A stretch of 31,921 nt of DNA from a virus (lineage: Duplodnaviria; Caudoviricetes): positions 1-31,921 of IMG/VR virus record IMGVR_UViG_3300017747_000258, one strand, 5' to 3'. The notes beneath the pieces were generated by a model. That model was given only the letters and a program-made list of their open reading frames with translations. It did no database searches and had not been told where the DNA came from. Numbering within the stretch: position 1 is the stretch's first letter; every line of letters starts with the position of its first letter. The position numbers and the translations under genes are program-made. Positions 1 to 31,921 of the stretch are shown here, piece after piece.

Positions 1-294
1 CCGTCGATTAACGTCTGGCCAGCCCCAGACCAAGATAACTATTATACCTTTGTCTACTGGCGCTTGCGCCGCTTACAGGATGCTGGTGATGGTGTTACTA
101 CGCAAGATATACCGTTTAGGTTCATCCCTTGTATGGTGGCTGGTCTCGCGTATCACCTATCCTTGAAAATCCCCGGTGCGCTTGAGCGTTCTGTTGGGTT
201 GAAGATGCAGTACGAAGAACTCTGGCAGCAGGCTGCTGATGAGGACCGCGAGAAGGCACCATTACGCCTTGCGCCTCGTCAGTATTTCCGGTGA
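1..294 (+). CDS. Head-tail adaptor/neck protein, C-terminal part (5' truncated by window edge)
   Basis: Frame 1 is open from base 1 (PSINVWPAPDQDNYYTFVYWRLRRLQD...). WPxPD-x-Y motif and helical C-terminus resemble podovirus adaptor proteins. The ORF-track start at 64 is internal. Confidence 0.65.
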   Translation, partial: PSINVWPAPDQDNYYTFVYWRLRRLQDAGDGVTTQDIPFRFIPCMVAGLAYHLSLKIPGALERSVGLKMQYEELWQQAADEDREKAPLRLAPRQYFR

Positions 295-297
295 CGT

Positions 298-690
298 GTG
301 CCTAATCGGTTTGCATCTGGTAAATGGGCAATCGCCCAGTGCGACCGTTGTAACTTCCGCTATAAGCTGAAGGAACTCAAGCGGCTCGTCATTAAGACCA
401 AGAACGTCAACATTCTGGTGTGCCCTACGTGTTGGGAACCTGACCAGCCGCAGCTTCAGTTGGGTATGTATCCTGTGGACGACCCACAAGCTCTGCGTAA
501 CCCACGCCCCGACAACAGCTACTACCAATCAGGCCTCAACCCGAACAATAACCCGAGTGATGGTAGCCGTATAATTCAGTGGGGGTGGAACCCTGTCGGG
601 TTAGATAATCCTTTGGGTTTATTTGGTCTCCCAAATACGCTATTAGGTAGTGGTCAAGTAGGGACCGTAACAATCGAGACGGAGAATTAA
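298..690 (+). CDS. Zinc-ribbon-like phage protein
   Basis: GTG start 3 nt after upstream stop; two CxxC motifs (CDRC, CPTC). Confidence 0.7.
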   Translation: MPNRFASGKWAIAQCDRCNFRYKLKELKRLVIKTKNVNILVCPTCWEPDQPQLQLGMYPVDDPQALRNPRPDNSYYQSGLNPNNNPSDGSRIIQWGWNPVGLDNPLGLFGLPNTLLGSGQVGTVTIETEN

Positions 691-691
691 A

Positions 692-817
692 ATGGCTAAA
701 GGTGGCAAGACAAATACGCAGATGCTAAAAATGGGCCGTAATCTGGCGAAGATTGCGAACCAGAAGAGCGGTAGCAAGCCCAAGAAAGACATGGGAAAGG
801 TCAATAAAAATGGCTGA
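692..817 (+). CDS. Small Lys-rich protein (41 aa), absent from the ORF track
   Basis: GGAG SD at 681-684 and ATG at 692. Translates to MAKGGKTNTQMLKMGRNLAKIANQKSGSKPKKDMGKVNKNG*. Fills the gap and overlaps the next start. Confidence 0.7.
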   Translation: MAKGGKTNTQMLKMGRNLAKIANQKSGSKPKKDMGKVNKNG

Positions 818-956
818 ATATAAGCAACCCAAGCAGGTGCCGATTGTGAAGAACAATTCAGGTTACCCTAACAACATTGCTAACACTCAGACTGTGAAGA
901 CTCGCGGTACGGGTGCGGCAACTAAGGGCACGCATAGCAGCAAGAAGTTGGCATAA
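810..956 (+). CDS. Small basic protein (48 aa) with RGxGAATKG motif
   Basis: ATG at 810 after GGAAAGG; MAEYKQPK...KTRGTGAATKGTHSSKKLA; TAATG coupling to the next gene. Confidence 0.7.
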   Translation: MAEYKQPKQVPIVKNNSGYPNNIANTQTVKTRGTGAATKGTHSSKKLA

Positions 957-1636
957 TGAACTACGCGCAACTGTTCGAGACAATCAAAGGGTACGTCGAA
1001 AACGACTTCCCCAACACCTCGTGGACCGGCTCTGACGGCTCTAGCACGGTGACGTTGACGTCTACCGAACAGATTAACACGTTCATCGAACAGGCTGAGC
1101 AGCGCATCTTTAACACGGTGCAGCTGCTTGACTTGCGTAAGAACGTGACGGGTAACATGACGTCAGGCAACAAGTACCTTTCGGTGCCTTCAGACTGGCT
1201 GGCTAACTTCTCTATGGCGGTTATCGACGACACAGGGCGTTATGAGTATTTGCTCAACAAGGACGTCAGCTTCATCCGGCAGTCGTTCCCGAACCCAGAC
1301 GACGAAGGTATACCCACGCATTACGCGTACTTTGACGAGAACTCGTACATCTTAGGGCCGACGCCAGACGCTAACTATGCAGTCGAACTGCACTACTTCT
1401 ACTACCCAGAGTCCATCGTAACTGCCGGGACGTCGTGGCTGGGGGATAACTTCGATAGCGCGCTGCTTTATGGTGCGTTGATTGAAGCATATGTCTTTAT
1501 GAAGGGTGAGCAGGACGTCAACGCTGAGTATCAGAAACGGTACGACAGCGCGATGGGTATGCTCAAACAGCTTGGTGAAGGTAAGAACCGTCAGGATATG
1601 TACCGGACGCCGCAAGCACGATATCCGGTCCAGTAG
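956..1636 (+). CDS. Head-tail adaptor-like protein (second copy)
   Basis: 226 aa with helical N-terminus (INTFIEQAEQRI), GxPTHY and LGPTPDANYAVELHYF motifs, and helical C-terminus (LLYGALIEA). Confidence 0.65.
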   Translation: MNYAQLFETIKGYVENDFPNTSWTGSDGSSTVTLTSTEQINTFIEQAEQRIFNTVQLLDLRKNVTGNMTSGNKYLSVPSDWLANFSMAVIDDTGRYEYLLNKDVSFIRQSFPNPDDEGIPTHYAYFDENSYILGPTPDANYAVELHYFYYPESIVTAGTSWLGDNFDSALLYGALIEAYVFMKGEQDVNAEYQKRYDSAMGMLKQLGEGKNRQDMYRTPQARYPVQ

Positions 1637-1645
1637 GAGATATAG

Positions 1646-1930
1646 ATGTTCGACCCCGTTTCAGGCACTATTGGCAACGTCATGGTTATGGCTACCCAAG
1701 GTCGTGGTTCCACGCCGGAAGAAGTTGCCGAGCGTGCGCTGGATAAAATTATCTATGTCGGCAGCAACGCACATCCTGCTATTCGGGACCAAGCTGAAGC
1801 CTTCAAAGACAGCATCCGTGGGGTGTTAGTGCACTATATGCACGAAGCTGTGCGGTCGCATAACGTAACTCTGGTGAACAAATTTAAACAGGCGGGGTAT
1901 CCAGAGCTTACCTCGATACTTGATACATAA
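1646..1930 (+). CDS. Hypothetical phage protein
   Basis: AGGAG SD; 94 aa; in operon. Confidence 0.7.
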   Translation: MFDPVSGTIGNVMVMATQGRGSTPEEVAERALDKIIYVGSNAHPAIRDQAEAFKDSIRGVLVHYMHEAVRSHNVTLVNKFKQAGYPELTSILDT

Positions 1931-1942
1931 GGAGGCCTTAAG

Positions 1943-2413
1943 ATGGCAATTACCCAAGCAATGTCCACGTCGTTTAAGGCCGAGCTTATGCTGGCTGTGC
2001 ACGACTTCCGCGTAGGCGGCGATACCTTTAAGCTGGCGATGTATACTTCGTCGGCTACGATTGACGCCAACACCACCGCATACACTGCGTCTAACGAAGT
2101 AACAGGTACAAACTACACCGCTGGCGGTGGTACACTGACTAATCTTGGTGTTGTCACGTCGAACAACAGTGCGTCCACAGGTACAGGTTTCACAGACTTC
2201 TCTGACTTGACCTTTGCAAACTCGTCCATCACGGCTCGTGGTGCGTTGATTTATAACACAACGCCTTCAGCTAACTCGAACGCGAACACCACGCTGACGA
2301 ACGCTGCGGTAGCTACGTTGGATTTTGGTTCGGATAAGACTTCGACAGACGGTGACTTCACCATCATCTTCCCAACAGCTACTAATACGACTGCAATCAT
2401 CCGCATCGTATAA
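1943..2413 (+). CDS. Putative virion structural (tail/fibre-associated) protein
   Basis: TAAGGAGG SD; Thr/Ala/Ser-rich beta-type sequence with YTAGG motif; structural context. Confidence 0.6.
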   Translation: MAITQAMSTSFKAELMLAVHDFRVGGDTFKLAMYTSSATIDANTTAYTASNEVTGTNYTAGGGTLTNLGVVTSNNSASTGTGFTDFSDLTFANSSITARGALIYNTTPSANSNANTTLTNAAVATLDFGSDKTSTDGDFTIIFPTATNTTAIIRIV

Positions 2414-2422
2414 GGAAAACTA

Positions 2423-2899
2423 ATGCCTTTAAATGTTGCTGACCGCGTACGCGATACTACCACTACCACTGGTACAGGTACGATAACGCTCAGTGGTACC
2501 TCACCTACGGGGTACCAGACCTTTAGTGCGGTCGGCAACGGTAACACCACATACTACACCATTAACGCTGGTGCACAGTGGGAAGTCGGCATCGGTACAT
2601 ACTCAGGTGCTGGCCCCACGCTTTCGCGTGACACTGTGCTTGCGTCCAGCAATAGCGGTTCGCTCGTTAACTTCTCTGCGGGCACTAAAGATGTGTTCTG
2701 TGACTACCCAGCCAGCAAGTCTATCTCGGACGGCTTCGGCCTCCTACCACCTGCTAATGGTGGCACCGGTCTCTCCAGCCCCGGCACGGCGGGTAACGTC
2801 CTAACCAGCGACGGCACGGAATGGGTATCTTCTGCACCAGCGGCGGCGGGTGTCACTATTGGGCAAAGTATCGTATTAAGCATGGTTTTTGGATTGTAA
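2423..2899 (+). CDS. Putative tail fibre-associated protein
   Basis: TAAGGA SD; ADRVRDTTTTTGTG start, WEVGIG, and fibre-like C-terminal motifs (NGGTG, GNVLTSDG..W). Confidence 0.6.
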   Translation: MPLNVADRVRDTTTTTGTGTITLSGTSPTGYQTFSAVGNGNTTYYTINAGAQWEVGIGTYSGAGPTLSRDTVLASSNSGSLVNFSAGTKDVFCDYPASKSISDGFGLLPPANGGTGLSSPGTAGNVLTSDGTEWVSSAPAAAGVTIGQSIVLSMVFGL

Positions 2900-2908
2900 G
2901 GAAGCAAC

Positions 2909-3286
2909 ATGGCTAACCCAAATCTCGCAGGCGTCACCGCCATTTATGGCAACAACTCTAGTACTGCACTGTCCTCGACCAGCGCGACTTCTATTGTCAG
3001 CAACGCCGCGTCCAGTGGCAAGGTGTTTAAGATTAACACTATTATGGTTGCCAACGTAGACGGCACATCAGCTGCTGACATCACAATCAATAAGTATAGC
3101 GCAGCGGCTCTGGGCGGCACGGCGTTCCCGATTGCCTCAACAATCTCGGTGCCTGCTGACGCTACGTTAATCGTAGTTGACAAGACAACGTCGTTCTACC
3201 TCAAGGAAAACGAAAGCATCGGCGCAACGGCTGCGGTAGCTAACGACCTTGTAGTCACCTGTTCGTGGGAAGAACTCAACTCGTAA
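2909..3286 (+). CDS. Putative virion structural protein
   Basis: TAAGGA SD; 125-aa beta-rich sequence within the tail region. Confidence 0.55.
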   Translation: MANPNLAGVTAIYGNNSSTALSSTSATSIVSNAASSGKVFKINTIMVANVDGTSAADITINKYSAAALGGTAFPIASTISVPADATLIVVDKTTSFYLKENESIGATAAVANDLVVTCSWEELNS

Positions 3287-3295
3287 GGACGTTGG

Positions 3296-4171
3296 ATGTT
3301 TAGGCGTTATCCTCGCGGCATCATTACAGCTAGTTTGCTTACGGGCACTTCGGGTGTCTACGACATAAGCGAAAGCCTCCAAGCCCCTCGGACTTATAGC
3401 GCCGACCTACTTATAATTGCGGGTGGTGGTAGTGGTGGCGGTGGCCCGCAAGGCGGCGGTGGCGGCGCTGGCGGGTATCTTACCTTTTCGGCGCAATCGT
3501 TTACGCCGGGTGATGTAAAGACCGTCACTGTCGGCGCAGGCGGCGCAAATGGAACAGGCGTTGGAAACAACGGGGTTAATTCGTCAGTAACGGGCCTAAC
3601 CGCAGCAGTGGGGGGCGGTGCTGGTGGCCGAAACGGACTTGCTGGTGCAGCGGGTGGTTCTGGCGGCGGGGCTGGGTCTAACTACCCAAGTACCAATCTT
3701 GCAGGCGGCACCGCCACATCAGGTCAAGGCAATAATGGGGGCACCACAACAGATAGTGCTAATTACTACCAATCCGGCGGTGGCGGTGGCGCTGGTGCTG
3801 TTGGTGGTAATGGTTCAACTACGGTAGCTGGGGTTGGCGGTAACGGCCTTGCCTCATCCATTACAGGAACATCAGTCACACGCGCAGGTGGTGGTGGAGG
3901 CGGGAATATCTACGGCGCAGGTGGCGCTGGTGGTACAGGCGGCGGCGGTGCTGGAGGCTCTACGGGGGGCGCAGGAACCGCAAATACTGGTGGCGGCGGT
4001 GGCGGCGCTAGTAACGGTGGAAATACCTTCGGCGCTGGCGGCTCCGGCGTTGTTATAATCTCTGTGCCGACGGCCAACTATAGCGGCGTAACCACAGGTT
4101 CGCCAACGGTTACAACCAGCGGCTCCAACACAATCCTAACTTTCACTTCATCGGGAAGCTACACGGCATGA
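3296..4171 (+). CDS. Glycine-rich fibre/adhesin-like protein A
   Basis: IAGGGSGG, GGGGAGG and AGGSGVVII motifs typical of phage polyglycine-rich domains. Confidence 0.75.
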   Translation: MFRRYPRGIITASLLTGTSGVYDISESLQAPRTYSADLLIIAGGGSGGGGPQGGGGGAGGYLTFSAQSFTPGDVKTVTVGAGGANGTGVGNNGVNSSVTGLTAAVGGGAGGRNGLAGAAGGSGGGAGSNYPSTNLAGGTATSGQGNNGGTTTDSANYYQSGGGGGAGAVGGNGSTTVAGVGGNGLASSITGTSVTRAGGGGGGNIYGAGGAGGTGGGGAGGSTGGAGTANTGGGGGGASNGGNTFGAGGSGVVIISVPTANYSGVTTGSPTVTTSGSNTILTFTSSGSYTA

Positions 4172-4521
4172 GCCATTTTGCAAAAGTCATCGACGGCATC
4201 GTCACCGAGGTTCTGGTCATCGAGCAGGACGTTATCGACACGGGTATGTTCGGCGATCCTGCGCTCTGGGTGCAGACATCATACAACACCTATGGCGGTC
4301 AACACCCCGAAGGGCGTCCGCTGCGTAAGAATTATGCAGGTATCGGCTACGCCTACGACGTGGTGCGCGATGCGTTTATCGCGCCGCAACCATTCGCGTC
4401 GTGGACGCTGAACGAAGATACGTGCCTTTGGGACGCGCCTGTAGCCTACCCAGATGACGGCAAGTCATACGCGTGGGACGAAGACACCTTGTCTTGGATA
4501 GAGGTTCCAAATGGCGAATAG
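4168..4521 (+). CDS. Small Trp/Tyr-rich partner of the glycine-rich proteins (possible fibre assembly/adaptor protein)
   Basis: ATGA overlap; WVQTSYN, RKNYAGIGY and FIAPQP..SW motifs; lies between the two Gly-rich paralogs. Confidence 0.65.
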   Translation: MSHFAKVIDGIVTEVLVIEQDVIDTGMFGDPALWVQTSYNTYGGQHPEGRPLRKNYAGIGYAYDVVRDAFIAPQPFASWTLNEDTCLWDAPVAYPDDGKSYAWDEDTLSWIEVPNGE

Positions 4522-5479
4522 GTGGCCCGGAGGGCTTATCCGTAAAACACCAGTTACCCCGACCACTTCTGCGGCTCCGGGGATTTGGACGTTGGCCGAG
4601 GCTGCGTATTGGACTAAGCAGGGGTTGTGGCCCAAACCGGTAGGTCCGTCGTACTCTGCAAGCTATCTCGTAATTGCTGGCGGCGGTAGTGGCGGAGCAA
4701 ACGATGGTGGTGGTGGCGGGGCTGGTGGCTACCTTACAAGCACCGCTACTCTTACTTCTGGCGCTGTGTATACAGTCACCGTCGGCGGCGGTGGGGCTAG
4801 TGTTTCGGGGTCAACCCTTGGGAACAGCGGTTCTAATTCATCACTTTCTGGGACAGGCGTAAGCGTTACTTCTACGGCTGGCGGCGGTGGCGGCTCTCAG
4901 AATGGAACCAATACAGGATTAAGCGGAGGCTCTGGCGGCGGTGGCGCATATTTCGCTGGCTCTGGGGGATCAGGTACCTCTGGGCAGGGTAATGCCGGGG
5001 GCACTGGCGAGAGTGGGTCTGGCGCTGGCGGTGGAGGTGGCGGCGCTGGTGCCGCTGGTGCTACACCGGCTGGGGGGTCATCAACCGGCGGTGTTGGCGG
5101 TAATGGCCTTGCCTCGTCAATCACAGGCACATCAGTTACACGCGCTGGCGGTGGCGGCGGTGGCGGCTATTTCGCTGTTGGTTCTGCTGGCCCAGCAGGT
5201 GGAGCGGGCGGCGGCGGGAACGGCGGCACGGATTTGGGCGGTTTTGCTAGTTTTGGTGGGTTTGGCGTAGCTGGTACTACTAATACAGGAAGCGGCGGCG
5301 GTGGCGGTGGCCCACCTAATAACTCAAATAATACTAGCGGCGCAGGTGGCTCTGGTGTGGTCATTATTTCCGTGCCAACAGCCAACTACACTGGTACAAC
5401 AACAGGAAGCCCAACGGTCACCACCAGCGGCTCAAACACAATCCTCCAGTTTAATTCGTCTGGGAGTTACACAGCATGA
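4511..5479 (+). CDS. Glycine-rich fibre/adhesin-like protein B (paralog of 3296..4171)
   Basis: GAGG SD; shares GVGGNGLASSITGTSVTRAGGGGGG and a near-identical C-terminal ~45 aa with protein A. Confidence 0.75.
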   Translation: MANRWPGGLIRKTPVTPTTSAAPGIWTLAEAAYWTKQGLWPKPVGPSYSASYLVIAGGGSGGANDGGGGGAGGYLTSTATLTSGAVYTVTVGGGGASVSGSTLGNSGSNSSLSGTGVSVTSTAGGGGGSQNGTNTGLSGGSGGGGAYFAGSGGSGTSGQGNAGGTGESGSGAGGGGGGAGAAGATPAGGSSTGGVGGNGLASSITGTSVTRAGGGGGGGYFAVGSAGPAGGAGGGGNGGTDLGGFASFGGFGVAGTTNTGSGGGGGGPPNNSNNTSGAGGSGVVIISVPTANYTGTTTGSPTVTTSGSNTILQFNSSGSYTA

Positions 5480-6396
5480 TTAAGCGGTATTGGGTTCTTG
5501 TCTCTCTTGGCTGGTGTAGCATGGTGTTCGCTCAGAGCGCGCCAACGTCCTATGTCTACGACACGACGACTACCAGCACGTCGGACAGCACCTCAACTAA
5601 CACCAACACCAACACCAACACCAATACCAACACCTCAACCAGCACATCGACGAACACCAATAACAACGTGAACACCAGCACTTCGCTGAACACGAACAAC
5701 AATAACAATGTTAGCACATCGACAAACACCAACATCAATCAAACTTCTGGGACGATGACCAATATCAACCAGAACATCAATTCTGGTACGATGACGAACA
5801 TTAACCAGAACACTAACGTCAGCACGTCTGACAATACAAACCGCAATTTCAATACGGATGTGAGCAACAGCACCATCAACCAGACGGTCAGCAGCAACAA
5901 CAACAACACGTCCAATAACACCAACCGAAACATCAACAGCGACACGAGCAATAGCACGATCAACAGCACGGCGAACAACGTCAACCAGAACAACAACGTC
6001 AACGTGTCCGACAGTAAAAGCTACAGCGAGAGCGTCAACCGGCAGATAATCGACCAGAACATTAAGTCGCCACCGCCCAGCGCCATCGCGCCGTCAATGA
6101 TGTCCTACAGCCAAGACCTTTGCACCACTGGGCAATCAGGTGCAGTACAGACGCAGATTATTGGCTTGTCGGCTGGCCGCACTGTGCGCGACCAAAACTG
6201 CGAACGTATGAAGCTGTCGAAGACCCTGTACGACATGGGTATGCGTGTCGCTGCTGTGAGCCTCCTGTGCCAAGACTTCCGCGTCTTTAGGGCGATGGAG
6301 ATGGCCGGAACACCCTGTCCATTCTTGGGATTGATTGGCGAGGAAGCCCGCGCCGCGTGGACCGAGAACTCCGAGCTTCGCCCTGTCAAGGATTAA
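5476..6396 (+). CDS. Predicted secreted protein: signal peptide, Asn/Thr/Ser repeat region, 4-Cys C-terminal domain
   Basis: MIKRYWVLVSLGWCSMVFA|Q is Sec/SPI-like; ~165 aa of alternating N/T; Cys in DLCTT, QNCER, LLCQD and TPCPF. Confidence 0.75.
   Translation: MIKRYWVLVSLGWCSMVFAQSAPTSYVYDTTTTSTSDSTSTNTNTNTNTNTNTSTSTSTNTNNNVNTSTSLNTNNNNNVSTSTNTNINQTSGTMTNINQNINSGTMTNINQNTNVSTSDNTNRNFNTDVSNSTINQTVSSNNNNTSNNTNRNINSDTSNSTINSTANNVNQNNNVNVSDSKSYSESVNRQIIDQNIKSPPPSAIAPSMMSYSQDLCTTGQSGAVQTQIIGLSAGRTVRDQNCERMKLSKTLYDMGMRVAAVSLLCQDFRVFRAMEMAGTPCPFLGLIGEEARAAWTENSELRPVKD
5599..5634 (+). repeat. (AACACC)n hexamer repeat encoding (NT)6
   Basis: AACACC x4, then AATACC, then AACACC. Confidence 0.85.
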
Positions 6397-6406
6397 GACA
6401 TACGCT

Positions 6407-7987
6407 TTGCGGGTGGCCCTCCTGCTGGCTTGCGCTACACCTGTATGTGCGCAGACCTACGAGCCTGCCTTGATCCCACCACAAATTCTCGGCGCACCCA
6501 CGACGATGACGCCATTAAACCTTGGCGATGATAACACACGGCAGGTGCCCCTTGGCTTTGAGTTTGAATACTGGGGCCAGACCTTCACTGACGTTTGGGT
6601 GTCAAGCAACGGCTTTGTGTCGTTCCAGAGCGGCAATCATCTGTGCTGCAATGGTCAGCCCATCGACCAAGCACAGCGCAACACAATTTACGCATACTGG
6701 TCAGACATTATCAGCTTCACTGGCAACCCCTTCTATAGTTTGGGCGAAGGGTCCGCACTGTTTGGTTGGTATAACGTCCAAGAATACGGCACGAACAACT
6801 CCAACACGTTCGAAGTTCAGTTGTTCAGCAATGGCAACATCCAATTCAACTATGGGTCTTTGTCTGCATCCGGCGGTCATGACTTTACGGCTGGCATCAC
6901 TGGCCCTGAAGCGGGTGACAATGTTTCGCTCTTTTATGGTCGCAATCCGCAATTCCTGCAAAACCAATCGGGCCTGTTGACCTATGGTTCGCCAATCCCT
7001 GACGAAGTGGCAATCGACTGCAACGCCACACCGCAGCATCCATCCTGCCCGCCAATTTCAGTTGCCATTGATGTGGGTGCACCTGACCCGACTGAAACTG
7101 CTGCTGAAACTGCGCTTGAAGCTGCTGTCGCTTCCGTCGAACAGGCGGCAATGGAAGAAACCCAAGAAGAAGTGCTAATTGAAGATGTTGCCGATATTGA
7201 GCAAGTGCTTGAAACCGCGCAAGAGGCATTAGAAACAGCAGACGCATCCGTTGAAGCTGCCGCCCAAGCGGATGACGCACTCGAAGAATTGGTTTCGGAA
7301 CGTGATTTAGAAGACCTCGGGCCAGATGAAGAACGGCTATCCCCCGACGAAGTCGCTGCGCTTGCCGCAGACGGCACGGACAACACCGCAGAAGGCCAAG
7401 ACGCATCTTCTGGTGAGTTAGAACAGGAAACGTCAAATCAGCTTGATACGGCGCTTGAAGAAAACGGCGGGGTTATACAAGACGCATCCTTTGACGATGC
7501 TGCACAAACCAGCCAATCATCGGCGTTTGAAAACAACTCACAATCATCGCAGGGTTTCGGTAGCTTCCAAATGCGCGTTGACTTCGGGTCGAGCGCTTCT
7601 GGTGCGGGTGGAAACAGTGCTGGCGTAGGTTCTTCACCGCTTGACGCTGCTATTTCGGCTGGTGGCCCTGTTTCGATGACCACCACGTTTGAAATACTGA
7701 ACAATACTGGCGGCGGAAATAGCGCAGCGCCTGTTGCGACAACCGCGTCATCTGAAAAATCAGAAAGTGAAATGGCAGAAGGGCAGAGCGAAACCATTTC
7801 AGCGATGGGGGCCGTACCGGGCTTCACCGCGTACACGCAGGCGTCGTTGCAAGATAGGGCTGACTTTTACGCAATTCGTGATATATACCGCAGACGTAAG
7901 CTGCAAGACGCAAACTTTGAGTTGTATCGACTGATGCAGACAAACGATGCCCGATGGCAGGAGATGGTAGATGAGCAGTACAGATGA
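6407..7987 (+). CDS. Predicted secreted protein with NIDO (nidogen G1)-like domain, acidic linker and distinct C-terminal domain
   Basis: Start uncertain (TTG 6407 preferred; ATT 6392, GTG 6413 and TTG 6335 are in frame). Signal-like MRVALLLACATPVCA|Q. NIDO-type motifs LGDD..VPLGFEFEYWGQTFTDVWVSSNGFVSF, IYAYWSD and NTFEVQL. Also a CxxxPxxPxCP motif and an E/D/A-rich middle. Confidence 0.7.
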   Translation: MRVALLLACATPVCAQTYEPALIPPQILGAPTTMTPLNLGDDNTRQVPLGFEFEYWGQTFTDVWVSSNGFVSFQSGNHLCCNGQPIDQAQRNTIYAYWSDIISFTGNPFYSLGEGSALFGWYNVQEYGTNNSNTFEVQLFSNGNIQFNYGSLSASGGHDFTAGITGPEAGDNVSLFYGRNPQFLQNQSGLLTYGSPIPDEVAIDCNATPQHPSCPPISVAIDVGAPDPTETAAETALEAAVASVEQAAMEETQEEVLIEDVADIEQVLETAQEALETADASVEAAAQADDALEELVSERDLEDLGPDEERLSPDEVAALAADGTDNTAEGQDASSGELEQETSNQLDTALEENGGVIQDASFDDAAQTSQSSAFENNSQSSQGFGSFQMRVDFGSSASGAGGNSAGVGSSPLDAAISAGGPVSMTTTFEILNNTGGGNSAAPVATTASSEKSESEMAEGQSETISAMGAVPGFTAYTQASLQDRADFYAIRDIYRRRKLQDANFELYRLMQTNDARWQEMVDEQYR

Positions 7988-8492
7988 GGAGCCAAAGGTC
8001 TCTTTTGACGAGAGCGGTTTCAGCTTTAAGATTGGTGGCCTGAGCAGCGGCAAGATTGCCATTATCTTTGCGGCCTTTTCGACAGTCCTTGGTGGCCTGT
8101 GGGCTGGCTTCCAAGTGTATCAGCAATTCCTGACCATGCAGGAAGTGACCGCTGCGTATGTACCCCCAGACCTGTCTGGTATTGAAGGCCGCATTTCTGA
8201 GCTGGATGAGCGCGTCACGAGCGTGGAGCGCCTGACCAAGATTAACAGCGAAGCCCTGAATTATATGACGGGCAGCATTTCCAGTAGTGTCAGCGGCACA
8301 CGCCAGACGGTTGACGCAGTGTCGAGCAGTGTCCGGAACAGCGACGCGCAGAACATGGCCATGCAGCGCGCTATCATTGACCAACTGCGTGAGCAGGATA
8401 AGGAACAGCAACGGCGGATCAAGGAACTTGAAACCCAGACTGCGGAACGTATTCAAAAGACGCTGGCAAACCCGCTGGCCGGAAAGGACTAA
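7971..8492 (+). CDS. Single-pass membrane protein with coiled-coil C-terminus
   Basis: Hydrophobic IAIIFAAFSTVLGGLWAGF followed by heptad-like E/R/Q-rich helix; overlaps the upstream gene; AGGAG upstream. Confidence 0.7.
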   Translation: MSSTDEEPKVSFDESGFSFKIGGLSSGKIAIIFAAFSTVLGGLWAGFQVYQQFLTMQEVTAAYVPPDLSGIEGRISELDERVTSVERLTKINSEALNYMTGSISSSVSGTRQTVDAVSSSVRNSDAQNMAMQRAIIDQLREQDKEQQRRIKELETQTAERIQKTLANPLAGKD

Positions 8493-8494
8493 AG

Positions 8495-8980
8495 ATGGAA
8501 GATAAACTGCTTGATGCGCGCATTAAGGCGCTATGGCTTGCCGCCCGCACGATGGCCTTCGTCATCGTTGCAATCACCTGTGCCATGATTGTCGGCCTGT
8601 TCGTGTCGAACGAAATCATCGACAACAAGGACGTCTTCGGCCTCCTTAGCTACGTCATGACTTCGGTTGTTGGCGCTGTGGCTGGCTCATATGCCACGCT
8701 GATGGGTATGAAGGGTGAGTTGGTTCCGCCACCGCCAGAAGACCGCAACGACCCTGAGCCAGAAGAGCCTGCGCCTGCCCCGCTTGACCTGACACCGGAG
8801 ATGGCCCCAAAGGCGTATGACGACCCGCAGGCCACCGTCTTTATCGACGAGCCTGAAGACGACGATGATGACGACATGGAGCCTTGGGAGAAGTACCGCA
8901 ACGATATGCGTTATGACATCAACGGTGATGGCGTAGTGGACGAAAATGACTTTCCTGATTGGCGGAGTGCTGGCAAATGA
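8495..8980 (+). CDS. Two-TM membrane protein (holin candidate) with acidic/Pro tail and EF-hand-like loop
   Basis: Two hydrophobic segments; DINGDGVVDEND at 8915-8950; ATGA overlap with the endolysin. Confidence 0.55.
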   Translation: MEDKLLDARIKALWLAARTMAFVIVAITCAMIVGLFVSNEIIDNKDVFGLLSYVMTSVVGAVAGSYATLMGMKGELVPPPPEDRNDPEPEEPAPAPLDLTPEMAPKAYDDPQATVFIDEPEDDDDDDMEPWEKYRNDMRYDINGDGVVDENDFPDWRSAGK

Positions 8981-9588
8981 GCTTAATCAACCTTCAAAGC
9001 AAATGTGGATGTCATGCAGATGGTGCGTTCGGTCCGGGTACACTTAAGGCAGCTGCGGCTTACTATAAGCTATCACCTAATCGGGCTGCGCATTTCTTTG
9101 CTCAAACGGCGCATGAAAGCGGCGGCTTCAAAGCGTTCAGCGAAAACCTGAACTATGGTGCAAAAGGCCTACGCGGTATTTTTGGCAAGTACTTCCCGAC
9201 TGATGCGCTGGCTCGCGCCTACGAACGTCAACCGCAAAAGATTGCCAATCGTGTCTATGCAAATCGCATGGGCAACGGACCTGAAATCTCAGGAGACGGC
9301 TGGAAATATCGCGGACGCGGCGCGCTCCAACTCACCGGCAGGGACAACTACCAAGCCTTTGCCAACTACATCGGACGCCCAGAAGTGATGGATAACCCAG
9401 ACCTTGTGGCTGGCGAACTGTGCTTCGAGAGCGCGTTGTGGTTCTTCGACCGGAACAAGCTCTGGGGTATCTGCGACCAAGGAGTTAACGACGCTACAAT
9501 ACTTGCGCTGACAAAGCGTATTAATGGTGGTACACATGGCCTAGACGACCGTAAACTGAAGACCAAGAAGTACGCTACTTGGGCGTAA
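8977..9588 (+). CDS. Endolysin, glycoside hydrolase family 19
   Basis: AHFFAQTAHESGGF, YRGRGALQLTGRDNY and TKRINGG motifs; short N-terminal DGAFGPGT peptidoglycan-binding-like motif; ATG at 8977. Confidence 0.9.
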   Translation: MSLINLQSKCGCHADGAFGPGTLKAAAAYYKLSPNRAAHFFAQTAHESGGFKAFSENLNYGAKGLRGIFGKYFPTDALARAYERQPQKIANRVYANRMGNGPEISGDGWKYRGRGALQLTGRDNYQAFANYIGRPEVMDNPDLVAGELCFESALWFFDRNKLWGICDQGVNDATILALTKRINGGTHGLDDRKLKTKKYATWA

Positions 9589-9599
9589 GGAGAACGACG

Positions 9600-9767
9600 A
9601 TGGATTTTAAGAGCACACTAAAACGTAAGGGCGAAGAAACCGCAGGCAAAATACTGCCTATGGAGGATGTGGCCGCCCCACGCTTCGGTACAAAGGTACG
9701 ATTAGCAGCTGCACTCGTAGGTATCGTTATAGTCCTGACGCTAATCTCACACTATCTGGGTAACTAA
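9600..9767 (+). CDS. Small membrane protein (55 aa) with C-terminal TM helix
   Basis: TAAGGAG SD and ATG at 9600; LAAALVGIVIVLTLI; immediately follows the endolysin. Confidence 0.6.
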   Translation: MDFKSTLKRKGEETAGKILPMEDVAAPRFGTKVRLAAALVGIVIVLTLISHYLGN

Positions 9768-9810
9768 GACTAACCCAAACCCTTAATTTAGGAAGGAGGG
9801 AGGCTAAATA

Positions 9811-10515
9811 ATGTTCGGTTTCTCTCCTTTCTCAGGGTCGGCCTTTTCCGATATCAAGGAAACCAACCGGGTAGTCGTAGAGCTAACCGGGTTTGAACTT
9901 GACGTCATCGACGATGGCGTAGGCGTGTCTGCGGGCGGCAACATATCCGTAGACCCTAATGACGTAGATGGCGTCGGTGAGATCGGTACACCGTTCATAA
10001 GTGGTGACGCCAACGTATCTGCAGTAGCGGTAACTGCGCAAGCTGCACTTGGTTCTGTAGCTATACGCGCTACTTCAACCACAGCACTTACTTCGGTATC
10101 TGCTGAAGGTTTGGTGGGCACGGCTAATGCCGTCGTTAACACAGCCGCAGCGGTATCCGGCCTAACTGCATCTGGTGCAATCGGTTCGGTAACTACTTCA
10201 TCTAAAGCTATCGTTACGCTTACGGGGGTAGAAGCCACTACTTCTGTCGCCTCTGTATCCATACTTCTATCGCAACGCGTACGTGTAACGGGCCTAGAAG
10301 CTACCGGTCAGGTAGGAACCCCTAGCGTAGTAGCTGGTTGTAAAGTCCTTGTCACTGGTGTACAAGCTGCAGGACTAATCACAACTCCGTTAGTATGGGG
10401 CGTTATTAACGATAACCAAACACCAAACTGGGTGCCGGTTGACGATTTGCAGGTAAATAGCTGGGCACAGGTAAATGACGGAAACACAGTAATCTGGACT
10501 CAGATACCGACGTAA
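9811..10515 (+). CDS. Fibre-like structural protein with 22-aa repeats
   Basis: Strong SD GGAAGGAGGGAGG; periodic xTGxxAxGxVGxxxV units; Trp-periodic C-terminus. Confidence 0.65.
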   Translation: MFGFSPFSGSAFSDIKETNRVVVELTGFELDVIDDGVGVSAGGNISVDPNDVDGVGEIGTPFISGDANVSAVAVTAQAALGSVAIRATSTTALTSVSAEGLVGTANAVVNTAAAVSGLTASGAIGSVTTSSKAIVTLTGVEATTSVASVSILLSQRVRVTGLEATGQVGTPSVVAGCKVLVTGVQAAGLITTPLVWGVINDNQTPNWVPVDDLQVNSWAQVNDGNTVIWTQIPT

Positions 10516-10524
10516 GGAACGAAG

Positions 10525-11466
10525 ATGCCAAGTACATACAGCAACCTTAAAATTCAGCTAATGGCAACGGGTGAGAACAACACCTCATGGGGTGACGTCA
10601 CTAACGTCAACCTCGGCACTGCACTAGAAGAAGCTATCGTTGGTTCTGCTGATGTTACTTTCTCCAGTGGCAACGTCACGCTCACGCTCACTAATACCAA
10701 CGCATCTCAGACGGCGCGTAACTTACGTTTACGCTGCACAGGGACAACTGGCGGGTCAACTCGCAATCTCGTAGTCCCTTCGATTGAGAAACCGTACATC
10801 ATCCAGAACGACTGCGCGGACAGCATCCTCGTTAAGACTGCAGCGGGTACCGGTATCACCGTACCTGCAGGTGCTTCGACTTGGGTCTACAGCGACGGGG
10901 TTAATGTCGTTAGTGCTCTTTCCTATGCGCCATTTATAGGCGCTTTGGACTTTGCTTCGGTCAACGCGGTAGTTGGAACTCTAGTCGCTACGAACCTGAC
11001 ATCCACAAACATTGCCGCTACAAACGTTACCTCTACGAACGTCAACGCCACAACTGCGATACTTACGAACCTGACGTCTACGAACGCTACGACCACAAAC
11101 CTAACTGCTACGACAGTATTAGACGCAGGCACCATAGGTGCAGCGGCTCCCGGTTTCCGTGGTCTACCGCAGAACGCCCGGACCGGCGCTTACACGCTGG
11201 CGTTGTCTGACGCAGGCAAGCAGGTTTCCAACACGACTGGCGGCTGGGTCATCCCCGCCAACGCCTCTGTCGCGTTCCCTGTCGATACAGCCATCGTCCT
11301 ATTCAACAACAGCGGTAGCAGCCAAACTATTTCCATCACGTCAGACACACTACGTCAGGCAGGGACCGCGAACACGGGGACGCGCACTCTCGCTCAGTAC
11401 GGCCTAGCAACGTGCGTCAAAGTTGCCTCTACTACATGGGTAATCAGTGGCGCGGGTCTCAGCTAA
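10525..11466 (+). CDS. Tail fibre protein
   Basis: GENxxxWG N-terminal motif, xxxTN pentapeptide shaft, C-terminal YTLALSDAGK...WVISG domain. Confidence 0.7.
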   Translation: MPSTYSNLKIQLMATGENNTSWGDVTNVNLGTALEEAIVGSADVTFSSGNVTLTLTNTNASQTARNLRLRCTGTTGGSTRNLVVPSIEKPYIIQNDCADSILVKTAAGTGITVPAGASTWVYSDGVNVVSALSYAPFIGALDFASVNAVVGTLVATNLTSTNIAATNVTSTNVNATTAILTNLTSTNATTTNLTATTVLDAGTIGAAAPGFRGLPQNARTGAYTLALSDAGKQVSNTTGGWVIPANASVAFPVDTAIVLFNNSGSSQTISITSDTLRQAGTANTGTRTLAQYGLATCVKVASTTWVISGAGLS

Positions 11467-11867
11467 TGACTGGGATTATATGCGCACTGGCTGGAAGTGG
11501 TGGGTCGATATACGTCGGAACCGCAACGGTAACTGTTGGGTTCACGTCTGGCGGCGGCTTCAGTAGTTATGGTTTCGGTGCCGGGGGCCAAGGTAGTATC
11601 ACACCAGCGACATGGGCGGACAGCGGCCTAACCTTTTCTCAACTTAAAGACGTCTATAACTCGGGCGTACCAGCATGGTTAGATTTCACGGTTTTTGGAA
11701 GCGCGCCTAATTCCGGTTGGTCTACGCTGACGATTAATGGAACCTCACTTAACCGCGTTGATGCTTCTTACAGCAGCGGCGGGTCAACAACATCTTGGAT
11801 ATTTTATGGTGCGCCTACCGTGTTCGGCACAACCGTTGGCGACACGAGGTCAATCGTATGGGCATAA
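11466..11867 (+). CDS. Putative distal fibre/receptor-binding protein
   Basis: TAATG-coupled ATG at 11466; G/S/T and aromatic-rich; follows the fibre gene. Confidence 0.5.
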   Translation: MTGIICALAGSGGSIYVGTATVTVGFTSGGGFSSYGFGAGGQGSITPATWADSGLTFSQLKDVYNSGVPAWLDFTVFGSAPNSGWSTLTINGTSLNRVDASYSSGGSTTSWIFYGAPTVFGTTVGDTRSIVWA

Positions 11868-12034
11868 CAATCTTCTACCCAGCAAATAAAGCTGAATGGT
11901 ACGCCAAGGGTACGCTTGAGGGCGGCACCTATTTTGAAGTGCCTGCTGTGTTTAACGCAGACGGGGCTTGTGATACCGTGGCTACCGACGCTAAAGTGCA
12001 GCAGCTAATCTTTGCATTGAGTGAAAAAAGTTAA
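11858..12034 (+). CDS. Small hypothetical protein (58 aa)
   Basis: GAGGT SD and ATG at 11858; TAATG coupling downstream. Confidence 0.6.
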   Translation: MGITIFYPANKAEWYAKGTLEGGTYFEVPAVFNADGACDTVATDAKVQQLIFALSEKS

Positions 12035-13965
12035 TGCCATTTATCAAGCTCCAGTTTAAGCCCGGTGTGAACCGCGACCAGACCAACTACTCAAACGAGG
12101 GCGGCTGGTTTGAGTGCGACAAAATCAGGTTCCGTTCTGGCTACCCTGAGAAGCTTGGCGGCTGGCAGCGTTCTGCCCCTAGCGACTTCGTTGGCTACTG
12201 CCGTCAGATGTTGAACTGGATCACGACTTATTCAGACGACATGCTCGCCATGGGCACCAACGTCAAAGTCTACATCGAAATTGCTGGTAACTTCTACGAT
12301 ATCACGCCACTGCGCGACGACGTGCCGGTCCTTTCTACACCGGATACGGACAACTGCATAAACACGACTAACGCCACCACAACTATTACCGTTAACCTTG
12401 GAGCCACTGCACATGGTGCGCAGACTGGTGACTATGTAATTATTGCGGGGGTTACCGGCTCAGGCAGTCCATCCGCTATTGGTGGTATCCCCATCACCGA
12501 GATTAACGGCACCTATGAGATAACCCGTGTAGACAACTTCATCTTCACCTACACAGTTAGCACAGCTGCTACATCAACTGTTTCCGCCGCAGGTGGCACT
12601 GCCATAGACCTATCTTTCCAAATCAGCCCCGGTAACGCAATAACAGTCGGTGGTTATGGGTGGAACGTAGGTACATGGGGTCGCGGTGATTGGGGCACAG
12701 GTACCATTACTCCTGTGTTTCTGCCACAGCGTGACTGGTGGTTTGATAACTTCGACAACGACCTCGTTATGAATATCCGTAATGGCGAGGGCTACTGGTG
12801 GGTGCGCGGCACGCTGGAAGACCCCGGCCCCGCTTTGTCTACGCCAGCTATCCGCCTTGCGGATTACGCCGATGGTGAAGGGTTTGACCCTGACGCTGTT
12901 CCAGCACAGATTATGCAGTTGCTGGTATCGCAGCAAGACCGCCACTTGATTGCCTTTGGCGCAGTGCCATTTGGGTCTACAGATACTGCCGATTTTGATC
13001 CACTACTTATCCGCTGGGCCGACCAAGATACCCCGGGTGACTGGACTCCTACACAGACCAACACCGCTGGCGACCTACGCATTTCTCGTGGTTCGCGTAT
13101 CGTACGGGCACTACCTACTCGTCAGGAAATCTTGGTCTGGACTGACACGCACCTTTTCACCCTGCAGTTTCTTGGCACCACAGATGTGTTCGGGCTTCAG
13201 GAGTATGCGGATAACATATCAGTTATGTCGCCTCGGGCTATGTCATCAGCTGCCAACATTACGTACTGGATGGGGCAAGACAAGTTCTATGCCTACACAG
13301 GCCGCGTCGAGACACTACCATGCTCACTGCGTAACCACGTGTTCAACAACTTCAACATCAACCAAGCAGACCAAGTGGTGTGCGGTACTAACGAGCGTTG
13401 GAACGAGATATGGTGGTTCTACCCAACCGAGCAGAGCGACTATAACGATGCCTATGTTGTCTATAACCACCTTGAGCGCATCTGGTATTACGGCACTATA
13501 GACCGCACTGCATGGCTCGACACCGCGCTGCGGAACTACCCACAAGCTACCAACACTCCGGGTGGCACAAACGCAGGTACCCTATACATCCATGAGTTTG
13601 GCGTTAACGATGACGCCCTGCCTATGGAGAGCTACATCCAATCGTCGGACTTCGACCTTGAGGACGGCGACCAGTTCATGCTAACTCGGCGCATATTGCC
13701 CGATATTAACTTCAGTGGTTCGGTAGCTGATAATCCAGAAGTCACGCTGCAAATCCGCCCACGGAACTTTCCGGGGTCTAGCTTCTCTGGCGATGCCGCC
13801 GATACGCAGCGCGTTATAGAAACGTCGGTAAACCAGTATACAGACCAGATATTTGTCCGTGCCCGTGCGCGTCAGATGGCGCTTAAAATCCAGTCGGATA
13901 CTCTCGGTGTTAACTGGCAGCTTGGCGCACCACGCTTGGACGCTCGCCCAGATGGTAAACGCTAA
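12034..13965 (+). CDS. Tail nozzle/head-closure protein (P22 gp10 / T7 gp12-like beta-propeller)
   Basis: 643 aa; IRWADQD, EILVWTD, EIWWFYP and YVVYN..E.IW motifs; lies before the ejection genes. Confidence 0.75.
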   Translation: MPFIKLQFKPGVNRDQTNYSNEGGWFECDKIRFRSGYPEKLGGWQRSAPSDFVGYCRQMLNWITTYSDDMLAMGTNVKVYIEIAGNFYDITPLRDDVPVLSTPDTDNCINTTNATTTITVNLGATAHGAQTGDYVIIAGVTGSGSPSAIGGIPITEINGTYEITRVDNFIFTYTVSTAATSTVSAAGGTAIDLSFQISPGNAITVGGYGWNVGTWGRGDWGTGTITPVFLPQRDWWFDNFDNDLVMNIRNGEGYWWVRGTLEDPGPALSTPAIRLADYADGEGFDPDAVPAQIMQLLVSQQDRHLIAFGAVPFGSTDTADFDPLLIRWADQDTPGDWTPTQTNTAGDLRISRGSRIVRALPTRQEILVWTDTHLFTLQFLGTTDVFGLQEYADNISVMSPRAMSSAANITYWMGQDKFYAYTGRVETLPCSLRNHVFNNFNINQADQVVCGTNERWNEIWWFYPTEQSDYNDAYVVYNHLERIWYYGTIDRTAWLDTALRNYPQATNTPGGTNAGTLYIHEFGVNDDALPMESYIQSSDFDLEDGDQFMLTRRILPDINFSGSVADNPEVTLQIRPRNFPGSSFSGDAADTQRVIETSVNQYTDQIFVRARARQMALKIQSDTLGVNWQLGAPRLDARPDGKR

Positions 13966-14267
13966 TGGCACTTGATAGGTTCCGCGCTGCTCCTTTGCCT
14001 AACGCGCCGTCACAGTACGACCCGCAGTATATGCGGCAGGTTATCCGCGTTATAGAAAACTACTTCTCGCAGTTGGACTCAAACACACCGAATAACGCTC
14101 AGAAATATACGGCTGATACGTTCAACGGGATTGCAGCTACACGGAACGTGACTACCACCGAAAAGAACGCGCTTGCACCTGAAGCAGGGTGGGTAGTTTT
14201 TGATACCACATTAGGAAAACTTTGTGTATACGACGGGTCTGCTTGGGAAACCGTGACTTCGGTATAG
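13965..14267 (+). CDS. Small tail-associated protein
   Basis: TAATG coupling; C-terminal GWVVFDTTLGKLCVYDGSAW fibre-type motif. Confidence 0.55.
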   Translation: MALDRFRAAPLPNAPSQYDPQYMRQVIRVIENYFSQLDSNTPNNAQKYTADTFNGIAATRNVTTTEKNALAPEAGWVVFDTTLGKLCVYDGSAWETVTSV

Positions 14268-14279
14268 GGATAAGGGACA

Positions 14280-15842
14280 ATGGATTACAACGCAGCTTCA
14301 CCTATGGGTAACACCCCACAGCTAGGCACCCCTATACCCGGCACTACGGGTGGTCTCCCCATGCAGGGTGGACTTAATGTAGCTCAGAACCCACTGGCGC
14401 AGCAGTTGCAGTCGCAAGGTCGCGGCGAAGACTCCATGCTTGTCCATATGACACCCGCCGAGGTTAACAGCCTCCAAGGCCTAGCTATGGCGCATGGCGG
14501 GTCACTTACCATTAACCCAGAAACAGGTCTTCCCGAAGCGGGCTGGCTTGGCAAACTACTCCCCACTATTCTTGGTGCTATCGCTACGCCGCTTACTGGG
14601 GGTCTTATCAACCCTCTAACTGCCAGCGCCTTGATTGGTGCAGGTACAGGTATTGCCACAGGTAGCCTCAAGAAAGGTCTGATGGCTGGTCTTCAAGCTT
14701 ATGGCGGCGCGGCTCTTGGTTCTGCGGCGGGCCTCAACGCAGGTTCTTTTGGTATCGGTCAGGCAGCAAACGCGGCTAATGTTGCTGGTGCTGCGGGTGC
14801 TGGTGCGGGTGCTGGTGCTGGTGCTGGTGCTGGTGCTGGTGCTGGTGCTGGTGCTGGTGCTGGTGCTGGTGCTGGTGCTGGTGCTGGTGCTGTGGGTACT
14901 AGCACGGCTGGGCTTACTCCAACTCTATCACTAGCCCCTGTCGAGGGTGCGGTTAATGTAACCGGAAATCTAGCTGGCGCTACTAGTCAGGTTGCGGGCC
15001 AAGCTGCTAAAACGGGTCTTGCTGGATTTGCTCAAAACTTCGGTAATGCGGCACGTGCGGGCTTACCCGCCGGTACTCCGGGGATTATCTCCAAAGCCGC
15101 ACCGATGATAGCGGGCATGGGCGTCATGGGTGGCATCAGCAATGCAATGGCACCTTCGATGGGCACCATGGGTTCGGATGGCGTAATAGATAACTCTTAT
15201 GCTGGTCCTTATACTGCGCAACGACGTACAGCTACTTTTGCTCCATCTACCGATGAGCTTCTTAGCTCGTCTAAAGAGCGGCGCTACTTCGACGTAGACA
15301 TGCCTGAAGTCTACAATATGCAGGGGCAAGTTGTGCGTCCGGGTTCCAGCACTGCATCGGGCACGCCGATTATGCAAAACGTTCTGAACCCTAATGCGAC
15401 GAAGGGTCAGAACCGCTACAACCAGATATTTAATCCCTATATGACCGGCGCTGATCTTGGCGAGATGGACATTAGCTATGCCGGAGGCGGTGAAGTTGAA
15501 TTGTCTGATGGAGCCTTTGTGCTCGATGCGCGCACGGTATCTGAAGTTGGTAATGGCAGCAGCAACGCAGGCATGGAAGCTCTTCGCCGTATTGGTGGCC
15601 GTCCGATTGATGGTCCGGGTGACGGAGTAAGTGATAGCATTCCTGCTCGTATAGGCCGCGACCAGCCAGCACGTGTTGCACGCGATGAGGTATTAGTACC
15701 CGCAGACGCAGTGCGCCGCCTTGGTAAAGGCAACCCGAAGAAGGGGGCCGACAAGCTGTACTCGCTTATGAATAAGGCGCACAAAGCCCGCAAGAAAGCA
15801 AAGCGCGGCCAAGACACTAAAGTACGTCGCGGCCTTGCATAA
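14280..15842 (+). CDS. Internal virion/DNA ejection protein
   Basis: Gly/Ala/Met-rich; TINPETGLPEA motif, hydrophobic Gly-zipper segment, (GA)n tract and GPGDGVSDSIPA domain. Confidence 0.65.
   Translation: MDYNAASPMGNTPQLGTPIPGTTGGLPMQGGLNVAQNPLAQQLQSQGRGEDSMLVHMTPAEVNSLQGLAMAHGGSLTINPETGLPEAGWLGKLLPTILGAIATPLTGGLINPLTASALIGAGTGIATGSLKKGLMAGLQAYGGAALGSAAGLNAGSFGIGQAANAANVAGAAGAGAGAGAGAGAGAGAGAGAGAGAGAGAGAGAVGTSTAGLTPTLSLAPVEGAVNVTGNLAGATSQVAGQAAKTGLAGFAQNFGNAARAGLPAGTPGIISKAAPMIAGMGVMGGISNAMAPSMGTMGSDGVIDNSYAGPYTAQRRTATFAPSTDELLSSSKERRYFDVDMPEVYNMQGQVVRPGSSTASGTPIMQNVLNPNATKGQNRYNQIFNPYMTGADLGEMDISYAGGGEVELSDGAFVLDARTVSEVGNGSSNAGMEALRRIGGRPIDGPGDGVSDSIPARIGRDQPARVARDEVLVPADAVRRLGKGNPKKGADKLYSLMNKAHKARKKAKRGQDTKVRRGLA
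14808..14891 (+). repeat. Perfect (GGTGCT)14 in-frame microsatellite encoding (Gly-Ala)14
   Basis: 84 nt of exact hexamer repeat; degenerate copies from 14784. Confidence 0.95.
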
Positions 15843-16273
15843 TGCAAGTTACGCTTATCCCTACCGAGCATGTGAATGGGTTGTGGCCTCGCATCTTTCC
15901 GCACCTGAGTAAAGCTGCGGAGTACACCTTTGGTCGGTATGAGCCTGAAGATATCCTCGACTCGATTACGCAATATGACCACCATCTTTGGGTTGCGTTT
16001 GTAGGCGAAGAGATCAAAGGTATTACGATAACCTGCTTTAAACAGTACCCGCGTATGTTGTGTCTTGATATGGTATTTTGCGCAGGCGATGAAGGTATGG
16101 AGTGGAAAGCCCCCATGCTTAAAATGTTGCAGCACTGGGCGTACGATAATGACTGTGATCGTATCGAGTCTTCTGGTAGGATCGGTTGGTCAAAGATTTT
16201 TAAAAACGATGGATATAAAGCACTTTGGCAGGTATATGAATTGCCAGTCGCAGATACAGGACTAGGAGCGTAA
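15842..16273 (+). CDS. GNAT-fold-like protein at the T7 gp13-type position
   Basis: LWVAF..IKGITIT, WAYDNDCDRIESSGRIGW; lies between ejection genes. Confidence 0.55.
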   Translation: MQVTLIPTEHVNGLWPRIFPHLSKAAEYTFGRYEPEDILDSITQYDHHLWVAFVGEEIKGITITCFKQYPRMLCLDMVFCAGDEGMEWKAPMLKMLQHWAYDNDCDRIESSGRIGWSKIFKNDGYKALWQVYELPVADTGLGA

Positions 16274-16274
16274 T

Positions 16275-17558
16275 ATGGGCGGTGGTGGCGGTAGCAATCA
16301 GGTACAGAGGTCGGAGGTTGTCCAGTCAACCCTCCCCGAATATGCACGTCCTTATTATGAAGGGTTGATGCAGCGTGCAGAGGCGAACCTAACGACGCCT
16401 TATCAGACTTATGGCCAAGAGCGTATTGCTGATTTTACGCAGCAGCAGCGGGGTGTCCAAAGTAATATCTTAAACCAGCAAACACCGGGTCAGTTTGGTA
16501 CTGCTACTGGACTTGCTTCTGATGTTGCGAACCGCTCAATCGCAGCGGGACAGTATACCCCGAGTCAGTTTAACGCCCAGCAAGTCAACGCACAACGAGT
16601 CGCTGCGCAGGATATGCAGGGTGCGCAATCCAACTACAACCCTAGCCTTAATTACTTCCAGATGCAGGGTCCGCAGATGTTCGGCGGTCAGCAGGCTGCG
16701 CAGTATATGTCGCCATTTATCCAGCAGGCGCTGGAACCTCAGATGCGCGAAGCCATTACAAGTGCTCGGCGTGGGCAGGTTGCACAAGACCTTGGCTCTG
16801 CGCGTCAGGGCACTTATGGCGGTAGCCGCCAACTTCTTGCTTCCATGGAGCGTGAGCGTAATCTCGGCCAGCAGATGGGTGATATTCAGTCTCGTGGTTT
16901 GCAGTCGGCGTATGAGAGTGCGCAGCAGCAGTTCGAGCGTGACCGCGCAGCGGGTATGACCACGGCGCAGCAGAACCAGCAGGCTGCTCTTGGTGTTCAA
17001 AATCTTGGGGCGGATATCGGCTCTCGCGTGGCATTAGCTAACCTGTCAAATGAGCAGCAGGCGCGGGTCAACAACCAAGCACTGCAACTCCAAGCTCAGG
17101 GTATGAATGCGGATAATGCACTTAAGGCGGCATTGGCTAACCAACAAGCTGACCTTGATAGGCAGCGTATGGCGGAGCAGTCGCGTCAGTTTGGTTCGCA
17201 GCAGGGTCTTGCAGGGTTGGCACAGGCTGGCCAGATGGGTCAGACGCTTTCTAATATCGGCTCGGCACAGTCGCAAGCCGACCAAGCGCGCTTTGGTTTG
17301 CAGACAAGCACAGCGGCACAGCAGCAAGCGATTAACCAGCAGCGTCTTGACCAACAATATCAAGACTTCTTGCGTCAGCGTGACTATCCGATGGAGCAGT
17401 TGCAGCAGTACAGCAGCTTGCTGCGCGGCGTTCCAGTAACACCTAGCTCGACGTCTACGACGTATGCTCCCAACGCTTCGCTAGGTTCGCAACTTATGGG
17501 TGGCGGTCTTGCTGCCGCTGGTATCTACAACACGGCTAATCGGGCGGGGTTAATTTAA
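16275..17558 (+). CDS. Gln/Ala-rich internal virion (ejection) protein
   Basis: AGGAG SD; MGGGGGS start, YMSPF, GTYGGSRQ and long Q/A helical tracts. Confidence 0.65.
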   Translation: MGGGGGSNQVQRSEVVQSTLPEYARPYYEGLMQRAEANLTTPYQTYGQERIADFTQQQRGVQSNILNQQTPGQFGTATGLASDVANRSIAAGQYTPSQFNAQQVNAQRVAAQDMQGAQSNYNPSLNYFQMQGPQMFGGQQAAQYMSPFIQQALEPQMREAITSARRGQVAQDLGSARQGTYGGSRQLLASMERERNLGQQMGDIQSRGLQSAYESAQQQFERDRAAGMTTAQQNQQAALGVQNLGADIGSRVALANLSNEQQARVNNQALQLQAQGMNADNALKAALANQQADLDRQRMAEQSRQFGSQQGLAGLAQAGQMGQTLSNIGSAQSQADQARFGLQTSTAAQQQAINQQRLDQQYQDFLRQRDYPMEQLQQYSSLLRGVPVTPSSTSTTYAPNASLGSQLMGGGLAAAGIYNTANRAGLI

Positions 17559-17559
17559 A

Positions 17560-18897
17560 ATGGATTCGAAACCATACATCTTGGAAGCTCCCCGGCAACT
17601 CCTTATGCAGTACGGGTACGACTTAGAAAAAATGGCTAAGGCTGCGGCTATGGGTATGGCCGACCCTACTGCTGTGGTGCTCGCTGGTATGCTTAAAAAA
17701 CGCGGAGATGCAGAGGCACAGAAAGCCCAAGTTCCACAGCAGACTATAGCGCAGCAAGTCTTTGCTCCTGCTGCGGCGGGTCTTGGTGCTACGCCACAAG
17801 CCGCAGCCATGCCGCCTATGAATGCTATGCCTCCAATGGGTGCGGCTCCTCCGCAGGGTGAAATGCCAATGATGGCTGAAGGCGGTATGGTCCCTCCTTA
17901 CGCTTCTGGCGGCGGTCTCTCCGATATGCCTCTGCCTGACGGTATGTTCGATGAGCCTAGCAACGGTGGCTTTGGTGATGGCTATCGCGGCGGTGGATTG
18001 GTTGCATTCGCCACGGGTAACGAAGTAGACGACGAAGCATATAGTCCTCCTGAAGAACTTGCGAAAGAACAACAGACCGGTGATATCGCAGCTTTTGGCG
18101 CGAAAACACCCCAAGTGAACCCTCTGGCGATGCAGGGTAGGGCTTTTGCGCCGTCACCTAACATACTTGCGAACTTTAAGCAGAATGTTCTTAGCAGCAG
18201 CGATCTATTCGATGAGCTATCGCCGTATAAGACCAAGAGGGCGAAGCAGCTTGAAGCACTCATTGAAGAGGAGATGTCTCCAGAGACACAGAAGTCTCGG
18301 GCCAAGGAAGATATGAATATGGCGATGATTAAGGCGGGGATTGCCATGGCAAGCACGCCCGGTTCTTTGCTCCAAGCTGCCACCGCAGGTGCTGGCGCAG
18401 CGCTCCCCGGTTTTGAAGCTGCTGCTAAGGAACGTCGTGGTGCGAAGCGCGCTCTAACCAAGGAACTGCTCGCTGAAGAACGGTTGAGCAATAAGGAACT
18501 TGCAGACCGCTTCGCTCTGTCTCTTGACATGGTGGTTAAGGGTATCGTTCCACTTGAAGAAGCATTCCAAGATCGGAACTTCCGTGATCGGTGGGAGACC
18601 TTGGGTCGTGACAGCCAAGAGCGTATTACTAAAATCAATGCGGCTGCGGGTATTCGACAGCAGCAGATTTCTACGTCAGGGTCACTTACTGTGGCTGGTA
18701 GGCAACTTGAGGGACAACGTATCGGTGCTGCCAACGCGATGGGGGATTTGGTTGATAGGATGCTAACGGTAGATGGTACTTACCAAGGGCTACTTGCTAC
18801 CAACCCAGCCGAAGCTTCTTTGTACCGCTCGGACTTGATTAAGAAGAACCTCGATAGGCAATTTGGCCCCGGTGCCATAGACTTAGGTAACTACTAA
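17560..18897 (+). CDS. Internal virion (ejection) protein
   Basis: Pro/Met-rich linker, [MY]AxGG motifs, helical C-terminus; positional context. Confidence 0.6.
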   Translation: MDSKPYILEAPRQLLMQYGYDLEKMAKAAAMGMADPTAVVLAGMLKKRGDAEAQKAQVPQQTIAQQVFAPAAAGLGATPQAAAMPPMNAMPPMGAAPPQGEMPMMAEGGMVPPYASGGGLSDMPLPDGMFDEPSNGGFGDGYRGGGLVAFATGNEVDDEAYSPPEELAKEQQTGDIAAFGAKTPQVNPLAMQGRAFAPSPNILANFKQNVLSSSDLFDELSPYKTKRAKQLEALIEEEMSPETQKSRAKEDMNMAMIKAGIAMASTPGSLLQAATAGAGAALPGFEAAAKERRGAKRALTKELLAEERLSNKELADRFALSLDMVVKGIVPLEEAFQDRNFRDRWETLGRDSQERITKINAAAGIRQQQISTSGSLTVAGRQLEGQRIGAANAMGDLVDRMLTVDGTYQGLLATNPAEASLYRSDLIKKNLDRQFGPGAIDLGNY

Positions 18898-18937
18898 GGG
18901 TAAGTGTAACGCTAACACCCATAAGAAAGCTGTATAG

Positions 18938-21900
18938 ATGCCCACTTACACGATGACAGGCCCCGATGGGCGTGTGTATAAGCTTGAAGCTGGAGCGGAT
19001 ATACCTAAGGAAAAGGTTGAAGCAGAGCTTCGTAGGCGTATTGGTGCGCAGTTAGGGGAGCAATCGACCCCTGCCGTTGTCGCACCTGCCGACGCTGCAC
19101 CAGTCCCCGTGGCTGCACCTACAAAGCAAGTTAAAGAGACAGCGTTAGAAAAAATACCCTATGTGGGTAAACCACTTGCCTTTTTAGCTGATATACCCAT
19201 GGGGATTATGAAAGGCACCGGGGCCGGGGTTGAGGCTATTGCTGGTGCTGCGGGTGCAGGGACAGACATCCGTAAAGCAATCAAAGACGTGCAGGAGATG
19301 GTTGACGAGTATATGTCTGCGTCTTCCAAGGAGGATGCACAAAAGCAGTCGAGCATCCTAAAAGAAGCCGAGGATAAAGGCATCCTTAATCAGGTGGCCG
19401 CAGGTATTAACGCCTTCGCCGTGGCTCCGATTGATACACTTACACAGGCTTTCGGTACGGCGGCGGCACCTATAGGGGCTACTGCCGCTGCTACTTATGC
19501 AGGTGCTCCTGCCGCTGTTGTTACTGGTGCAGGTGTTGTTACTGGTGGCCTCATGGGGCTAGGTGGCACTAAGAACGTTATATATGACGCAGTGCGCGAA
19601 GAGTATATAAAAGCAGGTGTATCAGAAGCTAAAGCCGAAGCTCTTGCCGATGCAGCGCAAGCATATAGTGGAGAAAACCTCGGACAAATCCTCCTTGGAG
19701 GTACGCTAGGTGCGATATCGGGTGTTGCCGGTATCGAAGGCGCTCTATCTAAGGTAGTGGGTCAGCGTGTGTTTGGGCGTCTTGCTGCAGAAAAAGCGGG
19801 TAAGGAAGCCGCCAAAAGTGTGGGACGTCGTGCACTGGGTGTTGCGGCTAAAGAAGGTGCCCCTGAGTTTATTCAGGGCGCGCAAGAAAAGCTTGCCACG
19901 AACCTTGCCCTTCAACGCGAAGGTTTCGACGTTGATACCATGCGCGGTGTGATTAGTTCCGGTACGATTGAAGGTATTGCTGGCGCGGGTCTAGGAGCGG
20001 GTATAGGTGCAGTTTCGGGCGGAGTAGATGGTGAAGTCGAGACCGGAACGAATCTAGCTAATTCCCCTCAAGTCGAGCAGGAATTTTACCGCTTGGTTAC
20101 TGCTGAGACGCAGGCGCTGCGTGACCAGAACCCTGACCTAACTCAACGTCAAGCCTATAACCAAGTCGTTAAGGACGCGGGTAAGCTGTACGACACAGCA
20201 ATCCTTAACACTATGCTTGGCGCAGAAGGAGCTACAGATGTCGCTGATGTTAATACCGGAGTGGATGACCTCGGAGGAACTGGAACAGGCACTGCTCCTG
20301 ATTTCGGAACCGCACCGCCCGCACCCAGTGCTACAGGCGTTGGAGAAACTATCGGAGGAGGACTGGAGCGACCTGTTTCTGGCGTATCAGTTTCTGATGT
20401 TGGCGCGGGAGCGGGAGTCGGTGCACTAGATGAAGCCAAGAACACCCTCGCTAACAAAAAGATCAAGCTGACCGAACGCGTTGACGTAGCTAGGCAGCTA
20501 CTGAACGACACGATACTCAACAACAAGCTTGTCAACGATGTTGACCAAAAGCAGTACGATGCGGCTAAGAACCAGCTTGCGAACGGTAAGCATAACGGTG
20601 ACCCTATGGCTGCGCTCGAAGCGGTTACAGGCAAGAAGTTCGCTGCCCCACCTCTGCCTCCTGCGACTACTGTCGCAGCACCGACTATTGAGGCTGCGCC
20701 TTCCATCGACGAAGTGGCTGTGGCTCCTGTTGCTGACGCGATTAAATCAGTCGCTACCACTACTCCTGATGTTGGCCCTATCCCGACCTTAGCTCAAACA
20801 AGCGCACAGCAGTTGGGTATTGCGCCTACGGTTGAAACCGCGCCTGAGATAGCGGCTACGCCTGATGTAGCTGTACAGGAAGATGTACAGGGTTATGTCG
20901 ATACACGACGGCAAGAGCTAGCAGCGCAAGAAGCTGCGGATGCCGAAGCCGAGGCGACCCTACGACAAGAAATCGAAGCGCGTAAGCAGCAAGAAGGAGT
21001 TGCACCTGCGCCAGTAACCGAAGAGATCGCACCCGAGGTAGTTGCTGCACCTGTTGAGGAAGCAGCGCCAGAAGCCGACCCTTATACTGACGTACTTGCG
21101 GACATTGAGGCGGCGCTAGCTGACGAGGCGATTGACGCAAAGACACATAAGCTGCTTACCTCGGCGGTAGAACGTCGCTTGCCACTGGAAAAAATTGAGG
21201 CCCAACTTGACGCAGCCCGCACGCGGAGTGCTGAGCGAGCTATGGGTGGCGGACGCTTCCGTCCGGGTGAACCCGGTAATATCACGTTGGACCAAGTCAT
21301 CCCCATCTTAGAAGACACGGCGGAGCGCACTGGTGTGCCAATGCCGAATATCGTCCAGTCAGTAGCTGACTTACCCCCTGCGCTTCAGGCGGCTGCTATT
21401 AGTGGAAGTAGTCTTACCCCATCAGGTGCAATAGACGCGGATGGTAATGTCTACATCATAGCAGATAACCTAACCACTGTCGAAGAAGCTGTAGCTACGC
21501 TTTTCCACGAAACCTTAGGGCATATGGGTCTTGCGAAGCAATTCCGGCAGCGGCTGGATAAAGTTCTGCGTGGTATGTACGACACCAACCGCAACCTGCG
21601 GGCTGAAACTAATGCTTGGCGGGAGCAAAACCCAGACGCATATAGCGAGGACGCAGACCCGATTGCCCGTGCAGTCGAGGAAATACTTGCACAGCGGTCT
21701 GAAGCAGGGCGGATTGAAGCAAGCCTGTTCGCTAAGCTAGCTGCTATTATAAAAGACTTTGCTCGTCGTATGCGCATCAAGGCAGCTTTTTCTGACGCGG
21801 AAATTACCACTATCCTTGCGATGGCCCATGACCAAGCAATTATGTTCCGCCCCGGCGAACGCGAGGTATTAGGAGGGATAGTCCCACAACCTCCAGAACG

Positions 21901-24900
21901 TGAAGCCCCTGCACCTAAGGTAGTATCCAATGGCAAGCAGGTCGTTCTGACCGAAGCGCAGAAGCGCACAGCGCTGGCCAAAGCTAAGGCTGCTCGGGAG
22001 AAGATGAACCGTATCCAGAAGCGAATTGCATCTACCAACGACACTGCTGATGTTCTGAGTGGTGGTATCGACCTCGTTAAACTGGCGCGTGGTGACAAGG
22101 AAAACTTGGCACTCCTTAGTGGTGCCATTGACGCCGTTGATGTAGGTAAGTGGCAGTTGATCCTACCAACCCTCTCGACCGAGGACATCTTCCGCATCCT
22201 TAAGGGGCGCATTCCGGGTCTCATAGAGTCTGACCGTATCACTCGGCAAGATATCCCACGGTTCCAGAGCAAGGAATATGGCCTTCTTGCAGAAGAGTTG
22301 GAGCAGATATCTGAGTTCCTGAAGAAGTACCCGAAGGCTGCACAGGCTCTATCGGACCTTGAGTTCGCTTCCGTGGCGTATCAGGTTGACCCGACGAAGG
22401 CAGCTACGCCTGAGGAGTATGCCAAGCTCGACAAGAAAACCAAGGAGCTTCAGACCGAACTAGGTAGCGTCACGGCTGGCGATGCCAAAGGCAAAAAGAA
22501 AGTCGAAGACAAAATCGCTCGTCGGTTTGCTGACATTAAAAGCGTCTACGTAGGTGTGCCCGGTGATGAGCGCGTGCTTGGTTGGCGTGACCTTGGTCGT
22601 CCGGAGTTTGGTGGCAATAAGGGCAAGGAAATATTCAAGCTTATCCGTGACGCGCATCGCCGTGATCTGGAAACTAAGTATAATATGCTTCGTAACCGCC
22701 TCAAGGAGACCAAGAAGGACAAAGACCTCGCTGAGGCATTGGAGAAGCTCGAAGCACAGTTCAAACCGGCATTGGAGCAGGTCATCTACTTCCCGGCCAT
22801 GCGCTTTGGTTCCTACTACGCACGTGTGGGTACGGGGGCTAATAGCGTCTTCAAGATGTTTGAAACGCGGCGCAAGCGTAACCAGTTTGTGCGGTTGATG
22901 AAAGTCCGTGGTGAAGAAGTCACCGATATCGGTAACGTCGAAGACCTACGGAACAACTTCGAGCAGATGGCGGGCGGTCCGTTGAAGGGAGTCCTCGACC
23001 TGTTTGGTGACAACCCCAAGGATATTGGTGCGTTGAAGAGCCAAGTCTTCGACCTATGGCTTCAGACTATGTCGGCTGGCGATATGCGCAAGCACATGGC
23101 TCCTCGTAAGATGCGCGCTGGTTATAGCACTGACATCTTGAAGAACTTTGCCACCTTCCGGCGCTCGTCCATTAACGATGTGAAACGCGCCAAGTTCGGT
23201 GAGCAACTGCGGATAGAGATTTCCCGGGCCAAGGATATGGTCAAGGATATGCCTGACCGCGAGAAGATGGAGGTTTTCATCAAGGAGATTGAACTCCGCA
23301 CGATGAACAGCCTGACGCCGGAAGCCCTTGGAAACAGCGCCTTAAACAAGATGATTGAGCTTGGTAACAAGGCGGCGTTCTACCAGTATCTGGCTAACCC
23401 TAAGACCGGCGTTATCCAGCTTACACAGCTTCACATCGTGGCGCTCCCGATACTGGCCCAGAAATACGGCCACGTTAATGCTACCGCTGCGTTGGCCAAG
23501 TACGGCTTTTCTGCTCTAGGTGGTTTTGCTACCAGCCCGCTCACGGCGATAAAGAAGGAAGACGGCAGCTATACCTTCAACTGGGAGCAACCAACCTTAC
23601 TGGATAACCCGGTAACTGGGATGAAGGAAGAAAGCGACCCAGAACTCTACGAAGTATTGTCTGAAGGGTGGAACGAAGGCCGCGAACTCAACATATTCAT
23701 GGATACATTTGCTAACGAGATTGGTGGTTTTGCTAACGCTGACCCCCAACAAAGCAGTGCTATTCAGGAGCTTATGAAGGGTCGTGTTCACACGGCTACT
23801 TGGCGTGGTGGGGTTTTTGTCCTCGACGCGATGGGGTCACTCATGCACCAGATGGAGCGCGTGAACCGCGAGGCTACCTACATGGCTGCGCTGGAACTGG
23901 CATACCGAGAGAACAAGGAGAAGGGCCAGACCCACGCCGAAGCAAAGAAGAACGCCATTGAAGCTGCTGTGGATACCACGCTAGCGGCTACGTTCGACTT
24001 CTCGTCGTATAACAAACCGCGTATTCTGACATCGCCGGTAGGGCGCGTTGCCGGTCAGTTCTACAGCTTCCCCTATATGATGTCGTCGCTGCTGATACGG
24101 AATATGTACACAGCGATTAAAATAGGAAAGCTTGAACCCGGAGAGCGCGTAGCCGCTATTGAGATAGCCACTGGCACGCTACTTAATTTGTTTGCGTACG
24201 CAGGGGTTAAGGGTGTCCCACTATATGGCGTCACCATGGGTATTGCCAGCATGGTGCTTTGGCTCGCTTCGCAGTTCGACGACGATGACGAAGAAGGTGG
24301 CCTGAGCTACATCGACAAGGATGGCAACATCAAGGCCACTTATAATGTTGACTGGTGGTTCCGGAATGTTTGGATACCCAAGTTCTTCGGCAAGGGTGGA
24401 ACGGTTCAAAACCTATTCGGGTACGATGACGATACCGCTGCTACAGTAGCTCTATCCATGGAAAAAGGGCCGATTTCGGCTATTACTGATGTTGACGTTG
24501 CCAACTCAGTAGCGTTGGACTTCATGTTCTTCGTTCCGGAGGAACCACGTGCAAAAACTCCTGAGGGCGTAGCGGGAGAATTAATGCTCAACTTCCTCGG
24601 CGGCGCGACCGCCAGTACGGGTATAGATTACTACAAAGCCATAGATGATCTGATGAACGGTTATACCAACCGTGCCTTAGAAAAAACGCCGAAGGTCTTT
24701 TCAAACGTGGCCAAAGCCAACCGCTTTGCTGAAGAAGGCCAGTTGAATTACGACCGCGAACTAGTTGGGATGCCTGAAGAGTTTTGGACTAGCGACAAAG
24801 TTGCGCTCCAGATGCTCGGGTTTGCCTCAACTGAAGCCAGCCAGCGGCAGGAACAGAACTATGAAGGCAGGAAGATTACGCAGAAGGTCAAGGCTTCTCG

Positions 24901-25186
24901 TGACGAGACACTGGCTAAGTTCCGCAAACTTGCGCTTGATAAGCACCAGTACGGGTTTACCCCCGAGGTGGCGAAGGCTCATAAAGAGTTTATGAAAGAG
25001 TGGGGCGAGTACAACAGGACGTTCCCAACCGACGTCATCAGCATCGACACGCTGTATGAGGTGGAGAGCAATGCTATCAATGCCGTACTGCGAAGTAAAG
25101 CTACCCGTGGTGTGCCGCTCGACGATAAGGGTAAGACCCCATATATGCGGGATATTCTCAAGCGCCGCGTGGAGGCAGAGAAATAA
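18938..25186 (+). CDS. Large polyvalent internal virion/ejection protein (2082 aa) with zincin-like metallopeptidase and PLxRFG-like motifs
   Basis: HETLGH at 21506-21523 with downstream EE (21677); YFPAMRFG at 22787-22810; Gly/Ala hydrophobic N-terminal third; last gene of the late region. Confidence 0.75.
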   Translation: MPTYTMTGPDGRVYKLEAGADIPKEKVEAELRRRIGAQLGEQSTPAVVAPADAAPVPVAAPTKQVKETALEKIPYVGKPLAFLADIPMGIMKGTGAGVEAIAGAAGAGTDIRKAIKDVQEMVDEYMSASSKEDAQKQSSILKEAEDKGILNQVAAGINAFAVAPIDTLTQAFGTAAAPIGATAAATYAGAPAAVVTGAGVVTGGLMGLGGTKNVIYDAVREEYIKAGVSEAKAEALADAAQAYSGENLGQILLGGTLGAISGVAGIEGALSKVVGQRVFGRLAAEKAGKEAAKSVGRRALGVAAKEGAPEFIQGAQEKLATNLALQREGFDVDTMRGVISSGTIEGIAGAGLGAGIGAVSGGVDGEVETGTNLANSPQVEQEFYRLVTAETQALRDQNPDLTQRQAYNQVVKDAGKLYDTAILNTMLGAEGATDVADVNTGVDDLGGTGTGTAPDFGTAPPAPSATGVGETIGGGLERPVSGVSVSDVGAGAGVGALDEAKNTLANKKIKLTERVDVARQLLNDTILNNKLVNDVDQKQYDAAKNQLANGKHNGDPMAALEAVTGKKFAAPPLPPATTVAAPTIEAAPSIDEVAVAPVADAIKSVATTTPDVGPIPTLAQTSAQQLGIAPTVETAPEIAATPDVAVQEDVQGYVDTRRQELAAQEAADAEAEATLRQEIEARKQQEGVAPAPVTEEIAPEVVAAPVEEAAPEADPYTDVLADIEAALADEAIDAKTHKLLTSAVERRLPLEKIEAQLDAARTRSAERAMGGGRFRPGEPGNITLDQVIPILEDTAERTGVPMPNIVQSVADLPPALQAAAISGSSLTPSGAIDADGNVYIIADNLTTVEEAVATLFHETLGHMGLAKQFRQRLDKVLRGMYDTNRNLRAETNAWREQNPDAYSEDADPIARAVEEILAQRSEAGRIEASLFAKLAAIIKDFARRMRIKAAFSDAEITTILAMAHDQAIMFRPGEREVLGGIVPQPPEREAPAPKVVSNGKQVVLTEAQKRTALAKAKAAREKMNRIQKRIASTNDTADVLSGGIDLVKLARGDKENLALLSGAIDAVDVGKWQLILPTLSTEDIFRILKGRIPGLIESDRITRQDIPRFQSKEYGLLAEELEQISEFLKKYPKAAQALSDLEFASVAYQVDPTKAATPEEYAKLDKKTKELQTELGSVTAGDAKGKKKVEDKIARRFADIKSVYVGVPGDERVLGWRDLGRPEFGGNKGKEIFKLIRDAHRRDLETKYNMLRNRLKETKKDKDLAEALEKLEAQFKPALEQVIYFPAMRFGSYYARVGTGANSVFKMFETRRKRNQFVRLMKVRGEEVTDIGNVEDLRNNFEQMAGGPLKGVLDLFGDNPKDIGALKSQVFDLWLQTMSAGDMRKHMAPRKMRAGYSTDILKNFATFRRSSINDVKRAKFGEQLRIEISRAKDMVKDMPDREKMEVFIKEIELRTMNSLTPEALGNSALNKMIELGNKAAFYQYLANPKTGVIQLTQLHIVALPILAQKYGHVNATAALAKYGFSALGGFATSPLTAIKKEDGSYTFNWEQPTLLDNPVTGMKEESDPELYEVLSEGWNEGRELNIFMDTFANEIGGFANADPQQSSAIQELMKGRVHTATWRGGVFVLDAMGSLMHQMERVNREATYMAALELAYRENKEKGQTHAEAKKNAIEAAVDTTLAATFDFSSYNKPRILTSPVGRVAGQFYSFPYMMSSLLIRNMYTAIKIGKLEPGERVAAIEIATGTLLNLFAYAGVKGVPLYGVTMGIASMVLWLASQFDDDDEEGGLSYIDKDGNIKATYNVDWWFRNVWIPKFFGKGGTVQNLFGYDDDTAATVALSMEKGPISAITDVDVANSVALDFMFFVPEEPRAKTPEGVAGELMLNFLGGATASTGIDYYKAIDDLMNGYTNRALEKTPKVFSNVAKANRFAEEGQLNYDRELVGMPEEFWTSDKVALQMLGFASTEASQRQEQNYEGRKITQKVKASRDETLAKFRKLALDKHQYGFTPEVAKAHKEFMKEWGEYNRTFPTDVISIDTLYEVESNAINAVLRSKATRGVPLDDKGKTPYMRDILKRRVEAEK
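20238..20429 (+). CDS. Overprinted 63-aa gene in the +1 frame of the giant ejection protein gene
   Basis: GAAGGAG (20225-20231), 6-nt spacer, ATG; protein-like amphipathic helical sequence; 11 of 16 host-frame Gly codons in the overlap are GGA. Confidence 0.65.
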   Translation: MSLMLIPEWMTSEELEQALLLISEPHRPHPVLQALEKLSEEDWSDLFLAYQFLMLARERESVH

Positions 25187-25218
25187 AAAGCCCCCCAGTT
25201 GGTGCAAACTGGGGGGCT
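25184..25218 (-). terminator. Intrinsic terminator for minus-strand transcription
   Basis: 12-bp perfect stem AGCCCCCCAGTT/AACTGGGGGGCT (25189-25200 / 25207-25218) with 6-nt loop; the U-rich tail is on the minus strand only. Confidence 0.85.
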
Positions 25219-25261
25219 AGCGGTACGAGAAGTACCGAAGGGAAGGAGCAAACTTCCTGAC
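25184..25261 (-). ncRNA. Candidate three-hairpin small RNA with anti-SD-like segments
   Basis: Hairpins GGAAG-UUUGCUC-CUUCC (25241-25257) and CGGUAC-UUCUC-GUACCG (25221-25237), then the terminator; possible dedicated promoter upstream. Confidence 0.4.
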
Positions 25262-25266
25262 ACGAG

Positions 25267-25295
25267 GTGATACTCACTGACGCCAGATACGTAAA
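25267..25295 (-). promoter_or_regulatory. Possible sigma70-type promoter for the candidate sRNA
   Basis: TTTACG (25295-25290), 17 nt, TATCAC (25272-25267); lacks the -7T. Confidence 0.3.
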
Positions 25296-25468
25296 CCCCT
25301 AATCCCGTCGTAAATGACGACTTTCATCAAAATTTTTATCCGTAGACGTCCACAGACGTCCATTATGCTCCGCTTGGCCTCCACAGTGTCGAGGCAAGGG
25401 AAGAACATTGACCTACCCTTTTTGAAGGTACGCCAGTCAATGTCGTAGTCAATCTCCCCCACTCTCAT
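25274..25468 (-). CDS. Small hypothetical protein, last gene of the replication operon
   Basis: 64 aa; GGAG SD upstream; SMFFPCLD and GLRIWR motifs; overlaps the primase-helicase end. Confidence 0.7.
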   Translation of the reverse strand: MRVGEIDYDIDWRTFKKGRSMFFPCLDTVEAKRSIMDVCGRLRIKILMKVVIYDGIRGLRIWRQ

Positions 25469-28322
25469 CGGTCTGCTCCACCTCGTCAGTCTGCTCCGCA
25501 GCGTCGATGCCCACGATGCTATCCAAGTTAAGGAAGCCAGCCACAGACGTGTCGAACACCAACGAATAGACCCCCGGCGTGATAACCTTCATACCCTTCG
25601 ATAGCCGCTTCACCTCTGGTTTGAGGTAGATACCCTGCTTCTTAAGCTGGTCTAGGGTTTCTTTGTAGTTGATTTGGGAGTCAACGCAGTCGCTCTTGAA
25701 GTGCTTCGCAGCGATGTACATGCGGTTAGTATCTGGCTCGTAGCGTACCAGTAGCTCGCCTTTCGGTTCGAGCTTTGGCATCATTGGAAGCTGGGTGCGG
25801 CGGTCTACGTTATCTTCCACTACCAATATGTTCTGCATGTGGCGGTTCAGATAATCCCCGATGATGGTCGCAAGGTCGGTAGCTGGCGGCTGCACATCTT
25901 CGCGCAAGGCCAGTAGCATCTGGCTGGCCCACTTATAGATGCGCTTCATATCCCAGTCGATGAGGCCAAGTTCCTTGGCAATCAAGCCACCAGTGATATT
26001 CGCGGAGATAACGGCAGACCAGAAGCGTTCGCGCTGCGTCAGCTTGAGTTCGCGGTCCAGCTTAGCTTGGACGTGTTTGATTGTATCAAGCACCTCCTTC
26101 TTCTTTTTGAGTAGGTAGGCGGCATAAATCGCCCCTGCATGTCCGTAGTTACCGAACAACTGGTGGTCGAACATCTGCTTCGCGTAATCCATCGGAACGG
26201 CGTCGGAATAGTCGATTTTGTATTCCAACATGCGCATGACCTCACCGTCTGGTGTAGCCTTGGCCTTAACCATCTTTTCGTAGAAGGACGCGTTCGAGGA
26301 GCAAAGACTGATTGTCTGCCACCGTGTGTTGTTCACCCGCAGCTTGTTGCCGCTGGCTTCCATGCGCTCCTTGCCCTTACCGTTTGCCATTGCGTAAGCG
26401 AAGTCGGAGAAAGCTAGCGGGGCCATGTTGGTCACTTCGTCCACCGTGTAGGGCAGGTTGTTGTACACGCCGAGGCGCATGATGCTGGCGTTTACCGTGT
26501 CCTGCGGGGTCGTGCATAGGTGCTTCGGGTGGCCCCAGACGCTGTTGCACATGTGGAGGATGGTGGTCTTACCCGTGCCGGAGTGTTGGTGGATGACGTT
26601 GATGATAGCCCCGCTCTGCCCAGTGAAGCGCAGCAGTGGTGCACCGAAGGCAGTAAGCGCAGCGAACGCGTTACCTTCAAGCCCTTCGCGCCCGTAGATG
26701 TTGAACACCTCCTTCCACTTCTCAAGCGTACCCACGGCACCCATGTGCGTGGCGATTTGTTCCGTGGTTGATGAAGGTGGGCTATAGAATACGCCCTCTG
26801 CGGTGACTTCCTTATCACCAATGATGAATTTGCTGTCATTGTCTGCCCAGCCGAATTGGAGTCTCATGAGTTCTGCCTTTGGTCCATATTGAAATGTGTC
26901 GATTGCGGAGATTAGGTATTCGCAGATAAGGTCGAAACGCTTTGAACCAACCATCACGCCTTCGCCTGATAGGATTTTACGTAGCTCTGCCTTGTCTGTG
27001 ACCTTGTTATTGGGGATGATAACCTCTTTCACGCCATCGCTGGGTGTGTGCAGCCGAACAACAGCCACATCACGCTGCACGGGGTCGTGCATGCGCTTCA
27101 CCACATAGAGGTCGTGTTGGTATACAAAGACTGGGTCGCCCTCATCCTTAAAGGGTTCGCGCCAGATGCCGCCTTCCTTGCCGCGATAGAACGGCTTGGG
27201 GTACTCTGGGATGGTGACCATCTCCATTTCGCCTGTGCGTTCGTTGAGCAACTCCATCGTGCGGTCTGCAACCGTAGCGCGGGGAACTATCACGCCCAAA
27301 GTTATCGGGTTCTTAATCTTCCCGAAGTGTGGGCACCCAGCGCAGCCGCCGGGATTATTCCGTTCAAAGGTGACGCAGTTGTGTGGCTGCTCGATGTGAG
27401 CAATCTTCTGCACTGTTTTCCCGGGGTCGTAATCAGGATGCTGGTTCGACAGTAGGTGGATGGATTTATCCGCGTCGTCGCAAAACTTTGCTACTGACAG
27501 GGCGTCGAACCACCGAGGTTCCGAGATAGTGGTCTGGTTCTGGTAGCAGTCGAGAAGCTGCTGGCATCCGTCACCCTTGGCGCTGCGCGTCATGATGCGC
27601 TTAAAGCTTTTACCCATGCTTTCTTGTAGGGCTTTGCCAAGGGCAGTGAGCGGACGTTTAGCTGGCAGCGGCTCCGTCGAGGGCATCTTGACGCCCAGTA
27701 GGGTCACGAACACCTCAAACGGGGTCGGCTTACCCTCATGGATTACCGATACTGTGCTAGCTGGGTTGTCCTTAAAGTTCAGGGTGTTCGGTATTCGTAG
27801 TACCCGCGACACCTCGAACACGCTGTTATCGACGTAAAGGTCATGGGTTAGGCAAAGTTCGCGCAGCCGTGCAGCCACAGGCTCCCACTGCTCACGGGTC
27901 ACTTCTTCGGTCAGCGGCCAGTATACGTGTAACCCGCGCCCCGAATTGACGAGGATGGGTTTGGGTAGGCCGATAGTGCTGCAGAACTTCTGTAGCGCAG
28001 CGAGACCGGTGGCTTGGTCGATATAACCATCCGGCCTTTCAGTTTTAGGGTTTACTACTGCCTTGGTAGGTCCGCAGTCGATGTCCAGCCAGAAAGACTT
28101 GATTGCTTTTACGTTGCTCTTTTTTCGGCCTGATCCATCAGTGTACTTTGCTACACCGAAGAAAACATTCCGCTCCTGTTGCACCATTAAAGCGGCGATT
28201 TCGTCTACTTCCTCACGGGTCTCCACGAGGTACTGTCTGATATTATCGACTCCCTTGATACCAAGCACGGCAAACCATCCGGAGGATGGCTGCACAGCAT
28301 TCAAGAGGTCAAATTGTGTCAT
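25449..28322 (-). CDS. Primase-helicase fusion (AEP-type primase, Cys cluster, DUF927-type helicase)
   Basis: FWLDID, SGRGLHVYW and RVLRIPNTLN primase motifs; Walker A SGTGKTT and Walker B YTVDE; QFGW motif. Confidence 0.85.
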   Translation of the reverse strand: MTQFDLLNAVQPSSGWFAVLGIKGVDNIRQYLVETREEVDEIAALMVQQERNVFFGVAKYTDGSGRKKSNVKAIKSFWLDIDCGPTKAVVNPKTERPDGYIDQATGLAALQKFCSTIGLPKPILVNSGRGLHVYWPLTEEVTREQWEPVAARLRELCLTHDLYVDNSVFEVSRVLRIPNTLNFKDNPASTVSVIHEGKPTPFEVFVTLLGVKMPSTEPLPAKRPLTALGKALQESMGKSFKRIMTRSAKGDGCQQLLDCYQNQTTISEPRWFDALSVAKFCDDADKSIHLLSNQHPDYDPGKTVQKIAHIEQPHNCVTFERNNPGGCAGCPHFGKIKNPITLGVIVPRATVADRTMELLNERTGEMEMVTIPEYPKPFYRGKEGGIWREPFKDEGDPVFVYQHDLYVVKRMHDPVQRDVAVVRLHTPSDGVKEVIIPNNKVTDKAELRKILSGEGVMVGSKRFDLICEYLISAIDTFQYGPKAELMRLQFGWADNDSKFIIGDKEVTAEGVFYSPPSSTTEQIATHMGAVGTLEKWKEVFNIYGREGLEGNAFAALTAFGAPLLRFTGQSGAIINVIHQHSGTGKTTILHMCNSVWGHPKHLCTTPQDTVNASIMRLGVYNNLPYTVDEVTNMAPLAFSDFAYAMANGKGKERMEASGNKLRVNNTRWQTISLCSSNASFYEKMVKAKATPDGEVMRMLEYKIDYSDAVPMDYAKQMFDHQLFGNYGHAGAIYAAYLLKKKKEVLDTIKHVQAKLDRELKLTQRERFWSAVISANITGGLIAKELGLIDWDMKRIYKWASQMLLALREDVQPPATDLATIIGDYLNRHMQNILVVEDNVDRRTQLPMMPKLEPKGELLVRYEPDTNRMYIAAKHFKSDCVDSQINYKETLDQLKKQGIYLKPEVKRLSKGMKVITPGVYSLVFDTSVAGFLNLDSIVGIDAAEQTDEVEQTDESGGD

Positions 28323-28334
28323 GTGTGCCAGTCA

Positions 28335-28352
28335 GCGGAAGCTACCTTCCGC
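28335..28352 (-). promoter_or_regulatory. Hairpin in the primase-helicase leader
   Basis: GCGGAAG-GUAG-CUUCCGC, ending 12 nt before the ATG at 28322. Confidence 0.45.
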
Positions 28353-28382
28353 ATATGCTTTTAATACCAGTAGGCTTATGCC

Positions 28383-28613
28383 TTAATCGAATTGGGCGAT
28401 GTAGGACTCGACCAAGGTAACCAACGATTGCTGCGGGTTAGATGCACCCACAAACCAGTTGTATACCGTCTGACGAGTAACACCCATCATCTTCGCCACT
28501 ACCGTAACCGGAACGTCGTGCTTAATGCACACCCGTCCGAGGCGGACACCCAACGCTTTGTTGGGTGCCCTCCGGTTAAGGTCACGCAGTCGAAGGCTGT
28601 AGCCTTGCGACAT
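28383..28613 (-). CDS. Cro-like helix-turn-helix protein
   Basis: VTVVAKMMGVTRQTVYNWF; GAGG SD. Confidence 0.8.
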   Translation of the reverse strand: MSQGYSLRLRDLNRRAPNKALGVRLGRVCIKHDVPVTVVAKMMGVTRQTVYNWFVGASNPQQSLVTLVESYIAQFD

Positions 28614-28615
28614 AC

Positions 28616-29545
28616 TTAGTCCTCATCTTCTGCGTCATCGCCCCAAGCGCTCACGATAGACGCGAGGTCACCAGTTGCGGCAGGGACTTCTTCGACTGCA
28701 GTTGCTTTGGCGCTGCGCTTCACTGGTTCAGCGGGTGATTCGTCTTCATCATCCGGTTCAGCGGAACGAGTGACAGCGGGGGCAGGAGCAGGTTTAGGTG
28801 CTTCCTGCTTAGGCGCAGCCTTGGCACCATCAGTAGCAGACACGGTAAGCTGCACATACTTCTTGGTTTCGGGGTCAGCCTGTGCCGCAACAACCAGTGC
28901 GTACTCTTCGTCGCTGATGCCGCGCAGCGGCGTGAACAGCAGTTCCATGCTGTCAGCGTTCAAATCGTAGCTAATGTTGGTCACAACCGTGTCAGGGCTT
29001 TCGCCGTTGCCCAGCAGATACTTCACGTAGCTCTCGAATGGATGCACGTTGCCGTTGCCCTTACCGAAGAGCGACTTGGCTGGGACGTTGAACTGATAAA
29101 CTTCACCAGTTGGGTCACCTGCAATCAGGATGGCGATGCGGCGCTGGAAGCGGCAAGCACGACCACCGTTGTCACCGGAACCCTTTACGTTCTGTGGGCA
29201 GTCTGCGCAGTTGGAGTGCTGCTTGTTGGAAGCAGAAGCTTCTGGCTTATCACCTAGGTTCGACCAGCAGTCAGGCAGCGTGGCCTTCGCATTGGGGTCA
29301 TACTTACCAGCATAGAACGTGCGGCTAACCTTGGGCAGCGCATCAACGATGATGGCGTTGAACTCGCCACGGATGGCGTTACCAATCTGCTCACCGTTAA
29401 TCATGCGCTTGAAGGTGCCGTTGGTGTTGGTGGCGATGCGGCGCATGTTGTTGGTGGCCGCGAGGGTCTTGGCGAGGCCAGTTAGCTCCCGCTTAGATGC
29501 GGTCGAAACTGCACCGGACTCTTTGAAAATAGAAAGATTGCTCAC
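28616..29545 (-). CDS. Putative single-stranded DNA-binding protein
   Basis: GTG start with GGGAG SD; 4-Cys motif (DCWS..CADC..RAC); Pro/Ala linker and acidic tail WGDDAEDED; replication context. Confidence 0.6.
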   Translation of the reverse strand: MSNLSIFKESGAVSTASKRELTGLAKTLAATNNMRRIATNTNGTFKRMINGEQIGNAIRGEFNAIIVDALPKVSRTFYAGKYDPNAKATLPDCWSNLGDKPEASASNKQHSNCADCPQNVKGSGDNGGRACRFQRRIAILIAGDPTGEVYQFNVPAKSLFGKGNGNVHPFESYVKYLLGNGESPDTVVTNISYDLNADSMELLFTPLRGISDEEYALVVAAQADPETKKYVQLTVSATDGAKAAPKQEAPKPAPAPAVTRSAEPDDEDESPAEPVKRSAKATAVEEVPAATGDLASIVSAWGDDAEDED

Positions 29546-29718
29546 TTAGTTTCTCCCTTGAGGAATGTATAGAATGTTTGGGCAATGTCGATGGTAGCTT
29601 GGGCGTCAGGCTTTGTCTGGTCTACCCTGCCTCCAAGGACTTGGATTAGTGATAGCGCTTTAGTTAGCGCGTTGTCCCGAAGGTCATCTTCACGGAACAG
29701 TTGGTCTTCTTCGTCCAT
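29542..29718 (-). CDS. Small hypothetical protein (58 aa)
   Basis: ATG at 29718 (alternative GTG at 29730); GTGA overlap with the SSB-like gene. Confidence 0.6.
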   Translation of the reverse strand: MDEEDQLFREDDLRDNALTKALSLIQVLGGRVDQTKPDAQATIDIAQTFYTFLKGETK

Positions 29719-29726
29719 TGTTTCTC

Positions 29727-30134
29727 TCACTTAGCTGTTGGTTTACGTACTTGAATGACATACTTGCGGTCGCACTGCAGCCCAGCCGGAAAGGCTTCGG
29801 GGTTCTCTTGCAGGAACTGCTTCATGTTGCCATTGTGGATGCGCTGCTCCAAGAGTTGCGGCACATCGTTTTCTTTGATGAAGCGATACATCGTTTCCCA
29901 GTCGCTCGTCCAGTACCGAGCGTTAATACGCCGACTGATTGTGCCACTAGGTGTCTTGATGCTGTCGGCATTCTGCTCGTTGCAGATTTCCAGCAGCTTA
30001 TTACTCACTGTTTCGAGTTGGTCCTTAAGGGCAGCTATCGCTTCTTTGTGCTGCTCTTCCTTCTCGTCGATAGCAGACCGGATTTTCCGGTAAACTGCCA
30101 CCATATCACTAACGGGTAATTCTGTTTCGGTCAT
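29727..30134 (-). CDS. Hypothetical replication/recombination-module protein with N-terminal coiled coil
   Basis: GAAGGAG SD; SIKTPSGT and DW..MY.FI motifs; first gene after the internal promoter. Confidence 0.7.
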   Translation of the reverse strand: MTETELPVSDMVAVYRKIRSAIDEKEEQHKEAIAALKDQLETVSNKLLEICNEQNADSIKTPSGTISRRINARYWTSDWETMYRFIKENDVPQLLEQRIHNGNMKQFLQENPEAFPAGLQCDRKYVIQVRKPTAK

Positions 30135-30162
30135 GATTGCTCCTTCGTCCTAAGACCACACC

Positions 30163-30190
30163 AGAATAACTTAACATTTTACAGTGTCAA
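30163..30190 (-). promoter_or_regulatory. Sigma70-type promoter driving the replication genes
   Basis: Consensus TTGACA (30190-30185), 16-nt AT-rich spacer, TATTCT (30168-30163). Confidence 0.7.
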
Positions 30191-31749
30191 GGGGTATCTG
30201 TGGCGATTTGTCTATAAAGGTCGATAATTTTTTCGTGGTTTGTGATGTTGTGCTGCAGCATGTGATATAGCTTAGCCTCTACGTCACTACCCCGAATATG
30301 GACAACGGTCATGTTGTTCTTCTGCCCCGGCCTATTGATACGGGCATTGGCTTGGAGGTAGGTTTCCACGCTCGTCACGGGTGCATACCATATAACAGTG
30401 TTAGCTGCCGTGAGCGTCAGTCCGTGCGATGCAGCCTGTGGCTGGATGATAAGCACGTGTGGGTCTTTGCGGGTCTGGAACTCCTGCACAATCTCACTGC
30501 GCCGGTTCACTGGCACCTTGCCGTTGATGACATCACACGAGATACCGTGCTTGACTAGCGCATCCTGTAGTAGCTGGATGGTGTGCGTGAAGGGCACGAA
30601 GACCAGCACCTTGTGGCTGCTCTCCTCGATAACCTCAATCACGGCCTTGATGCGGTTGGACACATCGAACTCGATAATCTCGCCAGTATCTGTGTAGACC
30701 GCACCACCGCTGATTTGCAGCAGCTTGTTAATCTTGGTCGCCGCGTTGACCGCGCTGACTTCCTCACCCGCTGCCTCGAACAACATCTCGTCCCTAAGCA
30801 CCTGATAGTAGGCATGTTGCATCTTGGTTAGCGGCGCTTCACGCTCCATGTAGGTGACATCGGGTAGGTCGAGGCAGTCCTTCTTCTCGAACCGGATGGC
30901 GGGTTGAAGCACCCTGTGCACGATGCTCTCTGCCTGTGGCTTTGCTGCCCACTTAAACTGCGTCACCTTGTACATCACTTGGTCGCGGAACGAGCCGTAG
31001 TATTTGGGGCAGTTGTCGGGGTTGACTAGTTTGGCCAACCCGTAGGCGTCTAAAGGTGATTGTGCTGCTGGCGTACCAGTAAGCATCCAAAGGCGCGGCT
31101 TGGTGGCGTTGACGATGCGGCTAAGCACCTTCCAACGGTTGGTCTGTGCGTTCTTATAGGCGCTAGCCTCGTCCACCACGATTAAGTCGAAGCCACCGTT
31201 AATTATGGCATCCTCGACAACAGCCAACCCATCGAAGTTGAGGATGACGAACTCGTTGCCAGCCTTGATGATTTTCTCACGCTGCTTGGACGTACCATGC
31301 GCAACGGAGCAAGAGCGGTGCATCGCAAAGGTGAACAAGTCCTGCTGCCACGCAGCCTTCATGATGGATAGCGGACACAGCACGAGGATGCGCTTAATCT
31401 CACCCAGCTTGAGCAGGTAGTCTGCAGCCCAGATAACCGAAGCGGTCTTACCTGTACCCTGCTCGTTGAAGCAGAAAGCCTTGTCGTTAAGGGTGAGGAA
31501 GGCGGCAGTCTCTTTCTGGTGGTCGAAGGGCTTGTGCTTGCCCGACCACTGATACTGCTTCTGGATTGGGGAGGGTGGGTTGTCCACGCCAAGCTTCATG
31601 AGCGCCTTAGTTTCCTTAAGACCCCACTTCACTGCTACTTCATACGTATCCCCATCCTGCCTATATACCGCGCTCTTCTTGATATTGTCGGTAATGGTCT
31701 TGGGTTCGGTAGTCTTGACGAGTAGCACCTTATCGTCAATGCTTTGCAT
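30187..31749 (-). CDS. SNF2-family (SF2) helicase
   Basis: GTGKT, VVDEAS, LTGTP, HGLTLT and QANARINRPGQ motifs. Confidence 0.9.
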   Translation of the reverse strand: MQSIDDKVLLVKTTEPKTITDNIKKSAVYRQDGDTYEVAVKWGLKETKALMKLGVDNPPSPIQKQYQWSGKHKPFDHQKETAAFLTLNDKAFCFNEQGTGKTASVIWAADYLLKLGEIKRILVLCPLSIMKAAWQQDLFTFAMHRSCSVAHGTSKQREKIIKAGNEFVILNFDGLAVVEDAIINGGFDLIVVDEASAYKNAQTNRWKVLSRIVNATKPRLWMLTGTPAAQSPLDAYGLAKLVNPDNCPKYYGSFRDQVMYKVTQFKWAAKPQAESIVHRVLQPAIRFEKKDCLDLPDVTYMEREAPLTKMQHAYYQVLRDEMLFEAAGEEVSAVNAATKINKLLQISGGAVYTDTGEIIEFDVSNRIKAVIEVIEESSHKVLVFVPFTHTIQLLQDALVKHGISCDVINGKVPVNRRSEIVQEFQTRKDPHVLIIQPQAASHGLTLTAANTVIWYAPVTSVETYLQANARINRPGQKNNMTVVHIRGSDVEAKLYHMLQHNITNHEKIIDLYRQIATDTP

Positions 31750-31921
31750 TATTTCTTCCGTTCTCGTTTGCTGGTTTCATCCACCAGATTATGTTTGCTG
31801 TCCCGCTTGAACGAACGGTTCTTGGCGGCGCTCTCGACGCGCAGACCCTGCTTGTTACTACCACCCTTATCGAAAGCTACCTTGTGAGCGACATCCTTGC
31901 CATCACCCTTGCTGACCTTGC
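31749..31921 (-). CDS. HNH-endonuclease-like small protein, C-terminal part (5' truncated)
   Basis: Read by hand: KVSKGDGKDVAHKVAFDKGGSNKQGLRVESAAKNRSFKRD...RKK*; TAATG coupling to the helicase. Confidence 0.6.
   Translation of the reverse strand, partial: KVSKGDGKDVAHKVAFDKGGSNKQGLRVESAAKNRSFKRDSKHNLVDETSKRERKK

Follow-up and report, generated by a model that had tools for sequence, protein, structure and literature searches.

Four tightly coupled genes, here named A to D, precede an endolysin gene in the window (the whole 31,921-nucleotide stretch of viral DNA analysed, from a record about 51% complete). The question they raise is whether they form one unit acting at the envelope of the infected cell and, if so, what it does there. 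The first-pass annotation had placed a cassette of four closely coupled genes at 5476..8980, between fibre genes and the endolysin. All four ORFs proved real (Table 1): A overlaps the preceding ORF by 4 nt, a 10-nt gap separates A from B, B and C overlap by 17 nt, C and D lie 2 nt apart, and D overlaps the endolysin start at 8977. The endolysin was identified as such, but the 'fibre' label did not stand: the genes upstream of A are glycine-rich and match PF21722 and phrog_2295, neither of which assigns a function. A promoter and terminator scan gave a signal at chance level. The sequence TATAAATA is found 39-201 nt upstream of A in several loci, Mosig among them; chance alone makes it common where loci are AT-rich.

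Table 1. Positions of the genes and of their parts in the window
Feature	Position (nt)	Residues	Strand	Description
ORF upstream of A	4511-5479			
Gene A	5476..6396	306 aa	+	Signal-peptide-like N-terminus, N/T/S tract, linker, Cys-clamped beta-hairpin, helical base
A, signal-peptide-like N-terminus		1-19		Judged by eye and crude rule
A, low-complexity tract	5560..6045	29-190	+	
A, core	6070..6201		+	PPPSAIAP linker (from aa 199), amphipathic hairpin Cys216-Cys242
Gene B	6407..7987	526 aa	+	NIDO/RemA-like head, acidic stalk, Tyr-rich C-terminal segment
B, head	6452..7069		+	All-beta domain (model pLDDT 88), swappable between relatives
B, C-terminal conserved segment	7721..7984		+	GFxAY..WY..IY..DN..QY (alignment)
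Gene C	7971..8492	173 aa	+	Single membrane helix at the N-terminus, then a coiled-coil-like body ending in an NPL motif
C, membrane helix		29-47		Sole hydrophobic segment
C, NPL motif		167-169		C-terminal end
Gene D	8495..8980	161 aa	+	Candidate holin with two membrane helices, a DxNxDG loop and an acidic/Pro tail
GH19 endolysin	8977..9588		+	Context; Pfam PF00182 E 1.6e-9, phrog_181 E 1e-61
Protein with C-terminal membrane helix	9600..9767	55 aa	+	Context; close relatives only

Extent of the conserved unit

Judging from gene order, the conserved unit consists of three genes, A, B and C, and not of four. Co-conservation of the genes starting at 5476, 6407 and 7971 was checked, and the order A-B-C was found in all 55 related IMG/VR loci where 3.5 kb or more follows downstream, and in 11 of 12 GenBank records. 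Two further groups have it in 31/43 and 41/47 loci; among the exceptions inspected there, 7 of 12 and 5 of 6 retain C further on, behind additional genes or gaps in gene calling. The order is common to podo-, sipho- and T4-like phages, and the trio is widespread among aquatic phages, with about 2,300 IMG/VR stretches estimated from one query to carry it. Distances among A, the B tail and C are correlated (Spearman 0.62-0.68, 27 loci); common ancestry would produce such correlations too, and they do not prove co-evolution. The four-gene unit initially envisaged survives for A, B and C but loses D, rejected as a fourth member because it is confined to 29 loci, all inside the closest group of 36. 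The product of D has, as first described, two hydrophobic segments (residues 19-37 and 47-65) and an EF-hand-like DINGDG loop. A small two-helix membrane protein whose gene overlaps the endolysin start fits the position of a holin gene; D has no Pfam or PHROG match, hence none to a holin family, and is a candidate lineage-specific holin.

Products of the three genes

The earlier description of A as a signal-peptide protein with an N/T-repeat and a 4-Cys domain was borne out. Signal peptides in A and B were assigned by inspection and with a crude rule rather than SignalP; the rule is passed by 91 of the 107 intact A representatives, by 50/64, 79/83 and 38/38 members of three B clusters, and, among controls, by 0/80 endolysins and 0/36 terminases but 16/25 members of one tail-type cluster. 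The low-complexity tract (53 N, 39 T and 29 S in 162 residues) varies in length across relatives, between about 0 and several hundred residues, and some bacterial homologues have collagen instead. A search for forms of A longer than 536 aa found none but was insensitive, since one locus (L002) holds a 628-aa A. In 16 of 148 A representatives there is a C-terminal membrane helix.

An AlphaFold2 model of A (mean pLDDT 80) places the hairpin strands at residues 217-225 and 230-238 and leaves the linker unstructured (pLDDT 55-74, pTM 0.58). One face of the hairpin is small, alignment positions 51, 53, 55, 62, 64 and 66 being G/A/S in 91-100% of sequences. According to the column profile, position 57 is Q in 91%, positions 56, 61, 63 and 69 are large hydrophobic in 73-99%, and hydrophobicity is concentrated at the tip. 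The outward face, with large hydrophobic residues at positions 50, 52, 54, 65 and 67 in just 10-43% of phage copies, is by this profile partly hydrophobic, unlike a typical membrane strand. In a covariation analysis of 394 sequences (Neff 148) the register of the hairpin reappears, as does an antiparallel band pairing the linker with strand 1 (mean z 0.74), a band that was picked after the top pairs were known and that few variable positions underlie. None of 2,223 overlapping control bands is as strong, and six half samples give 0.46-0.69. For the linker, the mean best z is 2.5 with the small face versus 1.6 with the other, and the linker is predicted to follow the Gly/Ser face as far as the hairpin tip.

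The 4-Cys domain of A is found in 3,184 clusters at 50% identity, and A matches phrog_20531 (E 6e-14), a family of unknown function centred on the solo form of A. A Pfam search and a comparison of the A profile with PDB sequences gave no match. Against solved structures, the best scores of the monomer model were a Foldseek E of 0.99 and a VIA Z of 3.5, the latter for the helical part alone; this weak fold match does not prove a new fold. One further structure search returned uncharacterised phage relatives and nothing else, and in the Atlas A falls in unnamed viral clusters only.

B begins with a TTG codon in a frame open from 6335, and a start directly after the A stop is supported by relatives such as L011, L014 and L029. 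It had been described as a NIDO-like signal-peptide protein with an acidic stalk. The stalk (net charge -43 across 175 residues) and, by the crude rule, a short signal were found, but the NIDO likeness holds at family level (weak PF06119 matches in 9 of 26 members, best E 5.8e-5; Atlas feature score of 0.95 to clusters with NIDO in 12-14%) and not for the window's own B, which has no Pfam match. The head profile matches residues 50-188 of RemA, a gliding adhesin of Flavobacterium johnsoniae (E 2e-13), as a homologue; in the literature we did not find RemA lectin activity mapped onto that region. Compared with solved structures (Foldseek, VIA), the head model gave nothing useful, with a best Z of 5.6. 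The head type of the window occurs in 54 of 130 B proteins, and heads are exchanged among at least seven head clusters. The C-terminal segment has at least 1,434 relatives, the best 120 of which are without Pfam match. By HHalign the roseophage-group B is unrelated to the window's B (0.2%), and the C-terminus of the pelagiphage B aligns weakly (9%).

C agrees with its initial reading as a transmembrane coiled coil. Its one Pfam match, to a coil, lies below the cut-off; the window's C has no PHROG match, and one relative reaches phrog_7686 at E 0.0075, among generic coil matches.

Proposed surface display and competing readings

The A domain also occurs alone in proteobacterial chromosomes, preceded by collagen or Asn-rich tracts; solo A genes are located at a distance from lysis genes. 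A fusion to a peptidoglycan-binding OmpA domain is present in 11 of 83 bacterial A genes (two checked by Pfam), and in four of the 11 a stretch of 68-86 Gly-X-Y triplets runs up to the linker. A collagen partner would imply three chains for A. Three hairpins would contribute six strands in all, which is not enough for a pore, so that an anchor of this kind has to be assumed to be a hexamer or a mixed oligomer.

The explanation that we favour, at a probability of about 45%, is that A is an oligomeric, autotransporter-like outer-membrane anchor, braced by C in the inner membrane and displaying B. A and B have signal-peptide-like starts and C opens with a membrane helix. Several A hairpins are predicted to stand side by side, hydrophobic face outward and Gly/Ser face inward, with the PxxSAxAP linker passing up the Gly/Ser face and the N-terminal tract leaving at the tip like an autotransporter passenger. 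The helical base would then point toward the periplasm, where A might be joined to OmpA in bacteria, to a C-terminal membrane helix in some phages and to the coil and NPL motif of C in the trio. In the weakest step, B might be held by its C-terminal segment, its head and acidic stalk reaching the surface. More tentatively, A may be a previously undescribed, minimal two-strand autotransporter-type unit that forms an outer-membrane barrel as an oligomer and threads its own N-terminal passenger, collagen or an Asn-rich fibre, to the surface. Proteobacteria would employ it by itself or bound to peptidoglycan through OmpA, and aquatic phages would combine it with the inner-membrane coil of C and the swappable adhesin of B to redecorate the surface of the infected cell. 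A likely use, late in infection, would be to make infected cells, or the debris left by lysis, stick to fresh hosts or to particles; a coat against grazers and other phages is an alternative. Adhesin display, one of the functions first suggested, gains support from the swappable RemA/NIDO-like head of B and from the fusions of bacterial A to collagen and OmpA. Against this reading count the partly hydrophobic outward face of the phage hairpin, the unstructured linker of the model, a still hypothetical route of B across the outer membrane, and the unrelated or weakly aligning B proteins of the roseophage and pelagiphage groups.

The frequent neighbourhood of lysis genes (endolysin clusters lie near the trio in 26/36, 19/45 and 47/80 loci of three groups) also fits a role inside the envelope. 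In one such scheme A would be a soluble trimerisation hub with a hydrophobic hairpin core, anchored by C and never crossing the outer membrane, and the B head would bind peptidoglycan or parts of incoming phages, blocking superinfection or tuning lysis timing. Hydrophobicity concentrated at the hairpin tip, the trimer implied by collagen, and OmpA and C-terminal helix fusions that would serve as periplasmic anchors all speak for it. We nevertheless find it unlikely: the collagen of the A-OmpA fusions, some 60-75 nm long from the rise of collagen, is too long to stand in the periplasm, whose width is far less than the length of a chain of collagen and OmpA. Moreover, collagen begins a few residues from the linker in bacterial copies, an arrangement easier to reconcile with central linkers and outward hydrophobic faces, and these copies have a regular I/V-L-I-W outward face (F61 in 85%, W69 in 94%).

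Another possibility is that C, on the inner side, and A, on the outer, form a non-canonical spanin pair that fuses the membranes once the endolysin has acted, B being accessory. C has the layout of an i-spanin (membrane helix, coil, conserved C-terminus) and A is rich in Pro and Cys. The earlier statement that no canonical lipoprotein o-spanin is evident here agrees with our finding no lipobox ORF in the window, by a rule that misses short signals and in a record about half complete; five near-complete relatives have no convincing one either, and phrog_812 is absent from 45 of 50 A-bearing records. It is, however, present in the other five; Rz/Rz1-like genes adjoin the trio in one locus (L045), and in a group of 45 loci an i-type spanin-like gene lies near it in 11 and an o-type in 7. 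The neighbouring i-spanins do not align with C (HHalign at most 17%), a lipobox is missing from A, which also occurs on its own in bacterial chromosomes and beyond lysis regions, and fusion does not require a large variable B head. Such a pair is thus rather improbable, and, classical spanins standing beside A-B-C in some relatives, the trio is not simply the spanin substitute that had been suggested.

A and B could also be stockpiled in the periplasm and freed at lysis, the Asn/Thr tract polymerising into fibres that bear B as decoy or glue. The N/T/Q-rich tracts of A are compatible with this, as are the phage-encoded curli modules known in the same host groups (PMC9599517), together with the lack of CsgG in A-bearing records. 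We give it a low probability: the tract has nearly vanished from some members, C, a membrane protein, is always kept alongside A and B, and fusion to OmpA links A to the cell wall.

Finally, A, B and C might be ordinary virion components such as fibres, since in the window they follow glycine-rich genes within the structural operon. This appears very improbable. The crude-rule signals in A and B and the same trio in phages with different tail types uphold the initial view of an exported, non-virion-like envelope module, and the solo A homologue RsoM2USA_147 is absent from the 10 major virion bands, which represent abundant proteins (PMC8504454).

Known systems and cultured relatives

Type Vc trimeric autotransporters (YadA, Hia) have four strands per chain, a C-terminal anchor and a terminal aromatic beta-signal. 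A resembles them in its signal peptide (crude rule), its variable N-terminal fibrous passenger and its small conserved C-terminal domain, which would contribute to a common barrel whose lumen is lined by small residues and crossed by the linker. It differs in having two strands followed by a helical base rather than four that end the protein, four Cys, no terminal aromatic beta-signal and the capacity to carry trailing periplasmic domains; no sequence match to A was found, comparison of its monomer model with solved structures gave weak scores only, and the phages add B and C. Two-component spanins such as lambda Rz/Rz1 pair an inner-membrane helix and periplasmic coil, features also seen in C, with an outer-membrane lipoprotein; the trio, often among lysis genes too, has two large proteins predicted to be exported instead of a lipoprotein partner, coexists with classical spanins, and its C shows no clear profile similarity to the i-spanins nearby. 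The RemA/NIDO likeness is limited to the head: B has its own stalk and C-terminal segment, and relatives swap in unrelated heads.

Pelagiphage curli (type VIII secretion) modules occur both in podoviruses and in myoviruses that infect aquatic Proteobacteria and have been proposed to act in aggregation or lysis (PMC9599517, PMC9004378). The trio is likewise a multi-gene, predicted exported system of such phages, but it has no homology to them in any part and would place a C coil in the inner membrane; CsgG (PF03783) was found in none of 50 A-bearing records (control, 4/14 genomes) and in no window gene by Pfam scan. The 24-kb stretches of HTVC008M and Melnitz that match the Mosig site have no match to A, the B tail or C and no listed curli gene.

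If adhesin display is true, lytic phages would routinely alter how infected cells stick, sink, meet hosts and are grazed, and Gram-negative bacteria would gain a further surface-display route, built on a very small anchor. Were the trio instead a spanin-like or periplasmic device, it would bear on envelope handling by the many aquatic phages that lack recognisable spanins. The main texts of the openly accessible articles searched contain no description of the trio or the A domain. The A family is also represented among the hypothetical proteins of HTVC023P (gp45, gp46 and gp48), HTVC202P (gp24-26), Mosig (00202-00200) and RSP15 (ORF122), all previously annotated as unknown; named hosts are all Alpha- or Betaproteobacteria. 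The gene order is the same in pelagiphages, and since cultured SAR11 and Roseobacter phages carry the trio, it can be tested now.

Conservation of the A-B-C module

All four open reading frames, their tight coupling and the hydrophobic segments of their products, as described in the first-pass annotation, were confirmed from the window sequence; the record is about 51% complete, and podovirus-type structural genes occupy its plus strand, primase and helicase-like genes its minus strand. There was no Pfam match above cut-off for A, B, C or D, and A matches phrog_20531, a PHROG of unknown function.

Features of the window and of related loci (L-numbers denote fetched loci of relatives)
Feature	Position	Strand	Remark
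Three genes upstream of A, two glycine-rich	3296-5479	+	5′ flank of A-B-C-D
Glycine-rich paralogues	3296-4171; 4511-5479		C-termini almost identical; on either side of a 117-aa gene
A	5476-6396		signal-like start, N/T/S tract, linker, hairpin, helices
B	6407-7987		head, acidic stalk, conserved tail
C	7971-8492		membrane helix and coil
D	8495-8980		two membrane helices, DxNxDG loop
GH19 endolysin	8977-9588	+	3′ flank of A-B-C-D
520-aa protein	14280-15842		internal Gly-Ala repeats, no family match; followed by what we take to be a small acetyltransferase-like gene, then ejection-type proteins
CRP810_gp53	L091:5779-6534		'OmpA family protein' in GenBank, yet its sequence is an A domain only
MW202481	L087:5857-7342		A gene unannotated, B labelled TonB
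Paralogue of A's helical half	L091:5558-5821; L092:886-1101; L090 ~1710-1940		small gene just upstream of A in the roseophage group

When IMG/VR was scanned with the A domain, 597 of 600 stretches were confirmed (the total, estimated from that one scan, is about 2300), and A gave 4061 matches in a protein search and 3184 clusters at 50% identity in a profile search. A-bearing records include HTVC115P, HTVC023P, HTVC033P, HTVC202P, Baldr, T4-like Mosig, an Autographiviridae fosmid, CRP-207 and CRP-810. Gene order, i.e. A followed by a long exported gene and then by a membrane-coil gene with an NP[LMI] end, was counted only where the fetched locus extends 3.5 kb or more downstream of A. It was kept in 55/55 loci of the first scan and 11/12 GenBank records, and in 31/43, 41/47 and 0/6 loci of the pelagiphage-like, roseophage-like and RSP15-like scans, respectively. 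Seven of the 12 pelagiphage-like exceptions were inspected and all hold B and C behind one to four inserted genes; C is present in five of the six roseophage-like exceptions, all inspected. HHalign gave 95-97% for two of three between-group pairs of C and 17% for the third, and on these profiles C is homologous across groups; members of the window's group share a conserved B tail, pelagiphages have it in weakly conserved form, and the roseophage group has an unrelated protein in its place. A-B-C is a real, widespread and uncharacterised module of three genes. Of the co-conserved four-gene cassette proposed earlier, this part stands, whereas D is confined to the closest group (29 loci, all among its 36).

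Protein A and its relatives outside the module

An AlphaFold2 monomer model of A residues 169-306 (142 aligned sequences; mean pLDDT 80, pTM 0.58) has a hairpin flanked by two invariant cysteines, then four helices, with the preceding linker unstructured. No solved structure matched A, either in a PDB sequence profile search or in fold searches with the model. Aligned sequences show one face of the hairpin made up almost wholly of Gly, Ala or Ser, with a near-invariant Gln; hydrophobic residues mark the opposite face at positions 56, 61, 63 and 69, lower down that face is mixed, and charged residues are almost missing from positions 50-66. Mean-field covariation (394 sequences, Neff 148) returns the hairpin register (Q57-G62, V56-L63, Q52-R67, T50-V69), a second, weaker register shifted by two residues, and an antiparallel linker/strand 1 band (A35-Q57, P31-Q59, M41-T49) with contacts to G62 and S64. 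This band, chosen post hoc in a shallow family, exceeds every one of 2223 overlapping control bands and holds in six half samples; on this evidence the linker would start at the tip of the hairpin, on its Gly/Ser face, with the N-terminal tract there too. Both hairpin fold and linker path are predictions. The helical-half paralogue starts with a lipoprotein-like signal in L091 and L092 and matches phrog_20531 weakly.

A GTDB scan with a solo-type A alignment (A without B and C) confirmed 145 of 251 stretches. By title, nearly all of the 79 loci fetched come from Alpha- or Betaproteobacteria and a few are MAGs titled Flavobacteriaceae or archaeon; 75 of the 79 hold 83 A genes. In these 75 loci, B-head, B-tail and D had no match and C had one, on an unrelated strand. 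Eleven of the 83 genes carry a C-terminal OmpA-like domain after a Pro-rich linker, and Pfam confirmed the domain in two of them with E about 1e-21 to 1e-23. Nineteen contain Gly-X-Y runs; in one gene a Pfam Collagen match confirmed these. Eight loci (L305-L311, L313) have tandem A genes, the second an A-OmpA fusion, and such collagen-A plus A-OmpA pairs suggest mixed oligomers. Four fusions have 68-86 Gly-X-Y triplets in interrupted runs that stop at the linker. Collagen rises 0.29 nm per residue and the periplasm is about 20-25 nm wide, so that a rod of this length, with its far end tied to peptidoglycan, would have either to pass through the outer membrane or to lie flat. These proteins contain one candidate for such a crossing, namely A. 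A C-terminal membrane helix replaces OmpA in 16 of 148 A representatives. Together, the OmpA fusions, membrane-helix ends and collagen indicate that A's C-terminal pole is repeatedly tied inward while its N-terminal pole bears a fibre. Release of the trio's products as fibres appears distinctly unlikely to us. Among phages, solo A genes are found in those of Ralstonia, Achromobacter and Agrobacterium; in the four read (RSP15, JWAlpha, RSL1, RsoM2USA) they lie among non-lysis genes. Four loci (L278, L292, L296, L298) have two to three separate OmpA-domain genes a few kb from solo A.

Protein B, export and possible functions

Signal peptides had been claimed for A and B. Our calls combine a crude rule with reading of relatives' N-termini, which share the window's short basic-hydrophobic-Ala-Gln pattern. 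The claim holds in so far as 91 of 107 intact A representatives have a signal-like start (failures are mostly truncated gene calls), but the same rule, with low rates in control enzymes, passes 16/25 members of one tail-type cluster. That the trio encodes virion parts is very improbable.

The B head is modelled as an all-beta domain (pLDDT 88), and fold searches gave no clear match. Its profile matches RemA residues 50-188 (chain 8gl6_D, E 2e-13), which shows homology at the sequence level. RemA is a gliding adhesin (PMC10994853); since that paper concerns its C-terminal domain, the matching segment is probably not resolved in the structure. Fifty-four of 130 complete B proteins have the RemA-like head, and heads of the remaining 76 form seven clusters; L030-L032 have C, D and endolysin as in close relatives, but a different B head. 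Net charge is acidic in 135/135 scored B proteins (median -0.11 per residue). Displayed ligand-binding proteins are built in this way: the head varies, the stalk is charged and the foot is conserved. Our preferred reading, to which we give a probability of about 45%, is that A-B-C forms an envelope platform showing B on the infected-cell surface; we infer that A would insert into the outer membrane as an oligomer, that A, B and C would bind one another, that B would be exposed at the surface, and that the phage would benefit. A purely periplasmic hub seems to us unlikely.

The suggestion that the cassette replaces spanins is not supported in its simple form: a PHROG-named Rz/Rz1-like pair directly adjoins the trio in L045, and PHROG-named Rz/Rz1-like genes lie next to it in one 45-locus group (i-type in 11/45 loci, o-type in 7/45), so the trio coexists with spanins. 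phrog_812 occurs in 5/50 whole records and 3/23 near-complete ones. In five near-complete relatives a lipoprotein ORF rule, which caught the Melnitz candidate and missed a short-signal lipoprotein in the relative G035, gave no convincing candidate. With spanins beside some trios and apparently lacking in others, the trio neither needs nor excludes them; that it is a new spanin type is unlikely, given this coexistence. In the literature, the envelope modules carried by phages that come closest are the curli modules of pelagiphages (PMC9599517, PMC9004378), and the passages on curli there make no mention of the trio. CsgG was found in 0/50 A-bearing records, a raw count with no base rate.

Gene D and the neighbourhood of the trio

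The DxNxDG loop is kept in 29/29 D proteins, and D can be aligned with another two-helix family preceding endolysins over 26 columns (93%). From position and topology alone, the best reading of D is a candidate holin. Two-helix membrane proteins also follow the trio at L056:8745-9071 and L090:3870-4226, with an EF-hand-like loop N-terminally, whereas that of D is C-terminal; possibly these and D are calcium-responsive holin candidates that arose twice. Parts of the A-B-C-D-endolysin block (5476-9617) are 72-82% DNA-identical in L341, L344 and L346, which otherwise have little or nothing in common with the window, and such identity amid dissimilar phages points to transfer as a unit. A gene resembling staphylococcal nuclease often lies near the trio: it is present at L215:7510-7917 and in 50 further loci, and the product of the one representative read begins with a hydrophobic stretch.

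Follow-up and report, generated by a model that had tools for sequence, protein, structure and literature searches.

The giant virion gene in the 31,921-nt stretch of Caudoviricetes DNA analysed here (IMG/VR record IMGVR_UViG_3300017747_000258, the whole of which is referred to as the window) almost certainly contains a second gene of 63 codons, nested in its +1 frame. The original prediction of a real nested protein was strongly supported by the gene's own Shine-Dalgarno (SD) sequence, by selection on the nested frame, by conserved nesting and by a fixed C-terminal tail, and sequence comparison indicates that the family to which it belongs is real, widespread and unannotated. As regards function, we put at about 40% the probability that the product is a late, host-directed protein that engages the host Lon protease. 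Coordinates are collected in Table 1.

Table 1. Features of the nested gene, the giant gene that carries it and their upstream neighbours (window positions).
Feature	Positions	Strand	Remarks
Upstream DNA ejection protein gene, 427 aa	16275..17558	+	phrog_4287 'DNA ejection protein', E=1.9e-6
Second probable ejection protein gene, 445 aa	17560..18897	+	between ejection and giant genes; function inferred
Giant gene, 2082 aa, probable ejected polyvalent protein	18938..25186	+	closes virion gene cluster
Small helical domain, giant protein residues ~372-429	20051..20224	+	directly before overlap, pLDDT 65-94
Shine-Dalgarno GAAGGAG	20225..20231	+	6 nt 5' of nested ATG
Host-frame residues 434-497, low-complexity linker merely kept open	20237..20428	+	dN/dS 2.2
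Nested gene, 63-aa acidic helical protein	20238..20429	+	+1 frame of giant gene
Invariant Trp43 codon	20364..20366	+	always 21st residue counted from C-terminus
C-terminal E-S-V-H and stop	20415..20429	+	conserved S-x-[LVI]-H tail, predicted docking motif
HETLGH zincin-like metallopeptidase motif, residues 857-862	21506..21523	+	HExxxH form

The nested ORF opens with the ATG at 20238 and is closed by a TAG at 20427-20429, and the SD, the 6-nt spacer and the 63-aa +1-frame ORF that had been described from the letters alone were all present, with a translation that agreed. SD-like words accompanied by out-of-frame ORFs of 35 or more codons are common by themselves (11 cases in the 12 window genes scanned); the case for the nested gene is carried by codon skew and conservation. 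From the nested ATG to the stop, 11 of the 16 glycine codons of the host frame, that is, the frame of the giant gene, are GGA, as against 19 of 161 in the rest of the gene (Fisher p=1.4e-6), which bears out a skew first noted by eye; in the 19 other plus-strand genes of the window the figure is 43 of 612. The best run observed held 12 GGA among 16 consecutive glycine codons and was matched by one of 20,000 shuffles in a scan-corrected permutation, which allows for the choice of interval. Across 118 giant genes carrying a nested member, GGA accounted for 868 of 1277 glycine codons within the overlap and 1774 of 18,145 outside it.

SD duplex energies, calculated against the anti-SD motif, were -7.3 kcal/mol for the nested start and -0.1 kcal/mol for the giant gene's own start. 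Energies of -7 kcal/mol or lower were found at 26 of 28 nested starts and at 7.3% of 2510 other out-of-frame ATG/GTG codons, a comparison that is partly circular since seven of the 28 had originally been found through the SD pattern. When the best candidate start was taken per locus, the nested SD exceeded that of the giant gene in strength at 96 of 108 loci, and the small protein would therefore be expected to exceed the giant protein on the same message. We infer that the nested gene is translated.

Frame-specific dN/dS, which had been named as a check on the gene, was 0.20 for the nested frame, 2.2 for the host frame and 1.0 for the third frame in a set of 19 distinct sequences over a 60-codon core, the pairs being non-independent. 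Identity among the 19 sequences over this core stood at 79% for the nested frame and 58% for the host frame, the former being the higher in 171 of 171 pairs. The last 26 codons gave the same direction in two other clades, with pN/pS values of 0.36 nested versus 2.10 host in the second (60 loci) and 0.58 versus 1.42 in the third (27 loci). Purifying selection thus preserves the hidden protein and not the overlapping host frame. Over the overlap the host frame is the G/T/A/P/V/S stretch that had been claimed; in the 118 giant proteins this region is rich in G, P, V and T with aromatic residues nearly absent, and a model of host residues 201-721 built from the single sequence, weak overall, predicted it as coil (pLDDT <50). 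The small helical domain before the overlap varies among giant proteins.

Relatives of the kind that the original prediction had looked for, nested in giant genes of ejection clusters and provided with SD-led starts, were readily found. Searches with the peptide returned 24 loci besides copies of the window (L001 and L025, identical to it and excluded from the counts), and in 25 of 25 sequences the ORF was intact, overlapped a long ORF in its +1 frame, possessed an SD and had its stop right behind S-[VLIM]-H, so that the +1-frame stops or missing SD-ATG that would have spoken against the gene were not seen. A profile search extended the family to 234 clusters at 50% identity (E up to 0.001), and scans with distant members added 117 loci, 115 of them nested in +1 and two stand-alone. 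Genomic context, available for a minority of the clusters, covers 120 distinct members, and in 118 of the 120 a giant gene held the member in its +1 frame. Complete host ORFs (n=91) ranged from 1404 to 3092 codons, and the nested gene ended at host codon 370-884, about a quarter of the way along (median 0.28). Gene calling had picked up six of six members of one further cluster (P0145), on contigs of 14-53 kb, which hints at another stand-alone lineage. Because its members are buried in genes of about 2,000 codons, the family is invisible to routine annotation, which hundreds of clusters of one phage protein have thereby escaped. Among cultured phages, four members searched by tblastn in 50,697 phage records produced no more than four short matches attributable to chance, and the family profile found nothing in stretches from seven of them (L116-L120, L239 and L240, the stretch from L240 not including the giant gene); GTDB genomes yielded 0 loci.

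The two stand-alone copies (L122 and L123) have their own AGGAGG-ATG and both lie inside the ejection cluster, that of L123 following the homologue of the 427-aa gene and sitting between homologues of the two smaller ejection genes. They form a clade with three nested members (support 100 in a quick tree of 60 columns), and at third codon positions their GC is 0.15-0.24, that of the nested sisters being 0.69-0.82 and that of the genomes 35-40%. Escape from the overlap appears the simplest reading.

To estimate occurrence without bias, a structural gene 6-8 kb upstream was taken as bait; among the best 80 of its 600 matches, 35 had at least 4 kb of downstream sequence, which extended as far as the giant gene in 33 (all but L067 and L106). 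A nested homologue was present at 14 of the 33 loci and absent from 19, corresponding by eye to about 12 and 10 distinct phages. All 14 were intact, in +1 and His-ended, several being only 22-38% like that of the window, and neither a homologue outside a giant gene nor a decayed copy was seen at these 33 loci. Six of the negatives were read beyond the usual site, the sequences of the others being incomplete, and at least six distinct giant genes (L040, L047, L051, L075, L083 and L110) lack the nested gene, that of L040 lying in a locus whose tail gene is 93% identical to the window's; loci with a tail gene about 70% identical carry nested versions 22-87% identical to the window's. As 14 of 33 bait loci carry it, always intact, the nested gene is accessory, and a patchy presence of this sort would be typical of host-interaction genes. 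The suggestion that it is inseparable from its ejection protein thus fails, given the stand-alone copies and the giant genes that lack it. Some giant proteins hold QxxLF-like motifs, presumably sliding-clamp binding motifs (four in L110, one each in L040, L075 and L083), which are not linked to absence of the nested gene since they also occur in 42 of the 118 that carry it.

The helical reading of the peptide was upheld by an AlphaFold2 model with helices at residues 12-23, 33-37 and 40-62 (mean pLDDT 88). No family match was obtained in Pfam, in PHROGs (including 0 of 121 distant members) or among PDB sequences, nor in the ESM Atlas with two queries; PADLOC matched one of 30 members at E=0.002, which we did not take as a family match, and structure searches gave nothing at E<=0.001, the best Z of 5.0 being typical for small helical arrangements. 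It is an acidic protein, with a median net charge of -5 across its final 55 residues. No hydrophobic or membrane segment was found in 118 members (top 19-residue hydropathy 1.4), and there was no signal peptide or lipobox, the window protein being without Cys.

All 103 nearer members, whose pairwise identity goes down to 16%, share Trp43, Leu53 and the terminal His, and in every one of the 120 members with context the Trp occupies position 21 counted from the C-terminus. The penultimate residue is V, L or I in 100 of the 103 and in 115 of the 120, and the third-last residue of the nearer members is S in 63, T in 20, R in 10 and L in 6. Only two of 433 long ORFs at the same loci end in His. In the 137 distant representatives, counted after a repetitive protein of 2426 aa (P0092) had been discarded as a false match, the last residue is His in 125, Gln in 10 and Asn in 2, and in the 120 members with context it is His in 77 and Gln in 43, the Gln ends all falling in one subclade. 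Eighteen of the 137 have Pro as their third-last residue, which suggests that the last few residues are extended, and the fixed distance from Trp to tail suggests more than a free tag.

Among relatives the nested protein retains 85-89% identity while the N-terminal, peptidase and C-terminal modules of the giant protein differ. Compared with the window, one locus (L014) had identities of 0.87 in the nested protein, 0.07 in the N-terminal, 0.21 in the C-terminal and 0.05 in the peptidase module, and two others with a nested identity of 0.89 had a different peptidase (L011) or no peptidase (L026). Among 129 pairs whose nested proteins were at least 75% identical, the N-terminal modules had a median identity of 0.26, the C-terminal 700 residues one of 0.53 and the peptidase regions one of 0.24, and 40 of these pairs differed in possessing a peptidase. 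The Spearman correlation of nested identity with the giant modules was weak (0.16-0.29). This exchange of modules around a constant nested protein argues against two roles raised in the original prediction, a chaperone of its own host protein and an inhibitor of the metallopeptidase. For the latter, the C-terminus of the nested protein would enter the zinc site, and the motif noted downstream in the window was indeed present; HExxH or HExxxH occurs in 83 of 91 complete giant proteins, and in 102 of 102 cases the nested gene precedes it. The nested gene does not, however, track the peptidase, since the eight of 91 without either motif keep it and five giant genes with the motif lack it, and with the divergent peptidase regions of close pairs this makes inhibition improbable. 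Where the C-terminal 700 residues of the giant proteins were at least 70% alike, the nested proteins had a median identity of 78% and only 2 of 89 pairs fell below 50%; shared ancestry explains this, as binding to that domain would. We regard as rather unlikely a chaperone role in the assembly or loading of some conserved component of the virion (ejection proteins, the portal or the tail), with the excess then being cleared and the His tail a degron only. The protein is small, acidic and co-transcribed, keeps a constant position within the giant gene, stays with the C-terminal domain in close pairs and when stand-alone remains within the ejection cluster, but the weak correlation with the giant modules and the absence from at least six giant genes, one adjoining the 93% identical tail gene, speak against such a role.

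Superinfection exclusion, in which the protein would stop ejection by related phages, had also been put forward and would suit both the ejection-cluster position and the accessory distribution. Exclusion proteins that block ejection typically have membrane segments, however, and a protein with no hydrophobic segment, signal peptide or lipobox, and with no pairing to a type of ejection protein, lends no support to this idea, which we hold very improbable. An account scarcely credible is that a programmed +1 frameshift yields a truncated giant protein bearing this tail, or that the ORF is a by-product of constraint on the host frame. SD-like sequences can stimulate +1 shifting and translation of the nested frame is so far predicted from sequence, but a +1-frame stop stands immediately 5' of the ATG at 5 of 25 loci, ATG and GTG alternate at initiation spacing and the stand-alone copies have their own start signals; the by-product version is at odds with host-frame ratios above 1 in three clades.

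Being conserved, accessory, soluble and indifferent in sequence to its carrier, the nested protein therefore most likely binds something in the cell, and its partner is presumably a host-cell component. We suggest that the small protein, made in excess on a message shared with ejection proteins, would dock on the host Lon protease through its S-x-[LVI]-H tail, which would be its sole exposed invariant feature, and, more speculatively, that it would act as a decoy or competitive inhibitor of Lon shielding the largely unfolded ejection proteins, by analogy with the way of working of PinA, a Lon inhibitor of phage T4 (PMC8835725). Lon substrates are reported to end in VTLH, FTVH, LSLH, GLYH and PIIH, with degradation abolished by change of the His, and S or T likewise occupies the third-last position in three of the substrates tested (PMC11986505). 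LarA has an end helix and a short tail, of which V88-H89 binds the Lon N-terminal domain (PMC10665427; PMC11882793), and the AlphaFold2 model of the nested protein, like LarA, ends in a long helix.

Against engagement of Lon stand the Gln ends in 43 of the 120 members and the Gln or Asn ends in 12 of the 137 distant representatives; half-lives with the one Lon tested were 402 min for Gln, 401 min for Asn and 152 min for His (PMC11986505, Table S1). The third-last residue is moreover mostly S, T, P or R and not L or I, often with an acidic residue before it, whereas the published motif is x-L/I-L/I/V-H and the LSLH substrate was the weakest tested, with a KD of 30 uM (PMC11986505). As about 3.9% of ORFs in the genome studied there end in such motifs (PMC11986505), the tail may only set half-life. 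Alternatively, the tail might bind another host protein (a protease, chaperone or defence component) in counter-defence or takeover unrelated to Lon. All the evidence favouring a host partner applies to this reading as well, and the exchange of His, Gln and Asn would resemble a pocket that reads a side-chain NH donor and not Lon's aromatic pocket (PMC11882793); with no named candidate, no relative in PADLOC, Pfam, PHROG or PDB, and His remaining the majority end, we consider it a fairly unlikely one. For Lon engagement we tentatively, and with more reserve than for the general proposal, envisage a phage family of Lon modulators carried out of frame in ejection genes with the linker as carrier only, in which a His tail like those of LarA and SulA would occupy Lon during ejection-protein synthesis, would be retuned from His to Gln according to the host and would occasionally escape as a free gene. 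If the tail does dock on Lon, the family would represent a new class of phage protease modulators and would allow a direct test of what keeps ejection proteins intact in the cytoplasm until they are packaged.

The arrangement recalls the embedded Rz/Rz1 spanins of lambda-like phages, where a small gene lies wholly within a larger one in another frame and where related phages have the small gene either embedded or separate (PMC6139136). In contrast to Rz1, the nested protein has no lipobox Cys, is no lipoprotein and belongs to no lysis cassette, and in contrast to Rz its host is not a short i-spanin gene but one of 1404-3092 codons in an ejection cluster; moreover, the two proteins seem not to be partners, and the nested frame is the conserved one. 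To LarA, a DUF1150 activator of Caulobacter Lon, the likeness is a resemblance only, of an end helix and a short V/L-H tail; unlike LarA the protein is phage-encoded and nested, one subclade is Gln-ended, its binding to Lon is predicted, and the DUF1150 Pfam model matched none of 30 members at E up to 1. It shares a terminal His and penultimate L, I or V with Lon C-terminal degrons (PMC11986505), and differs from them in its mostly polar third-last residue, its frequent Gln end and its fixed geometry to a folded core. Like T4 PinA (PMC8835725) and lambda CIII, which inhibits FtsH and is itself its substrate (PMC1838920), it would be a small phage modulator of a host ATP-dependent protease, in this case a predicted one; unlike them, it is nested, which neither PinA nor CIII is known to be, and no member has a PHROG match. 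No description of this family or of its nesting was found in the literature searched, which was largely open-access. The system is a natural case in which a nested frame is conserved as the annotated frame drifts and in which the transition from nested to stand-alone is sampled, and it lets gene birth, capture and escape be studied.

The virion cluster runs from a structural gene (phrog_3287) at 12034 through the two smaller ejection genes, the 445-aa one being conserved in relatives at 37-72%, to the giant gene, after which primase and helicase genes lie on the opposite strand. By the structural gene, the closest cultured phages (DSL-LC04, CRP-901/902, HTVC023P/027P and MinM2) are 28-32% alike. 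The C-terminal half of the giant protein is 21-25% identical to DarB-like/PLxRFG phage proteins, phrog_30335 matches residues 1630-1773, and from gene order and these relatives the protein is probably ejected with the DNA. It resembles the polyvalent MPTase and DarB-like proteins in being giant and modular, in its HExxxH motif, a variant known for polyvalent-protein MPTases, and in its DarB-like C-terminal region (PMC5512222), and differs from them in giving no Pfam match; the main text of that study does not contain the words 'overlapping', 'linker' or 'low-complexity'. The window's peptidase region is homologous in four other loci (L012, L019, L076 and L101). The giant proteins are mosaics in which N-terminal, peptidase (HExxH, HExxxH or none) and C-terminal modules have been swapped independently.

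A search for a second recurring nested gene in the giant genes gave 69 candidates, with no cluster above four close relatives. Four related giant genes (L132, L134, L136 and L137) share a second +1 ORF, SD-led and beginning with ATG, which is about 47-51 codons long and lies at about host codon 793-928. The cultured Synechococcus phage MinM2 (L120, OQ594354.1) has an unannotated +1 ORF of 69 codons from 18098 onward, at host codon 737 of the giant gene annotated as RelA/SpoT (15886-24297), with a strong SD, CAGGAGGAGAGG-ATG (-10.3 kcal/mol); lying outside the present family, it is a candidate nested gene in a cultured phage. The window's own giant gene holds a further GTG-led basic +1 ORF of 61 codons with an SD-like word (19767-19952), which clusters with no candidate from another locus and is probably due to chance. 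An ORF from 14809 onward, in the +1 frame of 14280-15842, is a by-product of repetition, a Gly-Ala repeat of the host frame giving a Val-Leu repeat. Finally, two glycine-rich genes of the window (3296-4171 and 4511-5479), both matching PF21722 and phrog_2295, are probably duplicated tail-fibre parts.
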